Part shown: positions 1 to 64,000 of the stretch, in pieces
How positions within the stretch are numbered: the stretch's first letter is position 1
Layout of the letters: every line of letters starts with the position of its first letter
Assembly (NCBI RefSeq): GCF_058153355.1
Contig: NZ_CM177019.1
Length of the DNA: 64,000 bases
Reading direction: 5' to 3' (one strand)
Program-made: the position numbers and the translations under genes
Notes under the pieces: generated by a model
The model's input: the letters and a program-made list of their open reading frames with translations, nothing else
Databases searched by the model: none
What the model was told of the DNA's origin: nothing

Positions 1-10920: not shown

Positions 10921-11682
10921 ATGATTTTAAGTGCATTTTCTCTCGAAGGTAAAGTTGCGGTCGTCACTGGTTGTGATACTGGACTGGGTCAGGGGATGGC
11001 GTTGGGGCTGGCGCAAGCGGGCTGTGACATTGTTGGCATTAACATCGTTGAACCGACTGAAACCATCAAGCAGGTCACGGCGCTGGGGCGTCGTTTTTTA
11101 AGCCTGACCGCCGATCTGCGAAAGATTGATGGTATTCCTGGACTGCTGGATCGCGCGGTAGCTGAGTTTGGTCATATTGATATCCTGGTGAATAACGCCG
11201 GATTGATTCGGCGCGAAGATGCTCTCGAGTTCAGCGAAAAAGACTGGGACGATGTAATGAACCTGAATATCAAGAGCGTATTCTTCATGTCTCAGGCAGC
11301 GGCGAAACACTTTATCGCACAAGGCAATGGCGGCAAGATTATCAATATCGCGTCAATGCTCTCCTTCCAGGGCGGGATCCGTGTGCCTTCTTATACCGCA
11401 TCAAAAAGCGGCGTGATGGGTGTGACGCGATTGATGGCGAATGAATGGGCTAAACACAACATTAATGTTAATGCGATAGCTCCGGGTTACATGGCGACCA
11501 ACAATACTCAACAACTACGGGCAGATGAACAACGTAGCGCGGAAATTCTCGACCGCATTCCAGCTGGCCGTTGGGGACTGCCGAGTGACCTGATGGGGCC
11601 GGTAGTGTTTCTTGCCTCCAGCGCTTCAGATTATGTGAATGGTTATACCATTGCCGTGGATGGCGGTTGGCTGGCTCGTTAA
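10921..11682 (+). CDS. kduD: 2-dehydro-3-deoxy-D-gluconate 5-dehydrogenase (SDR family)
   Basis: 253-aa SDR with TGxxxGxG Rossmann motif and YxxxK catalytic motif context. Confidence 0.9.
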   Translation: MILSAFSLEGKVAVVTGCDTGLGQGMALGLAQAGCDIVGINIVEPTETIKQVTALGRRFLSLTADLRKIDGIPGLLDRAVAEFGHIDILVNNAGLIRREDALEFSEKDWDDVMNLNIKSVFFMSQAAAKHFIAQGNGGKIINIASMLSFQGGIRVPSYTASKSGVMGVTRLMANEWAKHNINVNAIAPGYMATNNTQQLRADEQRSAEILDRIPAGRWGLPSDLMGPVVFLASSASDYVNGYTIAVDGGWLAR

Positions 11683-11996
11683 TCCATTCTTCTTACTTTT
11701 ATGACCCTGCCGCATGGCAGGGTTTTTTATACCTGTAGATCATCATAATCCATATCATGGTTATGAAATAATCCATATCAATTATCAATTAGTGAACTTT
11801 ATGAATTTTATCTGCTTTAAAATTAGTTGGTTAATAATAATCTCAATAATTCAACTTAATTTGAAAATTGGAATATCCATCACATAACGACATGTCGCAG
11901 CAATTTAATCCATATTTATGCTATTTCCGACCTGACACCTGTTTGAATTGTTCACGTATTTTTTCACTATGTCTTACTCTCTGCTGGCAGGAAAAA

Positions 11997-13415
11997 ATGG
12001 TTACTATCAATACGGAATCTGCTTTAACGCCACGTTCTTTGCGGGATACGCGGCGTATGAATATGTTTGTTTCGGTAGCTGCTGCGGTCGCAGGATTGTT
12101 ATTTGGTCTTGATATCGGCGTAATCGCCGGAGCCTTGCCGTTCATTACCGATCACTTTGTGCTGACCAGCCGTTTGCAGGAATGGGTGGTTAGTAGCATG
12201 ATGCTCGGCGCAGCAATTGGTGCGCTGTTTAATGGGTGGCTGTCGTTCCGCCTGGGGCGTAAATACAGCCTGATGGCGGGGGCTATCCTTTTTGTGCTCG
12301 GTTCGATAGGGTCCGCTTTTGCGACCAGCGTAGAGATGTTAATCGCCGCTCGTGTGGTGCTGGGCATTGCTGTCGGGATCGCGTCTTACACCGCTCCTCT
12401 GTATCTTTCTGAAATGGCAAGTGAAAACGTTCGCGGTAAGATGATCAGTATGTACCAGTTGATGGTCACACTCGGCATCGTGCTGGCGTTTTTATCCGAT
12501 ACAGCGTTCAGTTATAGCGGTAACTGGCGCGCAATGTTGGGGGTTCTTGCTTTACCAGCAGTCCTGCTGATTATTCTGGTGGTCTTCCTGCCAAATAGCC
12601 CGCGCTGGCTGGCGGAAAAGGGGCGTCATATTGAGGCGGAAGAAGTGTTGCGTATGCTGCGCGATACGTCGGAAAAAGCGCGAGAAGAACTCAACGAAAT
12701 TCGTGAAAGCCTGAAGTTAAAACAGGGCGGTTGGGCACTGTTTAAGATCAACCGTAACGTCCGTCGTGCTGTGTTTCTCGGTATGTTGTTGCAGGCGATG
12801 CAGCAGTTTACCGGTATGAACATCATCATGTACTACGCGCCGCGTATCTTCAAAATGGCGGGCTTTACGACCACAGAACAACAGATGATTGCGACTCTGG
12901 TCGTAGGGCTGACCTTTATGTTCGCCACCTTCATTGCGGTCTTTACGGTAGATAAAGCAGGGCGTAAACCGGCTCTGAAAATTGGTTTCAGCGTGATGGC
13001 GTTAGGCACTCTGGTGCTGGGCTATTGCCTGATGCAGTTTGATAACGGTACGGCTTCCAGTGGCTTGTCCTGGCTCTCTGTTGGCATGACGATGATGTGT
13101 ATTGCCGGTTATGCGATGAGCGCCGCGCCAGTGGTGTGGATCCTGTGCTCTGAAATTCAGCCGCTGAAATGCCGCGATTTTGGCATCACCTGCTCAACGA
13201 CGACAAACTGGGTGTCGAATATGATTATCGGCGCGACCTTCCTGACACTGCTTGATAGCATTGGCGCTGCCGGTACGTTCTGGCTCTACACTGCGCTGAA
13301 CATTGCGTTTGTGGGCATCACTTTCTGGCTCATTCCGGAAACCAAAAATGTCACGCTGGAACATATCGAACGCAAACTGATGGCTGGTGAGAAGTTGAGA
13401 AATATTGGCGTCTGA
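11997..13415 (+). CDS. araE: Arabinose:H+ symporter (MFS sugar porter)
   Basis: ORF 11868..13415; native start taken at [30 protein letters not shown]... (472 aa), 12-TM MFS sugar transporter. Confidence 0.9.
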
Positions 13416-13543
13416 TTTCATGGGCCGGATGTGCTGTACATCCGGCCCTTTTTTCGTTAATAGAGATTGGGCACCTGGCCGTTGAGGCGTTTGTCTCGTT
13501 CCTTATTCAGCCTTGTTGCGGTAACACACATCAGGAGAGAGGA

Positions 13544-14236
13544 ATGAAAACAATTGGTTTGCTGGGAGGAATGAGTTGGGAATCCACTATTCCTTATTAT
13601 CGTCTGATTAATGAAGGTATTAAACAGCGGCTTGGTGGGCTTCACTCTGCGCAAGTGCTGCTACATAGCGTCGATTTTCATGAAATAGAAGAGTGCCAGC
13701 GTCGCGGCGAGTGGGACAAAACCGGGGATATTCTGGCTGAGGCGGCGCTTGGCTTACAGCGGGCGGGCGCAGAAGGCATTGTGTTATGTACCAATACGAT
13801 GCACAAAGTGGCGGATGCCATTGAGTCTCGTTGCTCTCTGCCTTTCTTACATATAGCGGATGCCACTGGACGTGCAATTATCCGGGCTGGGATGACTCGT
13901 GTGGCGCTGCTGGGTACGCGTTACACCATGGAACAGGATTTTTATCGCGGGCGGCTGACGGAACAATTTTCCATCAACTGTCTCATTCCTGAAGCGGATG
14001 AACGGGCGAAAATTAATCAGATTATTTTTGAAGAACTGTGTCTGGGGCAATTTACTGAAGCGTCACGCACTTATTATGCGCAAGTGATTGCTCGCCTTGC
14101 AGAACAGGGCGCACAGGGTGTCATTTTTGGCTGTACGGAAATTGGTTTACTGGTGCCAGACGAGCGCAGTGTTCTGCCTGTGTTTGATACCGCGGCGATC
14201 CATGCCGAGGATGCTGTCGCTTTTATGCTGTCGTAG
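13544..14236 (+). CDS. ygeA: Asp/Glu/hydantoin racemase family amino-acid racemase
   Basis: 230-aa ORF, racemase family, syntenic between araE and lysR. Confidence 0.85.
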
Positions 14237-15158
14237 CTGACGACAAAATAGCGTCAAGAGAAGTGACCAGTTTCGGTAATCCCGCTTGTAAATGCTCACT
14301 AAACGCCTGAACCAGCGCTGATGACGGGCGGTGCAGGGGGCGGATCAGGCTGACGGTGAACGGAACCGCAATACTGAACCGCCGCACTACTAAACCGCTT
14401 GCCGCATAATCCAGTGCGGTGAGGGGGTTAACTACCGAAATACCTACCCCCGCCCGTACCATTGCGCAGACTGACGCGGCGCTGTGGGTTTCTACGATCA
14501 TGCGTCGTTTAACCTGATTCTCAGTAAACAATTGATCCAGCAACTGGCGATAGCTGTCAGTACGGGAAAGGCTGATGTAGTTCTCACCCTGAAAATCATC
14601 CGGCGTTAATACCTTTTTTACCGCCAGCGGATGACCCGGAGGTAACACACACACTTCATCTAAAGAGAGTAATTCGGTACGTTCTGTTCCCGCAGGCGTA
14701 TGGAGCGTTTCAGTGAGTCCTAAATCATGACGCTGGGCCGAGAGCCACTCTTCAAGTAGCGGTGATTCCTGGGGCACGATGTTTAAGCTGACATCGGGAT
14801 AACGTGCCAGAAAGGGTTGCAGGAGCTGCGGTAAAAAAGATTGCGAAAAGACCGGCAGGCAGGCAATAGACAGTTCTCCCTGGCGAAACTCGCGCAGACT
14901 TTCTGCGGCACTGACAATGCGATCCAGTCCGTACCAGGATCGTTGCACTTCTTCAAACAGACGCAGTCCTTGCACGGTAGGATGTAATCGTCCACGTATG
15001 CGCTCAAACAATTTCAGCTCGATCACCTTCTCAAAGCGCGCCAGTTCGCGGCTGACGGTTGGCTGTGAGGTGTGTAGCAGGTGTGCCGCCTCAGTCAGGC
15101 TTCCGGCGGTCATTACCGCATGAAAAATTTCAATATGACGTAAGTTAACGGCGGCCAT
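14223..15158 (-). CDS. lysR: LysR-type transcriptional activator of lysA
   Basis: 311-aa LTTR with N-terminal HTH; divergent from lysA. Confidence 0.9.
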
Positions 15159-15279
15159 TAGCGCTCTCTCGCAATCCGGTAATCCATATCATTTTTGCAT
15201 AGACTCGACATAAATCGATATTTTTTATTCTTTTTATGATGTGGCGTAATCATAAAAAAGCACTTATCTGGAGTTTGTT

Positions 15280-16542
15280 ATGCCACATTCACTGTTCAGC
15301 ACCGATACCGACCTCACCGCCGAAAATCTGCTGCGTTTGCCCGCAGAATTTGGCTGCCCGGTGTGGGTCTACGATGCGCAAATTATTCGTCGGCAGATTG
15401 CAGCGCTGAAACAGTTTGATGTGGTGCGCTTTGCACAGAAAGCCTGTTCCAATATTCATATTTTGCGCTTAATGCGTGAGCAGGGCGTAAAAGTGGATTC
15501 CGTCTCGTTAGGCGAAATAGAGCGTGCACTGGTGGCGGGTTACAATCCGCAAACGCACCCCGATGATATTGTTTTTACGGCAGATGTTATCGATCAGGCG
15601 ACGCTTGAACGCGTCAGTGAATTGCAAATTCCGGTGAATGTGGGTTCTGTTGATATGCTCGACCAACTGGGTCAGGTTTCGCCAGGGCATCGGGTATGGC
15701 TGCGTGTTAATCCGGGGTTTGGTCACGGGCATAGCCAAAAAACCAATACCGGTGGCGAAAACAGCAAGCACGGTATCTGGTACACCGATCTGCCCGCCGC
15801 ACTGGACGTGATACAACGTCATCATTTGCAGCTGGTCGGCATTCACATGCACATTGGTTCTGGCGTTGATTATGCCCATCTGGAACAGGTATGTGGTGCT
15901 ATGGTGCGTCAGGTCCTCGAATTCGGTCAGGATTTACAGGCTATTTCTGCGGGCGGTGGGCTTTCTATTCCTTATCAACAGGGTGAAGAGGCGGTTGATA
16001 CCGAACATTATTATGGTCTGTGGAATGCCGCGCGTGAGCAAATCGCCCGCCATTTGGGCCATCCTGTGAAACTGGAAATTGAACCGGGTCGCTTTCTGGT
16101 AGCGCAGGCTGGCGTATTAATTACTCAAGTGCGGAGCGTCAAACAAATGGGTAGCCGCCACTTTGTGCTGGTTGATGCCGGGTTCAACGATCTGATGCGC
16201 CCGGCAATGTACGGTAGTTACCACCATATCAGTGCCCTGGCATCTGATGGTCGTTCTCTGGAACACGCACCAACGGTGGAAACCGTCGTCGCCGGACCGT
16301 TATGTGAATCGGGCGATGTCTTTACCCAGCAGGAAGGGGGAAATGTCGAAACCCGCGCCTTGCCGGAAGTGAAGGCAGGTGATTATCTGGTACTGCATGA
16401 TACAGGGGCATATGGCGCATCAATGTCATCCAACTACAATAGCCGTCCGCTGTTACCAGAAGTTCTGTTTGATAATGGTCAGGCGCGGTTGATTCGCCGA
16501 CGCCAGACCATTGAAGAATTACTGGCGCTGGAATTGCTTTAA
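15280..16542 (+). CDS. lysA: Diaminopimelate decarboxylase
   Basis: 420-aa PLP fold-III decarboxylase, matches LysA. Confidence 0.92.
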   Translation: MPHSLFSTDTDLTAENLLRLPAEFGCPVWVYDAQIIRRQIAALKQFDVVRFAQKACSNIHILRLMREQGVKVDSVSLGEIERALVAGYNPQTHPDDIVFTADVIDQATLERVSELQIPVNVGSVDMLDQLGQVSPGHRVWLRVNPGFGHGHSQKTNTGGENSKHGIWYTDLPAALDVIQRHHLQLVGIHMHIGSGVDYAHLEQVCGAMVRQVLEFGQDLQAISAGGGLSIPYQQGEEAVDTEHYYGLWNAAREQIARHLGHPVKLEIEPGRFLVAQAGVLITQVRSVKQMGSRHFVLVDAGFNDLMRPAMYGSYHHISALASDGRSLEHAPTVETVVAGPLCESGDVFTQQEGGNVETRALPEVKAGDYLVLHDTGAYGASMSSNYNSRPLLPEVLFDNGQARLIRRRQTIEELLALELL

Positions 16543-16548
16543 CTGCGG

Positions 16549-17580
16549 TTAGTCGCTGGTTGCATGATGACTTGCCTCCAGCGACGGAGTTGACACTGAA
16601 TGGCGACGTACCAGCGTCGGACTAAAGACATTAGTGATTTCCGGGAGAGGGCGATTATCAGCCAGCGCCAAAGCCAGTTCGGCAGCCTGGGTCGCCATCG
16701 TCACGATTGGGTAACGCACGGTGGTCAGACGCGGGCGCACATAGCGTGACACCAGCACATCATCAAAGCCAATTAACGAAATCTCACCCGGTACTTCAAT
16801 ACCATTATCATTGAGAACGCCCATCGCACCCGCCGCCATTGAATCGTTATAACAGGCTACCGCAGTGAAATTCCTTCCGCGTCCCAAAAGCTCGGTCATT
16901 GCCTGTTCGCCGCCGCTTTCGTCTGGTTCGCCAAATGTCACTAGCCGGTCATTGGCCGGAATACCACTTTCAGCAAGGGCATCGTAATACCCTTGCAGAC
17001 GATCTTCGGCGTCAGAAATAGAGTGGTTAGAGCACAGATAACCAATGCGGGTATGACCTTGCTGAATTAAATGACGCGTTGCCAGCCAGGCACCGTAACG
17101 ATCGTCCAGAGCAATACAACGGTTTTCAAAGCCAGGCAGGATACGGTTGATCAGCACCATACCGGGCATTTGTTTCATTAATGAGGCTAAATCGGCATCC
17201 GGGATCATTTTGGCATGGACAACCAGCGCAGCACAGCGGTGGCGGATCAGTTGCTCAATGGCCTGACGCTCTTTTTGTTCGTTGTGGTAACCGTTGCCAA
17301 TCAATAAAAAATTACCAGTGTGATAAGCCACCTGCTCGACCGCTTTCACCATTGCACCGAAAAACGGATCGGAAACATCACCAACGACCAGACCGACCGT
17401 TTCAGTGGTCTGTTGCGCCAGCGCACGGGCGTTGGCGTTCGGGTGATAACTAAGAGACTCCATTGCACTATGCACAGCCAGCCGGGAGGCTTCGCTGGCT
17501 TTGGGTGAATTATTAATGACGCGGGAAACGGTGGCGACTGAAACGCCTGCCAGTCGGGCTACATCCTTTATGGTCGCCAT
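16549..17580 (-). CDS. galR: Galactose operon repressor (LacI/GalR family)
   Basis: 343-aa ORF beginning MATIKDVARLAGVSVATVSRVIN (LacI-type HTH). Confidence 0.92.
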   Translation of the reverse strand: MATIKDVARLAGVSVATVSRVINNSPKASEASRLAVHSAMESLSYHPNANARALAQQTTETVGLVVGDVSDPFFGAMVKAVEQVAYHTGNFLLIGNGYHNEQKERQAIEQLIRHRCAALVVHAKMIPDADLASLMKQMPGMVLINRILPGFENRCIALDDRYGAWLATRHLIQQGHTRIGYLCSNHSISDAEDRLQGYYDALAESGIPANDRLVTFGEPDESGGEQAMTELLGRGRNFTAVACYNDSMAAGAMGVLNDNGIEVPGEISLIGFDDVLVSRYVRPRLTTVRYPIVTMATQAAELALALADNRPLPEITNVFSPTLVRRHSVSTPSLEASHHATSD

Positions 17581-17793
17581 GAAAATACCTTAGTGGGTAA
17601 ACGCTTACATTCTGTCAGTGTTACGGAAAATACCTGTTGGTTCAAGTGGCGACGTGTTTTCATCGTGGGAATGTGAGCCAAACGCAAATAAATAAGACAA
17701 AAAAAGAGATTGCAAACCTTTGGTTACACTTTGCGAAACGCTGTTGCGATTGACCGCTGGTTGCGTTTGGCTTCAGGTTGCTAAAGTGGTGGT

Positions 17794-17876
17794 CCCAGAG
17801 GTATTGATAGGTGAAGTCAACTTCGGGTTGAGCACATGAATTACACCAGCCTGCGCAGATGCGCAGGTTTTTTTTT
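17794..17876 (+). ncRNA. omrB: OmrB small regulatory RNA (Hfq-dependent, OmpR-regulated)
   Basis: Sequence CCCAGAGGTATTGATAGGTGAAGTCAACTTCGGGTTGAGCACATGAATTACACCAGCCTGCGCAGATGCGCAGG + T-run matches OmrB; in the galR-aas intergenic region. Confidence 0.9.
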
Positions 17877-17990
17877 GCCGGTCATCAATCTGTAACAGTA
17901 ACCGACAATTTACACACCTCGTTGCATTTCCCTTCATTCCTTTGCGTTTTATCGCTGGCGAAGAGTCGTCGTGCAGACCACAATCAAGAT

Positions 17991-18078
17991 CCCAGAGGTA
18001 TTGATTGGTGAGATTATTCGGTACGCTCTTCGTACCCTGTCTCTTGCACCAACCTGCGCGGATGCGCAGGTTTTTTTT
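17991..18078 (+). ncRNA. omrA: OmrA small regulatory RNA
   Basis: Sequence CCCAGAGGTATTGATTGGTGAGATTATTCGGTACGCTCTTCGTACCCTGTCTCTTGCACCAACCTGCGCGGATGCGCAGG + T-run; shares 5' and 3' ends with OmrB. Confidence 0.9.
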
Positions 18079-18144
18079 CGCACCTAATTTACTGTCGCTC
18101 GCGTTCTTTATCTCGTGTAATCTCCCTCCATTCGCTTTTACTGA

Positions 18145-21511
<3,367 letters not shown>

Positions 21512-21542
21512 TATTTAACGCCGGTTTTAACCGGCGTTAATC

Positions 21543-22583
21543 TTATGGTGCCGGATAAGTATAAACCTGATGCACCGCTTCAATTTCAGCTAATACGTCT
21601 TCGCTTAACTCCAGATGCAAACTTTCGACGTTAGTTTTCAGCTGCTCCATCGTGGTTGCGCCCAGCAGAGTGCTGGCAACAAACGGTTGACGGCGTACAA
21701 AAGCGAGCGCCATCTGAGCAGGATCCAGGCCATGACGTCTGGCGATATCAACATACGCCGCGACGGCTTTTTGCGTTTGCTCACCGCTATAGCGGGTGAA
21801 CCGACTAAAGAGCGTATTACGTGCGCCAGCGGGTTTTGCACCGTTGAGATATTTCCCGGTCAGCGTGCCGAAACCCAGGCACGAATAGGCCAGCAGTTCG
21901 ACCCCTTCATACTGGCTGACTTCTGCCAGACCTACTTCAAAACTGCGGTTTAACAGACTGTAAGGGTTCTGAATGGTGACAATACGCGGCAGATCGTGTT
22001 TGTCCGCCAGATGCAGGTAGCGCATTACGCCAAATGCAGTTTCGTTCGACACGCCGATATAACGAATTTTCCCCGCGCGTTGGTACTCTGCCAGTGCGTC
22101 CAGCGTATCCAGCAGCGAAACCGCAGGGGCAGAATCTGTCCAGCTATAACCGAGTTTGCCGAAGCAGTTGGTTGGGCGCTGCGGCCAGTGCACCTGATAA
22201 AGATCGAGGTAATCAGTCTGCAGGTGCTTGAGGCTGTCATGCAGAGCTTCGCGGATATTCTTCCGATCCAGCGCCTGATCCGGGCGGATGCCCTTGTCAT
22301 TATTGCGCGACGGTCCGCTCACTTTGGAAGCGATAATTAACTTTTCGCGGCTGCCATGTTTTGCCAGCCAGTTGCCGACGTAGGTTTCGGTTAACCCTTG
22401 CGTTTCGGGGCGCGGAGGTACTGGGTACATTTCGGCAACGTCGATAAGGTTAATGCCCTGAGCGACGGCATAGTCGAGTTGTGCGTGGGCGTCGGCTTCG
22501 CTGTTCTGTTCACCAAACGTCATCGTGCCAAGCCCCAGCGTGCTGACTTCCAGCGAACTGTGGGGTATACGGTGATATTGCAT
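21543..22583 (-). CDS. tas: Aldo-keto reductase Tas
   Basis: 346-aa aldo/keto reductase family ORF. Confidence 0.9.
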   Translation of the reverse strand: MQYHRIPHSSLEVSTLGLGTMTFGEQNSEADAHAQLDYAVAQGINLIDVAEMYPVPPRPETQGLTETYVGNWLAKHGSREKLIIASKVSGPSRNNDKGIRPDQALDRKNIREALHDSLKHLQTDYLDLYQVHWPQRPTNCFGKLGYSWTDSAPAVSLLDTLDALAEYQRAGKIRYIGVSNETAFGVMRYLHLADKHDLPRIVTIQNPYSLLNRSFEVGLAEVSQYEGVELLAYSCLGFGTLTGKYLNGAKPAGARNTLFSRFTRYSGEQTQKAVAAYVDIARRHGLDPAQMALAFVRRQPFVASTLLGATTMEQLKTNVESLHLELSEDVLAEIEAVHQVYTYPAP

Positions 22584-22690
22584 AGCCGTTTCCTTTTTAT
22601 AATCACGACATAAGGAATATAAAAATGGCAGAGGGAAGGGAAAAGGGAAAGAGAAAAATCTTAAGGCCAGCCGGATGCTGACCTTATTTG

Positions 22691-22909
22691 TTAACGTTCA
22701 ATAATTTGCGAAACATCATCACGGTTAATTTGCATCGCGTTACCTTGCTGATCGTGATAACTCACCAGCCCGGTATCATCATCAATTTCAGGTTTTCCAT
22801 CGGTCAAAATCATACGGCCATCTTTGGTCGCCATGACGTAATCACTGGAACACCCGGATACAGCAAACGCCAGTCCGACTGCAGAAATTATTACTGCCCA
22901 TTTTTTCAT
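22691..22909 (-). CDS. ygdR: Small lipoprotein, DUF903 family
   Basis: [22 protein letters not shown] lipobox; 72 aa; paralogous to the ygdI product at 56460. Confidence 0.85.
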
Positions 22910-23045
22910 CCGGTTATCCTCATTTGGCCCACCTATGATAATAGTCTTTTTATAAACCGACGTTATATATCTTGAAAGCAGGAAAATCTTAAACTGTGAG
23001 GGTAACAGGAGTGAGTACGCTCTCCTGCAGGAGAGCGTACGGATA

Positions 23046-23759
23046 TCAGAGCGGATTCTTTTTGTTGCGAATAAGGTTGAGACTTTCAACCGCAATAGAG
23101 AAGAACATCGCGAAGTAGATGTAACCTTTCGGTACGTGGATGTCGAAACTTTCCAGAATCAGGGTAAAGCCCACCAGAATCAGGAAAGAGAGCGCCAGCA
23201 TTTTTACCGAAGGATGGCGTTCGACAAAATCACCAATCGAGCGCGCGGCAAACATCATCACGCCTACGGCAATCACCACGGCTGCCATCATAATAAACAG
23301 GTGATCTGACAGACCCACAGCGGTAATCACCGAGTCGAGGCTGAAGATGATATCCAGCAGCATAATCTGCACGATAGCGCCGAGGAATGATGAAACGCGT
23401 GTTTTCAGCCCTTCTTCTTCACCTTCAATGGATTCGTGGATTTCCTTGCTGGCTTTCCAGATAAGGAACAAGCCACCCAGAAGCAGAATCAAATCACGGG
23501 CGGAAATTTCCTGACTGAATATTGTAAAAAGCGGATTCGTCAGGCGCGTAACCCAGGCGATTGATGCCAGCAGCGCCAGACGCATAACCATGGCTCCCGC
23601 CAACCCCAGACGCCGCGCATGAGCACGTTGTGCTGTGGGGAGCTTTGCCACCACCAGAGAAAGAAAAATAATATTGTCGATCCCAAGAACGATCTCCAGC
23701 AGCGTCAGCGTACCGAGCGCAAGCCAGGCGTTAGGATCGGTTATCCATGCAAATAACAT
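23046..23759 (-). CDS. ygdQ: TerC-family inner membrane protein
   Basis: 237-aa multi-TM ORF, syntenic. Confidence 0.85.
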
Positions 23760-23827
23760 CTAAAAAGCCCTGCCAAAAAAATGAAGCGGTAATTATATGC
23801 CCGGAAAGCGGCAGGTCAAAGCGATGG

Positions 23828-24517
23828 CTACTGGATCAGAAAATGACGGGCCAGCAGCGCACTGGTGAAATTCTTCTTCAAATAAAAGCCACGCGGCAGC
23901 GTCAGAATCCGTTCGCCCCGGGCACCAATGGCTTCGGTAAGCGCTTTCGCATTCGCTGCTTTCGGGCGTATCTGTAAATACTCCCCGTGACGAGCGGTGA
24001 TCCGCTCAACCTGACCGAGAACAATCATATCCATTAATTCTTCCCAGTCTTCGCGCAGTTGCCGGTCTTCCTCTTCATTCGGGCTCCATAGCAATGGTGA
24101 TCCTACGCGGCGCTGCGCTAGTGGGATGCTACGTTCGCCTTCAACCGGTATCCACAGCACGCGTTTGAGCTTGTGGCGCACGTGGCTGGTTTCCCAGGTC
24201 ACTCCACTATTGCCCGTTAATGGGGCAACACAAACGAATGTTGTTTCCAGCGGACGCCCAAGACTATCCACAGGAATAGTTTTAAGTTCCACACCCAGAG
24301 CAGCAAAATCTTGTTCTGGTTTACTCCCAGCACTGGCACCTAGCCAGATCTCCAGCAACACGCCGATCCAGCCCTTATCGCGTTTTAAATTCTCCGGCGT
24401 AACCAGCCCGGCAAGTGCCGCCAGTTCTCCCAGTGTATAACCGGAAAGTTGCTGTGCTTGCGCTAACAACTGTGCTTCTGTTTCGGGAGGAGAGAGCAGT
24501 GGGCGAGGTTGGGACAT
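23828..24517 (-). CDS. mutH: DNA mismatch repair endonuclease MutH
   Basis: 229-aa ORF matching MutH. Confidence 0.92.
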
Positions 24518-24599
24518 GTCGTGATACCTTGGTTAAAAAACAAACAGCTATTCTTTGCCGAATATTCGCAGTGTAACTTTTTCCACATGCGTTATTCAA

Positions 24600-25100
24600 T
24601 TCTATGATTTATATTGCTTTTTAGGTTTCTGATAATCCAGTTGCGCAACACTACAACGGGTTTTCCAAATCTGGTCACTGAAAATAAACAGGATCTTACA
24701 CCATGTTATCCACAGAAAGCTGGGATAACTGTGAAAAACCTCCACTACTGTTTCCATTTACAGCCTTGACGTGCGACGAAACTCCAGTTTTTAGTGGTTC
24801 AGTGCTTAACTTAGTGGCACATTCTGTGGATAAATACGGCGTTGGTTGATCTTTCGCCAACCTGTAAATGAGAGGTGTGACCAGGGTCACGAATTACTCC
24901 TTTTTATTACTTAAATTACATGTAATGCATTGACTGATAATGAATATTTTAAAATGTCTATATCGGGCTTATTCAGAATGCTCCGGGTTTTCCCGTAGTA
25001 ATTCCGTAGTTCTTCACAACTCTATCCACAGAAAAGGTGAATAAAAACGGCTATCCACCCCTTCCTCTGTTTATAACTCTGCACATAACTGTGAGTTATT
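24600..25100. promoter_or_regulatory. DARS2: DARS2-like DnaA-reactivating region (approximate bounds) with DnaA boxes
   Basis: Perfect DnaA boxes TTATCCACA at 24706-24714 (+) and 24825-24833 (complementary strand), and near-consensus CTATCCACA at 25022-25030, in the mutH-rppH intergenic region where DARS2 is described in K-12. Confidence 0.55.
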
Positions 25101-25201
25101 CAATTGTTATTAGTGTGTAATGCCCTGCAGAGAGTGGTTTACCGTCTTCATGGAGTATGAAACAATCATTCGTATATAAAGCTTTATTTTGAGGTAGTCC
25201 G

Positions 25202-25732
25202 GTGATTGATGACGATGGCTACCGCCCAAACGTAGGTATCGTGATTTGTAATCGCCAGGGGCAGGTAATGTGGGCCCGGCGATTTGGTCAGCACTCCTGG
25301 CAATTTCCGCAAGGCGGAATTAACCCAGGAGAATCCGCAGAACAGGCGATGTACCGTGAATTGTTTGAAGAAGTAGGATTAAGCCGCAAAGACGTTCGAA
25401 TCCTTGCTTCAACGCGTAACTGGTTGCGCTACAAATTACCGAAACGTTTGGTGCGTTGGGACACGAAGCCGGTTTGTATCGGCCAAAAACAAAAATGGTT
25501 TCTCTTGCAGCTGGTGAGCGGCGATGCAGAAATCAATATGCAAACCAGCAGTACACCAGAGTTTGATGGCTGGAGATGGGTAAGTTACTGGTATCCGGTC
25601 AGACAGGTGGTGTCATTTAAACGTGATGTCTACCGTAGGGTAATGAAAGAGTTCGCGAGTGTTGTGATGGCGCTGCAGGATAATACGCCAAAACCACAAA
25701 ACGCATCTGCTTATCGACGTAAAAGAGGTTAA
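25202..25732 (+). CDS. rppH: RNA pyrophosphohydrolase (Nudix), GTG start
   Basis: 176-aa ORF with Nudix box (…[23 protein letters not shown]…). Confidence 0.92.
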
Positions 25733-25744
25733 GTCACGCCAATT

Positions 25745-27991
25745 ATGCTCACTCGCCTGCGCGAAATAGTCGAAAAGGTAGCCAGCGCACCACGCCTGAA
25801 TGAGGCGTTAAATATTCTGGTTACCGACATCTGTCTTGCGATGGATACCGAGGTCTGTTCGGTCTACCTAGCCGATCATGACCGACGTTGTTACTACCTG
25901 ATGGCGACCCGGGGGCTGAAAAAACCACGCGGTCGCACTGTAACGCTTGCGTTTGATGAAGGGATCGTCGGCCTGGTTGGCAGGCTGGCGGAACCGATAA
26001 ACCTTGCAGATGCGCAAAAGCACCCCAGCTTCAAATACATCCCCTCCGTAAAAGAAGAACGTTTCCGCGCGTTTTTAGGCGTACCAATTATTCAACGTCG
26101 CCAGTTGCTTGGTGTACTGGTGGTACAGCAACGAGAGTTGCGCCAGTATGACGAAAGTGAAGAATCCTTCCTGGTGACGCTTGCCACCCAGATGGCAGCG
26201 ATTCTTTCTCAATCGCAGTTGACTGCCTTGTTTGGGCAATATCGCCAGACGCGAATCCGTGCATTACCGGCAGCGCCTGGTGTGGCGATTGCCGAAGGCT
26301 GGCAGGATGCCACGTTACCTTTAATGGAACAGGTGTATCAGGCATCAACGCTGGATCCGGCTCTGGAACGCGAACGACTGACCGGGGCGCTGGAAGAAGC
26401 GGCAAACGAGTTTCGCCGCTACAGCAAACGCTTTGCCGCCGGTGCACAAAAAGAAACGGCGGCTATTTTCGATCTTTACTCGCACCTGCTTTCGGACACC
26501 CGGCTGCGTCGCGAATTGTTTGCCGAGGTTGATAAAGGCTCGGTGGCAGAGTGGGCGGTAAAAACGGTCATTGAAAAATTTGCCGAACAGTTTGCCGCGC
26601 TAAGCGATAACTATCTCAAAGAGCGGGCTGGCGATTTACGTGCGCTGGGTCAGCGATTGCTGTTTCATCTTGATGACGCTAATCAAGGGCCGAACGCCTG
26701 GCCGGAACGTTTCATTCTGGTGGCAGATGAACTGTCAGCGACAACGCTTGCTGAGCTGCCCCAGGATCGCTTAGTCGGTGTTGTCGTGCGAGATGGCGCA
26801 GCCAACTCCCATGCTGCGATCATGGTACGTGCGCTGGGGATCCCTACCGTAATGGGCGCGGATATTCAGCCTTCGGTGCTGCATCGTCGGACGTTGATCG
26901 TCGATGGTTATCGCGGTGAATTGCTGGTCGATCCGGAGCCGGTACTGCTGCAAGAATATCAGCGGCTAATTAGTGAAGAGATTGAGCTTAGCCGTCTGGC
27001 GGAAGATGACGTCAATTTACCCGCCCAGTTAAAAAGCGGCGAGCGCATTAAAGTCATGCTCAATGCCGGTTTAAGCCCGGAACATGAACAAAAACTGGGC
27101 AGCCGTATTGATGGCATAGGACTTTATCGCACTGAAATCCCATTCATGTTGCAAAGTGGTTTTCCGTCGGAAGAAGAACAGGTGGCGCAGTATCAGGGGA
27201 TGCTGCAAATGTTCAATGATAAACCCGTCACCTTGCGTACGCTGGATGTCGGAGCAGATAAGCAGCTGCCTTACATGCCGATCAGCGAAGAGAATCCATG
27301 CCTGGGTTGGCGTGGGATTCGCATTACGCTCGATCAGCCGGAGATCTTCTTGATTCAGGTGCGGGCGATGCTGCGTGCTAATGCCGCTACGGGCAACCTG
27401 AATATTCTGTTGCCGATGGTCACCAGCCTCGATGAAGTTGACGAAGCACGCCGCCTGATTGAACGTGCCGGACGTGAAGTCGAGGAGATGATCGGTTACG
27501 AAATTCCCAAACCACGTATCGGCATCATGCTTGAAGTGCCGTCAATGGTATTTATGCTGCCGCATCTGGCAAAGCGGGTCGATTTTATCTCTGTTGGCAC
27601 CAACGATCTGACTCAATACATCCTGGCCGTTGATCGCAACAATACCCGGGTGGCGAACATTTATGACAGTCTTCATCCTGCAATGTTACGAGCTCTGGCG
27701 ATGATCGCTCGGGAAGCGGAAATACATGGCATCGATCTCCGTTTGTGCGGTGAAATGGCAGGCGATCCCATGTGCGTGGCAATCCTCATTGGGCTTGGCT
27801 ATCGCCATCTGTCTATGAACGGACGGTCTGTTGCGCGCGTAAAATACCTGCTGCGGCGCATTGATTTTGCCGAAGCAGAAAACCTTGCGCAGCGCAGTCT
27901 GGAAGCGCAACTGGCGACCGAAGTTCGCCATCAGGTTGCGGCCTTTATGGAGCGTCGCGGCATGGGCGGGTTGATTCGCGGAGGGTTATAG
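25745..27991 (+). CDS. ptsP: Nitrogen-PTS enzyme I (EI-Ntr) with N-terminal GAF domain
   Basis: 748-aa ORF, PEP-utilising enzyme family. Confidence 0.92.
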   Translation: MLTRLREIVEKVASAPRLNEALNILVTDICLAMDTEVCSVYLADHDRRCYYLMATRGLKKPRGRTVTLAFDEGIVGLVGRLAEPINLADAQKHPSFKYIPSVKEERFRAFLGVPIIQRRQLLGVLVVQQRELRQYDESEESFLVTLATQMAAILSQSQLTALFGQYRQTRIRALPAAPGVAIAEGWQDATLPLMEQVYQASTLDPALERERLTGALEEAANEFRRYSKRFAAGAQKETAAIFDLYSHLLSDTRLRRELFAEVDKGSVAEWAVKTVIEKFAEQFAALSDNYLKERAGDLRALGQRLLFHLDDANQGPNAWPERFILVADELSATTLAELPQDRLVGVVVRDGAANSHAAIMVRALGIPTVMGADIQPSVLHRRTLIVDGYRGELLVDPEPVLLQEYQRLISEEIELSRLAEDDVNLPAQLKSGERIKVMLNAGLSPEHEQKLGSRIDGIGLYRTEIPFMLQSGFPSEEEQVAQYQGMLQMFNDKPVTLRTLDVGADKQLPYMPISEENPCLGWRGIRITLDQPEIFLIQVRAMLRANAATGNLNILLPMVTSLDEVDEARRLIERAGREVEEMIGYEIPKPRIGIMLEVPSMVFMLPHLAKRVDFISVGTNDLTQYILAVDRNNTRVANIYDSLHPAMLRALAMIAREAEIHGIDLRLCGEMAGDPMCVAILIGLGYRHLSMNGRSVARVKYLLRRIDFAEAENLAQRSLEAQLATEVRHQVAAFMERRGMGGLIRGGL

Positions 27992-28141
27992 CGCGGATCA
28001 TATACATATCTTTTAACGGTATCCGGCAACCAGCCAGGTCCCCTTGTGCTATTATTCGCACCTTTGGAGCGCCTGAAACCTGCGGCGCGCATTTCAATCG
28101 CTGTTCTCTTTCAGCGAAATAACAAGAACTTGTGGTGACAG

Positions 28142-29017
28142 ATGACCAGTAGCTATCTGCATTTTCCGGAGTTTGATCCGGTCATTTTCTCAATAGGACC
28201 CGTAGCGCTTCACTGGTACGGCCTGATGTATCTGGTGGGTTTCATTTTTGCAATGTGGCTGGCAACACGTCGGGCGAATCGTCCGGGCAGCGGCTGGACC
28301 AAAAATGAAGTTGAAAACTTACTCTATGCGGGCTTCCTCGGCGTCTTCCTCGGTGGACGTATTGGTTATGTTCTGTTCTACAACTTCCCGCAGTTTATGG
28401 CCGATCCGCTGTATCTTTTCCGTGTCTGGGACGGCGGCATGTCCTTCCACGGCGGCCTGATTGGCGTTATCGTGGTGATGATTATCTTCGCCCGCCGTAC
28501 TAAACGTTCCTTCTTCCAAGTTTCTGATTTTATCGCACCACTCATTCCGTTTGGTCTTGGTGCCGGGCGTCTGGGCAACTTTATTAACGGTGAATTGTGG
28601 GGCCGCGTTGATCCGAACTTCCCGTTTGCCATGCTGTTCCCCGGCTCCCGTACAGAAGATATTTTGCTGCTGCAAACCAACCCGCAGTGGCAATCCATTT
28701 TCGACACTTACGGAGTGCTGCCGCGCCACCCATCACAGCTTTACGAGCTGCTGCTGGAAGGTGTGGTGCTGTTTATTATCCTCAACCTGTATATTCGTAA
28801 ACCGCGCCCAATGGGAGCTGTCTCAGGTTTGTTCCTGATTGGCTACGGCGCGTTTCGCATCATTGTTGAGTTTTTCCGCCAGCCCGACGCGCAGTTTACC
28901 GGTGCCTGGGTGCAGTACATCAGCATGGGACAAATTCTTTCCATCCCGATGATTGTCGCGGGTGTGATCATGATGGTCTGGGCATATCGTCGCAGCCCAC
29001 AGCAACACGTTTCCTGA
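28142..29017 (+). CDS. lgt: Prolipoprotein diacylglyceryl transferase
   Basis: 291-aa multi-TM ORF matching Lgt. Confidence 0.92.
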
Positions 29018-29023
29018 GGAACC

Positions 29024-29818
29024 ATGAAACAGTATTTAGAACTGATGCAAAAAGTGCTCGACGAAGGCACACAGAAAAACGACCGTACCGGAACCGGAAC
29101 GCGTTCCATTTTTGGTCATCAGATGCGTTTTAACCTGCAGGATGGATTCCCGCTGGTGACAACCAAACGTTGCCACCTGCGTTCCATCATCCACGAACTG
29201 CTGTGGTTCTTGCAGGGCGACACTAACATTGCTTATCTACACGAAAACAATGTCACCATCTGGGACGAATGGGCCGATGAAAATGGCGACCTCGGTCCGG
29301 TGTATGGTAAACAGTGGCGTGCCTGGCCAACGCCAGATGGTCGTCATATTGACCAGATCACTACGGTACTGAACCAGCTGAAAAACGACCCGGATTCCCG
29401 CCGCATTATTGTTTCAGCGTGGAACGTTGGTGAACTGGATAAAATGGCGCTGGCACCGTGCCATGCATTCTTCCAGTTCTATGTGGCAGACGGCAAACTC
29501 TCTTGCCAGCTTTATCAGCGCTCCTGTGACGTCTTCCTCGGCCTGCCATTTAACATTGCCAGCTATGCGTTACTGGTACATATGATGGCGCAGCAGTGCG
29601 ATCTGGAAGTGGGTGATTTTGTCTGGACCGGTGGCGACACGCACCTGTACAGCAATCATATGGATCAAACCCATTTGCAATTAAGCCGTGAACCGCGCCC
29701 GCTGCCGAAGCTGATTATCAAACGTAAACCTGAATCCATCTTCGACTACCGTTTCGAAGACTTTGAGATTGAAGGCTACGATCCGCATCCGGGCATTAAA
29801 GCGCCGGTGGCTATCTAA
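29024..29818 (+). CDS. thyA: Thymidylate synthase
   Basis: 264-aa ORF with active-site region …[12 protein letters not shown]…. Confidence 0.95.
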
Positions 29819-29838
29819 TTACGAAACATCCTGCCAGA

Positions 29839-29867
29839 GCCGACGCCAGTGTGCGTCGGTTTTTTTT
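29839..29867 (+). terminator. Rho-independent terminator downstream of thyA
   Basis: GC-rich hairpin GCCGACGC-CAGTGT-GCGTCGG followed by T7 run. Confidence 0.7.
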
Positions 29868-30002
29868 ACCCTCCGTTAAATTCTTCGAGACGCCTTCCCG
29901 AAATTTTGCAACCTCCTGCAACGGCGTAAATAGTCCGGAAGATGCGCCGAAGAAATAGAAACTGGCCCTCGTCTTTTTTTCTCCTCGCTCCATACTGCCG
30001 GC

Positions 30003-30473
30003 ATGAAAACACAACGTGGTTATACGCTGATTGAAACGCTGGTCGCGATGCTGATTCTGGTCATGCTAAGCGCAAGTGGACTCTATGGCTGGCAATACTG
30101 GCAGCAGTCGCAACGGCTATGGCAAACCGCCAGCCAGGCGCGGGACTATTTGCTCTATTTACGTGAAGATGCCAACTGGCATAACCGCGACCACAGTATC
30201 AGCGTTATCAGGGAGGGGGCGTTATGGTGCCTTGTGAGTTCCGCGGCTGGGGCCAATACCTGTCATGGCAGTTCACCATTGGTCTTTGTGCCACGCTGGC
30301 CCGAAGTCGAAATGAGCGACCTGACACCTTCGCTTGCTTTCTTTGGCCTGCGCAATACCGCATGGGCCGGGCATATTCGCTTTAAAAACTCAACGGGCGA
30401 GTGGTGGCTGGTGGTTTCGCCGTGGGGAAGACTCCGGCTTTGTCAGCAAGGAGAAACAGAAGGATGCCTGTAA
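30003..30473 (+). CDS. ppdA: Prepilin peptidase-dependent pseudopilin-like protein A
   Basis: N-terminal type IV prepilin-like leader and hydrophobic segment ([22 protein letters not shown]…). Confidence 0.85.
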
Positions 30474-31027
30474 AAGAGCTAGGTTTTTCTCTGCTGGAAG
30501 TGTTGATTGCTATGGCGATCAGTAGCGTATTGTTGCTGGGGGCTGCACGCTTTCTGCCCGCGTTACAGCATGAAAGTTTAACGAGCACCCGTAAGCTGGC
30601 GCTGGAAGATGAAATCTGGCTGCGGGTCTTTACTGTCGCGAAGCATCTCCAGAGGGCGGGTTATTGTCATGGCAACTGTACTGGCGAAGGGCTGGAAATT
30701 GTCGGACAGGGTGACTGTATCATTGTGCAGTGGGATGCGAACAGTAACGGTATCTGGGATCGCGATCCGGTAAAAGAGTCTGACCAGATTGCATTTCGTG
30801 TGAAGGAGCATGTGCTGGAAACGCTACGCGGTGCGACATCCTGTGAAGGTAAGGGCTGGGATAAAGTCACTAATCCGGATGCCATCATTATCGACACTTT
30901 TCAGGTTACCCGACAGGATGTCAGCGGTTTCTCGCCGGTGTTGACGGTTAATATGCATGCTGCCAGCAAGGCTGATCCACAAACTGTGGTGGATGCCAGC
31001 TATAGCGTGACAGGATTCAACCTGTGA
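30464..31027 (+). CDS. ppdB: Prepilin peptidase-dependent protein B
   Basis: [26 protein letters not shown]… prepilin-like N-terminus; overlaps ppdA. Confidence 0.85.
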
Positions 31028-31431
31028 ACCGCGAAAAGGGTGTTTCGTCACTGGCTCTGGTCCTTATGCTGCTGGTTTTGGGTAGCTTGCTATTGCAAGG
31101 AATGAGTCAGCAGGATCGCAGTTTTGCCTCTCGCGTGAGCATGGAAAGTCAGTCATTGCGCCGCCAGGCCATCGTTCAGTCGACGCTGGAGTGGGGAAAA
31201 ATGCACGCCTGGCAGACGCAGCCCGCAGTTCAGTGCTTACTGTACGCTGCCACCGGTGCCCGGGTTTGTCTGCGTTTATTGGCAGATAATGAAGCCTTAT
31301 TGATTGCCGGTTATGAAGGCGTTTCGTTGTGGCGAACAGGCGAAGTCATCGATGGAAACATTGTTTTTTCGCCACGCGGCTGGAGCGATTTTTGTCCGCT
31401 GAAAGAGAGGGCGTTATGTCAGCTTCCCTGA
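31024..31431 (+). CDS. ygdB: DUF2509-family protein in the ppd operon
   Basis: 135-aa ORF with N-terminal hydrophobic segment, overlapping ppdB and ppdC. Confidence 0.8.
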
Positions 31432-31739
31432 AGAATCAACAAGGCTTTAGCCTGCCGGAGGTGATGTTGGCGATGGTGCTGATGGTGATGATTGTCACTG
31501 CGTTATCGGGTTTCCAGCGAACATTAATGAACAGTCTTGCCAGTAGAAACCAGTACCAACAGCTCTGGCGGCATGGCTGGCAGCAAACGCAACTGCGCGC
31601 GAATTCGCCACCTGCCCACTGGCAGGTCAACCGAATGCAGACATCGCAGGCGGGATGTGTCAGCATCAGCGTTACGCTAGTTTCACCCGGGGGCAGAGAA
31701 GGCGAGATGACCCGCCTGCATTGCCCGAATCGTCAGTAG
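31416..31739 (+). CDS. ppdC: Prepilin peptidase-dependent protein C
   Basis: [27 protein letters not shown]… prepilin-like N-terminus. Confidence 0.85.
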
Positions 31740-31751
31740 TCAGGAGCCGCT

Positions 31752-34700
31752 ATGTTAAGGGTCTACCATTCCAATCGTCTGGACGTGCTGGAAGCGTTGA
31801 TGGAGTTTATTGTCGAACGCGAACGGCTGGACGATCCTTTCGAACCAGAGATGATTCTGGTGCAAAGTACCGGTATGGCGCAGTGGCTGCAAATGACCCT
31901 GTCGCAAAAGTTTGGTATTGCGGCAAACATTGATTTTCCGCTGCCAGCGAGCTTTATCTGGGATATGTTCGTCCGGGTGTTACCGGAGATACCCAAAGAG
32001 AGCGCCTTTAACAAACAGAGCATGAGCTGGAAACTGATGACTCTGCTGCCGCAATTGCTGGATCGCGAAGACTTTACCCTGTTGCGGCATTATCTGACTG
32101 ACGATAGCGACAAGCGAAAACTGTTCCAGCTTTCCTCTAAAGCGGCGGACCTGTTTGACCAGTATCTGGTCTATCGCCCGGACTGGCTGGCACAGTGGGA
32201 AGCCGGGAATCTGGTAGAAGGACTTGGAGAGGCGCAGGCCTGGCAAGCGCCGTTGTGGAAGGCGCTGGTGGAATATACCCATCAACTCGGGCAACCGCGC
32301 TGGCACCGCGCCAATCTCTATCAGCGCTTTATCGAAACGCTGGAGTCCGCGACGACCTGCCCGCCGGGGTTACCTTCGCGCGTCTTTATATGCGGTATTT
32401 CCGCGTTACCGCCTGTTTATCTCCAGGCGCTACAGGCGCTGGGTAAACATATTGAAATCCATCTCCTGTTTACCAACCCCTGCCGTTATTACTGGGGCGA
32501 CATTAAAGATCCTGCTTATCTGGCGAAACTGCTGACTCGCCAGCGCCGACACAGTTTTGAAGATCGCGAATTACCGCTATTTCGCGACAGCGAAAATGCC
32601 GGGCAGCTCTTTAACAGCGATGGTGAACAGGATGTCGGCAACCCGCTGCTGGCCTCATGGGGCAAGCTTGGGCGCGACTACATTTATCTCCTTTCTGATC
32701 TGGAGAGCAGCCAGGTGCTGGACGCTTTTGTCGATGTGACGCCAGATAACCTGCTGCATAACATTCAGTCTGACATTCTGGAACTGGAGAACCGCGCCGT
32801 TGCGGGTGTGAACATCGAAGAGTTTTCCCGTAGCGATAACAAACGCCCTCTTGATCCACTGGATAGCAGTATCACCTTCCACGTTTGCCATAGCCCGCAG
32901 CGTGAAGTTGAAGTTTTACACGATCGCTTGCTGGCGATGCTGGAGGAAGACCCGACACTGACTCCGCGCGACATCATCGTGATGGTGGCCGACATCGACA
33001 GCTACAGTCCGTTTATTCAGGCTGTGTTTGGTAGCGCACCTGCGGATCGTTACCTGCCTTACGCCATTTCCGACCGTCGGGCGCGGCAGTCGCATCCGGT
33101 ACTGGAAGCGTTTATCAGCCTGTTATCACTGCCTGACAGCCGATTTGTGTCGGAAGACGTGCTGGCATTACTGGATGTGCCGGTGCTGGCGGCGCGGTTT
33201 GACATCACCGAAGAAGGGCTGCGTTATTTACGTCAGTGGGTCAACGAGTCCGGCATTCGTTGGGGGATAGATGACGATAACGTTCGCGAGCTGGAACTTC
33301 CCGCCACCGGTCAACACACCTGGCGGTTTGGCCTGACGCGCATGTTGCTGGGCTACGCGATGGAAAGCGCGCAGGGCGAGTGGCAATCGGTTCTGCCTTA
33401 TGATGAATCGAGCGGCTTAATTGCAGAACTGGTGGGGCATCTGGCTTCACTGCTAATGCAGCTAAACATCTGGCGTCGCGGGCTGGCGCAGGAGCGTCCG
33501 CTGGAAGAGTGGTTGCCGGTTTGTCGCGATATGCTCAACGCCTTCTTCCTGCCGGATGCGGAAACCGAAGCGGCGATGACGCTGATCGAACAACAATGGC
33601 AGGCGATTATCGCCGAAGGTTTAGGTGCGCAGTATGGCGACGCGGTGCCGTTGTCACTATTGCGTGATGAACTGGCACAACGTCTGGATCAGGAACGTAT
33701 CAGCCAGCGTTTTCTCGCCGGGCCGGTTAACATTTGTACTCTGATGCCAATGCGTTCCATCCCATTCAGAGTGGTTTGCCTGCTGGGAATGAACGACGGC
33801 GTTTACCCACGCCAGCTTGCGCCATTGGGCTTTGACCTGATGAGTCAGAAACCGAAACGCGGCGACCGTAGCCGTCGCGATGACGACCGCTATCTGTTCC
33901 TGGAAGCGTTAATTTCCGCGCAGCAAAAACTTTATATCAGCTATATCGGGCGTTCCATTCAGGATAACAGTGAACGTTTCCCGTCGGTACTGGTGCAGGA
34001 ACTGATCGACTACATCGGGCAAAGCCATTATCTACCGGGCGATGAAGCGCTCAATTGTGATGAAAGCGAGGCGAGGGTAAAAGCGCATCTTACTTGCCTC
34101 CATACCCGGATGCCGTTTGACCCGCAAAACTACCAGCCCGGTAACTTACAAAGCTATGCGCGCGAGTGGCTACCCGCGGCCAGTCAGGCAGGTAAGGCGC
34201 ATTCTGAATTTGTTCAGCCGCTGCCGTTTACCTTGCCGGAAACCGTGCCGCTGGAGACGCTACAACGATTCTGGGCGCATCCGGTGCGGGCGTTTTTCCA
34301 GATGCGCTTGCAGGTGAACTTCCGTACCGAAGATAGCGAAATTCCCGACACCGAACCTTTTATTCTTGAAGGGCTTAGTCGTTATCAAATCAACCAGCAG
34401 TTATTGAATGCTCTGGTCGAGCAAGATGATGCCGATCGCTTATTCCGCCGCTTCCGGGCGGCAGGGGATTTACCGTATGGCGCTTTTGGTGAAATTTTCT
34501 GGGAAACACAGTGCCAGGAGATGCAGCAGCTTGCCGACAGAGTCATTGCCTGTCGCCAACCGGGGCAAAGTATGGAAATTGATCTCGCCTGCAACGGTGT
34601 GCAAATAACGGGTTGGTTGCCGCAGGTGCAGCCGGATGGCCTGTTACGCTGGCGTCCCTCTTTATTAAGTGTGGCGCAGGGAATGCAACTTTGGCTGGAA

Positions 34701-35120
34701 CACCTTGTCTACTGTGCCAGCGGTGGTAATGGTGAAAGTCGCCTTTTTCTACGCAAAGACGGCGAGTGGCGTTTTCCGCCGCTTGCAGCCGAACAGGCTT
34801 TACATTACCTCTCAGAACTGATTGAGGGGTATCGTGAAGGGATGTCCACGCCGCTGCTGGTGTTACCTGAAAGTGGCGGCGCGTGGCTAAAAACCTGTTA
34901 TGACGCGCAAAACGATGCCATGCTGGATGACGATTCCACGTTGCAAAAAGCCCGTACGAAATTCCTTCAGGCTTACGAAGGCAACATGATGGTGCGTGGC
35001 GAAGGTGATGATATCTGGTATCAACGGCTCTGGCGGCAATTAACACCAGAGACAATGGAAGCCATCGTTGAACAGTCGCAACGTTTCCTGTTACCGCTGT
35101 TTCGCTTTAATCAGTCATGA
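31752..35120 (+). CDS. recC: Exodeoxyribonuclease V gamma subunit RecC
   Basis: 1122-aa ORF matching RecC (MLRVYHSNRLDVLEALMEFIV…). Confidence 0.95.
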   Translation: MLRVYHSNRLDVLEALMEFIVERERLDDPFEPEMILVQSTGMAQWLQMTLSQKFGIAANIDFPLPASFIWDMFVRVLPEIPKESAFNKQSMSWKLMTLLPQLLDREDFTLLRHYLTDDSDKRKLFQLSSKAADLFDQYLVYRPDWLAQWEAGNLVEGLGEAQAWQAPLWKALVEYTHQLGQPRWHRANLYQRFIETLESATTCPPGLPSRVFICGISALPPVYLQALQALGKHIEIHLLFTNPCRYYWGDIKDPAYLAKLLTRQRRHSFEDRELPLFRDSENAGQLFNSDGEQDVGNPLLASWGKLGRDYIYLLSDLESSQVLDAFVDVTPDNLLHNIQSDILELENRAVAGVNIEEFSRSDNKRPLDPLDSSITFHVCHSPQREVEVLHDRLLAMLEEDPTLTPRDIIVMVADIDSYSPFIQAVFGSAPADRYLPYAISDRRARQSHPVLEAFISLLSLPDSRFVSEDVLALLDVPVLAARFDITEEGLRYLRQWVNESGIRWGIDDDNVRELELPATGQHTWRFGLTRMLLGYAMESAQGEWQSVLPYDESSGLIAELVGHLASLLMQLNIWRRGLAQERPLEEWLPVCRDMLNAFFLPDAETEAAMTLIEQQWQAIIAEGLGAQYGDAVPLSLLRDELAQRLDQERISQRFLAGPVNICTLMPMRSIPFRVVCLLGMNDGVYPRQLAPLGFDLMSQKPKRGDRSRRDDDRYLFLEALISAQQKLYISYIGRSIQDNSERFPSVLVQELIDYIGQSHYLPGDEALNCDESEARVKAHLTCLHTRMPFDPQNYQPGNLQSYAREWLPAASQAGKAHSEFVQPLPFTLPETVPLETLQRFWAHPVRAFFQMRLQVNFRTEDSEIPDTEPFILEGLSRYQINQQLLNALVEQDDADRLFRRFRAAGDLPYGAFGEIFWETQCQEMQQLADRVIACRQPGQSMEIDLACNGVQITGWLPQVQPDGLLRWRPSLLSVAQGMQLWLEHLVYCASGGNGESRLFLRKDGEWRFPPLAAEQALHYLSELIEGYREGMSTPLLVLPESGGAWLKTCYDAQNDAMLDDDSTLQKARTKFLQAYEGNMMVRGEGDDIWYQRLWRQLTPETMEAIVEQSQRFLLPLFRFNQS

Positions 35121-35295
35121 GTGCTGTATAAAAATTGCGCAATTCATCTGCTTACTTTATGATGCGCACCAGTCACGGACTGATGGTTAAATAGACATAG
35201 GCTGACTCGTGCAGCACAAGATTAAATTCTGCCGGATAATTTTCGTTAACGTATTGAATCTGGTTAGAAAATAAAGTTGATAATGAGGTCCGTGA

Positions 35296-38219
35296 ATGCC
35301 CCGCAGCACCTGGTTCAAAGCATTATTGTTGTTTGTTGCCCTTTGGGCACCCTTAAGTCAGGCAGAAACGGGATGGCAGCCGATTCAGGAAACCATCCGT
35401 AAAAGTGATAAAGATAACCGCCAGTATCAGGCTATACGTCTGGATAACGGTATGGTGGTTTTGCTGGTTTCTGACCCGCAGGCGGTTAAATCGCTCTCGG
35501 CGCTGGTGGTGCCCGTTGGGTCGCTGGAAGATCCCGAGGCATACCAGGGGCTGGCACATTACCTTGAACATATGAGTCTGATGGGTTCGAAAAAGTACCC
35601 GCAGGCTGACAGTCTGGCTGAATACCTCAAAATGCACGGCGGCAGCCACAATGCCAGCACGGCACCGTATCGCACGGCTTTCTATCTGGAAGTTGAGAAC
35701 GACGCCTTACCCGGTGCGGTAGACCGCCTGGCCGATGCTATTGCTGAACCCTTGCTCGACAAGAAATACGCCGAACGTGAGCGTAATGCGGTGAACGCTG
35801 AATTAACCATGGCGCGTACGCGTGATGGGATGCGCATGGCACAGGTCAGCGCAGAAACCATTAACCCGGCACACCCAGGTTCAAAGTTTTCTGGTGGTAA
35901 CCTCGAAACTTTAAGCGATAAACCCGGCAATCCGGTACAGCAGGCGCTGAAAGATTTCCACGAGAAATATTACTCTGCCAATCTGATGAAGGCGGTTATC
36001 TATAGCAAGAAGCCGCTACCGGAGCTGGCGAAGATGGCTGCTGATACTTTCGGTCGCGTGCCGAACAAAGAGAGCAAAAAACCGGAAATCACTGTGCCGG
36101 TAGTCACCGACGCGCAAAAGGGCATTATCATTCATTACGTCCCGGCGCTGCCGCGTAAAGTTCTGCGCGTTGAGTTTCGCATCGATAACAATTCAGCGAA
36201 GTTCCGTAGTAAAACGGATGAATTGATTACCTATCTGATTGGTAATCGCAGCCCAGGTACACTTTCTGACTGGCTGCAAAAGCAGGGATTAGTTGAGGGC
36301 ATTAGCGCCAATTCCGATCCTATCGTCAACGGCAACAGCGGCGTATTAGCGATCTCTGCGTCTTTAACCGATAAAGGTCTGGCGAATCGCGATCAGGTTG
36401 TGGCGGCCATTTTTAGCTACCTCAATCTGTTACGCGAAAAAGGGATTGATAAACAATACTTCGATGAACTGGCGAATGTGCTGGATATCGACTTTCGTTA
36501 TCCGTCAATCACCCGTGATATGGATTACGTCGAATGGCTGGCAGATACCATGATTCGCGTTCCTGTTGAGCATACGCTGGATGCAGTCAATATTGCCGAT
36601 CGGTACGATGCTAAAGCAGTAAAAGAACGCCTGGCGATGATGACGCCGCAGAATGCGCGTATCTGGTATATCAGCCCGAAAGAGCCGCATAACAAAACGG
36701 CTTATTTTGTCGATGCTCCGTATCAGGTCGATAAAATCAGCCCACAAACTTTCGCTGACTGGCAGAAAAAAGCCGCCCACAAACTTTCGCTGACTGGCAG
36801 AAAAAAGCCGCCAATATTGCGCTCTCCTTACCGGAGCTTAACCCTTATATTCCTGACGATTTCTCGCTGATGAAGTCAGAGAAGAAATACGACCATCCAG
36901 AGTTGATTGTGGATGAGGCGAATCTGCGCGTGGTGTATGCGCCGAGCCGTTATTTTGCCAGCGAGCCTAAAGCCGATGTCAGCCTGATTTTGCGTAACCC
37001 GAAAGCCATGGACAGCGCCCGCAATCAGGTGATGTTTGCGCTTAATGATTATCTTGCCGGACTGGCGCTTGATCAGTTAAGCAACCAGGCGTCGGTTGGT
37101 GGCATAAGTTTTTCCACCAATGCTAACAACGGCCTTATGGTTAATGCCAATGGTTACACCCAGCGCCTGCCGCAGCTGTTCCAGGCTCTGCTGGAGGGCT
37201 ACTTTAGCTATACCGCTACGGAAGAGCAGCTTGAGCAGGCGAAGTCCTGGTATAACCAGATGATGGATTCCGCAGAAAAGGGCAAAGCGTTCGAGCAGGC
37301 GATTATGCCCGCGCAGATGCTCTCGCAAGTGCCGTACTTCTCGCGAGATGAACGGCGCAAAATTTTGCCTTCAATCACTTTGAAAGAGGTGCTGGCCTAT
37401 CGCGACGCCTTAAAATCAGGGGCTCGACCAGAGTTTATGGTTATTGGCAACATGACCGAAGCCCAGGCAACAAAGCTGGCACGCGATGTGCAAAAACAGT
37501 TGGGCGCTGATGGTTCGGAGTGGTGTCGTAACAAAGATGTCGTGGTCGATAAAAAACAATCCGTCATCTTTGAAAAAGCCGGTAACAGCACCGACTCCGC
37601 ACTGGCAGCGGTATTTGTACCGACTGGCTACGATGAATACACCAGCTCAGCCTATAGCTCTCTGCTGGGGCAGATCGTACAGCCGTGGTTCTACAATCAG
37701 TTGCGTACCGAAGAACAGTTGGGCTATGCCGTGTTTGCGTTTCCAATGAGCGTGGGACGTCAGTGGGGCATGGGCTTCCTGTTGCAAAGCAATGATAAAC
37801 AGCCTTCATTCTTGTGGGAGCGTTACAAGGCGTTTTTCCCAACCGCAGAGGCAAAATTGCGGACGATGAAGCCAGAAGAGTTTGCGCAAATCCAGCAGGC
37901 GGTAATAACCCAGATGCTGCAGGCACCGCAAACGCTCGGCGAAGAAGCATCGAAGTTAAGTAAAGATTTCGATCGCGGCAATATGCGCTTCGATTCGCGT
38001 GATAAAATCGTGGCCCAGATAAAACTGCTGACGCCGCAAAAACTTGCTGATTTCTTCCATCAGGCGGTGGTCGAGCCGCAAGGCATGGCTATTCTGTCGC
38101 AGATTTCCGGCAGCCAGAACGGGAAAGCCGAATATGTGCATCCTGAAGGCTGGAAAGTGTGGGAGAACGTCAGCGCGTTGCAGCAAACAATGCCCCTGAT
38201 GAGTGAAAAGAATGAGTGA
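35296..38219 (+). pseudogene. ptrA: Protease III (pitrilysin, M16 family) disrupted by a 35-bp tandem duplication frameshift at 36742-36811
   Basis: Two consecutive ORFs (35296..36870, 36870..38219) together cover Ptr; HxxEH zinc motif (HYLEHM) in the N-terminal part; direct repeat CCACAAACTTTCGCTGACTGGCAGAAAAAAGCCGC occurs twice in tandem. Confidence 0.8.
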
Positions 38220-41200
38220 TGTCGCCGAGACACTAGATCCTTTGCGCTTGCCCTTACAGGGCGAGCGCCTGATTGAAGCCTCTGCCGGCACAGGCAAAAC
38301 CTTTACGATTGCGGCGCTCTATTTGCGCCTGTTACTTGGACTAGGCGGTTCTGCCGCCTTTCCCCGCCCGCTGACCGTTGAAGAACTGCTGGTGGTGACC
38401 TTTACCGAGGCTGCCACGGCAGAATTGCGCGGTCGTATCCGTAGCAATATCCACGAGTTGCGCATCGCCTGTCTGCGTGAAACCACCGACAATCCACTGT
38501 ACGAACGCCTGCTGGAAGAGATCGACGATAAAGCGCAAGCCGCGCAGTGGTTGTTGTTAGCCGAACGGCAGATGGATGAAGCGGCAGTCTTTACTATTCA
38601 CGGTTTTTGCCAGCGCATGCTCAACTTGAATGCCTTTGAATCCGGCATGCTGTTTGAGCAGCAGCTGATTGAAGATGAGTCTCTGCTACGCTACCAGGCC
38701 TGCGCCGATTTCTGGCGTCGCCACTGCTACCCGCTGCCGCGTGAAATTGCCCAGGTGGTCTTTGAAACCTGGAAAGGGCCGCAGGCGTTGCTGCGCGATA
38801 TTAATCGTTATCTGCAAGGCGAAGCACCGGTTATCAAAGCACCGCCGCCCGATGATGAAACGCTGGCTTCCCGCCACGCGCAAATTGTGGCGCGTATTGA
38901 TACGGTAAAACAGCAGTGGCGCGACGCAGTGGGTGAACTGGATGCGCTGATCGAATCTTCTGGTATTGATCGACGCAAGTTTAACCGTAGCAATCAGGCT
39001 AAATGGATCGAGAAGATCAGTGCCTGGGCAGAAGAAGAGACCAACAGTTATCAGTTACCGGAGTCGCTGGAAAAATTCTCTCAGCGTTTCTTAGAAGATC
39101 GCACGAAAGCCGGGGGGGAAACCCCGCGACATCCACTGTTTGAGGCGATCGATCAACTGCTTGCAGAACCATTGTCGATCCGTGATCTGGTGATCACCCG
39201 CGCATTGGCTGAGATCCGCGAAACAGTAGCGCGTGAAAAACGCCGCCGTGGCGAATTGGGTTTTGATGACATGTTAAGTCGGCTCGATTCCGCGCTGCGT
39301 AGCGAAAGCGGCGAGGTGTTGGCAGCGGCGATCCGTACGCGATTCCCGGTGGCAATGATTGATGAATTTCAGGATACCGACCCCCAGCAGTACCGAATAT
39401 TTCGCCGTATCTGGCACCATCAACCGGAAACTGCATTGTTGCTGATTGGCGACCCGAAACAGGCTATATATGCATTCCGTGGAGCGGATATCTTCACTTA
39501 TATGAAGGCGCGTAATGAAGTTCACGCGCACTACACCTTAGACACCAACTGGCGCTCAGCACCTGGAATGGTGAACAGCGTGAATAAGCTTTTCAGCCAG
39601 ACTGATGACGCGTTCATGTTTCGCGAAATACCATTTATTCCAGTGAAATCAGCCGGCAAAAATCAGGCGTTACGTTTTGTATTTAAAGGTGAAACGCAGC
39701 CTGCGATGAAAATGTGGCTGATGGAAGGCGAAAGCTGCGGCGTTGGCGATTATCAAAGTACCATGGCGCAGGTATGTGCTGCGCAAATCCGCGACTGGCT
39801 ACAAGCCGGACAGCGGGGCGAAGCGTTGCTGATGAACGGCGACGACGCGCGTCCGGTGCGTGCTTCGGACATCAGTGTGCTGGTGCGCAGCCGCCAGGAG
39901 GCCGCTCAGGTGCGCGATGCCTTAACGCTGCTGGAAATCCCTTCCGTTTACCTTTCGAACCGCGACAGTGTTTTTGAAACTCTGGAAGCGCAGGAGATGC
40001 TTTGGCTGTTGCAGGCGGTGATGACACCAGAACGTGAGAACACCCTGCGCAGTGCGCTGGCAACGTCAATGATGGGGCTGAATGCGCTGGATATTGAAAC
40101 GCTGAATAATGACGAACATGCGTGGGATGCGGTAGTCGAAGAGTTCGATGGTTATCGGCAAATCTGGCGCAAACGTGGCGTTATGCCGATGCTGCGGGCG
40201 CTGATGTCGGCGCGTAACATTGCAGAAAACTTGCTGGCAACAGCAGGCGGTGAGCGGCGTCTTACCGATATCTTGCATATCAGCGAATTGCTACAAGAAG
40301 CCGGAACGCAGCTGGAAAGTGAACATGCGCTGGTACGCTGGTTATCGCAACATATCCTCGAGCCAGACAGTAATGCCTCCAGCCAACAAATGCGTCTCGA
40401 AAGTGATAAACATCTGGTGCAGATTGTCACGATCCACAAATCGAAAGGGCTGGAATATCCATTGGTCTGGCTGCCGTTTATCACCAATTTCCGCGTCCAG
40501 GATCAGGCGTTTTATCACGATCGCCACTCGTTTGAGGCTGTTCTGGATCTTAATGCTGCGCCAGAAAGCGTCGACCTCGCGGAGGCCGAACGTCTGGCGG
40601 AAGATCTGCGTTTGCTTTACGTGGCGCTGACGCGTTCGGTTTGGCATTGCAGTCTCGGCGTTGCACCGCTGGTGCGCCGTCGTGGCGATAAAAAAGGTGA
40701 CACCGACGTCCACCAAAGTGCGCTCGGGCGTTTGCTGCAAAAAGGGGAACCGCAAGATGCGGCAGGGCTTCGCACCTGTATTGAAGCGTTATGCGATGAT
40801 GATATTGCCTGGCAAACGGCACAAACTGGTGATAACCAGCCCTGGCAGGTTAATGATGCTTTAACTGCAGAACTGAATGCGAGGACGCTACAACGATTGC
40901 CCGGCGATAACTGGCGTGTCACCAGCTACTCCGGTTTGCAGCAGCGTGGTCACGGTATCGCTCAGGATCTGATGCCACGGCTGGATGTTGATGCCGCAGG
41001 CGTGGTCAGCGTCGTTGAAGAACCGACGTTAACACCGCATCAGTTCCCGCGTGGTGCGTCACCAGGGACGTTTTTGCACAGTTTGTTTGAAGACCTCGAT
41101 TTTACCCAGCCGGTTGACCCGAACTGGGTACAGGAAAAACTGGAACTCGGCGGCTTTGAATCGCAGTGGGAACCAGTGTTGACCGAGTGGATCACGGCTG

Positions 41201-41754
41201 TCCTCCAGGCACCTCTCAATGAAACGGGTGTTAGCCTGAATCAGCTTTCCGACCGCGATAAACAGGTGGAGATGGAGTTTTACCTGCCGATTAGTGAACC
41301 GCTCATCGCCAGCCAGCTTGATGCACTAATTCGCCAGTTTGATCCGCTATCCGCTGGCTGCCCGCCGCTGGAGTTCATGCAGGTACGCGGCATGTTAAAA
41401 GGCTTTATCGACCTGGTATTCCGCCACGAAGGGCGTTATTACCTGCTCGACTATAAATCCAACTGGCTGGGTGAAGACAGTTCGGCTTATACCCAACAGG
41501 CTATGGCAGCGGCGATGCAGGCACACCGCTATGATCTGCAATATCAGCTTTATACCCTGGCGCTGCATCGTTATCTGCGCCATCGCATTGCTGATTACGA
41601 CTATGATCGTCACTTTGGCGGCGTTATCTATCTGTTCCTGCGTGGCGTTGATAAAGAACATCCGCAACAAGGGATTTACACAACCCGACCCAACGCCGGG
41701 TTGATTGACCTGATGGATGAGATGTTTGCCGGTATGACCCTGGAGGAGGCGTAA
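38212..41754 (+). CDS. recB: Exodeoxyribonuclease V beta subunit RecB (helicase-nuclease)
   Basis: [30 protein letters not shown]… Walker A; ~1180 aa. Confidence 0.95.
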
Positions 41755-43580
41755 TGAAATTGCAAAAGCAATTACTGGAAGCTGTGGAGCACAAACAGCT
41801 ACGCCCGCTGGATGTGCAATTTGCCCTGACCGTGGCGGGAGATGAACATCCTGCCGTCACCCTCGCGGCAGCCCTGTTAAGCCACGACGCCGGGGAAGGG
41901 CATGTCTGTTTACCGCTCTCACGACTGGAAAATAACGAGGAGTCACATCCGCTGTTAGCAACCTGCGTCAGCGAAATTGGTGAGTTACAAAATTGGGAAG
42001 AATGCTTGCTGGCTTCACAAGCGGTCAGCCGGGGAGATGAACCAACGCCGATGATCCTCTGTGGTGATCGTCTTTATTTGAATCGCATGTGGTGTAACGA
42101 GCGCACAGTGGCACGCTTTTTCAACGAAGTGAATCATGCCATTGAGGTTGATGAAGCTCTACTGGCGCAAACCCTGGACAAACTTTTTCCAGTAAGCGAT
42201 GAAATTAACTGGCAAAAAGTGGCGGCGGCAGTGGCGCTGACGCGGCGGATCTCGGTGATTTCCGGCGGCCCTGGCACCGGTAAAACGACCACCGTAGCGA
42301 AGTTGCTGGCAGCGTTAATTCAAATGGCAGACGGCGAACGCTGCCGTATCCGTCTGGCTGCACCAACGGGTAAAGCTGCCGCGCGCTTAACCGAATCTCT
42401 CGGCAAGGCTTTGCGCCAGTTACCGCTGACCGATGAACAAAAGAAACGCATTCCGGAAGATGCCAGCACTTTGCACCGATTGCTGGGTGCGCAGCCGGGT
42501 AGCCAGCGTTTACGTCATCATGCCGGTAACCCGCTGCATCTTGATGTGCTGGTGGTAGATGAAGCGTCAATGATCGATCTGCCTATGATGTCGAGACTGA
42601 TCGACGCCTTGCCCGATCATGCGCGAGTGATCTTTCTCGGCGATCGTGATCAACTGGCCTCGGTTGAGGCTGGGGCTGTGCTGGGCGATATCTGCGCTTA
42701 TGCCAACGCGGGCTTTACCGCCGAGCGTGCCGGGCAGTTGAGCCGCCTGACGGGAACTCACGTTCCGTCAGGAACTGGCACAGAAGCGGCATCTTTGCGC
42801 GACAGTCTCTGCCTGCTGCAAAAAAGCTATCGTTTCGGCAGCGATTCTGGCATTGGTCAGTTAGCTGCGGCGATCAACCGTGGTGATAAAACGGCAGTGA
42901 AAACCGTTTTTCAGCAGGATTTTACTGATATCGAAAAACGGCTTTTACAGAGCGGCGAAGACTATATTGCGATGCTTGAGGAGGCTCTTGCGGGTTACGG
43001 GCGTTATCTGGATCTGCTGCAAGCGCGTGCCGAGCCGGATTTAATCATTCAGGCGTTCAATGAATACCAGCTTTTGTGCGCCCTGCGGGAAGGGCCGTTT
43101 GGCGTGGCTGGATTGAATGAGCGAATTGAGCAGTTTATGCAACAGAAGCGCAAAATTCATCGTCATCCGCACTCACGCTGGTACGAAGGCCGGCCGGTAA
43201 TGATTGCCCGCAATGACAGCGCGCTTGGGTTGTTTAATGGTGATATCGGCATTGCGCTGGATCGTGGGCAGGGGACGCGCGTCTGGTTTGCGATGCCGGA
43301 TGGCAATATTAAGTCTGTGCAACCGAGCCGCCTGCCAGAACACGAAACCACGTGGGCGATGACGGTACATAAATCGCAGGGATCGGAGTTTGACCATGCG
43401 GCGTTGATTTTACCGAGCCAACGCACGCCAGTTGTAACGCGAGAGCTGGTTTACACTGCGGTGACCCGCGCGCGTCGCCGTCTGTCGTTGTATGCCGATG
43501 AGCGCATATTAAGTGCGGCAATCGCCACTCGTACTGAGCGGCGCAGTGGTCTGGCGGCGTTGTTTAGTTCGCGGGAATAA
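41754..43580 (+). CDS. recD: Exodeoxyribonuclease V alpha subunit RecD
   Basis: 608-aa ORF with Walker A ([10 protein letters not shown]). Confidence 0.95.
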
Positions 43581-43816
<236 letters not shown>

Positions 43817-45148
43817 TTACCCCAAATCCGCCATCAACACTTTGGATTTACGCTGGTAGTTGTACAACTGCTTTTTGCTCTCGGGCAGTAAATCAATATC
43901 CACCGGGGTAAATCCACGTTCCTGGAACCAGTGAATACTGCGCGTGGTCAGTACAAACAATTTGCTTAATCCGCTTTGCTTCGCCTGAGCGGCAATGCGC
44001 TCCAGCAAAACCTCGCCCCTTGATGAGCTGCGGTAATCCGGGTGAACGGCCACACAGGCCATTTCCCCAATCTTCTCTTCCGGGAACGGATAGAGTGCTG
44101 CGCAGGCAATAGTCGTGTTATCGCGCTGAATAATAGTGAATTTGTCGATTTCCATCTCCAGTTGCTCGCGAGAACGGCGTACCAGAATACCTTGCTGCTC
44201 CAGTGGGCGAATCAACTCCAGAATGCCGCCAATATCGTTGATGGTTGCGCGACGAATTTGCTCGGCGCTTTCCATCACAATCTGCGTACCGATACCGTCA
44301 CGTGAGAACAACTCTTGCAACAGCGCGCCATCTTCCTGGTAACTAATTAAATGACAGCGACGTACGCCGCTGCGGCAGGCTTTCACCGCACCACGCAAAA
44401 AGCGCACCGTACCGGAGTTGTAATCGCCTTTCTCTTCCTGAGCTTCTACCCGTGCTTGTGCTTCGTTAGGGAAAAGCTCGGAGACAATATCGCCGTCGTC
44501 ATTAGTGACGCCCTGTGAAGAGCAAAAACCAATCATCTTTTCAGCTTTCAGTTTGATGGCCAGTTGAGTGGCGATCTCTTCCGAGGTCAGATTAAAGCTC
44601 TCGCCAGTGACTGAAACCGCGACCGGCCCCAGCAGCACTATCGCACCGCTGTCCAGTTGACGATGAATCGCATCTTCGTCAATCCGCCGGATACGCCCGC
44701 TATGGCAGTAATCCACACCGTCATCCACGCCCAGCGGCTGGGCAATAATAAAATTGCCACTGACGACGTTGATATGCGCGCCCTGCAGCGGCGTGTTATT
44801 GAGACTCATCGACAGGCGAGCAGTAATATCCAGTTGCAATGTTCCCGCAGCCTGCTTCACCAGTTCTAGTGTTTTGGCGTCGGTCACGCGTATATTTTTG
44901 TGATATAGCGGTTCGTGGTGATGCGCTGCCAGATTCGCATCGATCTGCGGGCGCGCTCCATAGACCACGACCAGACGGATGCCGAGGCTGTGCAGCAACC
45001 CGATATCATTAACGATACTGGAGAAATTCTCATGCTCAATGGCTTCACCGCCGAGCATGATGACAAACGTTTTTCCCCGGTGGGTATTGATATAAGGAAC
45101 CGAATGGCGGAATCCCTCGACCAACTCGGTTTTACGTTCCTTCACCAC
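43817..45148 (-). CDS. argA: N-acetylglutamate synthase (GTG start assumed)
   Basis: ORF 43817..45220; body matches ArgA (…[35 protein letters not shown]…); 443-aa product if started at the Val codon. Confidence 0.9.
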
Positions 45149-45378
45149 GGCACACCTCTTTGCATGATTATTCGTAATTATTGTATTTTTATTCTGTTTT
45201 TTCACTGGGTGCAAGTGCAAATTTTACGCATGAGCAACTTTTTTATCAGTAATGCCGTGAATATAAAAAGAATGTTTACCGTTTATTAGATGACAGATTA
45301 TGCGTCTTTCGCTAAAGTTTCCGGTCAAATTAGTCGTTTATTTGTTACACAGCTTAGATTTTTTTGCTCGGGAGATGC

Positions 45379-46632
45379 ATGTCGGGATCCAACACAGCAA
45401 TCAGCCGTCGTCGTTTACTGCAAGGCGCGGGTGCCATGTGGCTATTGAGCGTAAGTCAGGTCAGTCTGGCTGCGGTCAGCCAGGTCGTGGCGGTGCGCGT
45501 CTGGCCTGCGTCCAGCTACACCCGTGTGACGGTAGAATCTAATCGTCAGCTGAAATATAAGCAGTTCGCGTTGAGTAACCCTGAACGCGTGGTGGTGGAT
45601 ATCGAAGATGTAAACCTGAACTCAGTGCTCAAGGGGATGGCGGCACAAATTCGTGCTGATGACCCGTTCATCAAGTCGGCGCGCGTCGGGCAGTTTGACC
45701 CGCAAACCGTGCGGATGGTTTTTGAGTTAAAGCAAAACGTAAAACCGCAGCTGTTTGCCCTTGCTCCGGTCGCCGGGTTTAAAGAGCGTCTGGTGATGGA
45801 TCTCTATCCTGCCAATGCTCAGGACATGCAGGACCCGCTGCTGGCGCTGCTGGAGGATTACAATAAAGGCGATCTCGAAAAGCAGGTGCCGCCTGCGCAG
45901 AGTGGCCCGCAGCCAGGCAAAGCAGGGCGCGATCGTCCGATTGTCATTATGCTTGACCCTGGCCATGGCGGCGAAGACTCCGGTGCGGTGGGGAAATACA
46001 AAACGCGTGAAAAAGACGTGGTATTGCAAATTGCCCGCCGTTTGCGCTCTCTGATTGAGAAAGAGGGCAATATGAAAGTTTACATGACCCGTAATGAAGA
46101 CATCTTCATTCCGTTGCAAGTGCGCGTAGCAAAAGCACAGAAACAGCGTGCTGACTTGTTTGTCTCTATTCATGCCGATGCCTTTACCAGTCGCCAGCCG
46201 AGCGGTTCCTCTGTGTTTGCGCTCTCTACCAAAGGTGCAACCAGTACCGCGGCAAAATATCTGGCGCAAACTCAGAACGCCTCGGACTTGATTGGTGGCG
46301 TGAGTAAGAGCGGCGACCGTTATGTCGACCATACTATGTTCGATATGGTGCAGTCGCTGACCATTGCCGACAGTCTGAAGTTTGGTAAAGCTGTGTTGAA
46401 TAAGCTCGGTAAAATCAACAAGCTGCATAAAAATCAGGTTGAACAAGCCGGGTTTGCCGTGCTGAAAGCGCCTGATATACCCTCCATTTTGGTCGAAACG
46501 GCGTTTATCAGTAACGTTGAGGAAGAACGTAAACTGAAAACGGCAACCTTCCAGCAGGAAGTTGCGGAATCAATCCTCGCAGGGATAAAAGCGTATTTTG
46601 CCGATGGGGCGACGCTGGCGAGAAGGGGATAA
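45379..46632 (+). CDS. amiC: N-acetylmuramoyl-L-alanine amidase AmiC (Tat signal)
   Basis: [23 protein letters not shown]… twin-arginine signal; amidase_3 domain. Confidence 0.92.
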
Positions 46633-46804
46633 TGTTTTTATTTATTCAATGAATTTATATTTCGTTGAATAGATAATATTTACCTGAATATTAGACGTTG
46701 GTTTTGTGACTGATGTCGAATATTTGAATGTCGGCTTGAAAAATAAGCCGACCATCTCTTTAATTAAGCACAATTCCGTGTAATGTATATGCATTAGTTA
46801 ATCA

Positions 46805-46879
46805 TCTTGTAACTGTTAAATCAGGCAAGGCAATGTTTGAAGTAATTATTACTTCTGACGTGCCTTGCCTTTTTTTTTG
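46805..46879 (+). promoter_or_regulatory. Putative RAT (ribonucleic antiterminator)-like element overlapping an intrinsic terminator, leader of the accessory PTS operon
   Basis: TCTTGTAACTGTTAAATCAGGCAAGGC resembles BglG/LicT RAT consensus (GGATTGTTACTG…GCAGGCAAAACC); overlapping hairpin AGGCAAGGCA…TGCCTTGCCT followed by T9. Confidence 0.55.
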
Positions 46880-46889
46880 GAGCTATGGA

Positions 46890-47714
46890 ATGATCATCGA
46901 AAAAGTCATGAACAATAATTGTGTACAGGCATCGATGAATGGACAGGAGGTTATCATTTCTGGGCCTGGCGTCGGTTACAACAAAAAATATGGAATGTCG
47001 GTCCCTGAGCATCCGGCTAACCGGATTTTTTATGTCAGAAATGAACAAAAAAATAAACTCTACAAATTGATTGAACATGTGGATATTGAGTATGTTTTTG
47101 TTGCCGAAAAAATAGTGCAATATGCGGAGAACAATCTCGAAAAAAATCTCAATCCATCGCTACTATTGATTCTTGCTGATCATATTTCGAATGCAATATC
47201 CCGAGTCGCTTCAGGCATACAAATTAATAATGTTTTCCTTGATGAAATCAAAGCGTTGTACAAAGCAGAGTATGCGATAAGTCGCGATGCATTAACTATC
47301 ATTAATGAGCAATTCAGCGTTCAACTTCCTGATGATGAGATTGGTTTTATAGCATTGCATATTTTAAATAATTATGAAAATTCAGTTGATTATGAATCAG
47401 TACGGATTATTGAGTTGTCGCAAATAATCACGGGGCTTATTGAAGTTGTTTATAACAGAAAGGTGGACAGAAGTTCATTTAATTATTCCAGGTTCATGAT
47501 ACACCTTAAATATTTTTCAAGTCGCGTATTATGCAATGAAAAAATAAAACAGAAAGATATTGGTGATCTCTATGAACAGTTTCTTGAGAAAGACATTCTG
47601 TTACAGCGCGCAATTCATGAAATTGAAAGGTATTTGTACGCCACTTTTAAATATGAATTGATTTTGGAAGAAAAACTATATCTCTCTATTCGCACCAAAG
47701 TATTAATGGACTAA
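46890..47714 (+). CDS. BglG/LicT-family transcription antiterminator (CAT RNA-binding domain + PRD domains)
   Basis: ORF 46833..47714; start placed at ATG 46890 with GGAG 8 nt upstream; N-terminal CAT-like region (MIIEKVMNNNCVQASMNGQEVIISGPGVGY…) and PRD-like segments; AT-rich. Confidence 0.75.
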   Translation: MIIEKVMNNNCVQASMNGQEVIISGPGVGYNKKYGMSVPEHPANRIFYVRNEQKNKLYKLIEHVDIEYVFVAEKIVQYAENNLEKNLNPSLLLILADHISNAISRVASGIQINNVFLDEIKALYKAEYAISRDALTIINEQFSVQLPDDEIGFIALHILNNYENSVDYESVRIIELSQIITGLIEVVYNRKVDRSSFNYSRFMIHLKYFSSRVLCNEKIKQKDIGDLYEQFLEKDILLQRAIHEIERYLYATFKYELILEEKLYLSIRTKVLMD

Positions 47715-47745
47715 TTATATATAACATTTATATGAGATAACCCGC

Positions 47746-49326
47746 ATGAAACAAAAGAAAGCCTGGAGTTTTTTTCAGAGCCTGGGAAAGGCATTTATGT
47801 ATCCCATCGCTCTGCTAAGTGTATGTGGCATGATGTTAGGGCTAGGAAGTGGTTTAGCCAGCGATGATATGGCAAAATTAATTCCACTACTGGCTATTCC
47901 CGTAATTAAAACCATTCTTGATTTTATTGTTAGCCTTGGTTTGTTTGCCTTTGTCAATTTACCTGTATTGTTTGCGATAGCTATACCTCTGGGGTTATTA
48001 AAAGAGAAAGAGGATAAAGCCTATGGCGCTTTTTCTGGCTTAATTGGTTTCATGGCGATGCATCTGGGAACGAACTTTTATCTTAAACAACATGACTTAT
48101 TGGTCGCTGCTGATCAAATGTCGACACATGGGCAAACCATTATTCTGGGAATCCAGTCCTACAATACCAGTGTGTTGGGTGGGATTATAGCAGGATTATT
48201 AGTCGCCAGTATGTATAAAAAGATCGTTAACTTACGTATTCCTGAATCATTAGGATTTTATAGTGGCCCACGCCTGGTGCCTATTATTACACTGATTGTG
48301 ATGAGCGGATTTGGTCTGATCATCCCTTTTATCTGGCCGCCATTTTTCAATCTTTTCATGCTCATTGGCCACTGGATTTCAACTTCCGGTCCTGTTGGCT
48401 ATTTTTTCTATGCAGTCGCCGAACGCGTGACGATACCTTTTGGTTTAAATCACCTGGTGACGTCAGTTTTCCGCTTTACCCCCATCGGCGGATCGGCAGT
48501 GATCGGCGGAGAAGAGTATTATGGCACCCTGAACATGTTTATGGCGTACGTCAAAGAGAATGCGGTCATTCCGCTGGATTTGGCGGGGAAAATGGAACAG
48601 GGCAAACTGATGATTCAGTATGGTCTGGCTGGTGCCGCGCTGGCGATGTATCGCACTGCTCATGCTCAAAACAGAAAAGCTATCAAAGCATTGCTTATTT
48701 CCGGGGTGCTTACAGTCATTATTGGCGGCGTCAGCGAACCGATTGAGTTTCTGTTCTTATTTGTCAGTCCACTGCTATTTGTCTTCCATGCTTTTATGAA
48801 TGGATTCGCCAACATGGTCTTGCCATATATGGGCGTGAAGATGGGATTTACTGGCGATCTGATTCAATTTATTAGCTTTGGCGTATTGCGTGGCACAAGA
48901 ACAGGTTGGCCAATAGCGGTGTGTGTCGAAGTGGCCTATTTCTTTATTTATTACTTTGTGTTCCGTTGGACTATTCTCAAATTTAACCTGATGACGGTAG
49001 GCCGTGAAGAGTCCAGTCCTGTCACGCTGAACGCTCATGAGGATACGGCTATAGCGGATATCCCAACGCTTGATAAATCAGAGCTGCAAGCAGCGGAGCA
49101 GATGGTTAAGGCACTTGGTGGTAAAGAGAATATTAAATCCCTGGATAATTGCGTAACTCGTTTACGTTTAACAATCGCAGATATGGGATTGATTGACGAG
49201 GCAGCAATAAAAAGAGCTGGCGGAATTGCGGTTGTTAAACTTGATCAAAATACCCTACAAGTCATTATCGGTACTAAAGTCATCGCCTTGCGTCGGGATA
49301 TGGATAACTACATGGGGATATGCTGA
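47746..49326 (+). CDS. PTS EIICB component, glucose/maltose (MalX-like) family
   Basis: 526-aa ORF, multi-TM EIIC followed by a C-terminal EIIB domain with phosphorylatable Cys motif (NCVTRLRL). Confidence 0.85.
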   Translation: MKQKKAWSFFQSLGKAFMYPIALLSVCGMMLGLGSGLASDDMAKLIPLLAIPVIKTILDFIVSLGLFAFVNLPVLFAIAIPLGLLKEKEDKAYGAFSGLIGFMAMHLGTNFYLKQHDLLVAADQMSTHGQTIILGIQSYNTSVLGGIIAGLLVASMYKKIVNLRIPESLGFYSGPRLVPIITLIVMSGFGLIIPFIWPPFFNLFMLIGHWISTSGPVGYFFYAVAERVTIPFGLNHLVTSVFRFTPIGGSAVIGGEEYYGTLNMFMAYVKENAVIPLDLAGKMEQGKLMIQYGLAGAALAMYRTAHAQNRKAIKALLISGVLTVIIGGVSEPIEFLFLFVSPLLFVFHAFMNGFANMVLPYMGVKMGFTGDLIQFISFGVLRGTRTGWPIAVCVEVAYFFIYYFVFRWTILKFNLMTVGREESSPVTLNAHEDTAIADIPTLDKSELQAAEQMVKALGGKENIKSLDNCVTRLRLTIADMGLIDEAAIKRAGGIAVVKLDQNTLQVIIGTKVIALRRDMDNYMGIC

Positions 49327-50501
49327 TGGATGTTTTTAATACTCCTATTTCCCGCAAAGGAACATATTGTACCCAATGGGACTTTTGCGAGGACAGATTT
49401 GGTGTAAAAGATGTATTACCATTCTCTATTTCAGATATGGATCTTCCGATACCGGAAGCTATCATCAGGGCATTAAGAAAACGTCTGGAACACCCGATTT
49501 TAGGGTACAGCCGTTGGCAGCATGATGACTATCTGAATGCGATAGTCAATTGGTATCATCAACAATATAAAACTGAAATCAAACCAGAATGGATCACCTA
49601 TAGCCCAAGCGTGATGTACTCCATTGCTAAAGCAATAGAGTTATTGACATCGCATGGTGATAATATTCTCGTTTTTACACCTGTCTATAATGCATTTTTT
49701 GATATAATTAAACATAGCGAGAGAAATATTCTGACAGCCTCTTTGATTATAAAAAATGAGGGGGGCTACGCTATCAATTGGCAAGATTTTGATCTTAAGA
49801 TTCAAAGCGCAAAGATGGTGTTATTATGTAATCCTCATAACCCGACAGGAACCGTCTGGTCGGAAGAAGAGCTGCATAAAATCGCTGCAAGCTGTGCAAG
49901 ACATAATGTCTGGTTATGTTCAGATGAAATTCACAGTGATTTTGTTTTTAATCGTAGCTTTACATCTGCGCTTAAAATAAAAAAAGAAAAAGTAGTGGTG
50001 TTTAATTCGATATCGAAGACATTTAATGTTCCTGCGCTAACAGGATCGTATATGATTTCAACTGACGATAATTTTAATCATAAGTTCAGAACGATATCAA
50101 GATATCGCGATTTTGTAAACTCCCCATCCGTACTGAATATAATTGCAACTATTATTGCCTATAACGAATGTGAGGGATGGTTAACGTCATTAAAGGCACA
50201 TATTGCCTCTAACATTCAATTCACCCAGCAGTATCTGAACGAAAATACTCCAGAATTGATCGTAAGGCCAGCTGATGGTTGCTATTTTTCGTGGATAGAT
50301 TGCTCTGCTATTGGTTATCCCTTTGATGAATTCTACAGTCGATTAATTCATGAAGGCAAAGTGGGCATTATGGCGGGGAATGTCTATGGAACGGAGGGGG
50401 AGGGCTACCTTCGTCTGAACCTGGCCTGCGGTCGAGAAAAATTATATATGGGGCTTACGCGTCTTGCGAGTGTAATTAAAAATATTAATCAAGGAAAATA
50501 A
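49320..50501 (+). CDS. PLP-dependent C-S lyase / aminotransferase, MalY/PatB-like paralog
   Basis: Conserved blocks shared with MalY: TYCTQWDF, LPFSISDMD, GYSRW, CNPHNPTG, SDEIH, NSISKTFNVPALTG (PLP lysine). Confidence 0.8.
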   Translation: MLMDVFNTPISRKGTYCTQWDFCEDRFGVKDVLPFSISDMDLPIPEAIIRALRKRLEHPILGYSRWQHDDYLNAIVNWYHQQYKTEIKPEWITYSPSVMYSIAKAIELLTSHGDNILVFTPVYNAFFDIIKHSERNILTASLIIKNEGGYAINWQDFDLKIQSAKMVLLCNPHNPTGTVWSEEELHKIAASCARHNVWLCSDEIHSDFVFNRSFTSALKIKKEKVVVFNSISKTFNVPALTGSYMISTDDNFNHKFRTISRYRDFVNSPSVLNIIATIIAYNECEGWLTSLKAHIASNIQFTQQYLNENTPELIVRPADGCYFSWIDCSAIGYPFDEFYSRLIHEGKVGIMAGNVYGTEGEGYLRLNLACGREKLYMGLTRLASVIKNINQGK

Positions 50502-50503
50502 AA

Positions 50504-51100
50504 ATGAACAGCACGGATCTTATCCATCTCATTAAACATTTTATGCGTAACGAACATAAAGCAGTTGAAGAAGTTATTGATTCTCCCCTTTCGGAGGTCG
50601 CAAATTTAATTAAAGTATTACAGTCTTGTCAGGGGAAAGTTGTTTTTATTGGTGTCGGTAAGTCCGGTATTATTGCCCGAAAACTCGCCGCAACATTTGC
50701 CAGCACTGGAACTCCCTCGTTTTTTGTTCACGGTACTGAAGCCGTACACGGCGATCTTGGGATGGTGGCGAAAGATGATGTTGTTATTCTTATTTCAAAC
50801 AGTGGTGAGACGACAGAAATCCTGGCAACACTACCTAGTCTGAAAAAAATGGGTAATTATTTGATCTCCTTTACCCGCAGTCATCGCTCATCGCTTGCGA
50901 TAAGTTGTGATTTATCCGTTGAAATTCCCGTAAAAAGTGAGGCGGATAATTTAGGTTTAGCGCCGTCATGCTCATCAACAGTCGTTCTGGTTGTTGGTGA
51001 TGCGGTGGCGCTTGCGCTCTCCGAATTGAAAAAGTTTACTCGTGCTGATTTCGGCTTATATCATCCAGGAGGTGCGCTCGGTATTAAAGCAAACTCATAA
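50504..51100 (+). CDS. SIS-domain sugar-phosphate isomerase-like protein (KdsD/GutQ-like SIS domain, no CBS domains)
   Basis: VVFIGVGKSGIIARKLAATFASTGTPSFFVHGTEAVHGDLGMV closely resembles the KdsD/GutQ SIS core; only 198 aa. Confidence 0.75.
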   Translation: MNSTDLIHLIKHFMRNEHKAVEEVIDSPLSEVANLIKVLQSCQGKVVFIGVGKSGIIARKLAATFASTGTPSFFVHGTEAVHGDLGMVAKDDVVILISNSGETTEILATLPSLKKMGNYLISFTRSHRSSLAISCDLSVEIPVKSEADNLGLAPSCSSTVVLVVGDAVALALSELKKFTRADFGLYHPGGALGIKANS

Positions 51101-51161
51101 TTTTAGAATATAAAACAGTAACCGGTCACGCCATCTTTTGGGGTGGCGTTCATTGATGTGA

Positions 51162-52118
51162 GTGTCAGCTATGAAAAACGTTCTGGTCACCGTTCCCAGC
51201 TTTTCAGCGCGTTGTGTTTCTGCCAGCAAGCTGCTAAGAGAAAATCATTTTAACCTTATTATCAAGAATAATGTGGAGCATCTGGTTAAATCAGAATCCA
51301 CAGTATTACGAGAATCTATTTGCGCAGTCATTGCCGGAAAAGATTGTTATCAAGCGGATACGTTATCGCGACTACCAGGAGTGAAAATAATATCGAGATT
51401 CGGGACAGGGATTGATAATATTGATCTTCATACGGCTCGACAATCAGGTATTGTGGTCAATAATGCTGTTGGGATTAATTCAAATGCAGTCGCGGAATTT
51501 ATCATTGGTCTTATTTTTGCGAGCATGAGAAATATCCCCGGTAGCTATCATGCAATGCAAAATGGTTATTGGGGCGAGTCGCATGGCTGCGAGTTACAAG
51601 GTAAACGTATTGGCCTGCTTGGCTATGGCAATATTGGCAAAACACTGGCGAAAAGGTTATCTGGTTTTGATGTTGAGCTTTTAGCTTTTGACAAACAACC
51701 CGATTTCCAGGCCGCAGGCAAAGATGGAGTTCAGTTCGTATCAATTGAAGATATCTTTATGCAGTCTCATGTCATCATCGTTCTTTTGCCATTTTCTCCG
51801 GAGCTGGAGAACTTCATTAGTCATAAATATTTGTCGATGATGCGCAATGGTGCTCTTATCATCAACGCCGCAAGGGGAAAGTTGCTGGATGAGGGTGCTT
51901 TACTTCAGGTAATTGAAGAACGAAATGTTTTTGCAGCACTGGATGTGTTTAGCTCTGAACCGCTAGCGCAATTTAGCCCATTGCTACATGCCAGGAATAT
52001 CATTACAACGCCGCATATTGCGGCCGCCACCGTTGAGTCATACCAGCAAACCGGGATATACGTTGCCAGGTCGATAATAGATTTCTTTGCAGGAAGGGAG
52101 ATAAAAAACGTGCTGTGA
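51162..52118 (+). CDS. D-isomer-specific 2-hydroxyacid dehydrogenase family protein (NAD-binding)
   Basis: 318-aa ORF with GLLGYGNIGKTLAKRL Rossmann motif, family catalytic His/Arg context. Confidence 0.8.
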   Translation: MSAMKNVLVTVPSFSARCVSASKLLRENHFNLIIKNNVEHLVKSESTVLRESICAVIAGKDCYQADTLSRLPGVKIISRFGTGIDNIDLHTARQSGIVVNNAVGINSNAVAEFIIGLIFASMRNIPGSYHAMQNGYWGESHGCELQGKRIGLLGYGNIGKTLAKRLSGFDVELLAFDKQPDFQAAGKDGVQFVSIEDIFMQSHVIIVLLPFSPELENFISHKYLSMMRNGALIINAARGKLLDEGALLQVIEERNVFAALDVFSSEPLAQFSPLLHARNIITTPHIAAATVESYQQTGIYVARSIIDFFAGREIKNVL

Positions 52119-52147
52119 GGTCAGCTAAGGAAGATTTCAGGTACAAA

Positions 52148-52182
52148 AAAACCGCAATCTGTGAAACACATTGCGGTTTATC
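52148..52182 (+). terminator. Putative terminator hairpin downstream of the accessory operon
   Basis: AACCGCAAT-…-ATTGCGGTT inverted repeat after the dehydrogenase stop; weak T-tract. Confidence 0.45.
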
Positions 52183-52196
52183 AGCATCATAAGTGT

Positions 52197-52273
<77 letters not shown>

Positions 52274-52306
52274 TCACCGTACTGCTTTACTTCATCAAAT
52301 TTTGAT

Positions 52307-52383
<77 letters not shown>

Positions 52384-52591
52384 TCCGTGGATGCGCACTA
52401 TACTCCGCTCGCGTTTTCATGCAACCTTTTTTTTACCCGGATCACGGATTTGGCATGATTTTGAGCAAAAACAAATCACTAAAGCCTGTTTTTTGTGCAA
52501 AATTTGCGTCAGGGAGAGGCTGCTCATTTCATTAAACGCGGCGGTTTGTTATCTTCATTGCGCCTTATTTTTTAAACTGAAGAAGAGAACA

Positions 52592-53689
52592 ATGAAAGGA
52601 CGTTGGGTAAAGTACCTTCTTATGGGCACGGTTGTGGCAATGCTTGCCGCCTGCTCTTCCAAACCAACCGATCGCGGACAGCAATATAAAGACGGGAAAT
52701 TTACCCAGCCTTTCTCTCTGGTAAACCAGCCAGATGCCGTTGGCGCGCCAATTAACGCCGGTGATTTTGCCGAGCAAATTAACCATATCCGTACTTCGTC
52801 ACCGCGTCTGTATGGCAACCAGAGTAATGTTTATAATGCGGTGCAGGAGTGGCTACGCGCAGGCGGTGATACCCGCAATATGCGTCAGTTCGGCATTGAC
52901 GCCTGGCAGATGGAAGGTGCCGACAACTATGGCAACGTGCAGTTTACGGGCTATTACACGCCTGTCATTCAGGCGCGCCATACCCGTCAGGGCGAGTTCC
53001 AGTATCCTATTTACCGTATGCCGCCAAAACGTGGTCGTCTGCCGTCTCGTGCGGAGATCTACGCGGGAGCATTGAGCGATAAATACATCCTCGCTTACAG
53101 CAACTCTCTGATGGATAACTTCATTATGGATGTGCAGGGTAGCGGGTATATCGATTTTGGTGATGGCAGTCCGCTTAACTTCTTCAGCTATGCCGGAAAG
53201 AATGGTCATGCCTATCGCAGTATTGGTAAGGTGCTGATTGACCGTGGCGAAGTGAAAAAAGAAGATATGTCGATGCAGGCGATTCGTCACTGGGGTGAAA
53301 CACACAGTGAAGCCGAGGTTCGCGAGCTGCTGGAACAGAACCCGTCTTTCGTCTTCTTTAAACCGCAATCTTTTGCTCCGGTGAAAGGGGCAAGTGCGGT
53401 GCCGCTGGTTGGTCGCGCTTCAGTTGCGTCCGATCGTTCCATTATCCCGCCTGGTACAACCTTACTGGCAGAAGTGCCGCTGCTGGATAATAACGGCAAA
53501 TTTAACGGTCAGTACGAACTGCGGCTGATGGTGGCGCTGGATGTCGGTGGTGCAATCAAAGGCCAACACTTCGATATTTATCAAGGTATCGGGCCGGAAG
53601 CCGGACACCGCGCAGGTTGGTACAACCACTATGGACGTGTTTGGGTGCTGAAAACCGCCCCGGGCGCAGGTAACGTCTTTAGCGGCTGA
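52592..53689 (+). CDS. mltA: Membrane-bound lytic murein transglycosylase A (lipoprotein)
   Basis: MKGRWVKYLLMGTVVAMLAACSS lipobox; 365 aa; the ORF-track N-terminal extension overlapping the tRNA is discounted. Confidence 0.92.
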   Translation: MKGRWVKYLLMGTVVAMLAACSSKPTDRGQQYKDGKFTQPFSLVNQPDAVGAPINAGDFAEQINHIRTSSPRLYGNQSNVYNAVQEWLRAGGDTRNMRQFGIDAWQMEGADNYGNVQFTGYYTPVIQARHTRQGEFQYPIYRMPPKRGRLPSRAEIYAGALSDKYILAYSNSLMDNFIMDVQGSGYIDFGDGSPLNFFSYAGKNGHAYRSIGKVLIDRGEVKKEDMSMQAIRHWGETHSEAEVRELLEQNPSFVFFKPQSFAPVKGASAVPLVGRASVASDRSIIPPGTTLLAEVPLLDNNGKFNGQYELRLMVALDVGGAIKGQHFDIYQGIGPEAGHRAGWYNHYGRVWVLKTAPGAGNVFSG

Positions 53690-53765
53690 TGTGTTATTCT
53701 GTATACCGTTTTGACGGATACGACAGGGTGAGGGATAACCTCGCCCTTTTTAATTCTGAGGTGCT

Positions 53766-54572
53766 ATGTCTGTGGTAATTAGTGATGCATGGCGTCAGCG
53801 TTTTGGTGGCACTGCGCGTCTGTATGGTGAAAAAGCGTTGCAACTGTTTGCTGATGCGCATATTTGTGTGGTCGGTATCGGTGGCGTTGGTTCCTGGGCG
53901 GCGGAAGCGCTGGCGCGCACGGGTATTGGCGCAATCACACTTATCGATATGGATGATGTGTGCGTCACTAATACCAATCGGCAAATTCACGCGCTGCGAG
54001 ATAACGTCGGGCTGGCCAAAGCGGAAGTCATGGCCGAACGTATTCGCCAGATTAACCCGGAGTGCCGTGTAACGGTGGTGGATGACTTCGTGACGCCGGA
54101 TAACGTAGCGCAATATATGAGTGCCGGTTATTCGTACGTGATTGATGCCATTGATAGTGTGCGACCCAAAGCGGCGCTGATTGCTTATTGTCGGCGCAAC
54201 AAAATCCCTCTGGTCACGACTGGTGGTGCTGGTGGGCAGATTGATCCGACGCAGATTCAGGTTACCGATCTGGCGAAAACGATTCAGGACCCGCTGGCGG
54301 CGAAGTTGCGCGAGCGCCTGAAAAGCGATTTTGGCGTAGTGAAAAACAGCAAAGGTAAGCTTGGCGTGGATTGCGTGTTCTCTACCGAAGCGCTGGTGTA
54401 CCCGCAGTCAGACGGTACGGTGTGCGCGATGAAAGCCACGGCAGAAGGGCCGAAGCGGATGGATTGTGCATCTGGATTTGGTGCGGCGACGATGGTGACC
54501 GCCACCTTTGGTTTTGTTGCGGTTTCTCATGCGTTGAAGAAGATGATGGCGAAAGCGGCGCGTCAGGGGTAA
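53766..54572 (+). CDS. tcdA: tRNA threonylcarbamoyladenosine dehydratase (E1-like, ThiF/MoeB fold)
   Basis: 268-aa ORF with VVGIGGVGSWAAEALARTG nucleotide-binding motif. Confidence 0.9.
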   Translation: MSVVISDAWRQRFGGTARLYGEKALQLFADAHICVVGIGGVGSWAAEALARTGIGAITLIDMDDVCVTNTNRQIHALRDNVGLAKAEVMAERIRQINPECRVTVVDDFVTPDNVAQYMSAGYSYVIDAIDSVRPKAALIAYCRRNKIPLVTTGGAGGQIDPTQIQVTDLAKTIQDPLAAKLRERLKSDFGVVKNSKGKLGVDCVFSTEALVYPQSDGTVCAMKATAEGPKRMDCASGFGAATMVTATFGFVAVSHALKKMMAKAARQG

Positions 54573-54577
54573 ACAAT

Positions 54578-54612
54578 CAGGTCGGATGCGACGCGAACGT
54601 CTTATCCGACCT
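54578..54612. repeat. REP-like palindromic unit between convergent tcdA and csdE (probable bidirectional terminator)
   Basis: AGGTCGGATGCGACGCGAACGTCTTATCCGACCTGG imperfect palindrome. Confidence 0.6.
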
Positions 54613-54622
54613 GGTTTTGTGC

Positions 54623-55066
54623 TTAACCCTGCTTTGCCGCCGCGATAATCGCCTCGCTTAACGCATTCAACCCCTGACTGCGAGAGGCGCTAAGTTGCGC
54701 ACGCAATCCCAGCTCATCAAACAATGCCAGCGGCGACTGTGCTTGCAATTCGGCGGCGGTTTTCCCCTCAACGGCAGTCAACAACACCGCCAGCAGGCCG
54801 CGCACAATGCGTCCTTCGCTGTCGCCAAAGAAATGCATCGTGCCGTTTTCAGCCACGGTATACCCCAGCCAGACGCGGTTTTCGCATCCGGCAATCTCTT
54901 TAGCCTGCGCTTTTAACTCGTCTGGCAAAGCTGGAAGCTGTTTCCCCAACATAATTAGCTGACGATATTTGTCTTCCCATTGAGTCAACGGCGCGAAAGT
55001 TTCGTGTAACGTCTTTACGGTAACGGTTGTGCCGAACGGGTGTCCGGCGTATTGCTGGTTCGTCAT
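54623..55066 (-). CDS. csdE: Cysteine desulfurase sulfur acceptor (SufE-like)
   Basis: 147-aa SufE-family ORF immediately downstream of csdA. Confidence 0.9.
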
Positions 55067-56271
55067 TAATCCACCAATAATTCCAGCGCGCGGTCAACGG
55101 CGTTCACCAGCGCATCCACATCATTCTTTGTATTATATGGCGCAAACGAGGCGCGCAGAGTGCCGGTTACGCCTAATTCTGCCAGTAGCGGCTGCGCGCA
55201 ATGCTGCCCGGCGCGCAGGGCAATACCGTACTCTGCCAACAGCGTCACCATATCGCTGTGATGAACTCCCGCGAAATCAAAGGCCAGCAGGCTGGAATCC
55301 TGGCAGCGGAATGAACGAAAACCTGGACGTTTCGTCAGCGCATCTTCCGCCAGCGTTGCTAAGCTACGGCTCCAGCTTTCGGCCTGGTTGATATCGTAAT
55401 CTGCCAGCCATTCCAGCGCCGCGCTTAATCCTATGACACCAGCGACATTTGGCGTTCCAGCTTCCAGTTTCCACGGCGCAGATTGAGTCGTGAAGCCGTC
55501 AAAACTCACTTCGTGAACCATTTTGCCGCCGCCCAGCCAGGGCGACATCGCTTCCAGCAGTTCTGATTTGCCATACAGCACGCCGATACCTGTCGGGCCA
55601 TACAGTTTGTGACCTGAAAAAGCATAGAAATCAATATCCAGTTGCTGAACATCCGCGGGGAAATGCACCGCCCCCTGAGCACCATCAACCATCACCACCA
55701 TCCCGGCTGAATGAGCAAAGGTAATCGCTCGCGCCAGATCCGGGCAACCGCCAGTAACGTTCGACATCTGACCCAACGCCAGAATCCGACTACGAGGTGT
55801 GATCAGTTCTGGCAACAAATCGACATCCGGCAGTCGCTGTGCATTCAGCGGCAATTTCACCACTTTGGCTCCAGTTTGTTGGGCGACCATCAGCCAGGGG
55901 ACGAGGTTGGCGTGGTGCTCTGCCACACTGACAATAATTTCATCGCCCGGTTGCAGACGCGGACGCGCATAGCATTGTGCCACCATGTTGATGGATTCAG
56001 TGGTGCCGCGCGTCCAGACGATATTTTTGTCATCTGATGCATTCAGTAATTGCGCCACTTTCTCCCGCGCAGCTTCATAACGCGCGGTCAGGCGTTGGGC
56101 TTCGGCAAACTGGCTGCGATGGACGTTTCCGGCGCTCAGGCTGTAAAACTGTCGGGTGGCTTCAACCACGGCTTCAGGTTTAAGCGCGGTCGCGGCGCTG
56201 TCGAGATAGACGCCCGCATCCTGTAGCGCGGGAAACTGGGCGCGAAACTGCGCGGGATTAAAAACGTTCAT
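55066..56271 (-). CDS. csdA: Cysteine desulfurase CsdA (PLP-dependent)
   Basis: ORF 55066..56307; start at [16 protein letters not shown]…; class V aminotransferase fold. Confidence 0.92.
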
Positions 56272-56459
56272 GGTACTCCTCGGCTTGATGCACCGATCGT
56301 GACGCAAAATTCACTTCGATACAAGGAGAGTGCTAACCATCAGAATTATCTGGATATCCTGGCGAAGCCGCGTCAGTAACATATGCTGAATAGTGTTAGG
56401 CGTTAATTTTAGCCTGTTAATCAATACTATTAAGATTTATTAATCGCTTTAAGGAGAAG

Positions 56460-56690
56460 ATGATGAAAAAGACTGCCGCAATTATTTCTGCCTGTATGCT
56501 GACTTTTGCCCTGAGCGCCTGTTCCGGTTCGAACTATGTGATGCACACCAATGACGGACGTACCATCGTCTCTGACGGCAAACCACAGACTGATAACGAT
56601 ACCGGTATGATTTCGTATAAAGACGCTAATGGCAACAAACAGCAGATCAACCGTACCGACGTGAAAGAGATGGTCGAACTGGATCAGTAA
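56460..56690 (+). CDS. ygdI: Small lipoprotein, DUF903 family (paralog of ygdR)
   Basis: [53 protein letters not shown]… lipobox; highly similar to the ygdR product. Confidence 0.85.
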
Positions 56691-56706
56691 TTCGCGATCG
56701 CAAGGT

Positions 56707-56912
56707 AAAAAAAAGCACCGCAATTAGGCGGTGCTACATTAATCACTATGGACAGACAGGGTAAATGTACAGGAAGTGAAAAAAGGTAGCTTTGCTACCA
56801 TGGTCTGAATCGCAGACCAATTGCAAACACAACAACACAACATCACAACCGTAAGCCAAAAGTTCACCAGAACACGCATTCCGATAAAACTTTTCGTTCC
56901 GGCTCAGGAAGT
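56707..56912 (-). ncRNA. gcvB: GcvB small regulatory RNA
   Basis: Reverse complement begins ACTTCCTGAGCCGGAACGAAAAGTTTTATCGGAATGCGTGTTCTGGTGAACTTTTGGCTTACGGTTGTGATGTTGTGTTGTTGTGTTTGCAATTGG… and ends with hairpin + T8; divergent from gcvA. Confidence 0.9.
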
Positions 56913-57040
56913 GCCGCCACTATAGGTATTTGCTGGTAGAAGCTCAACGGACAATTTATAATGGCTCAGATTAAAAAAACTAATAGGTTACACAGTGTGA
57001 TCTAATTGTTAAATTCATTTAACATCAAAGTTTAAAAGCC

Positions 57041-57958
57041 ATGTCTAAACGATTACCACCGCTAAATGCCTTACGAGTTTTTGATGCCGCAGCACGCCAT
57101 TTAAGTTTCACTCGCGCAGCAGAAGAGCTTTTTGTGACCCAGGCCGCAGTAAGTCATCAAATCAAGTCTCTTGAGGATTTTCTGGGGCTAAAACTGTTCC
57201 GCCGCCGTAATCGTTCACTCCTGCTGACCGAGGAAGGTCAAAGCTATTTCCTCGATATCAAAGAGATATTTTCGCAATTAACCGAAGCGACGCGTAAACT
57301 CCAGGCCCGTAGCGCCAAGGGGGCGTTGACGGTCAGTTTACTCCCCAGTTTCGCCATACATTGGTTGGTTCCACGACTTTCCAGCTTTAATTCAGCTTAT
57401 CCGGGAATTGACGTTCGCATCCAGGCGGTTGATCGTCAGGAAGATAAGTTGGCGGATGATGTTGACGTGGCGATATTCTATGGTCGGGGCAACTGGCCGG
57501 GGCTACGGGTGGAAAAACTTTACGCCGAATATTTATTGCCGGTGTGTTCGCCGCTACTGCTGACAGGCGATAAACCCTTGAAGACCCCTGAAGACTTGGC
57601 TAAACATACGTTATTACATGATGCGTCTCGCCGTGACTGGCAGACATATACTCGCCAATTGGGGTTAAATCATATCAACGTTCAGCAAGGACCAATATTT
57701 AGTCATAGCGCCATGGTGCTGCAAGCGGCTATCCACGGGCAGGGAGTGGCGCTGGCGAATAACGTGATGGCGCAATCTGAAATCGAGGCCGGACGTCTTG
57801 TTTGCCCGTTTAATGATGTTCTGGTCAGTAAAAATGCTTTTTATCTGGTTTGTCATGACAGTCAGGCAGAACTGGGTAAAATAGCCGCCTTTCGCCAATG
57901 GATCCTGGCGAAAGCCGCTGCTGAACAAGAAAAATTCCGCTTTCGTTATGAACAATAA
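57041..57958 (+). CDS. gcvA: Glycine cleavage system LysR-type transcriptional regulator
   Basis: 305-aa LTTR (MSKRLPPLNALRVFDAAARHLSFTRAAEELFVTQAAVSHQIK…). Confidence 0.92.
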   Translation: MSKRLPPLNALRVFDAAARHLSFTRAAEELFVTQAAVSHQIKSLEDFLGLKLFRRRNRSLLLTEEGQSYFLDIKEIFSQLTEATRKLQARSAKGALTVSLLPSFAIHWLVPRLSSFNSAYPGIDVRIQAVDRQEDKLADDVDVAIFYGRGNWPGLRVEKLYAEYLLPVCSPLLLTGDKPLKTPEDLAKHTLLHDASRRDWQTYTRQLGLNHINVQQGPIFSHSAMVLQAAIHGQGVALANNVMAQSEIEAGRLVCPFNDVLVSKNAFYLVCHDSQAELGKIAAFRQWILAKAAAEQEKFRFRYEQ

Positions 57959-57976
57959 TTTACGTAGGGTACGACC

Positions 57977-64000: not shown

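Follow-up and report, generated by a model that had tools for sequence, protein, structure and literature searches.

The tandem small RNA genes omrB and omrA between galR and aas in a strain of Escherichia coli

The small RNAs (sRNAs) OmrA and OmrB have been under study since 2001–2006 and are still an active topic. In Escherichia coli K-12, both RNAs pair with their 5′ end near the translation initiation regions of ompT and cirA, and this control needs Hfq and RNase E (PMC2588501). Mutation of the 5′ end abolishes the control of all targets tested, and compensatory mutations identified ompR as a direct target (PMC2588501). Both genes are activated by OmpR, with omrA being σS-dependent via a C at position −12 and omrB carrying a T at this position (PMC12692685). 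Also, RstB-RstA in multicopy specifically activates omrB (PMC13425233).

In this study, we analyzed the galR-aas intergenic region within a 64-kb stretch of DNA (the window). The region was compared with K-12, with EC42405, the E. coli record that matches this stretch best, and with related loci in the Enterobacterales. A sequence-only reading of the window had proposed a tandem OmrB-OmrA pair at this place, partly covered by a spurious open reading frame (ORF).

Identity and structure of the two RNAs

The galR-aas intergenic region comprises 585 nt (17581–18165) and was found in 5423 of 5426 complete E. coli genomes. On its upstream side lies galR (16549–17580, minus strand), a 343-aa ORF starting MATIKDVARLAGVS that is annotated as galR in EC42405 and K-12 and is transcribed away from the sRNA pair. 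On the other side lies the 719-aa ORF annotated as aas (18166–20325, plus strand), which is co-oriented with the sRNAs and starts 87 nt past the OmrA terminator. The whole window was scanned against Rfam 15 at gathering thresholds, the gathering score of the OmrA-B family RF00079 being 40 bits. Two untruncated matches to this family were obtained on the plus strand, each spanning model positions 1–87 of 87 and each scoring more than twice the gathering score: OmrB at 17794–17875 (82 nt; 86.1 bits, E 2.3e-15) and OmrA at 17991–18078 (88 nt; 96.6 bits, E 6.4e-18). Both copies are thus full-length members of the family above its 40-bit threshold. A permissive Rfam scan of 17400–18400 gave, beyond OmrA-B, only sub-threshold Leu_leader and SgrS matches over the terminators, which we consider to be chance matches.

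The upstream copy is 100% identical over its 82 nt to K-12 omrB (b4445), and the downstream copy is 100% identical over its 88 nt to K-12 omrA (b4444). This agrees with the architecture of the two RNAs: OmrA, with 88 nt and a 32-nt centre, lies on the aas side, and OmrB, with 82 nt and a 26-nt centre, on the galR side; the same lengths and centre sizes are given in PMC12692685. As in K-12, the genes form a tandem pair between galR and aas in the orientation of aas. The Infernal scan that the sequence-only reading had suggested as its check returned two strong OmrA-B matches and reproduced the outer coordinates 17794–18078 exactly, and the proposed order, OmrB before OmrA, and the placement between the two flanking genes proved right. 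It is almost certain that the region encodes the paralogous trans-acting sRNAs OmrB and OmrA of an E. coli strain, each with its own promoter and Rho-independent terminator, and that the 78-aa ORF over OmrA is a chance frame. As K-12-identical RNAs, they belong to a system that has already been described, so that flagging the locus was correct but ordinary.

An alignment of the two copies with each other showed 15 of 15 identical positions at the 5′ end, 20 of 21 over the first 21, and 32 of 35 at the 3′ end, while the 26-nt and 32-nt centres are unrelated. The distinct central parts noticed beforehand were hence found again. The 5′ seed and 3′ terminator regions had been called identical, which is correct in substance and should read nearly identical, because they differ at one of 21 positions at the 5′ end and at three of 35 at the 3′ end. 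Both sRNAs start with the 15-mer CCCAGAGGTATTGAT, which is found nowhere else in the window; by chance, 0.14 matches at up to two mismatches would be expected. The conserved 5′ end of the family, CCCAGAGGUAUUGAU, is carried exactly by both copies. Short inverted-repeat matches between the sRNA 5′ ends and 17629–17643 near galR (80–83% complementary) were judged to be due to chance.

OmrB consists of the 5′ pairing end (17794–17814), a central hairpin (17817–17831) and a terminator stem-loop (17848–17869) followed by a U run. The corresponding parts of OmrA are located at 17991–18011, 18020–18036 and 18051–18072, the last again followed by a U run. According to a terminator scan, both terminators have 9-bp stems with six G-C pairs and are followed by T runs, so each copy ends with the Rho-independent terminator and U run typical for RF00079. 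By analogy with sRNAs of the OmrA-B class, terminator hairpin and U run are the predicted Hfq-binding module. The predicted folds have free energies of −26.6 kcal/mol for OmrB (z −2.9 vs dinucleotide shuffles) and −29.5 kcal/mol for OmrA (z −2.7). The 5′ end remains single-stranded in these folds, wholly in OmrA and for the most part in OmrB, and a GGUG/CACC helix encloses the copy-specific central hairpin in each RNA. RNAalifold did not recover the central hairpin from the OmrB-type copies because MAFFT misaligns the indel-rich centre; it is present in single-sequence folds and in the Rfam alignment.

Promoters, strain differences and relatives

The −10 elements were placed from conservation and from their distance to the 5′ ends of the K-12 RNAs, not by a σ70 scan. 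For omrB, the hexamer TAAAGT (17782–17787, plus strand) ends 6 nt before the +1 position at 17794, has the −12T described as a σ70 feature (PMC12692685), and is kept as TA[AG]AGT in most relatives. For omrA, the hexamer CACAAT (17979–17984, plus strand) likewise ends 6 nt before the +1 position at 17991; it has the −12C, reported as the determinant of σS specificity (PMC12692685), and the sequence CCACAATCAAGAT is nearly invariant in the relatives. A simple σ70 scan of 17581–18170 found no promoter site, neither for the sRNAs nor in the 87-nt spacer between omrA and aas. Such an outcome is expected where promoters depend on an activator and have poor −35 elements, and the scan gives no positive support for the promoters.

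In a 12-genome alignment of the whole region, the upstream conservation of the two genes differed, with one long block for omrB and several for omrA. The omrB block, AACCTTTGGTTACACTTTGCGAAACGCTGTTGCGATTGACCGCTGG (17715–17760, plus strand, positions −79 to −34), hardly varies among 12 Enterobacteriaceae loci, in contrast to its surroundings. It is a candidate site for transcription-factor input, which we infer to be that of OmpR; conserved regions in the omrB promoter (PMC13425233) and direct activation by OmpR (PMC12692685) have been reported. A text search of PMC5175337 for details of OmpR binding gave no match. Upstream of omrA, a multi-genus alignment showed the plus-strand blocks TGTAACA (17891–17897), ATTTACACACCT and GTTGCATTT (17908–17929), TCATTCCTTTGCGTTTT (17934–17950) and GCTGG (17954–17958). 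These blocks within 17891–17958 fit the four conserved omrA promoter regions reported in PMC13425233, and our alignment agrees with the distinct conservation patterns of the two promoters published there.

The intergenic region is 99% identical to that of K-12, and all differences lie outside both RNAs. Eight substitutions are found near its galR end. Three further ones are located in promoter regions: T for the K-12 G at 17762 in the omrB −35 region, G for A at 17792, which is position −2 of omrB and is also G in E. albertii, and A for C at 17951, in the conserved block at −40 of omrA, which has C in most other genera. Also, the T run past the OmrB terminator (17876) has nine T instead of eight. 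At least two other complete genomes contain the intergenic sequence of the window at 100% identity.

For a wider comparison, genomes were scanned, one per species, with the 15-mer CCCAGAGGTATTGAT. Many matches in unrelated phyla were due to chance, as expected for 15 bases searched in 298 Gb, and the comparison was restricted to Enterobacterales loci. Tandem pairs of RF00079 copies were detected in E. albertii, Citrobacter, Enterobacter, Kosakonia, Pluralibacter, Serratia, and Edwardsiella; Dickeya, Erwinia, Shimwellia, and Siccibacter each gave a single copy. About 2 kb, instead of about 115 nt, separate the two copies of Pantoea (P. stewartii: locus positions 2747–2822 and 4789–4879; Pantoea MAG: 647–722 and 2680–2770). 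The order galR, omrB, omrA, aas is conserved in Citrobacter, Enterobacter, Kosakonia, Pluralibacter, and Edwardsiella. In Serratia (S. grimesii), omrB, omrA and aas are kept together, with galR 2.5 kb from the upstream copy. Because of the different arrangements in Pantoea and S. grimesii, this tandem layout is not universal in the Enterobacterales. In all 14 tandem loci, aas starts 66–116 nt past the downstream terminator, and galR is divergent upstream wherever the locus reaches that far.

Among 24 aligned copies from 12 genomes, the 5′ end CCCAGAGGUAUUGAU shows no variation, partly by construction, because the loci were retrieved with the same 15-mer. The GGUG/CACC helix is also invariant across the aligned relatives, again in part owing to the mode of retrieval, while the central hairpins are variable, and the terminator stem shows compensatory changes across genera (G-C to A-U and C-G to U-A).

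The 78-aa open reading frame and neighbouring features

The mechanical ORF list of the window contains a 78-aa ORF with a TTG start at 18005–18241 on the plus strand. From its start inside the OmrA seed, it extends across the OmrA terminator and into aas, where it covers the first 76 nt in a different frame. This ORF is a chance open frame. A Pfam search gave no match, and the ORF is not annotated in either of the two records examined, K-12 and EC42405. The corresponding frame of 13 related loci closes after 0–69 codons (47 aa in E. albertii) and begins with TCG or TAG in two of them; where the RNA stays conserved, frameshifts make the peptide diverge. It had been called spurious from the sequence alone, a judgment borne out by the lack of annotation, of a Pfam match, of a shared frame with aas and of conservation.

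Three other readings of the region were considered. That the 78-aa ORF is a true protein-coding gene, or that OmrA is a dual-function RNA with an encoded peptide, finds some backing in the presence of the ORF in the list and in a GAGG 6 nt upstream of its TTG start, within the OmrA 5′ end. However, the 88-nt OmrA transcript ends before the frame reaches a stop codon. The full 78 aa would require read-through of a strong terminator and an out-of-frame overlap with aas. Pfam and the two annotations are silent on it, and the frame is not conserved in the 13 relatives, given the early stops, the two altered start codons and the frameshifts. Because of this missing conservation, a coding or dual-function role is rejected as effectively refuted, and we give it hardly any credence.

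Equally far-fetched is an assignment of both elements to a cis-acting leader or attenuator of aas instead of independent trans-acting sRNAs. Both elements have the orientation of aas and lie near it (87 nt away in the window, 66–116 nt in relatives), and weak Leu_leader matches lie over both copies (27 and 23 bits vs a gathering score of 50). The terminator hairpins account for these scores, which reach only about half of the gathering score, while the RF00079 scores of both elements are more than twofold above threshold. Moreover, the identical K-12 RNAs act in trans via their 5′ end, as confirmed by compensatory mutations in targets (PMC2588501), and the separation of about 2 kb in Pantoea shows that the elements are not a fixed leader of aas. 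It is also very improbable that promoter variants have silenced one copy in this strain and left a single functional sRNA, although there are differences from K-12 at 17762 (omrB −35 region), 17792 (omrB −2) and 17951 (omrA −40 block) and lineages with only one copy have been reported (PMC13425233; PMC12692685). Silencing is unlikely because the variants leave both transcribed sequences, the two −10 hexamers and nearly every conserved upstream position unaffected. In addition, the G at omrB −2 is shared with E. albertii, and the same intergenic sequence occurs unchanged in at least two other complete genomes. Two independent trans-acting sRNAs, OmrB and OmrA, therefore remain the preferred reading.

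For the downstream genes, it is conceivable, though unlikely, that part of the aas-lplT transcription comes from read-through of the OmrA terminator, and possibly also of the OmrB terminator. If true, this would couple the lysophospholipid-repair genes aas-lplT to the OmpR and σS signals of the sRNA promoters. As a lesser alternative, the strain-specific variants at 17762, 17792 and 17951 might shift the balance of OmrA and OmrB expression.

Further observations were made in the window. In the gap between lplT and tas (~21511–21547), it lacks a 1.66-kb gene for a DUF4139-domain protein that EC42405 contains (locus 21550–23205), which indicates a presence/absence polymorphism within E. coli. 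The recC-ptrA intergenic region (36761–36777) shows an indel of about 35 bp relative to EC42405, at the overlap of two BLAST segments, which may be a repeat-element difference. The window departs from EC42405, which is otherwise almost identical to it, over the first ~740 bases. These bases match IS3-family (IS2-like) transposase DNA, which is multicopy in E. coli genomes, and abut ygeH, encoding a HilA-family regulator of the ETT2 type III secretion island. Here, ygeH is a 384-aa ORF (691–1845, minus strand), compared to a 1377-nt gene (~458 aa) in EC42405, and was probably truncated by an insertion sequence.

A block of about 5.2 kb (~46890–52120) lies between amiC and the tRNA-Met genes and is absent from K-12, where amiC is located 73 nt from metV. 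According to the EC42405 annotation, it encodes a PRD-domain regulator, a PTS EIIC subunit, a MalY/PatB-family protein, a KpsF/GutQ-family isomerase and a phosphoglycerate dehydrogenase. The block resembles an accessory sugar-utilisation island beside a tRNA cluster. The initiator-type tRNA-Met(CAT) is encoded by two tandem genes on the minus strand (52197–52273 and 52307–52383), in contrast to three tRNA-Met genes in K-12 (metZ, metW, metV) and in EC42405. In this 110-nt tandem repeat, the difference in number may either be real or reflect an assembly collapse. Another sRNA, GcvB, was found at 56707–56912 on the minus strand as a full-length RF00022 match (199 bits), which by homology adjoins gcvA, as in K-12.

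Regulation, annotation and comparison with known systems

Because the sequences are identical, the K-12 experiments apply to the RNAs of the window; for this strain, they allow expression, regulation and Hfq binding to be predicted by analogy. EnvZ-OmpR would activate transcription of both sRNAs, and omrA, having the −12C, would also depend on σS, in contrast to omrB with its −12T. OmrA and OmrB would bind Hfq, and their conserved 5′ end is expected to base-pair near the translation initiation regions of target mRNAs; as in K-12, these would include ompT, cirA, fecA, fepA, ompR-envZ, csgD, flhDC, btuB, dgcM, and others. Pairing is predicted to block translation and to promote RNase E-dependent decay. 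Since OmpR activates both sRNA genes, repression of ompR would close a negative feedback loop on OmrA and OmrB synthesis.

For this target, a duplex was predicted between the 5′ sequence CCCAGAGG and CCUUUGGG just upstream of the K-12 ompR start codon, with −16.9 kcal/mol for OmrA and −19.0 kcal/mol for OmrB. This accords with the evidence from compensatory mutations (PMC2588501), and the statistical support is modest because 4.6% of 500 shuffled seeds were as good.

The locus has little weight as a discovery, and its practical value lies in annotation. The RefSeq/PGAP record of EC42405 contains neither an omrA nor an omrB feature at the corresponding place (locus 1522–2106, equivalent to 17581–18165 of the window), in contrast to the curated K-12 record, which has both; therefore, ORF-based readings can mislabel the region. 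A naive six-frame or ORF reading puts a false 78-aa gene over OmrA. In the annotation of the window's strain, two ncRNA features should be added and the 78-aa ORF should be suppressed.

Compared to the closest known system, K-12 omrA (b4444, formerly rygA/sraE) and omrB (b4445, formerly rygB), the window is the same in the transcribed sequences, order, strand, −10 hexamers and terminators, and differs at 17762, 17792 and 17951, by one extra T and by the eight substitutions at the galR end. In a comparison of kind only, the pair resembles other Hfq-dependent sibling sRNA pairs of enterobacteria, in which duplicated genes share a seed and overlapping targets, while diverged promoters respond to different input signals (PMC4211561). 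Within this same comparison of kind, OmrA and OmrB are unlike the other sibling pairs (PMC4211561) in being adjacent, in tandem orientation, and composed of conserved ends with replaced centres.

Follow-up and report, generated by a model that had tools for sequence, protein, structure and literature searches.

The window, a 64,000-nucleotide stretch of Escherichia coli DNA, carries the genes mutH, ygdQ, ygdR and tas in this order on its minus strand (table 1). The spacer between ygdQ and ygdR contains GTACGCTCTCCTGCAGGAGAGCGTAC, a perfect 26-bp inverted repeat at 23015-23040 that begins 5 nt past the ygdQ stop codon and ends 105 nt short of the ygdR ATG (22907-22909). It occurs a single time in the 64 kb, and no further copy was found elsewhere in the window when up to three mismatches were allowed. 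Perfect palindromes of at least 26 bp are expected about 0.001 times by chance in 64 kb, and the longest one obtained in 200 shuffles of the window measured 22 bp, against 26 bp in the real sequence. The runner-up in the window, TGCTGGATATCCAGCA (61575-61590), has 16 bp, a length that is common in shuffled controls. An earlier note had reported a perfect 26-bp palindrome between the two genes, and it was right about its existence, the repeat being single-copy and far beyond chance expectation. The position that it gave, 23020-23049, is shifted by about 5 nt, so that it overlaps the ygdQ stop codon, and the repeat does not lie right at that stop, as had been stated, but in the spacer behind it.

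Table 1. Coordinates of genes and sequence elements around the ygdQ-ygdR spacer, in window positions
Feature	Position	Strand	Basis
mutH	23828-24517	-	
ygdQ CDS	23046-23759	-	ORF list; YgdQ/TerC-family annotation at the matching region in E. coli genomes
ygdQ stop codon TGA	23046-23048	-	ORF list
RNA stem 5' arm GUACGCUCUCC, ygdQ-sense transcript	23030-23040	-	11-bp stem fold
4-nt loop UGCA (UGCG in K-12 and most E. coli)	23026-23029	-	fold, allele comparison
RNA stem 3' arm GGAGAGCGUAC (K-12 GGAGGGCGUAC, one U·G wobble)	23015-23025	-	fold; compensating changes at 3/9 core pairs
Counterpart of the mapped K-12 ygdQ 3' end (MG1655 2,971,170 +)	23010	-	5 nt past stem (UCACU); placed by homology from Adams et al. 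2021
C-rich, G-poor spacer UCACUCCUGUUACCCUCACAG, 9 C / 2 G; candidate rut-like start	22994-23014	-	composition; rut function putative
Conserved box TTTAAGATTTTCCTGCTTT between hairpin and ygdR	22975-22993	-	multi-genus alignment
-10-like TATAAA (TATTAC in other genera), between hairpin and ygdR	22949-22954	-	multi-genus alignment
ygdR	22691-22909	-	
ygdR canonical intrinsic terminator, 10-bp stem then AGATTTTTCT	22662-22686	-	consensus terminator scan
tas	21543-22583	-	

When read as RNA in the sense of ygdQ, the palindrome forms a GC-rich 11-bp stem capped by a 4-nt loop, at -19.2 kcal/mol for the hairpin by itself (window allele) and with a z of -2.6 for the fold in its 111-nt context. The tail after the stem (UCACUCCUG) is without a U-tract, with 3-4 U (T) within 9 nt, and the 6 nt preceding the stem include 2 A, that is, no A-tract. 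Cytosines outnumber guanines by 9 to 2 in the 21 nt after the stem, this C-rich stretch being short (about 21-30 nt). A consensus terminator scan, which called the terminator of ygdR, did not call the palindrome on either strand, because no T-run is adjacent to it on either strand. Rfam searches, both a local permissive scan and a whole-window gathering scan, assigned no family, the palindrome matching only meaningless sub-threshold miRNAs. Known RNA genes of the window, at 17794-18078 (+), 56707-56912 (-) and 52200-52383 (-), comprise OmrA and OmrB, GcvB and two tRNAs.

The perfectly symmetric form is rare among the alleles of this RNA hairpin. Among 5,426 complete E. coli genomes, exact matches to a 35-nt query numbered 5,242 for the K-12 form, 59 for the perfect palindrome, which strains 2020CK-00188 and AR_0013 carry, 43 for a TGCG loop on a fully Watson-Crick stem and 2 for a TGCA loop with the wobble; the two places at which the perfect allele matches in a genome are both strands of one palindrome, and 5,424 of the 5,426 genomes carry the locus once. 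The K-12 MG1655 allele, GTACGCTCTCC-TGCG-GGAGGGCGTAC, has an altered loop and one A-to-G change in the 3' arm, which breaks the DNA dyad at two positions while the RNA pairing is kept: the change gives a U·G wobble in the ygdQ-sense RNA but a C·A mismatch on the opposite strand, and the K-12 hairpin is predicted at -20.1 kcal/mol in sense versus -14.4 in antisense. In strain ET846, an additional C-to-T change in the 5' arm again produces U·G on the sense strand. As to the surroundings, an identity of 99% or more over the 301 nt at 22850-23150 is reached by just 2 of 5,424 E. coli genomes, the remainder standing at 95-99%, so that the window comes from a lineage that is uncommon at this locus.

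We compared 80 orthologous YgdQ loci, taken from one genome per species, which together with the window and K-12 make 82 sequences; the statistics that follow are uncorrected for shared ancestry. A hairpin of -8 kcal/mol or lower was present within 20 nt of the ygdQ stop in 78 of these 82 Enterobacterales orthologues, with medians of -17 kcal/mol and 6.5 nt from the stop. Shuffled controls had a median of -5.4 kcal/mol, and their 5th percentile was undercut by 90% of the real hairpins. The sequence of the stem is unconserved, and several unrelated stems occur (CGCTCCCC.., CAGCCCTC.., GCAGCCC.., GGGGAAAG..). When the entire spacer was aligned across several genera, invariant blocks appeared only downstream of the hairpin, namely, the TTTAAGAnnTTnCTGCTTT box, TATnAn, the Shine-Dalgarno sequence and the ATG. 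The earlier note had proposed conservation analysis as a check, and its outcome is divided: the hairpin structure has been kept and the palindromic sequence has not. Eight of the loci (L041, L042, L068, L071, L073, L075, L080 and L081) have no ygdR-like lipoprotein gene within 450 nt after ygdQ; in L041 and L042 a strong hairpin is still found 6 nt past the ygdQ stop.

Covariation was assessed in a gap-free alignment of ten close 22-mers from Escherichia, Citrobacter and Salmonella, a MAFFT alignment of 30 hairpins having ignored the stems. Among these ten alignable stems, both partners have changed in three of nine pairs (A:U/U:A, U:A/C:G and C:G to U:G to U:A), and the one-sided intermediates are exclusively U·G. 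Paired cells amount to 98.9%, versus 45-61% with the partners slid. When G·T and A·C were scored equally, so that neither strand was favoured, 22 G·T were counted against 5 A·C (binomial p = 0.0015) over 70 distinct hairpins, next to 600 Watson-Crick pairs. Moreover, when hairpins were picked independently on both strands, the sense fold was the stabler one in 49 cases versus 23 (Wilcoxon p = 0.015). These observations all point the same way, toward selection for a structure in the RNA of ygdQ and not for a symmetric DNA site.

Published transcript-end maps cover the locus in K-12; all the experimental 3'-end data thus concern the K-12 allele and not the window allele. Adams et al. 2021 (eLife 10:e62438) report a Term-seq "primary" 3' end of ygdQ at 2,971,170(+) in LB at OD 0.4, the only one of the three growth conditions to yield the call. 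In K-12 this position corresponds to the U of UCACU, 5 nt past the last stem base. Transcript 3'-end mapping, the other check proposed in the earlier note, is in this way available for the K-12 allele. No opposite-strand 3' end near the site is listed in the tables of Adams et al. 2021, and the locus is not mentioned in the PLoS Genetics 2018 supplements. At the ygdQ 3' end, the intrinsic-terminator score is 1.39 for a threshold of 3, the Rho score is 2.05 and the Rho region flag is "Yes"; the corresponding Rho (bicyclomycin-sensitive) region peaks at 2,971,168 with a Rho score of 2.13 (p = 4.7e-6). Against the Rho reading, only 4.5% of the Rho regions of that study are found 50 nt or less from the end of a gene (Adams et al. 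2021). The Rho score uses 800-nt windows (Adams et al. 2021), and because the downstream one holds ygdR and its inducible promoter, bicyclomycin could raise the score without readthrough.

The same study offers some further observations on this region. The terminator of ygdR corresponds to a strong Term-seq 3' end, MG1655 2,971,521, present thrice in the three-condition table, and this canonical terminator is likewise short-tailed in the data (Adams et al. 2021). The inclusion rule of supplementary file 3 of Adams et al. 2021 implies a TSS within the ygdQ coding region, 20-200 nt ahead of the 3' end; the implied zone is about 2,970,970-2,971,150 in K-12 (window about 23030-23250), and the hairpin may therefore also end a short transcript that starts inside ygdQ.

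We consider that the palindrome is very probably the stem-loop at the RNA 3' end of ygdQ and not a DNA operator. As to how this end arises, we lean, with less assurance, toward a route combining Rho and exonucleolytic trimming. Once ygdQ is transcribed, the RNA of the palindrome would fold 5 nt after the stop codon and form the 3'-terminal structure of the mRNA. Because the hairpin lacks a U-tract, RNA polymerase would mostly pass it; Rho would then load on the untranslated, C-rich and G-poor RNA downstream and terminate transcription in the ygdQ-ygdR spacer or beyond. The 3'-to-5' exonucleases PNPase and RNase II would trim the tail back to the stem, which may block them and thereby stabilize the ygdQ message. 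A side effect would be the insulation of the downstream, separately controlled ygdR promoter from ygdQ transcription.

Ends of this type have been described by Dar and Sorek 2018 (NAR 46:6797; PMC6061677), who showed that Rho-dependent transcripts have precise steady-state 3' ends right after stable stem-loops, with reduced U, without an upstream A-tract and with C in excess over G downstream, and that such ends arise by PNPase/RNase II trimming of longer tails. The ygdQ locus shares with this class the stable stem-loop right upstream of a precise 3' end (in K-12), the absence of U-tract and A-tract, the excess of C over G downstream and the flagging as bicyclomycin-sensitive in K-12; like 76% of the class, its element is not a REP. 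It differs from the class in that its stem lies unusually near both the stop codon (5 nt) and the promoter of the gene behind, and its Rho score is only about 2; trimming by exonucleases at ygdQ would follow by analogy with the class. The modest Rho score speaks against the Rho route, as does the C-rich stretch, whose approximately 21 nt are short for a rut site and are followed by AT-rich promoter DNA. The ygdQ hairpin is probably one more ordinary case of this known class, with a K-12 3' end that published genome-wide tables already contain; the value of the present analysis is mainly one of annotation: a role is assigned to an eye-catching palindrome and its coordinates are corrected.

A 3' end just 5 nt past the stem in K-12 is also compatible with a weak intrinsic terminator after trimming. 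One may even regard the mapped end as the direct product of a non-canonical terminator, in which a strong hairpin and a U-poor tail (UCACUCCUG, read with U) free some polymerases. The strength and geometry of the stem are those of intrinsic terminators (a GC-rich 11-bp stem and a 4-nt loop directly after a gene), and at the same position 40 of 57 sequences from other genera show, right behind their hairpin, 5 T or more within 9 nt; hairpin and T-tract occupy the orthologous site in Kosakonia, Klebsiella, Raoultella, Kluyvera, Franconibacter and others. Unlike a canonical terminator, however, the hairpins of Escherichia, Citrobacter and Salmonella lack the U-tract, with at least 5 T in the 9 nt past the stem in none of 17 sequences and a strong C over G bias in all of them; in addition, the consensus scan is silent, the published score lies under its threshold and the region is sensitive to Rho inhibition. 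We thus regard direct release at the hairpin as unlikely. The earlier note had suggested a terminator stem, which is borne out insofar as an RNA hairpin precedes a published K-12 3' end and does not extend to a canonical intrinsic terminator.

The contrast between lineages, noted over the first 60 nt behind the ygdQ stop, is pronounced: in the 25 nt past the stem, C:G is 192:28 in the Escherichia, Citrobacter and Salmonella sequences, and it is 312:166 in the 57 sequences of the other genera. The hairpins of Kosakonia and Phytobacter (GCTTCCCC...GGGGAAGC) resemble the GCTCCCC...GGGGAGC of Escherichia and Citrobacter but have A- and T-tracts. In Kosakonia, this likeness lends some weight to the intrinsic reading; in both genera, it suggests, without proving it, a lineage-specific switch from intrinsic to Rho-dependent termination. 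In this scenario, which we find conceivable though on balance doubtful, an ancestral terminator hairpin would have lost its tracts in Escherichia, Citrobacter and Salmonella, gained a C-rich, G-poor spacer and been kept only for RNA stability. If true, this would be a clean natural example of turnover of terminator type at an orthologous site, possibly linked to the Rcs-type ygdR promoter right behind, and the lineage contrast could be a small test case for the interconversion of intrinsic and Rho-dependent ends.

The stem begins within reach of a ribosome terminating at the ygdQ stop, which raises the possibility of a regulated attenuator, where hairpin formation or Rho access would depend on ygdQ translation and tune readthrough into ygdR. 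The short spacing between stop and stem is conserved, ygdQ translation is repressed by MgrR/Hfq at its 5' end according to the literature, and Adams et al. 2021 class the 3' end as ORF-upstream (-101 from ygdR), a regulator-enriched category. Against this, inclusion in that table is automatic, short distances from stop to terminator are common, no alternative (anti-terminator) pairing or conserved sequence was found around the stem, and ygdR has its own conserved promoter-like blocks. An attenuator of this kind seems to us improbable. The Hfq/MgrR literature, which concerns the 5' UTR and coding region of ygdQ, was set aside as irrelevant to the 3' hairpin.

What speaks for a dimeric transcription factor, controlling ygdR or blocking ygdQ readthrough, is the perfect dyad of 26 bp itself, placed between genes and some 75-100 bp upstream of the likely ygdR start; the earlier note had named a protein-binding operator as its second option. 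This option is unsupported because the dyad is broken, at two positions, by the allele that about 97% of E. coli genomes carry, because the sequence turns over between genera, and because the one-strand G·U bias is an RNA signature. Indeed, the half-sites differ from genus to genus although promoter blocks at a distance of 20 bp have been kept, and the excess of G·T over A·C mismatches is a strand asymmetry that DNA binding does not predict. The site is also tied to the ygdQ stop and not to the ygdR promoter, the hairpin persisting in L041 and L042 without ygdR, and no second genomic copy suggests a regulon. A search for protein-binding data on the palindrome found none, the ygdQ literature covering the 5' UTR and coding region (Hfq/MgrR). 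We hold an operator to be highly improbable. Just as improbable is a member or remnant of a REP/BIME-like repeat, or a functionless chance palindrome: REP elements are likewise intergenic and hairpin-forming, are able to stabilize upstream mRNA against exonucleases and often lie at the 3' ends of Rho-dependent genes (Dar and Sorek 2018), but the ygdQ palindrome has an unrelated sequence, belongs to no Rfam family, occupies one locus per genome (the repeat-family reading was rejected on this single-copy ground), is hardly expected by chance and holds its position in nearly all orthologues.

Downstream of the hairpin, the left half of the TTTAAGATTTTCCTGCTTT box matches exactly the published RcsB box TN(G/A)GA-N4-TC(T/C)NA and its right half deviates at two positions; PMC5105897 lists ygdR among the Rcs-induced genes. 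If the -10 assignment is right, the box would span roughly -49 to -36, and the palindrome roughly -98 to -73. In Salmonella enterica subsp. arizonae (L017), an insertion of about 26 nt, located some 115-140 nt after the ygdQ stop, duplicates part of the ygdR promoter block (TTATTACTAGTCTATTATCAGAC...AGACTATTATCAG).

What the first reader, a model, noticed from the sequence alone, without database searches (positions are those of the whole stretch)
24600..25100. DARS2-like DnaA-box cluster in the mutH-rppH intergenic region
Two perfect DnaA boxes in opposite orientation (24706-24714, 24825-24833) and a near-consensus box (25022-25030) lie in an unusually long non-coding gap. This is where the DnaA-reactivating sequence DARS2 lies in K-12. 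The 64-aa ORF called here in the six-frame track is more likely non-coding regulatory DNA.
Basis: partly seen in the sequence, partly recalled or inferred. Interest (0 to 1): 0.35.

Follow-up and report, generated by a model that had tools for sequence, protein, structure and literature searches.

The report
DARS2, the known DnaA-reactivating site
The DnaA-box cluster between mutH and rppH is the E. coli DARS2 locus, a well-studied non-coding DNA element that recharges the replication initiator DnaA with ATP, so the finding is correct but already known.

Summary
The window is E. coli. Its 684-bp mutH-rppH gap (24518-25201) contains the published 455-bp DARS2 fragment, bounded by the original cloning primers at 24613-25067. 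It differs from K-12 at 11 of 455 positions.

They are not the catalytic core. The IHF sites IBS1-2 (24923-51) are also identical.

The only change in an essential part is A>G at 24841, inside Fis site FBS3 and low-affinity box V-b. A 61-base stretch (24786-24846) containing it is identical in 582 of 5,424 complete E. coli genomes, and Citrobacter and Enterobacter also carry G.

Published ChIP-seq in K-12 shows some of the strongest DnaA occupancy in the genome at these sequences.

Neither the 64-aa ORF nor the annotated 48-aa ygdT behaves like a coding sequence. Both are interrupted in related genera, and ygdT shows no third-codon-position bias.

The side observations are modest. Box VI, a CTGT-N8-ACAG palindrome and a box outside the fragment keep fixed positions across Enterobacterales, and both boxes do so as far as Vibrio. 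None of the three has an assigned function in the papers I could read.

The parts
24613..25067 (.). Published 455-bp DARS2 fragment
   Evidence: [quoted passage not shown] Table S1 map to these ends, exactly 455 bp apart. There are 11 differences from K-12.
25010..25044 (.). DARS2 core, the region removed in the Delta-core constructs
   Evidence: It is bracketed by primers MutH-15 (ends 25009) and MutH-14 (starts 25045). It is identical to K-12.
25010..25018 (+). DnaA box III, TTCTTCACA
   Evidence: One mismatch to TTWTNCACA. It has the same orientation as box II and lies 3 bp from it. It is half of the 'double DnaA box' gTTCTTCACAactCTATCCACAg bound in ChIP-seq.
25022..25030 (+).
25036..25044 (-). 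DnaA box I, TTATTCACC
   Evidence: It is oriented opposite to box II across the 5-bp spacer GAAAA, the head-to-head geometry described in PMC6868365.
24923..24951 (.). IHF-binding sites IBS1 (24923-35, +) and IBS2 (24939-51, -), 3 bp apart
   Evidence: The stretch matches exactly the IBS1-2 unit that was moved in the traIL/traIR oligos. Each 13-mer has one mismatch to TAAnnnnTTGATW. The PciI site ACATGT lies directly beside it, as in PMC11724364.
24834..24854 (.). The 'crucial 21-mer' holding Fis sites FBS2-3. The FBS2-3 unit is 24837-24858.
   Evidence: It is bracketed by primers MutH-25 and MutH-24. It matches K-12 at 20 of 21 positions. The A>G at 24841 lowers the FBS3 consensus match from 5/6 to 4/6.
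24825..24833 (-). DnaA box V, a perfect TTATCCACA that seeds the ATP-DnaA oligomer which displaces Fis
   Evidence: It is the sequence replaced by oligos Ksh-32/33 and by the subDnaA-box-V oligos.
24813..24855 (-). Span of the low-affinity boxes V-a (about 24813-21), V-b (24836-44) and V-c (about 24846-55) around box V
   Evidence: Inferred from the subV-a, subV-b and subV-c oligos in the Miyoshi 2021 supplement. The 9-mer registers are approximate.
24969..24977 (+). DnaA box IV, TTATTCAGA
   Evidence: It is the sequence replaced by oligos Ksh-30/31. It is not conserved outside close relatives.
24695..24714 (+). DnaA box VI (24706-14, perfect) with the weak partner box CTTACACCA (24695-703)
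   Evidence: Box VI is the sequence replaced by oligos Ksh-34/35. The pair is the 'double DnaA box' tCTTACACCAtgTTATCCACAg at the strongest DARS2 ChIP-seq peak. It sits in the same position in every genome compared.
24877..24907 (.). Fis site FBS1 region (dispensable)
   Evidence: Oligo FIS-1U maps here with 3 mismatches.
24635..24665 (.). Fis site FBS6 region (dispensable)
   Evidence: Oligo FIS-4U maps here with 2 mismatches.
24746..24765 (.). Conserved palindrome TACTGTTTCCATTTACAGCC (CTGT-N8-ACAG), with no function assigned in the papers read
25068..25076 (-). Extra DnaA-box-like 9-mer TTATAAACA, just outside the 455-bp fragment
   Evidence: One mismatch to the consensus. It lies at +58 from box III in every complete gap from E. 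coli to Vibrio.
24703..24849 (+). Annotated ORF ygdT (48 aa), probably not a real gene
   Evidence: PGAP annotates it. It is interrupted by stops or lacks a start in other genera, and shows no third-position bias.
24696..24890 (-).
23828..24517 (-). mutH (flanking gene)
25202..25732 (+). rppH, also called ygdP or nudH (flanking gene)

Best explanation
This is the E. coli DARS2 locus, a non-coding chromosomal element that converts inactive ADP-DnaA back into ATP-DnaA before each round of replication initiation. The mechanism below is established in K-12 and inferred here from sequence identity. ADP-DnaA binds core boxes III, II and I (25010-25044). The protomers on the inverted boxes I and II meet head to head across the 5-bp spacer and release ADP. 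IHF bound at IBS1-2 (24923-51) bends the DNA, so that Fis bound at FBS2-3 (24837-58) can act on the core complex and strongly stimulate the release. The freed apo-DnaA then binds ATP. As ATP-DnaA accumulates, it oligomerises outward from the perfect box V (24825-33) over the weak boxes V-a, V-b and V-c. This displaces Fis and switches DARS2 off. The two ORFs drawn over the region are most likely accidental open frames in constrained regulatory DNA.
For: The flanking genes are mutH and rppH, and the gap is 97% identical to K-12-type genomes and present in 5,424 of 5,426 complete E. coli genomes. The published primers and oligos place the 455-bp fragment, the Delta-core deletion, the IBS1-2 unit, the 21-mer and boxes IV-VI at exact window coordinates. 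None of the 19 differences from K-12 in the gap falls in boxes I-VI or IBS1-2. The core geometry matches the definition in PMC6868365: boxes I and II inverted with 5 bp between them, boxes II and III in tandem with 3 bp between them. DnaA ChIP-seq in MG1655 gives three peaks at DARS2 with 78-, 199- and 213-fold enrichment, on sequences identical to the window. The same core lies 153-171 bp upstream of rppH in the 15 other genomes, from Escherichia to Vibrio, whose fetched DNA reaches rppH; four further loci carry it next to mutH alone. The box cluster is far denser than chance.
Against: Nothing was measured in this strain. Its FBS3 and box V-b carry A>G at 24841, which removes a consensus T from both motifs. 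Activity or feedback strength could therefore differ from K-12. Against that, a 61-base stretch containing the G is identical in 582 of 5,424 genomes, and Citrobacter and Enterobacter also carry G. The dispensable sites FBS1 and FBS6 carry 3 and 2 changes.
Confidence: 0.95

Rival explanations
1. The DnaA boxes mainly serve ordinary transcriptional control of the divergent mutH and rppH-ptsP promoters, with DnaA acting as a repressor or activator rather than being reactivated.
For: The element fills a divergent promoter region. Conserved blocks extend beyond the 455-bp fragment toward both genes: the TTTTCCACA box at 24579-87, the box at 25068-76, and the blocks at 25135-65. DnaA is a known transcription factor.
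Against: Published deletion and in vitro work in K-12 shows nucleotide-exchange activity for exactly this DNA. The head-to-head geometry of boxes I and II is specific to DARS cores. The promoter scan found no more sites than shuffled sequence gives. The two roles are not mutually exclusive.
Confidence: 0.1
2. ygdT (24703-24849, +) is a genuine small-protein gene, and the DnaA boxes inside it are incidental or regulate it.
For: RefSeq annotates ygdT in E. coli genomes. The frame is open in Escherichia and in one Citrobacter.
Against: There are stop codons in Citrobacter werkmanii (codon 40), Enterobacter cloacae (codon 12), Enterobacter sp. Bisph1 (codon 37) and Photorhabdus (codon 10). No start codon is present in Yersinia, Providencia or Arsenophonus. 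A frame-shifting 1-nt indel occurs in Yersinia and Acerihabitans. Variable columns by codon position are 16/17/10, against 6/1/53 in rppH and 29/20/82 in mutH for mostly the same genomes. The conserved 'residues' coincide with box VI, the palindrome and box V. No NCBIfam family matches, and no functional literature was found.
Confidence: 0.04
3. The strong boxes V and VI act mainly as a DnaA titration sink, as is said of datA, rather than in reactivation.
For: They give the highest ChIP-seq enrichment at the locus, 199- and 213-fold against 78-fold at the core. The half containing box VI was dispensable for over-initiation from plasmids. Boxes V and VI keep a spacing of 118-120 bp from E. coli to Vibrio.
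Against: Box V has a demonstrated feedback role on Fis. Two boxes are a small sink compared with hundreds genome-wide. This would be an added role and would not replace DARS2 identity.
Confidence: 0.1
4. The cluster is a chance accumulation of AT-rich 9-mers in a long intergenic region.
For: Two perfect TTATCCACA sites in 64 kb is within what shuffles give.
Against: There are 8 boxes in 455 bp, against 1.44 in shuffles of the same DNA, and none of 2,000 shuffles reaches 8. The boxes are invariant and fixed in position across genera whose intergenic DNA is otherwise only 54-73% identical.
Confidence: 0.005

Closest known systems
DARS2 of E. coli K-12 (Fujimitsu 2009; Kasho 2014, PMC4245941; Miyoshi 2021, PMC8682772; Kasho 2025, PMC11724364)
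   Same: It has the same flanking genes and the same 455-bp extent. The core boxes I-III, IBS1-2 and boxes IV, V and VI are identical, and the order and spacing of all elements are the same.
   Different: There are 11 substitutions in 455 bp. One of them (A>G at 24841) lies in FBS3 and box V-b. The others lie in spacers or in the dispensable FBS1 and FBS6. The complete 684-bp gap is identical in only 1 of 5,426 complete genomes.
DARS1 (bioD-uvrB intergenic region)
   Same: It has the same three-box core geometry (III, 3 bp, II, 5 bp, inverted I) and the same ADP-release chemistry.
   Different: It lies at a different locus. Its core sequence type is different: TAATRCACA-NGG-TTATCCACA-GGAAT-RGTGGATAA in Enterobacterales. 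DARS1 needs no IHF or Fis.
datA
   Same: It is also a non-coding cluster of DnaA boxes with an IHF site that changes the nucleotide state of DnaA.
   Different: datA promotes ATP hydrolysis on ATP-DnaA, the opposite direction. It lies beside glyVXY-queG and lacks the inverted box I/II pair.
oriC
   Same: DnaA boxes, IHF and Fis sites are combined in one element, with comparably strong ChIP-seq occupancy.
   Different: No replication starts here. The boxes used at oriC for oligomerisation are arranged head to tail, and the flanking genes are different.

Membership tests
DARS2 | Lies in the mutH-rppH (ygdP) intergenic region | tested here: met
   mutH is at 23828-24517 (-) and rppH at 25202-25732 (+). 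RefSeq annotation of matching genomes agrees. The literature places DARS2 upstream of mutH.
DARS2 | [quoted passage not shown] | tested here: met
   The primers map to 24613 and 25067, which is 455 bp. Of these, 444 are identical to K-12.
DARS2 | Core of three DnaA boxes: I and II inverted with a 5-bp spacer, II and III in tandem | tested here: met
   The core reads TTCTTCACA-ACT-CTATCCACA-GAAAA-GGTGAATAA at 25010-25044. It equals the Delta-core interval and is identical to K-12.
DARS2 | IHF sites IBS1-2: two 13-mers 3 bp apart, between the core and the Fis sites | tested here: met
   The 29-bp unit at 24923-24951 matches the published unit exactly.
DARS2 | Fis sites FBS2-3 within the crucial 21-mer | tested here: inconclusive
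   The 21-mer matches at 20 of 21 positions. A>G at 24841 lowers the FBS3 match to GnnYAnnnnnTRnnC from 5/6 to 4/6. A 61-base stretch (24786-24846) containing the G is identical in 582 of 5,424 genomes. Frimodt-Moller 2015 reports FBS-3 variants with reduced consensus identity in 4 of 59 strains. The effect on Fis binding is unknown.
DARS2 | Full-consensus DnaA box V flanked by low-affinity boxes V-a, V-b and V-c | tested here: met
   Box V is perfect at 24825-33. The V-a and V-c regions are unchanged from K-12. V-b carries the same A>G, at a consensus T.
DARS2 | DnaA, IHF and Fis occupancy in vivo | not testable with these tools
   DnaA ChIP-seq peaks of 78-, 199- and 213-fold exist for MG1655 on identical sequences. 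There are no data for this strain.
DARS2 | IHF- and Fis-dependent exchange of ADP for ATP on DnaA | not testable with these tools
   This is a biochemical activity shown only for the K-12 sequence.
DARS2 | Conserved relative distance from oriC | not tested
   The 64-kb window does not contain oriC. The position in the matching genome was not examined.
DARS1 | Lies in the bioD-uvrB gap and has the DARS1-type core sequence | tested here: not met
   The flanking genes are mutH and rppH. The core is the DARS2 type (GAAAA spacer, GTGAATAA box I), not the DARS1 type.
LexA SOS box (for the palindrome at 24746-24765) | CTGT-N8-ACAG palindrome | tested here: met
   CTGTTTCCATTTACAG is at 24748-24763, one of two such matches in 64 kb against 0.75 expected. 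CTG(T/G)-N8-ACAG is kept at the same position in all 12 Enterobacterales loci that include this stretch.
LexA SOS box (for the palindrome at 24746-24765) | Heterology index in the range of functional boxes | tested here: inconclusive
   The index is 12.4 in E. coli, worse than all 27 reference boxes (2.2-11.6) and similar to the best background hits in the window. It is 8.1-11.3 in Arsenophonus, Enterobacter sp. Bisph1, Photorhabdus, Providencia, Citrobacter and Enterobacter cloacae. The matrix was built from boxes recalled from memory, so the values are approximate.
LexA SOS box (for the palindrome at 24746-24765) | The critical CTG half-site is kept wherever the element is kept | tested here: not met
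   At the homologous position Vibrio has ATG(T/G)-N8-ACAG.
Protein-coding gene (ygdT and the 64-aa ORF) | Open frame and start codon conserved, with variation concentrated at third codon positions | tested here: not met
   Stops, missing starts and a frameshift occur in other genera. Variation by codon position is 16/17/10, against 6/1/53 for rppH and 29/20/82 for mutH. There is no NCBIfam hit.

The most novel reading that the evidence does not exclude
The mutH-proximal 'right half' of DARS2, which was dispensable in multicopy-plasmid assays, may be a separate position-locked regulatory module. It contains box VI with its weak partner box, a CTGT-N8-ACAG palindrome followed by TTGAC about 42 bp further on, and a constant 118-120 bp from box VI to box V. 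It is the best-conserved part of the gap across Enterobacterales, and the box VI-box V spacing holds as far as Vibrio. The boldest version is that the palindrome is a weak LexA site, which would couple DNA damage to DnaA reactivation. That would echo DARS1, which sits beside the LexA-controlled uvrB promoter.
Probability: 0.12. Interest if true: 0.55.

Novelty: already known. Interest (0 to 1): 0.15.

Why it matters
DARS2 is the main in vivo source of regenerated ATP-DnaA, and it sets the timing of chromosome replication in E. coli. Recognising it here prevents the region from being read as a small-protein gene or as an unexplained motif cluster. The useful by-products are a base-level map of every published DARS2 site in this strain and the identification of a common natural allele in FBS3 and box V-b. 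There is also comparative evidence that ygdT is probably a spurious annotation. Finally, conserved elements remain that have no assigned role in the papers I could read: box VI, the palindrome and the +58 box.

Tried and rejected
An Rfam scan of 24300-25400 at E<=1 found nothing, so no known RNA family explains the conservation.

The promoter and terminator scan found two weak +-strand promoter-like sites at 24580-24636, no more than shuffles give, and no terminators.

An NCBIfam scan of ygdT and the 64-aa ORF found no family.

A literature search for ygdT found only gene lists and no functional study.

Searches linking LexA to DARS2 or mutH, and for the literal palindrome sequence, found nothing relevant. 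The LexA ChIP-chip paper (PMC1276735) is not held, and the supplement of the 2025 DARS2 paper is not held.

I considered a sigma-70 promoter using the conserved TTGACG at 24766-71. No acceptable -10 hexamer lies 16-18 bp downstream, so this stays unsupported (read directly from the sequence).

I considered CRP, TyrR, Fis and LacI-family sites for the palindrome by eye, from consensus sequences I recalled. The spacing or the half-sites do not fit.

The Frimodt-Moller 2015 deletion primers, as printed, both lie on the same strand, which is inconsistent with a recombineering design. I used only their positions, which agree with the Kasho Delta-core primers.

Full report
WHAT IS IN THE SEQUENCE

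The window carries mutH on the minus strand (23828-24517) and rppH followed by ptsP on the plus strand (25202 onward). The non-coding gap between them is 684 bp. The gap is present in 5,424 of 5,426 complete E. coli genomes. It is 100% identical to one of them (strain 2020CK-00188) and about 97% identical to the others sampled, including a K-12-type chromosome.

TTATCCACA is at 24706-14 (+) and 24825-33 (-), and these are the only two perfect copies in 64 kb. CTATCCACA is at 25022-30.

Two perfect copies in 64 kb is not significant alone. The density is. Eight sites with at most one mismatch to TTWTNCACA fall in 455 bp. The window's average density predicts 0.82, and dinucleotide shuffles of the same 455 bp give 1.44. 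None of 2,000 shuffles reaches eight, and no other 455-bp stretch of the window comes close.

IDENTIFICATION AS DARS2

I mapped oligonucleotides printed in the DARS2 papers onto the window.

[quoted passage not shown] That is exactly 455 bp.
- The Delta-core primers MutH-15 and MutH-14 bracket 25010-25044. This stretch reads TTCTTCACA-ACT-CTATCCACA-GAAAA-GGTGAATAA: box III, 3 bp, box II, 5 bp, inverted box I. This is the geometry that defines DARS cores.
- The IBS1-2 unit that was moved in the translocation experiments matches 24923-24951 exactly. The PciI site reported beside the IHF site lies directly to its left.
- The crucial 21-mer is 24834-24854, and the FBS2-3 unit is 24837-24858.
- The oligos used to substitute boxes IV, V and VI identify them as 24969-77, 24825-33 and 24706-14.

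Of the 19 differences from K-12 in the gap, 11 lie inside the 455 bp. None touches boxes I-VI or IBS1-2.

THE ONE CHANGE IN AN ESSENTIAL PART

A>G at 24841 lies in the 21-mer. On the published strand it changes GATCAACCAATGCCG to GATCAACCAACGCCG. This removes the consensus T of Fis site FBS3, lowering the match from 5/6 to 4/6. It also removes the consensus T of low-affinity DnaA box V-b (CAATGCCGT).

The change is not private to this strain. The 61-base stretch 24786-24846, which contains the G, is identical in 582 of 5,424 genomes. Citrobacter and Enterobacter also have G at this column. Frimodt-Moller et al. had already noted FBS-3 variants with reduced consensus identity in 4 of 59 strains. 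Whether the change alters Fis binding or the ATP-DnaA feedback cannot be decided from sequence.

IN VIVO BINDING

Published DnaA ChIP-seq in MG1655 reports three peaks at DARS2, with 78-, 199- and 213-fold enrichment. These are among the strongest in the genome. They are associated with the 'double DnaA boxes' gTTCTTCACAactCTATCCACAg (core III and II) and tCTTACACCAtgTTATCCACAg (box VI with a weak partner). Both strings are present unchanged in the window, at 25009-25031 and 24694-24715.

MECHANISM

This account is taken from the K-12 literature and inferred here from sequence identity.

- ADP-DnaA assembles on boxes I-III.
- The protomers on the inverted boxes I and II interact head to head and release ADP.
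- IHF at IBS1-2 bends the DNA, so that Fis at FBS2-3 can stimulate this step.
- Apo-DnaA rebinds ATP.
- Rising ATP-DnaA then oligomerises from box V across V-a, V-b and V-c and evicts Fis, which closes a negative feedback loop.

COMPARATIVE EVIDENCE

A degenerate pattern for the core geometry was scanned against one genome per species. Among the hits, 19 loci outside E. coli carry the core next to rppH and/or mutH. They come from E. albertii, Citrobacter, Enterobacter, Superficieibacter, Acerihabitans, Yersinia, Providencia, Photorhabdus, Arsenophonus, Vibrio and Enterovibrio.

The core ends 153-171 bp upstream of rppH in every locus whose fetched DNA reaches rppH.

Positions measured from the first base of box III are as follows:

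| Element | Enterobacterales | Vibrio |
|---|---|---|
| Box VI | -301 to -304 | -311 to -313 |
| Box V | -182 to -186 | -191 to -193 |
| Box II | +12 | +12 |
| Box I | +26 | +26 |
| Extra box-like 9-mer (TTATAAACA in E. coli, 25068-76) | +56 to +58 | +58 |

The extra 9-mer lies outside the 455-bp fragment.

The distance from box VI to box V is 118-120 bp in all 18 genomes where both are visible. Whole-gap identity meanwhile falls to 73% with Citrobacter and 54% with Yersinia. Box IV is not conserved.

THE ORFS

The annotated gene is in fact the 48-aa plus-strand ygdT (24703-24849). Neither behaves as coding sequence.

- ygdT has in-frame stops in Citrobacter werkmanii, Enterobacter cloacae, Enterobacter sp. 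Bisph1 and Photorhabdus.
- It has no start codon in Yersinia, Providencia and Arsenophonus.
- A 1-nt indel shifts the frame in Yersinia and Acerihabitans.
- The minus-strand ORF is broken in Citrobacter and Enterobacter.
- Across Escherichia, Citrobacter and Enterobacter, the variable columns in ygdT fall 16/17/10 on codon positions 1/2/3. The flanking controls give 6/1/53 (rppH) and 29/20/82 (mutH) for mostly the same genomes.
- The conserved 'peptide' stretches LST, FTALT and VDK are simply box VI, the palindrome block and box V.
- No NCBIfam family, Rfam family or functional paper supports a product.

WHAT REMAINS UNEXPLAINED

The half of DARS2 nearer mutH was dispensable for over-initiation from a multicopy plasmid. 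It is nevertheless the best-conserved part of the gap.

Besides box VI and its partner, it holds the block ACTACTGTTTCCATTTACAGCCTTGAC (24744-70). This block contains a CTGT-N8-ACAG palindrome, fixed at -259 to -262 in all 12 Enterobacterales loci that include this stretch.

The palindrome has the form of a LexA box, but the support is weak.

- Its approximate heterology index is 12.4 in E. coli. That is worse than all 27 reference boxes I could recall and close to the best background hits in the window. It is 8-11 in several other genera.
- At the homologous position Vibrio has ATG(T/G)-N8-ACAG, which lacks the critical C.
- I found no paper connecting LexA with this locus.

I therefore treat LexA as a low-probability lead.

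The only two GATC sites in the gap (24692 and 24848) are also conserved. One lies just outside box VI and the other inside FBS2 and V-c, and both are kept as far as Vibrio.

VERDICT

The finding is real, correctly interpreted and already known. Its value is as a precise annotation. The remaining interest lies in the conserved but unassigned elements and in the natural FBS3 and V-b allele.

Noticed in passing
window 24744-24770: The conserved block ACTACTGTTTCCATTTACAGCCTTGAC contains a CTGT-N8-ACAG (LexA-box-like) palindrome. It holds the same position in all 12 Enterobacterales loci that include this stretch. At the same place Vibrio has ATGK-N8-ACAG. The papers I read assign it no function.
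   Followed up: partly
window 24706-24833, and loci L014, L018, L024, L034, L047, L051, L055, L057, L068, L070, L086, L098, L099, L106, L110, L119, L121: The start-to-start distance between DnaA boxes VI and V is 118-120 bp in all 18 genomes examined, including four Vibrio. The sequence between the boxes diverges beyond recognition in Vibrio.
   Followed up: yes
window 25068-25076 and 25091-25099: A DnaA-box-like 9-mer, TTATAAACA (-), lies just outside the published 455-bp fragment. It is found 56-58 bp from the start of box III in every complete gap from E. coli to Vibrio, and is a perfect box in some Vibrio. A second conserved block, CTGTGAGTTAT, follows it.
   Followed up: partly
window 24579-24587 and 24730-24738: Two further exact matches to TTWTNCACA are not among the named boxes I-VI. 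TTTTCCACA (+) lies between the DARS2 fragment and mutH. TTTTTCACA (-) lies between box VI and the palindrome. Four of the eight exact matches in the 64-kb window lie in this one gap.
   Followed up: partly
window 24692-24695 and 24848-24851: These are the only two GATC (Dam) sites in the 684-bp gap. One sits just outside box VI and the other inside FBS2 and V-c. A GATC is kept at both places from E. coli to Vibrio.
   Followed up: partly
window 24841: A>G relative to K-12 removes a consensus T from both Fis site FBS3 and low-affinity DnaA box V-b. The 61-base stretch 24786-24846, which contains the G, is identical in 582 of 5,424 complete E. coli genomes.
   Followed up: yes
window 24518-24660: Twelve of the 19 differences from K-12 cluster in the 136 bp next to mutH (24521-24653), and seven of them match the E. 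albertii base. The whole gap is identical in only 1 of 5,426 complete genomes. This suggests an unusual or recombinant allele at the mutH-proximal end.
   Followed up: partly
window 24597-24612, and the homologous position at about -413 in other genera: The block AATAGCATGATTTA (TCAATTCTATGATTTAT in the window) is conserved just left of the DARS2 fragment. It matches the IHF consensus within one mismatch in Yersinia, Photorhabdus, Acerihabitans and Citrobacter. It could equally be part of the mutH promoter.
   Followed up: no
Hits include Pseudomonas, Xanthomonas, Legionella (five in one genome), Nitrosomonas, Neisseriaceae and other gamma- and beta-proteobacteria. The unconstrained positions follow the DnaA-box consensus. 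Enterobacterales genomes carry two distinct core types, DARS1-like and DARS2-like.
   Followed up: partly
window 25135-25165: The blocks TGGTTTACCG and GTGTGAAACAATCA, 40-70 bp upstream of rppH, are conserved from E. coli to Yersinia. They presumably belong to the rppH promoter or leader.
   Followed up: no

Follow-up and report, generated by a model that had tools for sequence, protein, structure and literature searches.

Introduction

The pitrilysin of Escherichia coli (PtrA, also known as protease III; MEROPS M16A) is a homologue of the human insulin-degrading enzyme. In the latter, the catalytic chamber is bounded on its other side by the C-terminal half, without which activity is not normal. 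E. coli tolerates the loss of pitrilysin without a severe growth defect, and ptr-deficient strains, often also deficient in degP and ompT, have been engineered for the production of secreted proteins. Tandem duplications, for their part, are known to be both gained and collapsed at high rates, and direct repeats flanking a unit are the classical set-up for the slipped-strand realignment of a nascent strand that leads to such a duplication. On the chromosome, ptrA, recB and recD belong to one polycistronic operon, in which the ribosome-binding site of recB lies within ptrA and for which translational coupling has been suggested (PMC12342828).

Here, we study a disrupted ptrA locus (positions 35296–38219, plus strand) found in a stretch of 64,000 nucleotides, the whole of which is hereafter called the window. 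A first-pass annotation had interpreted this locus as a ptr gene inactivated by a perfect 35-bp tandem duplication, due either to a recent strain-specific pseudogenisation or to an assembly artefact. According to our analyses, this configuration very probably goes back to one mutation, which occurred very recently in a single E. coli clone and duplicated 35 bp of ptrA, most likely by replication slippage; pitrilysin activity is expected to be lost or nearly lost as a result.

Results

Judged from its sequence, the window belongs to E. coli and includes the recC-ptrA-recB-recD region. It is about 99% identical over 11 kb to complete E. coli chromosomes in which recC, ptrA (pitrilysin), recB and recD are annotated, and the sole length difference over this comparison from recC to recD amounts to 35 bp (10,966 vs. 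11,001). The gene order is recC (31752–35120), ptrA, recB (38212–41754, plus strand) and recD (41754–43580), the flanking ORFs encoding RecC (1,122 aa), RecB and RecD. When one copy of the duplicated unit is deleted in silico, the ptrA locus becomes a single ORF of 962 aa with one terminal stop, in agreement with the continuous reading frame described in the first-pass annotation. This restored protein is identical to two NCBI entries named “pitrilysin [Escherichia coli]” (EGO8352889.1 and HFG3508774.1); it is also matched over residues 24–962 by “Protease III” of PDB entry 1Q2L (2096 bits), the mature chain of which starts at residue 24, and by the human insulin-degrading enzyme (E ~1e-110). 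The identification of the gene as ptr/ptrA (protease III) is thus secured by these exact pitrilysin matches, by 1Q2L and by the position of the gene between recC and recB.

Pfam domains were located on the restored protein: Peptidase_M16 (residues 54–191, E = 2.9e-38), M16_C (216–395) and M16_M (400–675), followed in the C-terminal part by a second M16_C (681–857) and PqqF-like_C_4 (778–875). The inverted zinc-binding HXXEH motif takes the form HYLEH (residues 88–92) and lies inside the N-terminal Peptidase_M16. While the four-domain architecture of about 960 aa that characterizes M16A is complete in the restored sequence, it is interrupted at residue 494 in the sequence as written, which makes the gene a disrupted member, i.e., a pseudogene, of the pitrilysin/M16A family. 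The lesion lies inside Peptidase_M16_M, upstream of the second M16_C and of PqqF-like_C_4. The break falls between the N-terminal pair and the C-terminal pair of M16 domains.

The 35-nt unit CCACAAACTTTCGCTGACTGGCAGAAAAAAGCCGC is present twice head-to-tail, at 36742–36776 (copy 1) and 36777–36811 (copy 2, the extra copy), both on the plus strand. The two copies, which had been described as perfect, are indeed identical by direct comparison, and Tandem Repeats Finder reports a period of 35 with 2.3 copies at the same place. No further copy of the unit was found on either strand of the 64-kb window, and the number of perfect 35-nt tandem repeats expected by chance over such a length is about 5e-17. 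The identity at period 35 extends over 36740–36812, i.e., 73 nt rather than 70, which means that each border of the unit carries a 3-bp GCC microhomology: on the left at 36740–36742, and again at 36775–36777 and 36810–36812.

Owing to the duplication, the ptrA locus is 2,924 nt long in the window vs. 2,889 nt in its relatives. The duplicated unit codes for residues 483–494, within M16_M. Copy 1 is translated in the native frame (...PQTFADWQKKAA), whereas copy 2 is read out of frame as HKLSLTGRKKPP...; altogether, copy 1 is followed by HKLSLTGRKKPPILRSPYRSLTLIFLTISR and by the TGA at 36868–36870. Since 35 is not divisible by 3, the native frame is lost after residue 494 and a stop is reached 30 codons later. 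As written, ptrA therefore consists of two plus-strand ORFs, and the sizes and stop position given in the first-pass annotation agree with the ORF list. The first ORF (35296–36870, 524 aa) is made of 494 native residues and of a 30-aa out-of-frame tail, and includes the signal peptide, HYLEH and the M16 and M16_C domains. The second (36870–38219, 449 aa) resumes the native ptrA frame and encodes the C-terminal half, which has no signal peptide; at the 3' end of this ORF, 8 nt are shared with the start of recB. At the boundary between the two ORFs, the premature TGA and an in-frame ATG, corresponding to Met514 of intact PtrA, overlap as TGATG (36868–36872).

Regarding the origin of the duplication, the ancestral sequence reads ...ATCA-GCC-CACAAAC...AAAAAAGCC-GCC-AATATT..., with one GCC opening the unit and a second directly following it. 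During replication, the nascent strand would have realigned between these two GCC triplets, 35 nt apart, and slippage across GCC is the most likely cause of the duplication. The features expected from such an event are all present: perfect head-to-tail copies, a single copy in relatives and microhomology at the borders. A hairpin or quasi-palindrome that would promote slippage was sought in the ancestral DNA and none was found (z = −0.12); given this and the shortness of the microhomology (3 bp), the mechanism is proposed on conventional grounds only. Because a perfect 35-bp repeat can also collapse precisely through reverse slippage, as is well established, the lesion is potentially reversible.

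The taxonomic distribution of the allele shows that it is unique to one E. coli clone. A 601-bp query across the site has matches in 5,424 of the 5,426 complete E. coli genomes, and all the matches listed (30/30) span 566 bp, corresponding to one copy of the unit. Conversely, a 46-mer across the junction between the two copies has no match in these 5,426 complete genomes, none among the GTDB species representatives (one genome per species) and none in the JGI metagenome contigs. At the protein level, exact-sequence look-ups have neither the 524-aa nor the 449-aa product on record, and the out-of-frame tail, when used as a query for similarity, recovered only fragments due to unrelated indels in other assemblies, none of them with the QKKAAHKLSLTGRKKPP tail. 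As a side observation, public assemblies hold numerous short “proteins” corresponding to pieces of ptrA from around the same region, generated by indels of 1–2 nt; several of these are filed under the unrelated genera Curtobacterium, Acinetobacter and Pseudomonas, a sign that such records may suffer from E. coli contamination or from error-prone assembly.

The comparison with related genomes, which the first-pass annotation had recommended, was carried out on assemblies sharing the exact RecC or RecB of the window. All seven have one copy of the unit and an intact 962-aa ptrA. The exact RecC look-up led to a Logan contig of SRR8656992, in which ptrA is an intact 962-aa ORF and from which the window minus one copy differs by 2 SNPs in 15,369 bp. 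The exact RecB look-up returned six contigs, five of which (ERR8574105, GCA_053701275.1, GCA_043012465.1, DRR791116 and SRR28786219) carry a 962-aa ptrA with a single unit. Among these, GCA_043012465.1, which also encodes exactly the restored PtrA, and SRR28786219 are 4 SNPs away from the window, while ERR8574105, GCA_053701275.1 and DRR791116 are about 1% divergent. Overall, the four closest relatives (among the SRR8656992, GCA_043012465.1 and SRR28786219 loci) differ by 2–4 SNPs over about 11.5–15.5 kb. Besides, GCA_015332025.1 shows 1 mismatch in 22,160 bp when compared to the window at 8166–30325. The remainder of the window is collinear with its relatives and contains no other frameshifting indel. 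As relatives only a few SNPs away have one copy, the duplication must have arisen after the divergence of the isolate from them. That the four near-identical relatives are single-copy with an intact ptrA supports the first of the two explanations originally put forward, i.e., a recent strain-specific pseudogenisation.

Several other differences were noted in the window and its relatives. Positions 1–740 are 95.5% identical to the end of an IS2-family (IS3-like) element, which directly abuts a 3'-truncated ygeH (ORF 691–1845, minus strand), which covers only positions 1–370 out of the 458 in the YgeH profile. Compared to NZ_CP169309.1, the window lacks about 6.2 kb coding for ETT2 type III secretion (eprH/prgH-like, needle, sctI, escJ-like, orgA-like and others), and the whole looks like an IS2-associated deletion within a degenerate ETT2 island. 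Two tandem tRNA-Met(CAT) genes lie on the minus strand (52197–52273 and 52307–52383) where NZ_CP098223.1 has three, a 110-bp copy-number difference in a metZWV-type array; GCA_000190995.1 appears to have two copies as well. An extra gene of 551 aa (DUF4140/DUF4139) is found between lplT and tas in some otherwise close E. coli genomes (CP043414.1 and ERR8574105; 13385–15040 in the related loci compared), and is absent from the window (site at 21511–21547) and from GCA_015332025.1. Compared to NZ_CP098223.1, recC has two compensating 1-nt gaps 4 nt apart (34143–34147), with the frame kept and RecC still 1,122 aa long. Other genes are split in relatives but intact in the window: the PRD-domain antiterminator (104 aa + 152 aa in ERR8574105, 14504–15328; window 46833–47714) and the MalY/PatB-family aminotransferase (224 aa + 149 aa in GCA_000190995.1, 11575–12755; window 49320–50501). 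A genome decay of the Shigella type was considered and rejected, as positions 12001–60890 of the window are IS-free and collinear with E. coli, and as the proteins match entries named E. coli. Similarly, fucI, which appears as a short ORF at the right end, was rejected as a second lesion, since the gene simply runs off the window without an in-frame stop.

An independent assembly of reads bears on whether the duplication is genuine or an error of assembly. The sixth contig with the exact RecB, the Logan contig SRR31441161_204, is 100% identical to the window over 6,944 bp and starts at 36783. It was predicted beforehand that the same run would contain an upstream contig ending at 36769 with a partial ptrA of 491 codons. 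The exact look-up of this 491-aa product yielded one contig only, SRR31441161_59 (36,058 bp), which ends exactly at 36769 and follows the window over 7,474 nt without a single mismatch. When a de Bruijn graph of the window is simulated at k=31, branch nodes are observed only at the 30-mers 36740–36769 (two incoming edges) and 36783–36812 (two outgoing edges), while the single-copy allele produces zero branch nodes. Logan contigs are built from 31-mers, each of which is represented a single time per accession; singleton k-mers are dropped, and Minia3 removes tips and bubbles (PMC12424806). Since the contig ends coincide with the predicted branch nodes, each junction 31-mer must occur two times or more in the reads of SRR31441161. 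This run may be the read set of the window itself, so that the evidence comes from another assembler but perhaps from the same library. Consequently, the duplication is present in the DNA and not in the assembly alone, and the artefact evoked in the first-pass annotation is largely excluded, the k=31 assembly of SRR31441161 being broken at both of the nodes that the duplication predicts.

A k=31 graph is blind to the difference between two and more copies, and it looks the same for a pure population and for a mixture of one-copy and two-copy cells. The duplication might then be real but confined to a subpopulation, for instance one that emerged during culture outgrowth, with intact and duplicated ptrA side by side; the occurrence of the allele in only one clone and the high rates at which tandem duplications come and go would fit such a situation. 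Yet, the assembler of the window followed the path with two copies, as would be expected if junction-spanning reads were in the majority, and the bubble and tip removal of Minia3 would tend to discard a low-frequency variant. We therefore consider a mixed population improbable.

Under the preferred reading of a recent duplication in one clone, the exported product would be an N-terminal fragment of pitrilysin, composed of the signal peptide, the catalytic M16 domain with its HXXEH motif and the first M16_C, and would be devoid of the C-terminal half, by which the catalytic chamber is closed in M16A enzymes. Owing to this missing half and to the homology with the insulin-degrading enzyme, a strong loss of function is expected, and pitrilysin activity is predicted to be lost or nearly lost. 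As ptrA is the first cistron of its operon, the effect could extend beyond the protease. RecB (1,180 aa, identical to that of relatives) and RecD are both intact, and the premature stop lies 1,341 nt upstream of recB. Through polarity or uncoupling, the amounts of RecB and RecD might nevertheless be lowered, unless ribosomes re-initiate at TGATG and so remain on the message.

Two features of the sequence may allow some translation past the lesion. First, copy 2 brings AGA AAA AAG into the frame of the ribosome, and thereby the heptamer A_AAA_AAG (36801–36807, plus strand) in the X|XXY|YYZ phase, i.e., in phase 2 relative to the ptrA start. A −1 slip at this heptamer is precisely the shift required by an insertion of 35 nt and restores the native frame, yielding a PtrA of 974 aa that differs from the intact protein only by a 12-residue insertion. 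In E. coli, stimulator-free frameshifting at A_AA.A_AA.G amounts to about 0.3%, and does not exceed about 3.7% even in the most favourable 3' context (PMC4066793). No stimulatory RNA structure was detected in the 83 nt downstream, the fold of which is no better than that of shuffled sequences (z = −0.8), and no SD-like stimulator is evident by inspection upstream of the heptamer. Moreover, the in-phase heptamer exists because of the duplication alone and is not conserved, no other searched genome carrying the duplication. Hence, with such a low basal rate and without downstream structure, the heptamer may provide a small translational leak, but not a rescue.

Second, the ATG at 36870 (Met514) results from a lineage-specific Ile-to-Met change, the codon being ATT in other E. 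coli, including four of the loci compared, among them ERR8574105. It is this ATT-to-ATG change that creates the TGATG stop/start overlap with the frameshifted ORF. No SD sequence precedes this ATG, and re-initiation there is possible and would produce the 449-aa C-terminal half. Without a signal peptide, this half would stay in the cytoplasm and could not complement there the N-terminal half, which is exported.

Taken together, these features might make the duplication a leaky and reversible off-state, in which collapse of the repeat, −1 slippage and TGATG re-entry would respectively restore the gene, let some protein through and protect recB and recD from polarity or uncoupling. We put this forward tentatively, as the less likely side of the matter. 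If true, a precise collapse would return ptrA to the wild type, a little full-length PtrA with the 12-residue insertion would be made, and TGATG re-entry would keep the downstream 1.3 kb translated.

A stronger version of the same idea would have the split itself be functional, with two halves translated separately by way of the TGATG overlap, with −1 slippage giving useful activity, or with the repeat acting as a deliberate phase-variable switch. The in-phase heptamer of the second copy with its 974-aa product, the existence of TGATG and the position of the break between the two pairs of M16 domains would all be compatible with such a design. The low frameshifting rate (PMC4066793) and the lack of stimulators speak against it, as do the missing signal peptide of the 449-aa half and the missing SD sequence at its ATG, and the absence of the repeat from every other genome searched leaves no sign of a selected switch. 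A functional split appears very improbable, and we keep to a predicted inactivation of ptrA.

Discussion

The ptrA gene of the window is best understood as the recent casualty of one slippage-type event. The least credible alternative is a one-copy genome in which contigs overlapping by 35 nt were joined untrimmed or locally misassembled, for although such joins are known to leave perfect short tandem duplications behind and all other databases searched lack the allele, the independent k=31 contigs of SRR31441161 break exactly at 36769 and 36783 where a single-copy genome would have no branch, six other Logan/NCBI assemblies of relatives read through the site, and the window has no other odd indels when compared to near-identical relatives. 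From a practical point of view, this makes the locus a genuine pseudogene call for annotators, with no error to fix, and it illustrates how, when the reads themselves are not at hand, the exact ends of public k=31 Logan contigs can still testify at the read level to a short tandem duplication. For users of the isolate, the loss of periplasmic pitrilysin is predicted, and RecBCD levels could change as well, since ptrA comes first in the operon and harbours the recB ribosome-binding site (PMC12342828). Beyond this strain, the importance of the lesion is little: it is an ordinary, strain-specific and probably reversible knockout, in which only the chance in-phase heptamer, the TGATG overlap and the connection to recB through the operon stand out to some degree.

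When set against described systems, the locus resembles each of them in part. At A_AAA_AAG, it shares with programmed −1 frameshifting of the dnaX/IS3 type the heptamer itself, its correct phase and a shift into a long productive frame. It differs in that neither an SD-like stimulator nor a stable hairpin was found, and in being accidental, limited to one strain and not conserved. The heptamer may therefore work like a weak frameshift site, but not like a programmed one, for which both stimulators and conservation would be needed. Regarding the predicted outcome for the cell, i.e., the loss of pitrilysin, it is comparable to the ptr-deficient E. coli strains engineered for protein secretion, except that those are laboratory constructs, whereas the allele of the window is spontaneous and belongs to a wild-type-like lineage with ETT2 remnants and an IS2 copy. 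With respect to E. coli pitrilysin (1Q2L), the restored protein is the same in sequence, HYLEH motif, domains and synteny, and the difference lies in the gene of the window being frameshifted after residue 494, while it is intact in every other genome examined. Finally, the lesion has all the traits of slipped-strand tandem duplications such as those known from E. coli lacI, i.e., perfect copies, a repeat at the border, a one-copy ancestor and a length not divisible by 3. Nothing about it is unusual in this respect, apart from a microhomology of just 3 bp and no favouring secondary structure. It is a previously unrecorded allele of a well-known kind, a slippage-type duplication that frameshifts a dispensable gene.

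Follow-up and report, generated by a model that had tools for sequence, protein, structure and literature searches.

An antitermination-controlled PTS operon between amiC and the initiator tRNA genes, orthologous to CFT073 c3405-c3410

The window analysed here (64,000 nucleotides of genomic DNA) carries, from the amiC stop to the first initiator tRNA-Met gene, a 5.56 kb insert that is a real, intact five-gene sugar-uptake operon under RNA antiterminator control. The cluster has already been published: in CFT073 its orthologue is c3405-c3410, the module of PAI-metV that lies nearest to amiC. A reading made from the sequence alone had implied that it was new, which does not survive comparison: the c3405-c3410 module is described, the structure of its SIS protein is solved and the cluster occurs in 1688 of 5426 complete E. 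coli genomes (31%). The same sequence-only reading would have yielded to a described cluster with an assigned substrate; the operon is indeed described, but we found no assigned substrate for it in the literature located. The unusual sugar or sugar conjugate suggested by that reading is a candidate substrate. We give a probability of about 80% to the explanation that this is an accessory PTS operon of the c3405-c3410 type, controlled by antitermination and serving the pathway proposed below.

The borders of the segment are sharp. Homology with K-12 stops at 46633 and restarts at 52196, exactly the limits given by the sequence-only reading, and K-12 has in its place only a 73 bp amiC-metV spacer, so that the claimed absence of the island from K-12 holds. 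The island is also AT-rich as had been claimed, with 40.2% GC against 51-53% in the flanks and a GC3 of 34-45% against 55-58%. It takes the place of that spacer cleanly beside the tRNA 3' end, where two tRNA-Met(CAU) genes (52197-52273 and 52307-52383) lie on the minus strand; K-12 metZWV has three initiator tRNA-Met genes.

Table 1. Features of the amiC-metV segment, in coordinates of the window
Feature	Coordinates	Strand	Basis
Whole accessory segment, PTS module of the metV island	46633..52196	+	K-12 homology breaks, GC, genome survey
Hairpin GTCGGCTT-GAAAAAT-AAGCCGAC downstream of amiC	46730..46752	+	Terminator-like scan
RAT (ribonucleic antiterminator) hairpin, UCUUGUAACUGUUAAAUCAGGCAAGG	46805..46830	+	Conserved core, pairing
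Intrinsic terminator	46823..46879	+	Fold, inverted repeat I2
BglG/LicT-type transcription antiterminator, 274 aa (CAT + PRD1 + PRD2)	46890..47714	+	NCBIfam, structure alignments
PTS EIICB, glucose/maltose family, 526 aa, without EIIA domain	47746..49326	+	TIGR02004 MalX
PatB/MalY-family PLP-dependent enzyme (beta C-S lyase fold), 391 aa	49326..50501	+	TIGR04350
SIS-only KdsD-like sugar-phosphate isomerase, 198 aa, without CBS pair	50504..51100	+	KdsD profile
NAD-dependent D-2-hydroxyacid dehydrogenase, 315 aa, PGDH-like, without ACT domain	51171..52118	+	NCBIfam, PDB
Candidate terminator hairpin AAACCGCAATCTGT/ACACATTGCGGTTT, dehydrogenase stop to tRNA	52149..52179	.	Inverted repeat I5
Tandem pair of initiator tRNA-Met genes bordering the island on the right	52197..52383	-	ARAGORN, Rfam

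Five intact same-strand ORFs fill the interval, and the same five genes are annotated by RefSeq in a 99.7%-identical genome. Packing is tight, with one TGATG overlap and gaps of 2, 31 and 70 nt. Searches with NCBIfam profiles supplied the family assignments and upheld the five-gene content read initially, and the island encodes no EIIA, again as first noted. The hairpin downstream of amiC, picked up by the terminator-like scan, may terminate amiC transcription, and its T tail is weak; the one beyond the dehydrogenase stop, with an A7 run and TTT at its sides, is probably a bidirectional terminator.

The leader combines two overlapping RNA elements, which upholds the RAT/antiterminator control proposed from the outset. 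The RAT core, TTGT.AC...GGCAA, is invariant in Escherichia, Citrobacter, Enterobacter and four C. difficile RATs; all six tested pairs form in all nine aligned sequences, and the Enterobacter RAT carries a compensatory change (CTG/CAG to CTA/TAG). The two terminator arms, at 46823-46832 and 46861-46870, precede a T9 run and show a compensatory G/C to A/T change in Citrobacter. Folding of 46780-46885 gave -32.7 kcal/mol (z = -4.66), a stability equalled by none of 200 shuffles; folded alone, the RAT hairpin reaches only -6.3 kcal/mol, and the 82-nt RAT-terminator segment -28.2 kcal/mol. Because the 5' arm of the terminator shares 8 nt with the RAT, the two structures are mutually exclusive, and the position of the RAT upstream of the antiterminator gene makes the circuit autoregulated. 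A consensus scan detected no sigma-70 promoter in the leader.

Judged by its profile scores, the antiterminator is a member of the BglG/LicT family and not an equivalog of any named orthologue tested: it scored 227.7 bits with LicT (E = 1.5e-67, cutoff 300), 178.6 with GlcT (cutoff 320) and 105.3 with BglG (cutoff 322). Two structures cover the protein in alignments, 6TWR (CAT-PRD1) over residues 2-166 and 1TLV (LicT PRD1-PRD2) over residues 57-269, and the Citrobacter orthologue, which is 78% identical, has CAT_RBD and PRD Pfam matches on record. When positions equivalent to the regulatory LicT His100, His159, His207 and His269 were scored, three of the four histidines proved invariant (His98, His157 and His205). 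The His269 position is Arg in Escherichia and Citrobacter and His in Enterobacter and C. difficile, so HPr control of the antiterminator may differ from that of LicT.

The transporter is an EIIC followed by an EIIB with the phosphorylatable cysteine; its translation contains NCVTRLR, the motif of EIIB, and GGVSEPIEF, that of EIIC, and PTS_EIIC and PTS_EIIB domains are recorded for its orthologues. It aligns over its full length to TIGR02004 MalX (E = 5.7e-161), at 536.6 bits, below the cutoff of 632.2 and hence below the MalX equivalog level, and is 42% identical to K-12 MalX and 68% to C. difficile CD3030. Orthologous clusters in Firmicutes have a glucose-class EIIA (PTS_EIIA_1) next door. 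The MalY-like enzyme exceeds the TIGR04350 cutoff (368.2 bits, cutoff 340), with E. coli MalY 1D2F as its top PDB match (1.1e-85; 36% identity). K231, D200, N172, Y121 and R363 are invariant among orthologues, a set that covers the PLP lysine of the SxSK motif and the arginine that binds the substrate carboxylate. The K-12 and C. difficile MalY proteins are documented only as cystathionine/cysteine beta-lyases (PMC6143707), so it may be that this enzyme does not act on a sugar-linked substrate.

The SIS protein matches the KdsD profile (E = 4e-58) over positions 36-201 of 328 only, which is the SIS domain, and ends where the CBS pair of that profile would start. It scores 191.8 bits with TIGR00393, below the cutoff of 203.7, and matches the KdsD SIS domain structure 2XHZ (E = 1.1e-40); the SIS-only subgroup to which it belongs is common in Firmicutes. 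In the dehydrogenase both the catalytic and the NAD-binding domain are present, with GxGxxG and an Arg/Glu/His triad (GYGNIG, NAARG and TPHIA in the translation), and 2-Hacid_dh and 2-Hacid_dh_C domains are recorded for its Citrobacter orthologue. Models for PGDH and glyoxylate reductase match at E = 1e-62 to 1e-48, and its PDB matches include PGDH structures, with 1WWK on top (2.5e-48). All its scores lie below cutoff (PGDH 210, cutoff 454; GhrB 132, cutoff 492; PdxB 103, cutoff 434), and the protein is not an equivalog of SerA, PdxB or GhrB.

In CFT073, where the locus lies at 3249590-3254819, c3405-c3410 comprises the same five genes at the same amiC-adjacent site, in the order dehydrogenase, SIS, MalY, EIIC, PRD, amiC, and the order in UTI89 matches. 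The DNA is 90-97% identical to that of the window, which makes it the same operon in another strain. It was named 'PTS system, maltose/glucose specific' within PAI-CFT073-metV (PMC2831201), an island that extends over c3385-c3410. The SIS protein of this module is the subject of a paper by Mosberg et al. (2011, J Bacteriol 193:2981). Annotated as a phosphosugar isomerase, the CFT073 protein is 97% identical to the SIS protein of the window and 100% identical to PDB 5UQI/5VHU. The Mosberg work of 2011 is said to have found arabinose-5-phosphate isomerase activity for c3406 in vitro, with kinetic data, and that of Lloyd in 2009 reportedly describes a mouse-fitness phenotype for c3405-10. Arabinose-5-phosphate isomerase activity has no obvious fit with a hexose-type EIICB. 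In B2 strains such as CFT073 and UTI89 a type VI secretion (T6SS) cluster separates the dehydrogenase gene from metV; the window has the PTS module alone.

Beyond E. coli, a core of antiterminator, EIICB, MalY and SIS genes recurs in Citrobacter, Enterobacter and gut Firmicutes, among them C. difficile (CD3031-CD3027); only Escherichia and Citrobacter add the dehydrogenase to it. The C. difficile cluster (antiterminator, malX-like EIICB, malY, phosphosugar isomerase, EIIA-Glc) keeps the four-gene core in the order of the window, with identities of 68% for EIICB, about 50% for MalY, 52% for SIS and 36-38% for the antiterminator, and has RATs of the same type. Unlike the window, it has its own EIIA and no dehydrogenase, its antiterminator keeps the fourth PRD histidine, and four tandem RAT-terminator units lie between its antiterminator and EIICB genes rather than one RAT ahead of the antiterminator. 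Among 80 loci retrieved with MalY homologues, 74 have a Glc-family EIICB directly upstream of MalY, and 10 of those 74 also have an antiterminator and a short SIS gene, with EIICB identity of at least 61%. K-12 malI-malX-malY has this pair as well and, like the window, no EIIA, but it is governed by the LacI-type repressor MalI instead of antitermination and lacks both the SIS isomerase and the dehydrogenase. As for regulation, E. coli bgl (bglG-bglF-bglB), B. subtilis licT-bglPH and glcT-ptsG share with the window a CAT-PRD1-PRD2 antiterminator whose RAT target overlaps an intrinsic terminator, together with a Glc-family EII, and in bgl the RAT also precedes the regulator gene. These operons carry a phospho-beta-glucosidase or the transporter alone, whereas the window has a PLP lyase, an isomerase and a dehydrogenase; no glycoside hydrolase was present in any type A locus examined.

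Together these components point to the following course of events. Transcription of the leader, from an unmapped promoter, would halt at the strong terminator until the operon's own antiterminator binds and stabilises the weak RAT, relieving the halt; the terminator stop and RAT relief, like the gene identities, are shown by this analysis. By analogy with LicT/BglG, an idle EIICB would phosphorylate His98 and His157 in PRD1 and so keep the antiterminator off without substrate, while phosphorylation of His205 in PRD2 by HPr would provide carbon-catabolite control. From what is known of its family, the MalX-like EIICB would import and phosphorylate a glucopyranoside-type substrate and, because the operon encodes no EIIA, it is proposed to be served by the housekeeping EIIA-Glc (Crr). 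Since the operon has no phospho-glycosidase, we propose that the MalY/PatB enzyme acts on an amino-acid group carried by the phosphorylated substrate, possibly by a beta-elimination yielding pyruvate, ammonia and a phosphosugar; the missing glycosidase suggests that the PLP lyase removes an amino-acid aglycone. The SIS enzyme could then turn an aldose phosphate into a ketose phosphate, as in the conversion of arabinose-5-P to ribulose-5-P, and the dehydrogenase may act on a 2-oxo/2-hydroxy acid side product.

A simpler account would make the operon a second, semi-cryptic glucose/maltose PTS like K-12 malXY, in which EIICB takes an ordinary sugar, MalY serves sulfur amino-acid metabolism (as a cysteine/cystathionine beta-lyase) or regulation, and the SIS and dehydrogenase genes are passengers. 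MalX (42%) and MalY (36%) are indeed the closest characterised relatives, MalX and PatB are the best NCBIfam models, and the C. difficile orthologue has been described as a 'putative glucose-maltose PTS' whose MalY is a cysteine desulfhydrase in vitro (PMC6143707). We nevertheless consider this account unlikely. The four-gene core is intact across two phyla, with EIICB identities of 61-78%, and stands under its own substrate-type antiterminator; the genes are translationally coupled, some E. coli and Shigella encode in-frame MalY-SIS fusion proteins, and EIICB stays below the MalX equivalog cutoff. Such conservation, dedicated control, coupling and fusion would not be expected of unrelated passengers. 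Far less probable is a main role as a kpsF-like accessory to virulence, which would supply arabinose-5-phosphate to the synthesis of Kdo, LPS or capsule and explain the uropathogenic link. The SIS protein does match KdsD, KpsF and GutQ best, and a review cites c3406 as an API tied to LPS precursor supply (PMC4470864). Yet the same SIS gene and cluster occur in Gram-positives without Kdo (C. difficile, Enterococcus termitis, Clostridium, Solobacterium, Massilicoli), and in the window the gene sits inside a PTS operon, not in a capsule locus. Deletion of c3406 was, moreover, reportedly not attenuating in the 2011 Mosberg work.

The preferred reading, an accessory PTS operon of the c3405-c3410 type, also has to be set against a recent origin, in which a site-specific integrase caught a tRNA-targeted integrative island at metV. 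The segment abuts the tRNA-Met 3' end and is AT-rich, and in Citrobacter the five genes sit at another locus, but we hold this origin to be the least probable of the alternatives. The island has no integrase gene and its coding space leaves no room for one, a repeat scan of its borders found no flanking direct repeats, as the sequence-only reading had stated, and the borders carry no partial tRNA copy. The segment thus lacks the hallmarks of an integrative island, namely an integrase, att direct repeats and a duplicated tRNA 3' end. It occupies, furthermore, the same site in the divergent Escherichia genome E69 (amiC 91-93% identical). Alleles are mosaic and share 87-97% identity among ordinary E. 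coli lineages, with flanks at 97.6-98.7%, and the immediate flanks of the window are themselves unusually diverged; alleles are about as diverged as their flanks. On this allele pattern, which fits an old island moving by homologous recombination, the earlier idea of an 'old, stabilised island' holds. The allele of the window is one of the rarer ones, with identity of at least 99% in only 94 of the 1688 genomes.

The island that the sequence-only reading had placed between amiC and the initiator tRNA-Met genes has exactly the borders proposed for it: K-12 homology ends at 46633, just past the amiC stop, and restarts at 52196 beside the 3' end of the first initiator tRNA-Met gene, the whole amiC-metV spacer of K-12 being only 73 bp. 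The gene content was also confirmed as described, with five intact, tightly packed ORFs on one strand (see table). All five family assignments were backed by NCBIfam, where the curated cutoff was passed by the PatB model only; the remaining four belong to their families without being equivalogs of any named enzyme. When composition was compared with the flanks, a check proposed in that reading, the island proved AT-richer (40.2% GC vs 51-53%), as also seen at third codon positions (GC3 34-45% vs 55-58%). Neither flanking direct repeats nor an integrase, whose absence had been claimed, nor a partial tRNA copy was found at the borders. GC over the whole window is 48.8%, below the 51-53% of the island's 10-kb flanks, which makes it probable that the window contains further AT-rich accessory segments outside the island.

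Features of the amiC-metV island and its surroundings (window coordinates)
Feature	Position	Strand	Remarks
amiC	45379-46632		
CRP-like half-site	46705-46720		TGTGA-N6-TCGAA
Folded terminator region	46780-46885		-32.7 kcal/mol, z = -4.66
RAT hairpin	46805-46830		UCUUGUAACUGUUAAAUCAGGCAAGG
Terminator arms	46823-46832 and 46861-46870		followed by T9 run
LicT/BglG-type antiterminator	46890-47714	+	274 aa
Antiterminator residue 268	47691-47693		LicT His269 position
Glucose/maltose-family PTS EIICB	47746-49326	+	526 aa, without EIIA domain
PatB/MalY PLP enzyme	49326-50501	+	391 aa; start overlaps EIICB stop (TGATG)
SIS-only KdsD-like isomerase	50504-51100	+	198 aa
Intergenic hairpin	51125-51146		ACGCCA-N10-TGGCGT, no T tract
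D-2-hydroxyacid dehydrogenase	51171-52118	+	315 aa
Initiator tRNA-Met genes	52197-52383		two, in tandem

What did not survive is the implied novelty of the cluster, which had been said to match no nameable E. coli pathway: the operon is the published c3405-c3410 of strain CFT073 and is common in E. coli. Of 5426 complete E. coli genomes, 1688 carry the segment by megablast, UTI89, CFT073 and ST131 among them. As to synteny at the amiC-metV junction, for which a survey had been called for, the same five genes adjoin amiC in CFT073 and UTI89, where a type VI secretion cluster lies on the far side. The pathogenicity island PAI-CFT073-metV extends from c3385 to c3410; among its contents, Bryant et al. 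describe c3405-c3410 as 'PTS system, maltose/glucose specific' (PMC2831201). Its phosphosugar isomerase is c3406; the SIS protein of the window is 97% identical to this CFT073 protein, which is 100% identical to PDB 5UQI/5VHU and is the subject of a paper by Mosberg et al. In our literature search for a substrate of the operon, no paper assigning one was found. In 2009, Lloyd and colleagues reportedly traced to c3405-10 the loss of urinary-tract fitness in a PAI-metV deletion strain, and c3406 is said, from work of 2011 by Mosberg and colleagues, to show arabinose-5-phosphate (A5P) isomerase activity, a single c3406 deletion reportedly not being attenuated. The feature is real, correctly described and already published, and as a discovery the window adds nothing beyond the published operon.

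The proposed control by a ribonucleic antiterminator hairpin (RAT) and its antiterminator is correct, with a conserved RAT overlapping a terminator and a LicT-like regulator. A strong intrinsic terminator lies in the leader, and the RAT hairpin directly upstream of it has 8 nt in common with the terminator 5' arm. We compared nine sequences, including Citrobacter, Enterobacter and C. difficile leaders and two classical RATs: the core TTGT.AC...GGCAA is unchanged across the compared leaders, the six base pairs tested all form in 9/9 sequences, and compensatory changes occur in the Enterobacter RAT (CTG/CAG to CTA/TAG) and in the Citrobacter terminator arms. In isolation the RAT folds weakly (-6.3 kcal/mol), as expected if a protein must bind the hairpin before it can rival the terminator. 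The RAT is located ahead of the regulator gene, which makes the circuit autoregulatory. The antiterminator aligns to the LicT CAT-PRD1 and PRD1-PRD2 structures and retains the regulatory histidine at three of four positions. At the LicT His269 position, all Escherichia and Citrobacter copies have Arg and the orthologues from Enterobacter and C. difficile have His, a substitution that suggests altered HPr-dependent control in Escherichia and Citrobacter. In Rfam, which has no curated RAT family, a search over 46400-52600 scored tRNAs alone, and a plus-strand scan of the leader for the sigma-70 consensus gave no match. Upstream of the amiC-proximal hairpin, the leader also has the CRP-like half-site.

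The antiterminator-EIICB-MalY-SIS core of the operon crosses phyla. Since SIS-only homologues of Firmicutes, which we had tried as synteny anchor, are often found in unrelated contexts (a PfkB kinase with an MFS transporter, or a galactitol-type PTS with aldolases), MalY was used instead: one genome per species was scanned with a MalY alignment and the five window proteins were searched by tblastn on 80 retrieved loci, the 80 most similar, so that the counts are biased to close relatives. Immediately upstream of the MalY homologue, 74 of these 80 have a Glc-family EIICB, a pairing that spans Proteobacteria, Firmicutes, Fusobacteria and Spirochaetes. We distinguish type A (10/80 loci), with an antiterminator, a short SIS protein and an EIICB 61-97% identical to that of the window, from type B (64/80), with an EIICB at 40-47% identity and MalY alone, the K-12 malXY pattern. 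Type A is represented in Escherichia, Citrobacter, Enterobacter, Enterococcus termitis, Clostridium, C. difficile, Massilicoli and Solobacterium. In Citrobacter the full five-gene set lies at another chromosomal site, and the dehydrogenase was found only in the Escherichia locus and two Citrobacter loci among those surveyed; Enterobacter has the four-gene core without it, and the core is also present in one further Firmicute locus. The window EIICB is 68% identical to CD3030, the C. difficile EIICB, compared with 42% to K-12 MalX, and its MalY-like enzyme is 36% identical to K-12 MalY. The C. difficile operon CD3031-CD3027 shares the core and differs by its own EIIA-Glc and by four tandem RAT-terminator units. 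These near-identical units, ~106 nt each (4990-5435 of the retrieved C. difficile locus L010, between CD3031 and CD3030), form an unusual serial antitermination arrangement ahead of the EIICB gene. In rare cases MalY and SIS are fused in frame (E. coli and Shigella proteins P0122-P0130, MalY-like over 1-394 and a complete SIS over 395-592), and in CFSAN027350 the MalY gene lacks its stop and runs 11 codons into the SIS gene.

From what is known of these families, the PRDs of the antiterminator would be phosphorylated by EIICB and HPr, with Crr, the housekeeping EIIA-Glc of E. coli, as the probable EIIA, a use supported by the glucose-class EIIA found near Firmicute type A loci. The chemistry is a matter of speculation. 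The place taken by a phospho-glycosidase in other PTS glycoside operons is here occupied by a PLP beta-lyase, and no glycoside hydrolase was found in any type A locus examined; the first of these points leads us to favor a sugar bearing an amino-acid moiety. Once phosphorylated, such a substrate would lose this moiety to the MalY-like enzyme by beta-elimination, the aldose phosphate released would be isomerised by the SIS enzyme, and the dehydrogenase would handle an oxo- or hydroxy-acid product. Put generally, the EIICB-MalY pairing might mark an undescribed glycoconjugate catabolism, in which an O- or S-glycosyl serine or cysteine phosphorylated by the PTS, such as a remnant of a host or microbial glycoprotein, is deglycosylated by PLP-dependent beta-elimination and not by hydrolysis, the type A SIS protein (and the Escherichia dehydrogenase) funnelling an unusual phosphosugar and an oxo-acid to central metabolism; we consider this unlikely as it stands, with a probability of about 0.15. 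The main rival of the favored reading is a possible semi-cryptic glucose/maltose PTS, with MalY acting on cysteine or cystathionine. Four other candidates were not adopted, for lack of evidence: D-glucosaminate (by the logic of an aminotransferase with a 2-keto-6-phosphogluconate reductase), MurNAc-type ethers (MurQ-like SIS), Amadori compounds (FrlB-like SIS), and A5P release by retro-aldol cleavage from an amino-heptonate. Other PatB/MalY homologues (loci L011 of Granulicatella and L014 of Clostridium intestinale) share their operons with PTS components of lactose/cellobiose or fructose type and with M20, M24 or M42 peptidases, contexts which hint, more generally, that conjugates of sugars with peptides or amino acids may be taken up by the PTS.

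As an accessory metabolic module of E. coli the operon is one of the more frequent, being carried by roughly one complete genome in three and by the sampled ExPEC lineages UTI89, CFT073 and ST131; biofilm and in vivo data sets show its C. difficile orthologue to be one of the PTS operons with the strongest regulation. Given this distribution, this regulation and the reported fitness role, the substrate would explain a nutrient niche shared by two important gut-derived pathogens. Its identity would probably also explain the function of K-12 malXY and, were the glycoconjugate route true, this long-orphan pair would gain a function too. Useful additions to the published operon are the verified RAT, the split of EIICB-MalY clusters into types A and B, and evidence for old, recombination-driven inheritance.

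This evidence agrees with the suspicion that the island is old and stabilised. Between UTI89 and CFSAN027350, two ordinary E. coli lineages, the flanks are 97.6-98.7% identical, the stretch from leader to malY 87-92% and the SIS and dehydrogenase genes 96-97%; the allele of the window is a mosaic that differs from this pattern. At the same site, the island is also present in the divergent Escherichia genome E69 (amiC 91-93% identical). The window amiC is 90-95% identical to that of 5333 of 5425 E. coli genomes and at least 99% identical to that of 18 only, and identity to K-12 falls to 92-96% over ~43-56 kb, against a background of 97-99%: the flanks at ~43000-56000 are a locally diverged tract relative to K-12. 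Altogether, the mosaic alleles, the E69 copy, the diverged flanks and the lack of integrase and repeats indicate long residence in Escherichia. The pattern points to alleles exchanged by homologous recombination in the flanks, by which they were probably also lost, and not to a recent site-specific insertion. In H1, a RefSeq-annotated genome 99.7% identical to the window, the 99.9%-identical amiC encodes WP_000016907.1, the same accession as in UTI89 and CFSAN027350, so the ~86 substitutions are all synonymous. The intergenic hairpin stands within the 70 nt that separate the SIS gene from the dehydrogenase gene, at the point where the latter, specific to Escherichia/Citrobacter, joined the operon, and it may act in processing or attenuation. 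Beyond the island, the window has two initiator tRNA-Met genes vs three in K-12 (metZ, metW, metV) and in H1, the missing 110-bp repeat unit reflecting either unequal recombination or assembly collapse.

Follow-up and report, generated by a model that had tools for sequence, protein, structure and literature searches.

A candidate RAT–terminator antitermination switch in the leader of the pafR–pafP operon of Escherichia coli

The window, the whole 64-kb stretch of DNA analysed here, is a segment of the E. coli chromosome in which recD, argA and amiC are followed by a five-gene accessory operon and two tRNA-fMet genes; the gene beyond the tRNA genes, recognised from its first residues, is taken here to be that of MltA. 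All five operon genes are on the plus strand. The first, pafR (46890–47714), encodes an antiterminator of 274 amino acids composed of a CAT domain (residues 1–55), a PRD1 domain (residues 73–160) and a divergent PRD2 domain (residues 184–250), and its RefSeq start agrees with the ATG at 46890. It is separated by a 31-nt spacer from the cognate PTS permease gene of the operon, pafP (47746–49326), which encodes a MalX-like EIICB of 526 amino acids from the glucose/maltose family, lacking an EIIA (TIGR02004, 5.7e-161, below the cut-off); its product is presumed to be the sensor that controls the antiterminator. The third gene (49320–50501) encodes a MalY/PatB-family PLP-dependent C–S lyase (TIGR04350, 4.3e-110, above the cut-off), for which the RefSeq start in homologues corresponds to window position 49326. 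It is followed by a gene for a short KpsF/GutQ-like sugar-phosphate isomerase comprising the SIS domain only (50504–51100; assigned by profile match and annotation), which is presumably c3406, arabinose-5-phosphate isomerase. The last operon gene (51162–52118) encodes an enzyme of the D-2-hydroxyacid/phosphoglycerate dehydrogenase family. A terminator scan of the operon interior returned only three weak terminator-like matches, fewer than in shuffled sequence, and there is no convincing second terminator between pafR and pafP.

The G+C content of the operon is 33–45%, compared with 50–55% in the flanking core genes (window 46800–52000), so the operon is probably foreign. It was probably acquired horizontally and may be silenced by H-NS. 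Outside the enterobacteria, the antiterminator has its closest relatives in the Clostridia, at approximately 35% identity. The same leader and genes are present beside amiC in UTI89 and CFT073, where they are followed by a T6SS cluster; the leader does not differ between these two strains. We identify the operon as the pafR/pafP locus, c3405–c3410 of the CFT073 metV island. These genes are annotated as ‘PTS system, maltose/glucose specific’ within PAI-CFT073-metV (PMC2831201). The T6SS cluster that adjoins the far end of the operon in UTI89 and CFT073 is missing from the window strain, and the paf operon and the T6SS cluster are thus separable modules of the ‘metV island’.

The initial annotation had called the first gene of the operon an antiterminator, and profile and structure comparisons bear this out. 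The pafR product matches the Pfam families CAT_RBD (2.7e-14) and PRD, the latter strongly over PRD1 (1.6e-23) and weakly over PRD2 (i-E of 0.085), and matches the structures of LicT and GlcT at approximately 1e-28 to 1e-32. Its whole-protein NCBIfam scores are below the cut-offs of the LicT and GlcT models (NF046042 / NF047357; 227.7 against 300 for LicT, 178.6 against 320 for GlcT) and of the BglG model (104.5 against 322), and it is below the curated LacT cut-off as well. It is 30% identical to E. coli BglG and belongs to a subfamily separate from LicT/GlcT. Three of the four conserved phosphorylatable PRD histidines are present, with His98, His157 and His205 corresponding to LicT His100, His159 and His207. 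The fourth, LicT His269, is replaced by an arginine (codon 268, 47691–47693) in all of the enterobacterial members, whereas the Firmicute homologues have a histidine at this position. It is a matter of speculation whether the divergent PRD2 with its arginine confers a weaker dependence on HPr.

The leader lies in the 257-nt spacer between the end of amiC (46632) and the ATG of pafR, and the leader elements described below are on the plus strand. A strict sigma-70 scan of the leader found no consensus promoter, the −35 region being weak and A+T-rich. A candidate −10 hexamer, TAATGT (46781–46786), conforms to a TAnnGT pattern that is invariant in nine leaders from at least four species, as is a CAT downstream of it. 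Transcription probably starts near the conserved CA at 46792–46793. At the other end of the leader, a Shine–Dalgarno sequence, GGAG (46879–46882), is positioned 7 nt ahead of the start codon and is invariant in the nine-leader alignment. An in-frame ATG at 46833 was considered as the start of a leader peptide acting by attenuation and was rejected: it is ACG or AGG in most of the non-Escherichia leaders, and its Shine–Dalgarno spacing is poor.

The region between amiC and the leader contains further elements. A hairpin with a perfect 8-bp stem, GTCGGCTT-GAAAAAT-AAGCCGAC (46730–46752), is present in the E. coli leaders examined (weaker in CFSAN027350), whereas neither the A. hermannii leader nor the Citrobacter-like one has it. 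Such a hairpin may serve as the terminator of amiC or be the scar of an insertion. The sequence TGTGACTGATGTCGAA at 46705–46720 resembles a CRP site, with a left half-site (TGTGA) that is perfect and a right half that matches poorly. The half-site is conserved in all lineages examined, approximately 80 nt upstream of the putative start, and might reflect a dependence on cAMP–CRP, as in bgl. In E. coli ES7, the IS5-like element ISEc68 (ES7 locus 1872–2852) is inserted at TTAG, equivalent to window 46794–46797, between the candidate promoter and the RAT and 9 nt upstream of the RAT core. ES7 is the only strain among approximately 1690 genomes with a disrupted upstream region. The insertion recalls the activation by IS elements of the cryptic bgl operon, and could equally inactivate the paf operon.

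A resemblance to the RAT consensus immediately upstream of the antiterminator gene had been noted in the initial annotation, and extends to an exact match of the core. The RAT-like string TCTTGTAACTGTTAAATCAGGCAAGGC occupies 46805–46831, and within it the conserved core, CUUGUAACUGUUAAAUCAGGCAAG (equivalently CTTGTAACTGTTAAATCAGGCAAG), spans 46806–46829. Its architecture comprises a middle stem (46806–46809 with 46826–46829), an asymmetric internal loop (46810–46812 facing 46825), a top stem (46813–46815 with 46822–46824) and an apical loop (46816–46821). The comparator RATs were taken from sequence, and include K-12 bgl t1 (GGATTGTTACTGCATTCGCAGGCAAAACC), bgl t2 and C. tertium sites such as GGATTGTAACTGATTCGATCAGGCAAAACC, which were located around a licT homologue found by protein similarity; the paf site matches these canonical RATs. 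The 64-kb window contains a single instance of the core pattern CTTGTNACTGN6CAGGCAAG, free of mismatches. When up to three mismatches are allowed, 0.17 chance matches are expected, and 16 of 100 shuffled sequences gave at least one.

A covariance model trained on only five RATs (two from E. coli bgl, t1 and t2, and three from C. tertium), none of which was selected with the core pattern, was run unfiltered on both strands of the window. Its top match was 46807–46828 (15.7 bits, rough E of approximately 0.013), and the other matches, at 12.8 bits or less, are on the wrong strand or inside genes. Neither the pattern scan nor the covariance-model scan found a second RAT in the pafR–pafP spacer or elsewhere in the window. 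An Rfam scan of 46000–53000 at E ≤ 10 returned no family at the leader, and only tRNAs and two weak chance matches elsewhere.

The RAT hairpin is the minimum free energy structure of the nascent RNA (to 46845), at −6.3 to −6.9 kcal/mol, and the RNAalifold consensus likewise contains the top stem, the upper asymmetric loop and the middle stem. All seven stem pairs are standard in eight sequences and none of them varies, so that the fold receives no support from covariation. The basal GG/CC stem and the lower internal loop (positions 1–3 and 26–29 of the 29-nt RAT) are not present, and the covariance model aligns to the site over model positions 4–26 only. The 5′ flank (AUCAU, AUUAU, GUAAU or UUUAA across leaders) is unconserved and has no consistent pairing partner. 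In RATs of B. subtilis, the basal GG/CC stem and, chiefly, the lower loop are specificity determinants, with A3 and A26 in the lower loop specifying LicT, U3 and U8 specifying SacY, and symmetrical triple base pairs present in the GlcT RAT (PMC1635312). In the paf RAT, positions 3, 26 and 27 are C, G and G/A, and C3 pairs with G26. Given the missing basal stem and lower loop and the C3–G26 pair, the paf RAT is likely to be specific for its own protein.

Downstream of the RAT, and partly overlapping it, is an intrinsic terminator hairpin at 46823–46870 (48 nt, 21 bp, approximately −28.1 kcal/mol), longer than the hairpin described in the initial annotation. Its stem comprises three segments (46823–46832 with 46861–46870, 46834–46837 with 46857–46860, and 46839–46845 with 46849–46855) closed by a loop at 46846–46848. 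The basal segment is formed by the inverted repeat AGGCAAGGCA (46823–46832) and TGCCTTGCCT (46861–46870), and the apical helix is A+U-rich (GAAGUAA/UUACUUC). The nine T residues reported to follow the hairpin occupy 46870–46878, the first of them doubling as the last base of the stem, and the tract ends 11 nt before the ATG. The 101-nt region 46790–46890 folds at −30.4 kcal/mol (z = −4.36), and none of 200 shuffled sequences folds as well. A simple terminator scanner did not list the 46823–46870 hairpin, probably owing to its interrupted stem and A+U-rich apical helix; both folding and covariation show it clearly.

The RAT and the terminator share 7–8 nt (46822/46823–46829/46830), the 3′ half of the RAT overlapping the 5′ arm of the terminator. 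Folding of the leader agrees with the earlier proposal that the two are mutually exclusive. The terminator fold has a predicted energy of −28.1 to −29.6 kcal/mol, compared with −14.4 kcal/mol when the RAT is forced; in the forced structure only the upper part of the hairpin forms, while UGCCUUGCCU and the U-tract are single-stranded and no terminator abuts the U-tract. Once the 3′ arm is present the terminator dominates at equilibrium, with a probability of approximately 1.0 for the basal terminator pair and approximately 2e-4 for a RAT pair, whereas the nascent RNA folds as the RAT hairpin. Predictions for the leaders of Atlantibacter, Citrobacter, E. whittamii and the Clostridia show these two states as well. 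Since the terminator is favoured at equilibrium, the default state would be OFF, and antitermination would have to be kinetic. Kinetic antitermination is established for LicT and SacY (PMC3575810, PMC5393181).

The homologous leaders compared come from E. coli, E. whittamii, Atlantibacter, Citrobacter and a metagenomic contig that is unassigned. Within the RAT core only loop base 46811 varies between them (A or C), while the 5′ and 3′ flanks vary, a pattern that fits a protein-recognised sequence. The terminator has changed in sequence and kept its pairing: the alignment of nine leaders has 92.5% of its cells paired, and three pairs are changed on both sides. In the basal helix, GGCAAGGCA/UGCCUUGCC is replaced by GGCAAGACA/UGUCUUGCC (G–C to A–U), with a G–U intermediate in one leader (L012), and in the apical helix GAAG…CUUC is replaced by AAAG…CUUU (G–C to A–U). 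The covariation score of the terminator is reached by none of 500 shuffles, and slid registers fall to 31–56% paired. A run of eight or nine T residues is retained in all of the homologous leaders.

In E. coli, the 100-nt leader is present at one copy per genome in 1679–1688 of 5426 complete genomes (approximately 31%), at 94% identity or more, and the changes in the most divergent E. coli leader are confined to the terminator interior. No match to the leader was found among the plasmids of PLSDB. A. hermannii carries the same operon at the same amiC site, with four or five genes depending on the assembly. A Citrobacter-like metagenomic contig (7001–12240) has all five genes, preceded by the same leader, elsewhere on the chromosome, between a gene for an LTXXQ-domain protein and dnaQ/rnhA, indicating that the unit, including the RAT and terminator, has moved as a block. 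Further metagenomic contigs encode antiterminators that are 77–80% identical to the E. coli protein.

A very strong terminator at the head of a low-GC, foreign-looking operon could be constitutive only, insulating the operon against amiC read-through or silencing it, with the RAT an unused relic in E. coli. The degenerate PRD2 would be in keeping with such a relic, and Baum et al. are said in their abstract to have detected no expression from the paf promoter in vitro. On the other hand, the core stays invariant in at least four enterobacterial species and approximately 1680 E. coli genomes while adjacent bases drift, which argues for continuing selection. No lineage examined has a broken antiterminator ORF, and in A. 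hermannii amiC has a terminator of its own, farther upstream. We regard a purely constitutive terminator as improbable.

The core pattern was also used to scan 100,044 species-representative genomes, which gave 93 stretches; the analysis covers the 80 loci that were listed. Among the matches listed, five are enterobacterial (E. coli, E. whittamii, Atlantibacter hermannii and two Citrobacter species), and the leader is common to all five. Another 29 of those listed belong to the Clostridia, mostly Oscillospirales. All 29 have an overlapping terminator (…CAAGACCAAAC…GTTTGGTCTTTTTT), and in all 29 the core lies directly upstream of an antiterminator gene (phmmer E of 1e-35 to 1e-44), with a glucose-family PTS gene likewise downstream (best E of approximately 1e-90). 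Approximately 30 matches in Collinsella (pattern CTTGTGACTGAGCGCACAGGCAAG) were set aside, as they have no overlapping terminator, T-run or nearby antiterminator gene; their conserved flank is probably just conserved coding sequence. The recurrence of the core in Collinsella without either partner means that the core alone is not diagnostic. Approximately 15 scattered matches among those listed look like chance, for which the rough expectation is approximately nine.

These comparisons bear on whether the RAT resemblance is itself a chance match beside an ordinary terminator. The motif is short, and shuffled sequence does match it at three mismatches, at the frequency given above; the paf match, by contrast, is exact, overlaps the terminator arm directly upstream of a CAT–PRD gene, is conserved between species and recurs in the same arrangement at the 29 listed Clostridia loci, which leaves coincidence with a negligible probability. 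It is also conceivable that the RAT is functional and is read mainly by another antiterminator, through cross-talk with BglG, or that PafR has other transcripts as its main targets. In its upper part the RAT is almost the same as the bgl RATs, and over-expression of PafR is reported in the literature to affect virulence and biofilm genes broadly. However, the LicT/BglG-type determinants A3 and A26 are C and G here and the basal stem is absent, the RAT accompanies pafR in every lineage and at two chromosomal sites, and the E. coli species-representative genome has a single exact core match, the paf site. We consider it very unlikely that another antiterminator is the main reader, or that other transcripts are the main target.

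The leader, of approximately 97 nt, is thus interpreted with high confidence as a switch of the BglG/SacY type, in which a RAT and a terminator control a five-gene operon. Transcription would start near 46793, and the 24-nt RAT would fold as a weak hairpin (approximately −5 to −7 kcal/mol) as it leaves the polymerase. Approximately 31 nt later, the 3′ arm of the 21-bp terminator would emerge. Without active protein, the terminator (−28 kcal/mol, U9) would displace the RAT, and transcription would stop before pafR. An active PafR dimer would instead clamp the nascent RAT during the 31-nt interval and lock 46822–46830, blocking the basal terminator helix next to the U-tract and permitting read-through into all five genes. 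As in bglG and nagY, PafR would thereby activate its own synthesis, with basal read-through providing the first protein. If PafP (EIICB) behaves like BglF towards BglG and PtsG towards GlcT, it would phosphorylate PRD1 (His98 and His157) when the sugar is absent, keeping PafR inactive, and would release PafR during transport of the sugar. The best-supported reading, drawn by precedent from bglG and nagY, is that the whole operon is under autoregulated, substrate-dependent antitermination. The analysis shows the sequence, the competing structures, the covariation, the conservation and the gene content; the promoter, the binding of protein to RNA, the inducer and the autoregulation are the parts of the scheme that we infer.

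The closest counterpart, the PafR/PafP system of CFT073, is this very locus, and both CFT073 and UTI89 carry an identical RAT and terminator in its leader. The arrangement is also that of bglGFB, in which a leader RAT and terminator precede the antiterminator gene and then the PTS gene, the regulator lies behind its own terminator, the core UUGUnACUG...CAGGCAA is held in common and the upstream region is A+T-rich. However, bgl has a second RAT and terminator between bglG and bglF, at the position of the 31-nt paf spacer that has none, and its RATs have a GGA...AAACC basal stem and lower loop that the paf RAT lacks. Moreover, BglF is a beta-glucoside EIIBCA, whereas the paf permease is a MalX-like EIICB. 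In B. subtilis GlcT/ptsG, a CAT–PRD antiterminator similarly controls a glucose-family PTS, through a RAT that deviates from the LicT and SacY sites in the lower-loop region (PMC1635312). Unlike the arrangement proposed for pafR, the RAT follows glcT and so exerts no autoregulation on that gene.

The nagY–nagE operon of E. faecalis is similar in having a RAT and terminator in the 5′ untranslated region of an antiterminator–PTS operon, and is self-regulating and linked to virulence (PMC9981650). It differs in that its sugar is N-acetylglucosamine and its RAT has low sequence conservation. The Oscillospirales loci (Butyricicoccus, Gemmiger, Agathobaculum, Fournierella and others) are alike in the core pattern, the overlapping terminator and the gene order, although their RATs keep a basal GG...ACC stem and their PTS proteins, at approximately 700 amino acids, are approximately 170 amino acids longer than the paf EIICB. 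They are without the lyase, isomerase and dehydrogenase genes, and their antiterminators are distant from PafR, as the phmmer values above indicate.

The paf leader is a well-formed and conserved case of a textbook mechanism at an already named UPEC locus, with only two unusual points, the minimal RAT and the PRD2 arginine substitution. For the BglG/SacY paradigm, nothing is mechanistically new except a RAT without the lower loop. The leader switch may already be described in the literature. Baum et al. (2014; Infect Immun 82:4241; PMID 25069986) are cited for pafR being a regulator of transcription, encoded in the CFT073 metV island and required for urinary-tract infection in mice, and for PafR being an antiterminator. 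According to a review, Gordon et al. (2015; PMID 26159075) screened the genomes of K-12 and of uropathogenic E. coli for RAT motifs. Extraintestinal pathogenic E. coli carry the paf operon in their metV island, where it has been tied to fitness in urinary-tract infection. A switch gating the whole operon, including the regulator, would explain its silence until a host-derived sugar is sensed, and would offer a handle for finding the inducer.

The abstract of Baum et al. reportedly states that PafR can act as an antiterminator and that its genomic targets are unknown. It is possible, although we hold this only tentatively, that the leader RAT is the missing direct target of PafR and also represents a distinct ‘minimal’ class, in which a 24-nt core devoid of basal stem and lower loop is paired with a protein bearing an arginine in PRD2. 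Such a class, if real, would be insulated from BglG cross-talk, and would be missed by descriptor searches that require a basal stem.

At its far end, the operon directly adjoins the tRNA-fMet genes, of which the window has only two, identical and on the minus strand (52197–52273 and 52307–52383); K-12 has three fMet tRNA genes (metZWV). Between the last operon gene and these genes is a hairpin, ACCGCAAT…ATTGCGGT (52140–52185), flanked by A7 on the plus strand, which reads as T7 on the minus strand. The tRNA operon, on the minus strand, looks to be terminated by this hairpin, which may end the paf operon as well.

What the first reader, a model, noticed from the sequence alone, without database searches (positions are those of the whole stretch)
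49320..50501. Second MalY-type C-S lyase paralog in a PTS context
The protein shares multiple conserved blocks with MalY, which in E. coli is both a beta-C-S lyase and a protein-level repressor of MalT, and whose gene follows the PTS gene malX. Here a diverged MalY paralog again follows a MalX-like EIICB, suggesting a duplicated and neofunctionalised malXY-like module. Whether it is purely enzymatic or also a regulator is open.
Basis: inference. Interest (0 to 1): 0.5.

Follow-up and report, generated by a model that had tools for sequence, protein, structure and literature searches.

The report
MalY-like lyase in malX island
The gene is real and encodes a MalY/PatB-type PLP lyase. It is the third gene of an already described five-gene sugar-uptake (PTS) operon, the "malX" island used as a marker of extraintestinal pathogenic E. 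coli; its substrate is unknown, and it lacks the MalY surface that binds the maltose regulator MalT.

Summary
An intact ORF (49320-50501, probable true start 49326) encodes a MalY/PatB-family PLP enzyme: TIGR04350 scores 368 bits against a cut-off of 340, and the match to E. coli MalY is E=1e-85 at 37% identity. It lies directly after a MalX-like EIICB gene.

It is not a local duplication of malXY. It sits in a 5.6-kb low-GC cassette inserted between amiC and tRNA-fMet, absent from K-12 and present in 31% of complete E. coli genomes. The cassette holds a LicT-type antiterminator with a RAT/terminator leader, the EIICB, the MalY-like gene, a single-SIS-domain arabinose-5-phosphate isomerase and a 2-hydroxyacid dehydrogenase.

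This is the CFT073 c3405-c3410 cassette of PAI-metV. Its EIICB is the classical ExPEC "malX" PCR marker. The closest operon outside the enterobacteria is C. difficile CD3027-CD3031, whose MalY is a cysteine desulfhydrase in vitro.

Catalytic residues are conserved and dN/dS is about 0.12. Six of the eight MalT-contact residues are replaced non-conservatively, so a MalT-repressor role is unlikely.

All 79 informative loci encoding close relatives carry a PTS permease gene nearby, and some also carry peptidases. This points to an enzyme acting on a PTS-delivered amino-acid conjugate.

Verdict: already known, function unresolved, modest interest.

The parts
46631..52195 (.). Accessory cassette (5,565 bp) inserted between the amiC stop codon and the 3' end of tRNA-fMet. 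It replaces the 73-bp amiC-metV spacer of K-12.
   Evidence: Homology to K-12 MG1655 stops at 46630 and resumes at 52196. GC is 0.39-0.42 against about 0.52 in the flanks. At least 80% of the cassette region (window 46600-52400) is present in 1683 of 5426 complete E. coli genomes. The same five genes lie next to amiC in CFT073.
46804..46834 (+). RAT-like antiterminator target (cTTGTAACTGTTAAATCAGGCAAGGCAat) in the operon leader.
   Evidence: It matches the motif TGT[TA]AC[TC]G...[CG][AG]GGCAA. The same motif marks canonical GGATTGTAACTG...GCAGGCAAAACC units upstream of the C. difficile EIICB gene. It overlaps the 5' arm of the terminator. Rfam has no matching family.
46823..46879 (+). Leader intrinsic terminator: a long hairpin (AGGCAAGGCA...TGCCTTGCCT) followed by a run of nine T.
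   Evidence: The RNA fold has a centroid energy of -28.1 kcal/mol and z=-4.0 against shuffles. Citrobacter carries a compensatory pair change, GGCA/TGCC to GACA/TGTC.
46890..47714 (+). LicT/BglG-family transcription antiterminator (274 aa). The ORF start at 46833 listed mechanically lies inside the leader terminator.
   Evidence: NCBIfam LicT 2e-67 and GlcT 2e-52, both below cut-off. Orthologues carry Pfam CAT_RBD and PRD. PGAP starts the gene at 46890, after a GGAG.
47746..49326 (+). PTS EIICB of the glucose family, MalX-like. There is no EIIA domain. This is the gene behind the ExPEC 'malX' PCR marker.
   Evidence: TIGR02004 537 bits, and PtsG/NagE models score lower. The EIIB motif NCVTRLR and the EIIC motif GGVSEP are present. 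The Johnson & Stell RPAi primers (PMC12058657) match the CFT073 copy exactly, 922 bp apart, spanning antiterminator to EIICB.
49326..50501 (+). The finding: a MalY/PatB-family PLP-dependent beta-lyase (391 aa, or 393 aa from the alternative ATG at 49320). Homologue of the CFT073 MalY/PatB gene, which should be c3407 if the original c-numbers follow gene order (inferred, not checked).
   Evidence: K233, D201, H204, N173, Y121, Y61 and R365 (MalY numbering) are invariant across 84 clade members. It is 95.7% identical to the CFT073 protein. dN/dS is 0.11-0.13. The start overlaps the EIICB stop codon.
50504..51100 (+). Single-SIS-domain sugar-phosphate isomerase lacking CBS domains. Homologue of CFT073 c3406, an arabinose-5-phosphate isomerase.
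   Evidence: KdsD 4e-58 over the SIS part only, and TIGR00393 kpsF 192 bits. It is nearly identical to the solved structure 5UQI/5VHU (404 bits over 198 aa). It is 97% identical to the CFT073 protein. The existence and title of Mosberg et al. 2011 were confirmed from reference lists.
51171..52118 (+). D-isomer-specific 2-hydroxyacid dehydrogenase (PGDH/glyoxylate-reductase-like, 315 aa). Homologue of c3405.
   Evidence: PGDH 6e-62 and glyoxylate reductase 1e-48, all below cut-off. The best PDB match is 1WWK at 2.5e-48. Among type-A operons it is found only in E. coli, Citrobacter and Atlantibacter.
52145..52180 (.). Hairpin (CCGCAAT...ATTGCGG) flanked by an A-run and TTTAT. It is the probable operon terminator, facing the convergent tRNA genes.
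   Evidence: Read directly from the sequence printed. It was not picked up by the consensus scan.
52197..52383 (-). Two tRNA-Met(CAU) genes (52197-52273 and 52307-52383) that bound the cassette.
   Evidence: ARAGORN and Rfam. K-12 has three copies, metZ, metW and metV, annotated as initiator tRNA.

Best explanation
The ORF encodes a catalytically competent, PLP-dependent MalY/PatB-family beta-lyase. It is the third gene of a substrate-inducible PTS catabolic operon.

Proposed mechanism:
1. When the unknown sugar-type substrate is absent, transcription stops at the leader terminator.
2. When the substrate is transported, the LicT-type antiterminator binds the RAT and allows read-through.
3. The MalX-like EIICB, presumably fed by the general EIIA-Glc, imports and phosphorylates the substrate.
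4. The MalY-like enzyme carries out an alpha,beta-elimination on an amino-acid (Cys/Ser-type) part of that substrate or of a derivative. The products would be pyruvate, ammonium and the leaving group.
5. The SIS isomerase (arabinose-5-P/ribulose-5-P activity) and, in enterobacteria, the 2-hydroxyacid dehydrogenase process the remaining products.

The enzyme is not a MalT anti-activator.

Shown here: family membership, intact catalytic residues, purifying selection, operon anatomy, the RAT/terminator, loss of the MalT patch, and conserved PTS linkage.

Inferred: that the lyase acts on the PTS-delivered compound, and the nature of that compound.
For: Family and active site.

Operon structure: five co-oriented genes with gaps of -1 to 70 nt, and a TGATG overlap between EIICB and the lyase.

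Leader: a RAT overlaps a strong terminator (z=-4.0). The motif is conserved, and a compensatory change occurs in Citrobacter.

Conserved module: antiterminator-EIICB-MalY-SIS recurs in Citrobacter, Atlantibacter, Enterobacter sp. ENT03, Enterococcus termitis, Clostridium sp. KNHs214, C. difficile and Solobacterium.

PTS linkage among the 80 best genome loci:
- 74 of 79 informative loci have a glucose-family EIICB gene immediately upstream of the lyase gene.
- The other five have Lac- or Fru-family PTS permease genes instead.

Peptidase genes in the same clusters: PepT-like in 5 loci; YpdE-like M42 plus YpdF-like M24 in 3 loci. L. sakei is similar (PMC5845896).

In-frame MalY-SIS fusion proteins exist in some E. 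coli and Shigella.

dN/dS is 0.11-0.13.

The C. difficile orthologue operon is co-regulated, and its MalY is a cysteine desulfhydrase in vitro (PMC6143707).

MalT patch: six of eight residues changed non-conservatively, including S218L. V. furnissii MalY, with only D182C and S218V, cannot repress (PMC10427625; mapping).
Against: - No substrate is known for this operon or for any malXY pair.
- The only activities demonstrated for family members are generic ones (cystathionine, cystine, cysteine, racemisation) on free amino acids.
- The SIS enzyme's known activity (A5P/Ru5P) does not obviously connect to a hexose-type PTS product or to a beta-elimination.
- Gene linkage cannot prove a shared pathway. 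E. coli MalY is linked to malX yet is best known for a moonlighting role.
- The 80 loci were selected with MalY-clade-specific peptide patterns, so the linkage figure applies to this clade only.
- The NJ tree has no support values.
- No EIIA is encoded in the cassette, so dependence on Crr is an assumption.
Confidence: 0.55

Rival explanations
1. It is a general sulfur-amino-acid enzyme (cystathionine beta-lyase / cysteine desulfhydrase) that makes homocysteine, H2S and pyruvate from free amino acids. On this view its place in a PTS operon reflects co-regulation, for example linking cysteine or pyruvate supply to sugar uptake, not a shared substrate.
For: It passes the PatB C-S lyase model. 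E. coli MalY and C. difficile MalY (CD3029) show exactly these activities in vitro, and CD3029 expression responds to cysteine and SigL. The residues that bind the alpha-carboxylate and PLP are generic for the family.
Against: A PTS permease gene lies next to the lyase gene in all 79 informative loci, across several phyla and three PTS families. Peptidase genes recur in these clusters. Both are hard to explain by co-regulation alone. The PTS-linked clade also has invariant residues and insertions that are absent from the PatB-type solved structures compared: T16-Q17, D23-R24-F25 and R63-W64.
Confidence: 0.25
2. It works as a true aminotransferase paired with the downstream PGDH-like dehydrogenase, following the logic of SerA/SerC or PdxB/SerC. 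Together they would interconvert a 2-amino, a 2-oxo and a 2-hydroxy phospho-sugar acid derived from the PTS substrate.
For: It has the fold-type-I aminotransferase fold, and many aminotransferase models hit at 1e-24 to 1e-40. A 2-hydroxyacid dehydrogenase is encoded two genes downstream. One solved relative is deposited as 'aspartate aminotransferase' (8JUJ).
Against: The dehydrogenase is missing from the clostridial, enterococcal and Enterobacter sp. ENT03 versions, and from all type-B pairs, so it is not part of the conserved core. The protein passes the C-S-lyase model, but every aminotransferase model listed scores below its cut-off. To my knowledge (not checked here), no MalY/PatB member has been shown to be a physiological transaminase.
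Confidence: 0.1
3. It is a bifunctional enzyme and regulator like E. coli MalY. It would sequester MalT or another STAND/PTS regulator to cross-regulate the maltose system.
For: It is homologous to MalY. The C. difficile orthologue is annotated 'cystathionine beta-lyase/repressor' by similarity. The homodimeric scaffold is presumably kept.
Against: Of the eight MalT-contact residues, six are replaced non-conservatively, with charged or bulky side chains at five: A84E, C181E, E185H, S218L, N219K, A221K. Two changes are conservative: D182E and R222K. A MalY with only D182C and S218V is inactive as a repressor. These positions are unconserved across both clades, even in Enterobacter MalY orthologues. 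The module occurs in Firmicutes; the L. sakei authors found no MalT homologue in that genome.
Confidence: 0.05

Closest known systems
E. coli CFT073 c3405-c3410 cassette of PAI-metV (the 'malX' PAI marker). This gene corresponds to the MalY-like ORF upstream of c3406, probably c3407.
   Same: The same five genes lie in the same order next to amiC. Nucleotide identity is 94% and the lyase is 95.7% identical at protein level (47). The cassette is listed as 'PTS system, maltose/glucose specific' in PMC2831201 and as GR19, with 36% identity to MalY, in PMC12928451. The RPAi malX primers hit the CFT073 copy exactly.
   Different: This window carries a minority allele: it is at least 99% identical in only 94 genomes, against 1173 genomes in the 95-99% band that holds the CFT073 allele (95.2% identity computed from the blastn figures). 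The cassette stands alone here, without the adjacent T6SS cluster of CFT073. The RPAi primer sites carry 2 and 5 mismatches.
C. difficile 630 operon CD630_30270-30310 (EIIA-Glc, phosphosugar isomerase, malY/CD3029, malX, antiterminator)
   Same: It shares the antiterminator-EIICB-MalY-SIS core in the same order. The EIICB is 68% identical, the lyase 49-51% and the SIS protein 52%. Both use RAT/terminator control. CD3029 has cysteine desulfhydrase activity in vitro.
   Different: C. difficile ends the operon with an EIIA-Glc gene instead of a 2-hydroxyacid dehydrogenase. Its RAT-terminators lie between the antiterminator and EIICB genes, in 3-4 tandem copies. CD3029 is reported to be essential, whereas the E. 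coli gene is accessory.
E. coli K-12 malI-malX-malY; MalY structures 1D2F and 8BOB
   Same: The order is EIICB then lyase. The fold and PLP/catalytic residues are the same. Both belong to the PTS-linked 'CTQWD' clade and not to the PatB-type solved structures compared.
   Different: Identity is only 37% for the lyase and about 41% for the EIICB. Regulation is by a LicT-type antiterminator here; among the type-B loci, 21 have a LacI-family gene on the opposite strand upstream (presumably MalI-like; family read by eye) and 31 an RpiR-type regulator. SIS and dehydrogenase genes are added. The MalT-binding patch is not conserved.
PatB-type cysteine-S-conjugate beta-lyases (B. subtilis PatB 6QP3; structures 9K71, 3T32, 8JUJ, 4DGT)
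   Same: They match the same NCBIfam family and share the catalytic Lys, Asp, His, Asn, Tyr and Arg.
   Different: The PatB-type sequences have SxKW where the MalY clade has CTQW. The three Bacillus-type sequences (9K71, 3T32, 8JUJ) lack the four-residue DRFG segment, and all four lack the R-W after the active-site Tyr loop. The PTS context of these PatB-type genes was not examined here.
GutQ in the E. coli glucitol PTS operon (from my own knowledge, not tested here)
   Same: An arabinose-5-phosphate isomerase is encoded inside a PTS sugar operon, and its metabolic link to the transported sugar is unclear.
   Different: GutQ carries CBS domains, and the gut operon has no PLP lyase.

Membership tests
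MalY/PatB C-S lyase family (TIGR04350) | Whole-protein HMM score above the curated cut-off | tested here: met
   368.2 bits against a cut-off of 340, aligned over 6-386 of 393.
MalY/PatB C-S lyase family (TIGR04350) | Fold-type-I (class I/II aminotransferase) domain with the Schiff-base lysine and the PLP/carboxylate-binding residues | tested here: met
   Pfam PF00155 at 6e-48. K233 is kept in the SxSKxFN motif. Y61, Y121, N173, D201, H204, K233 and R365 are invariant in 84 clade sequences.
MalY/PatB C-S lyase family (TIGR04350) | Beta C-S lyase activity (pyruvate, NH3 and thiol released from cystathionine or a Cys conjugate) | not testable with these tools
   Only indirect evidence: the C. 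difficile orthologue is active on cysteine in zymograms (PMC6143707 and PMC5767170).
MalY sensu stricto (MalT anti-activator of E. coli) | Conserved MalT-contact patch (A84, C181, D182, E185, S218, N219, A221, R222) | tested here: not met
   The residues here are E, E, E, H, L, K, K, K. The interface list comes from PMC10427625. The patch is variable across relatives.
MalY sensu stricto (MalT anti-activator of E. coli) | Orthology with E. coli MalY (same clade, malI-malX-malY context) | tested here: not met
   Identity is 37%. It falls in a separate NJ clade from EcMalY and the Enterobacter orthologues. The regulator is a LicT-type antiterminator, not a LacI-type repressor.
MalY sensu stricto (MalT anti-activator of E. 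coli) | Repression of the mal regulon on overexpression | not testable with these tools
   Needs a reporter assay.
CFT073 c3405-c3410 / 'malX PAI marker' cassette | Same gene content, order and chromosomal site (amiC-metV) | tested here: met
   All five proteins are 93-99% identical to those of CFT073.
CFT073 c3405-c3410 / 'malX PAI marker' cassette | Amplifiable with RPAi-f/RPAi-r (Johnson & Stell 2000) | tested here: inconclusive
   The primers match CFT073 perfectly, 922 bp apart. In this window the forward site has 2 mismatches and the reverse site 5. PCR outcome was not predicted.
BglG/LicT-type antitermination operon | CAT-PRD antiterminator protein, plus a RAT sequence overlapping an intrinsic terminator upstream of the regulated genes | tested here: met
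   LicT model at 2e-67. Orthologues carry CAT_RBD and PRD. RAT motif plus terminator with z=-4.0. Actual binding and read-through were not tested.
PTS glucose-family EIICB (MalX-like) | EIIC and EIIB domains with the phosphorylatable Cys motif | tested here: met
   TIGR02004 at 537 bits (below the equivalog cut-off of 632) and the EIIB_glc domain above its cut-off. NCVTRLR is present. Specificity is unknown.

The most novel reading that the evidence does not exclude
The MalY clade (motif CTQWD) as a whole may not be a set of stray cystathionases. These enzymes may be dedicated lyases for PTS-imported, phosphorylated sugar-amino-acid or sugar-peptide conjugates, such as O- or S-glycosyl Ser/Cys or glycated peptides. 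Peptidases would trim the peptide, and the lyase would release the sugar phosphate plus pyruvate and ammonia.

On this reading the ExPEC malX cassette would be the version that feeds on a host-derived conjugate in the urinary tract. The same logic would give a function to E. coli malXY, and perhaps to the orphan frv and ypd/fry PTS-peptidase operons.
Probability: 0.2. Interest if true: 0.7.

Novelty: already known. Interest (0 to 1): 0.3.

Why it matters
The gene sits in the cassette whose EIICB is scored as 'malX', one of the most widely used PCR markers of extraintestinal pathogenic E. coli. From my memory of Lloyd 2009 and Mosberg 2011 (neither paper was held), deleting c3405-c3410 lowers CFT073 fitness in mouse urinary tract infection.

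Nobody knows what the operon imports or why it needs a PLP lyase. The physiological role of MalY itself has also been open since 1991.

The comparative result here is that this lyase clade is always PTS-linked and sometimes peptidase-linked. That narrows the search to amino-acid-bearing sugar conjugates. As a sequence finding, however, it is an annotated allele of a published gene.

Tried and rejected
- Another MalY-like gene in the window: tblastn with both the island protein and E. coli MalY found only this one.
- Rfam scan of 46400-52500: it returned only the tRNAs and a sub-threshold YrlA hit over them. There is no RAT family, so the leader was analysed by motif and folding instead.
- Consensus promoter/terminator scan: it gave no more sites than shuffles did, and it missed the long leader hairpin. 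No promoter is assigned.
- Papers not held: Mosberg 2011, Lloyd 2009, Clausen 2000 and Zdych 1995. The API activity of c3406, the mouse UTI phenotype and the structural description of the MalY pocket therefore rest on titles, citing papers or my memory.
- Literature searches for a substrate of malXY, CD3027-31 or the frv/ypd operons: nothing found.
- 'Recent horizontal acquisition' was considered and rejected. Synonymous divergence between cassette alleles (dS 0.14-0.48) is similar to that of the flanking amiC (dS 0.32-0.37). The cassette therefore looks old at this site, with later losses.
- A racemase role like L. sakei MalY was considered. It cannot be tested here and is not linked to context.
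- Structure prediction was not run. The tools return no coordinates, so pocket geometry could not be measured.
Full report
**1. Where we are.** The window is E. coli chromosome. The gene order is recC, ptrA, recB, recD, argA, amiC, then five extra genes, then tRNA-Met genes, mltA, tcdA, csdE and csdA. The five extra genes lie in a stretch with GC 0.39-0.42, against about 0.52 on either side.

Alignment with K-12 MG1655 shows homology ending at 46630, the end of amiC, and resuming at 52196, the 3' end of a tRNA-fMet gene. A 5,565-bp cassette therefore replaces the 73-bp amiC-metV spacer of K-12.

**2.
- The ORF at 49320-50501 is intact.
- It matches Pfam Aminotran_1_2 at 6e-48.
- It passes the curated cut-off of NCBIfam TIGR04350 'PatB family C-S lyase', 368 against 340 bits.
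- Its best solved relative is E. coli MalY (1D2F/8BOB) at E=1e-85, with 36.6% identity over 382 residues.
- It follows a 526-aa glucose-family EIICB whose best model is 'PTS-IIBC-malX' (537 bits, below the 632 equivalog cut-off). That protein carries the EIIB Cys motif NCVTRLR.
- The EIICB stop codon and an ATG at 49326 overlap as TGATG. PGAP starts the gene there and homologues align from that Met. The likely start is therefore 49326.
- No other MalY-like gene is in the window.

**3. The whole unit.** All five genes are on the + strand:
- a LicT/BglG-type antiterminator (true start 46890);
- the EIICB (47746-49326);
- the MalY-like lyase;
- a 198-aa protein that is only a SIS domain of the KdsD/KpsF/GutQ type (50504-51100);
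- a PGDH-like D-2-hydroxyacid dehydrogenase (51171-52118).

The leader upstream of the antiterminator gene contains cTTGTAACTGTTAAATCAGGCAAGGCA. This overlaps the 5' arm of a long hairpin (AGGCAAGGCA...TGCCTTGCCT) followed by nine T. The fold is far more stable than shuffles (z=-4.0).

The same RAT motif recurs at the homologous place in other E. coli alleles and in Citrobacter, which carries a compensatory change in the terminator stem. Canonical GGATTGTAACTG...GCAGGCAAAACC units stand before the C. difficile EIICB gene. This is the standard anatomy of substrate-induced antitermination. The ORF start at 46833 listed mechanically lies inside the terminator.

**4. It is a published cassette.** In CFT073 the same five genes lie next to amiC, followed by a T6SS cluster. 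The window's proteins are 93-99% identical to them, and the lyase is 95.7% identical.
- Bryant et al. list c3405-c3410 of PAI-CFT073-metV as 'PTS system, maltose/glucose specific' (PMC2831201).
- A 2026 genome paper tabulates the same five ORFs (GR19), including 'MalY, 36.27% to MalY P23256' and '41.02% to MalX' (PMC12928451).
- The SIS protein is nearly identical to the solved structures 5UQI/5VHU. By gene order it corresponds to c3406, the subject of Mosberg et al. [quoted passage not shown] The title was confirmed, but the paper is not held, so its content is from memory.
- The Johnson & Stell RPAi primers for the ExPEC marker 'malX' (PMC12058657) match CFT073 perfectly, 922 bp apart, from the antiterminator gene into the EIICB gene. 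The gene upstream of the finding is therefore that marker.

The lyase gene is present once in 1688 of 5426 complete E. coli genomes. The window allele (at least 99% identity) occurs in only 94 of them. A further 1173 fall in the 95-99% band, which holds the CFT073 allele, and 390 in the 80-90% band.

**5. Not a duplication of malXY.**
- Outside Escherichia, Citrobacter and Atlantibacter (68-69% identity), the nearest relatives of the lyase are an Enterobacter sp. ENT03 protein and several unnamed metagenomic proteins (52-61%), then Enterococcus termitis, Clostridium and C. difficile proteins (48-51%). E. coli MalY is more distant at 37%.
- The EIICB behaves the same way: 64-78% identity to these partners, against 41-47% to EIICBs of classical malXY pairs.
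- In an NJ tree the loci that also carry the SIS gene ('type A') group apart from the large 'type B' group. Type B contains E. coli MalY, its Enterobacter orthologues, Vibrionaceae, Fusobacterium, Brachyspira, Bacilli and enterococci (no support values).
- C. difficile 630 has the same core as CD630_30310-30270: antiterminator, malX, malY (CD3029), phosphosugar isomerase and EIIA-Glc. These genes are co-regulated.
- The dehydrogenase is found only in the E. coli, Citrobacter and Atlantibacter versions.
- Within E. coli the cassette is old. Synonymous divergence between alleles (dS 0.14-0.48) is like that of the adjacent amiC, which differs from CFT073 at 86 synonymous sites and no amino acid.

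**6. Enzyme or regulator?** The catalytic set (Y61, Y121, N173, D201, H204, K233, R365, in MalY numbering) is invariant in 84 clade sequences. The gene is under purifying selection, with dN/dS of 0.11-0.13, the highest in the cassette but still low.

The cryo-EM MalT-MalY paper names the MalY contact residues as A84, C181, D182, E185, S218, N219, A221 and R222. It also notes that V. furnissii MalY, with only D182C and S218V, cannot repress (PMC10427625). Here these positions read E, E, E, H, L, K, K, K. They vary freely in both clades, even among Enterobacter MalY orthologues. A MalT-type regulatory role is therefore unlikely. It is an E. coli-lineage speciality rather than a property of the family.

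**7. What the context suggests.** Of the 80 best genome loci (one genome per species):
- 74 of 79 informative loci have a glucose-family EIICB gene directly upstream of the lyase gene.
- Three others (Peptacetobacter, C. intestinale, Olsenella) have Lac-family EIIA/B/C genes plus a YpdE-like M42 and a YpdF-like M24 aminopeptidase.
- Granulicatella has an Frv-like Fru-family EIIBC, an FrvR-like regulator and a PepT-like peptidase.
- One Lachnospiraceae locus has a homologue of that Fru-type EIIBC.
- PepT-like genes also follow the lyase gene in four Vibrio species.
- L. sakei malY lies in a Lac-PTS cluster with two aminopeptidases (PMC5845896).
- Upstream regulator genes among the type-B loci fall into three groups: an RpiR/MurR type with a phosphosugar-sensing SIS domain (31 loci), a LacI-like type (21 loci; family read by eye from the sequence, not scanned) and a 587-aa protein with no NCBIfam match (13 loci, family unassigned).
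- Some E. coli and Shigella encode in-frame MalY-SIS fusions.
- Compared with the PatB-type solved structures, the PTS-linked clade has its own invariant features near the N-terminal lid and the active-site Tyr loop: CTQW in place of SxKW, R63-W64, K374 and, relative to the Bacillus-type sequences, an extra DRFG segment.

Together this favours an enzyme that works on an amino-acid-bearing compound delivered by the PTS. It does not identify the compound, and it does not explain the A5P isomerase.

**8. Verdict.** The cassette and the MalY homology are already in the literature and in PGAP annotation ('MalY/PatB family protein'). The function remains open. Interest is modest (0.3). The clade-wide PTS and peptidase linkage is the one lead worth an experiment.

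Noticed in passing
window 36730-36799 (within ptrA, 35296-38219): A 35-nt tandem duplication splits pitrilysin (ptrA) into two ORFs of 524 and 449 aa. CFT073 has a single 962-aa gene. This is either a frameshifted pseudogene or an assembly error.
   Followed up: partly
window 52197-52383: There are only two tRNA-Met(CAU) copies here, against three (metZ, metW, metV, annotated as initiator tRNA) in K-12 and in strain 24A16CRGN010, whose cassette matches this one at 99.7%.
   Followed up: partly
L004 6000-6415 (C. difficile, between the antiterminator and EIICB genes); L016 6096-6400: Four tandem RAT-plus-terminator units (three in L016) with a period of about 104 nt precede the malX-like gene. 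Such serial antitermination checkpoints are unusual.
   Followed up: no
P0003, P0005, P0009 (E. coli / Shigella proteins): These are in-frame fusions of the MalY-like lyase to the downstream SIS isomerase (550-592 aa). One arose by loss of the stop codon, another by a deletion of about 28 residues at the junction.
   Followed up: partly
window 45379-46632 (amiC) compared with L088: amiC differs from the CFT073 copy at 86 of 1254 nucleotides with no amino-acid change (dS about 0.37). This is more diverged than recB, recC, lgt and thyA (96-98% identity), and suggests old allelic lineages hitch-hiking with the cassette.
   Followed up: partly
window 47591-47612 and 48491-48512: The standard ExPEC 'malX' primers RPAi-f and RPAi-r have 2 and 5 mismatches in this allele. 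Strains carrying it, or the 80-90% allele, may score malX-negative by PCR although they carry the cassette.
   Followed up: partly
L034 3686-9167, L051, L084, L017 2191-7831, L024-L026, L030: In some relatives the MalY-clade gene sits in an operon with Lac- or Fru-family PTS genes and with YpdE-like, YpdF-like or PepT-like peptidases. These resemble the orphan frv and ypd/fry PTS-peptidase operons of E. coli.
   Followed up: partly
window 1-8000: A second low-GC stretch (0.31-0.41) carries several short minus-strand ORFs. It is probably another accessory region and was not examined.
   Followed up: no

Follow-up and report, generated by a model that had tools for sequence, protein, structure and literature searches.

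The window analysed here, i.e. the whole stretch of 64,000 nucleotides taken from contig NZ_CM177019.1 (NCBI RefSeq assembly GCF_058153355.1), carries an operon of five genes located between amiC and the tRNA-Met genes. The fourth of these genes, whose start codon is an ATG, codes for the SIS protein on which this analysis is centred. The features of the region are the following:

46806..46878, + strand, leader with a RAT-like target and an intrinsic terminator (from fold and conservation)
46890..47714, + strand, BglG/LicT-family transcription antiterminator (Pfam CAT_RBD and PRD; RefSeq start taken from strain 24A16CRGN010)
47746..49326, + strand, PTS EIICB, MalX-like, of the glucose/maltose family (Pfam PTS_EIIC and PTS_EIIB; no EIIA domain)
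49326..50501, + strand, PatB/MalY-family PLP-dependent C-S lyase or aminotransferase (TIGR04350; Pfam Aminotran_1_2; RefSeq 'MalY/PatB family protein')
50504..51100, + strand, SIS gene, 198 aa, predicted CBS-less single-SIS arabinose-5-phosphate isomerase (API), ortholog of CFT073 c3406
51171..52118, + strand, D-isomer-specific 2-hydroxyacid dehydrogenase, phosphoglycerate-dehydrogenase-like (Pfam 2-Hacid_dh and 2-Hacid_dh_C; RefSeq coordinates)
52197..52383, - strand, two tRNA-Met (CAT) genes of the metZWV cluster, at the island boundary (ARAGORN and Rfam)

All five operon genes are intact, with lengths matching those of CFT073, and the gene order beside amiC in that strain (PRD antiterminator, PTS EIIC(B), MalY/PatB, SIS, dehydrogenase) is the same as here. 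The antiterminator matched the NCBIfam LicT model at 2e-67, under its cut-off, and scored 227 bits with Bacillus LicT vs. 105 bits with E. coli BglG. The EIICB matched TIGR02004 (malX) at 5.7e-161, a score below the cut-off of this model, and is therefore a paralog and not MalX itself; the PatB/MalY-like protein reached 368 bits against TIGR04350, for a cut-off of 340. As for the dehydrogenase, its match to TIGR01327 (6e-62) also lies under the cut-off. The association of an EIICB with a MalY/PatB-like C-S lyase (47746-50501) is the same pairing as in malX-malY of K-12, of which the two genes of the window form a paralogous counterpart, both proteins being, with respect to malXY, paralogs that remain under the equivalog cut-offs. 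The K-12 malXY locus is not known to contain an SIS isomerase, a dehydrogenase or an antiterminator. The stop codon of the PatB gene and the start of the SIS gene are 2 nt apart, and the two genes overlap in Atlantibacter and Enterobacter, an arrangement which suggests that they are translationally coupled.

Concerning the surroundings of the operon, CFT073 has a complete type VI secretion cluster beyond the operon as seen from amiC, whereas in the window (46633-52196) the operon directly abuts tRNA-Met; at this site the operon can thus be separated, as a module, from the T6SS island. Two tRNA-Met (CAT) copies are present here vs. three in strain 24A16CRGN010, indicating a variable number of metZWV genes in tandem. 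An entry of the ORF tool at 52310-53689 runs across a tRNA, the real start of mltA being apparently at ~52589, as judged from the mltA annotation of 24A16CRGN010. Opposite the SIS gene, no competing ORF of at least 60 aa was found on the other strand; a 67-aa ORF lying within the gene in another + frame was taken as noise.

Upstream of the antiterminator gene, a RAT-like antiterminator target, CTTGTAACTGTTAAATCAGGCAAGGCAA, located at 46806-46833, extends into the 5' arm of a strong terminator hairpin (46823-46870), behind which a T-run extends to ~46878. The leader folds at -29.8 kcal/mol (z = -5.9), and none of 200 shuffled sequences gave a fold as good. The RAT/terminator core is kept in CFT073, Atlantibacter and Enterobacter sp. 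(four taxa with the window), whereas its flanks diverge. This leader gave no match to any Rfam family, and the Rfam scan of the operon returned tRNAs only, plus a sub-threshold YrlA match located over them and probably due to tRNA-like noise; matches in a promoter scan were no more numerous than in shuffled sequence. The 46806-46833 target resembles the RAT sequences of Bacillus and E. coli, and a RAT overlapping a terminator is the standard arrangement for antitermination of the BglG/LicT type, which depends on a PTS substrate. As far as the sequence indicates, such substrate-dependent antitermination at the leader is the probable switch of the operon, and the SIS enzyme would then be made only when the sugar of the operon PTS is present.

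In the SIS protein, PF01380 (SIS) was the only Pfam domain above threshold (E=1.1e-25, residues 41-170); SIS_2 gave a sub-threshold match, and no CBS domain was found by Pfam over the 198 aa. The top NCBIfam match was KdsD (4e-58, model positions 36-201 of 328), with TIGR00393 (KpsF/GutQ) at 1.7e-56 (model positions 1-152 of 268) and GutQ at 7e-48, the protein covering only the N-terminal SIS half of each of the three models. The TIGR00393 score of 191.8 bits lies just below the cut-off of 203.7, and the protein is far under the curated full-length cut-offs of the KdsD and GutQ equivalog models. When aligned with K-12 KdsD and GutQ, the SIS protein was found to end four residues past HPGGALG, exactly where the CBS pairs of the two K-12 proteins start. 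Having no C-terminal CBS pair and sub-cut-off scores, it therefore belongs to a CBS-less subclass and is not a canonical member of the KpsF/GutQ/KdsD family (TIGR00393/PRK10892); 'KpsF/GutQ family sugar-phosphate isomerase' is the routine RefSeq annotation of the gene. The preliminary description, made from the letters of the DNA, had proposed an SIS core without CBS domains and had called for an HMM domain scan: the scan bears this out, with SIS found, CBS absent and the KdsD model as best match, and the KdsD/GutQ-like motif that had been claimed, GKSGIIARKLAATFASTGTPSFFVHGTEAVHGDLGMV, is indeed present, its first residue being residue 52 of the protein.

The active-site positions of KdsD are taken here to be K59, H88, E111, E152 and H193, following structural work on KdsD and on the B. 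fragilis API. They align with K53, H82, E105, E146 and H187 of the SIS protein, respectively. All five positions are invariant in the alignment of the SIS protein with its CFT073 counterpart, KdsD and GutQ, and they are kept in 111-112 of the 112 full-length short homologues. A loss of conserved catalytic residues had been named in the preliminary description as an argument against its own reading; all five KdsD positions are present. In the KdsD-type family, the C-terminal His of HPGGALG is donated to the neighbouring subunit, and it is because this catalytic His is retained that the protein can be said to reach just past the SIS fold.

Such conservation of the catalytic residues also bears on the possibility that the protein is a non-catalytic sugar-phosphate sensor, comparable to an RpiR/MurR-type SIS domain without HTH, which would regulate the operon. 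Although SIS domains of the regulators RpiR/MurR/AlsR/HexR were matched among the NCBIfam models, these matches are weak (E ~1e-6 to 1e-9), i.e. less significant than that of KdsD by some 50 orders of magnitude, and a regulator, composed of the antiterminator and the RAT, is already present in the operon. A sensor is accordingly considered highly improbable.

As for the deglycase activity that had been put forward as an option, it found no support in a protein with a single KdsD-type SIS domain and the KdsD active-site residues. The known deglycases of the FrlB/GfrF type are GlmS-like, with two SIS domains in about 330-340 aa; a ketosamine-6-phosphate deglycase of this type was rejected, the protein having a single SIS in 198 aa. 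Matches to models of the GlmS/GlmD/NagB-II type were weak (1e-6 to 6e-4, vs. 4e-58 for KdsD).

A search of solved structures with the SIS protein returned PDB 5UQI/5VHU, a "phosphosugar isomerase" of 198 aa (E=8.8e-121), the chain of which is exactly the translation of CFT073 C_RS16165 (RefSeq protein WP_001066223.1). The SIS protein and that of C_RS16165 have the same length and are identical at 192 of 198 residues (97%); the six differences (S3N, R15H, H18L, V32F, T104A and R128H) are conservative or peripheral, and none of them falls in a conserved column. We infer that C_RS16165 corresponds to locus tag c3406, since it is the only SIS gene of the cluster and is identical to the PDB chain, the RefSeq table showing no old tag. 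The c3406 gene has in common with that of the window its 198 aa, its single-SIS architecture, its operon and its site beside amiC. The SIS protein is the ortholog of the characterised and crystallised c3406 protein, and as such is already known.

The abstract of Mosberg et al. reportedly describes c3406 as resembling the SIS domain of APIs without the CBS pair, and is said to give API activity for the recombinant protein; deletion of c3406 alone reportedly left mouse colonisation unimpaired and deletion of c3405-c3410 impaired it. The 2011 work of Mosberg et al. (J Bacteriol 193:2981) on the UPEC API is cited in two papers, and a review sentence in one of them has this API implicated in UPEC pathogenicity. 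According to the title of that work and this review sentence, API activity has been published for c3406, which is 97% identical to the protein of the window. The 'minimal sugar-phosphate isomerase' of the preliminary description has thus proved to be the ortholog of a protein published as an API and with a solved structure. In a genome comparison (PMC2831201), c3405-c3410, labelled "PTS system, maltose/glucose specific", were placed inside PAI-CFT073-metV.

The preliminary description had also left room for a truncated remnant, i.e. a gene of the KdsD/GutQ/KpsF type having lost its CBS domains via a deletion or a premature stop. The restriction of the KdsD and KpsF matches to the N-terminal half of each model and the score slightly under the TIGR00393 cut-off go in this direction. 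However, the ortholog of CFT073, which lies in this operon too, is just as long, the gene being annotated at 597 bp in both CFT073 and 24A16CRGN010 (the two records with annotation that were inspected), while that of Atlantibacter hermannii has 201 aa (85% identity; same operon, same amiC/mltA site) and that of Enterobacter sp., where the operon has four genes, 196 aa. Ortholog length thus varies only from 196 to 201 aa across four taxa, and the operon is found in 1686 E. coli genomes. The best 120 homologue clusters, from Enterobacteriaceae and many Firmicutes (among them Lactiplantibacillus, Companilactobacillus, Mammaliicoccus, Virgibacillus and Enterococcus), are all short (at most 218 aa), with SIS as sole Pfam domain, so that the ortholog lengths, for which a check had been proposed, are those of short SIS-only proteins without CBS domains. 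Furthermore, the identity of the SIS protein with the short proteins of Firmicutes is 52-60%, vs. 48% with KdsD and 37% with GutQ of E. coli, its C-terminal catalytic His motif is kept, and the crystallised protein has the same length. Finally, the gap between the SIS stop codon and the next gene (51171) is only ~70 bp, too short to contain a decayed CBS pair, and it holds no CBS debris. The remnant is refuted on these grounds, its probability being close to nil.

The reading retained here, to which we attach a probability of about 90%, is that the SIS gene codes for a complete and functional single-domain sugar-phosphate isomerase, a CBS-less ortholog of c3406, and stands fourth in a low-GC operon that was acquired horizontally and is probably controlled by antitermination.

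Compared with the canonical E. coli APIs KdsD and GutQ (and also KpsF), which have 321-328 aa and a C-terminal tandem CBS pair, the protein of the window lacks this pair, the identity of the SIS domain being 48% with KdsD and 37% with GutQ over the aligned part. The genes also differ by their loci, which are those of LPS, sorbitol or capsule for KdsD, GutQ and KpsF vs. a PTS/PatB operon for the SIS gene. Other stand-alone SIS proteins resembling APIs are the Bacteroides fragilis API (PDB 3ETN), a Listeria protein (PDB 3FXA), the Clostridium tetani API (Cech et al. 2017) and the APIs of phages RB69 and DLP3. They share with the SIS protein a single SIS domain, a size of ~200 aa and a C-terminal H-x-G-G-x-L-G, but their identity to it is lower and their roles are different (Kdo or capsule synthesis, DNA arabinosylation). 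In the search of solved structures, 3ETN and 3FXA were both matched at E ~5e-30; for the phage DLP3 API, 5uqi is among the top structural matches listed.

At a coverage of at least 80%, the operon was found in 1686 of the 5426 complete E. coli genomes (~31%). It occupies the same chromosomal site in Atlantibacter as in E. coli, whereas Enterobacter sp. possesses, at a different chromosomal site, a four-gene core (antiterminator, EIICB, PatB and SIS) without the dehydrogenase. The absence of the dehydrogenase from this version suggests that it is accessory to the core pathway. The Enterobacter sp. four-gene version (3413-7591 of the compared locus) adjoins fruBKA-like genes. GC content is 33-46% across the operon (46300-52000) vs. 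52-56% in the argA/amiC and mltA/tcdA flanks. This low GC, the LicT-like antiterminator and the closeness of the SIS protein to Firmicute proteins point to horizontal acquisition of the operon from a low-GC, Firmicute-like source.

In the Firmicute neighbourhoods of short SIS homologues that were examined, the operon was not reproduced and no pointer to the substrate was found. Two kinds of neighbourhoods were observed around the short SIS homologues of Gram-positives (Lactiplantibacillus, Companilactobacillus and Mammaliicoccus lentus): an EIIC-GAT (galactitol/ascorbate-type) PTS with DHDPS-like and KDPG-type aldolases on the one hand, and a LacI-SIS-PfkB kinase-MFS transporter cluster on the other hand. 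In either case, the genes could serve to break down a pentose or a sugar acid; Gram-positives have no Kdo.

Like c3406, the SIS enzyme would interconvert D-ribulose 5-phosphate and D-arabinose 5-phosphate (A5P), by means of a KdsD-type SIS active site including the C-terminal His and in the absence of the CBS pair which has a regulatory role in KdsD, GutQ and KpsF. Judging from its gene context, what the adjacent PTS delivers is a plausible substrate, and in vivo the enzyme may link the catabolism of the PTS sugar to the pentose-phosphate pathway, or else add to the A5P supply.

Another view of its in vivo role is that it isomerises or deglycates some other sugar phosphate derived from the substrate of the MalX-like PTS, the API activity being a promiscuous side reaction. 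In three genera, the SIS gene is tightly linked, with probable translational coupling, to the genes of the PatB-like protein and of the PTS, which is consistent with this, as is the fact that close homologues occur in Firmicutes, which have no LPS/Kdo, and there lie in sugar-catabolic neighbourhoods of various kinds. Adventitious API activity is shown by SIS enzymes such as GFAT, and the similar short protein of Listeria (PDB 3FXA family) is reportedly a glucose-6-phosphate isomerase and not an API, so that specificity would not be uniform within the short SIS class. On the other hand, the five KdsD active-site positions are all kept, the SIS core is 48% identical to that of KdsD, and the c3406 protein is named an API in the published work, as represented by its title and by later citations. 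A different sugar phosphate as the true substrate therefore seems rather unlikely.

It may be suggested, tentatively, that the four-gene core common to Escherichia, Atlantibacter and Enterobacter constitutes an uncharacterised catabolic route, possibly for an amino-acid- or sulfur-linked sugar, in which the substrate of the SIS enzyme would be a pathway intermediate, and the API activity either incidental or an exit into the pentose-phosphate pathway. This suggestion concerns the biology of the operon, and not the existence or the nature of the already-known SIS protein.

Since the CBS-less API of this operon was biochemically described in 2011 and crystal structures of it exist, the gene carries little weight as a discovery. 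The operon was reportedly first described in a handful of pathogenic strains, and is said to contribute to the colonisation of the urinary tract by CFT073. Its presence in ~31% of the complete E. coli genomes, as well as in Atlantibacter and Enterobacter, makes it far more common than those originally described strains implied, and the identity of the sugar taken up by its PTS would explain a known fitness locus.
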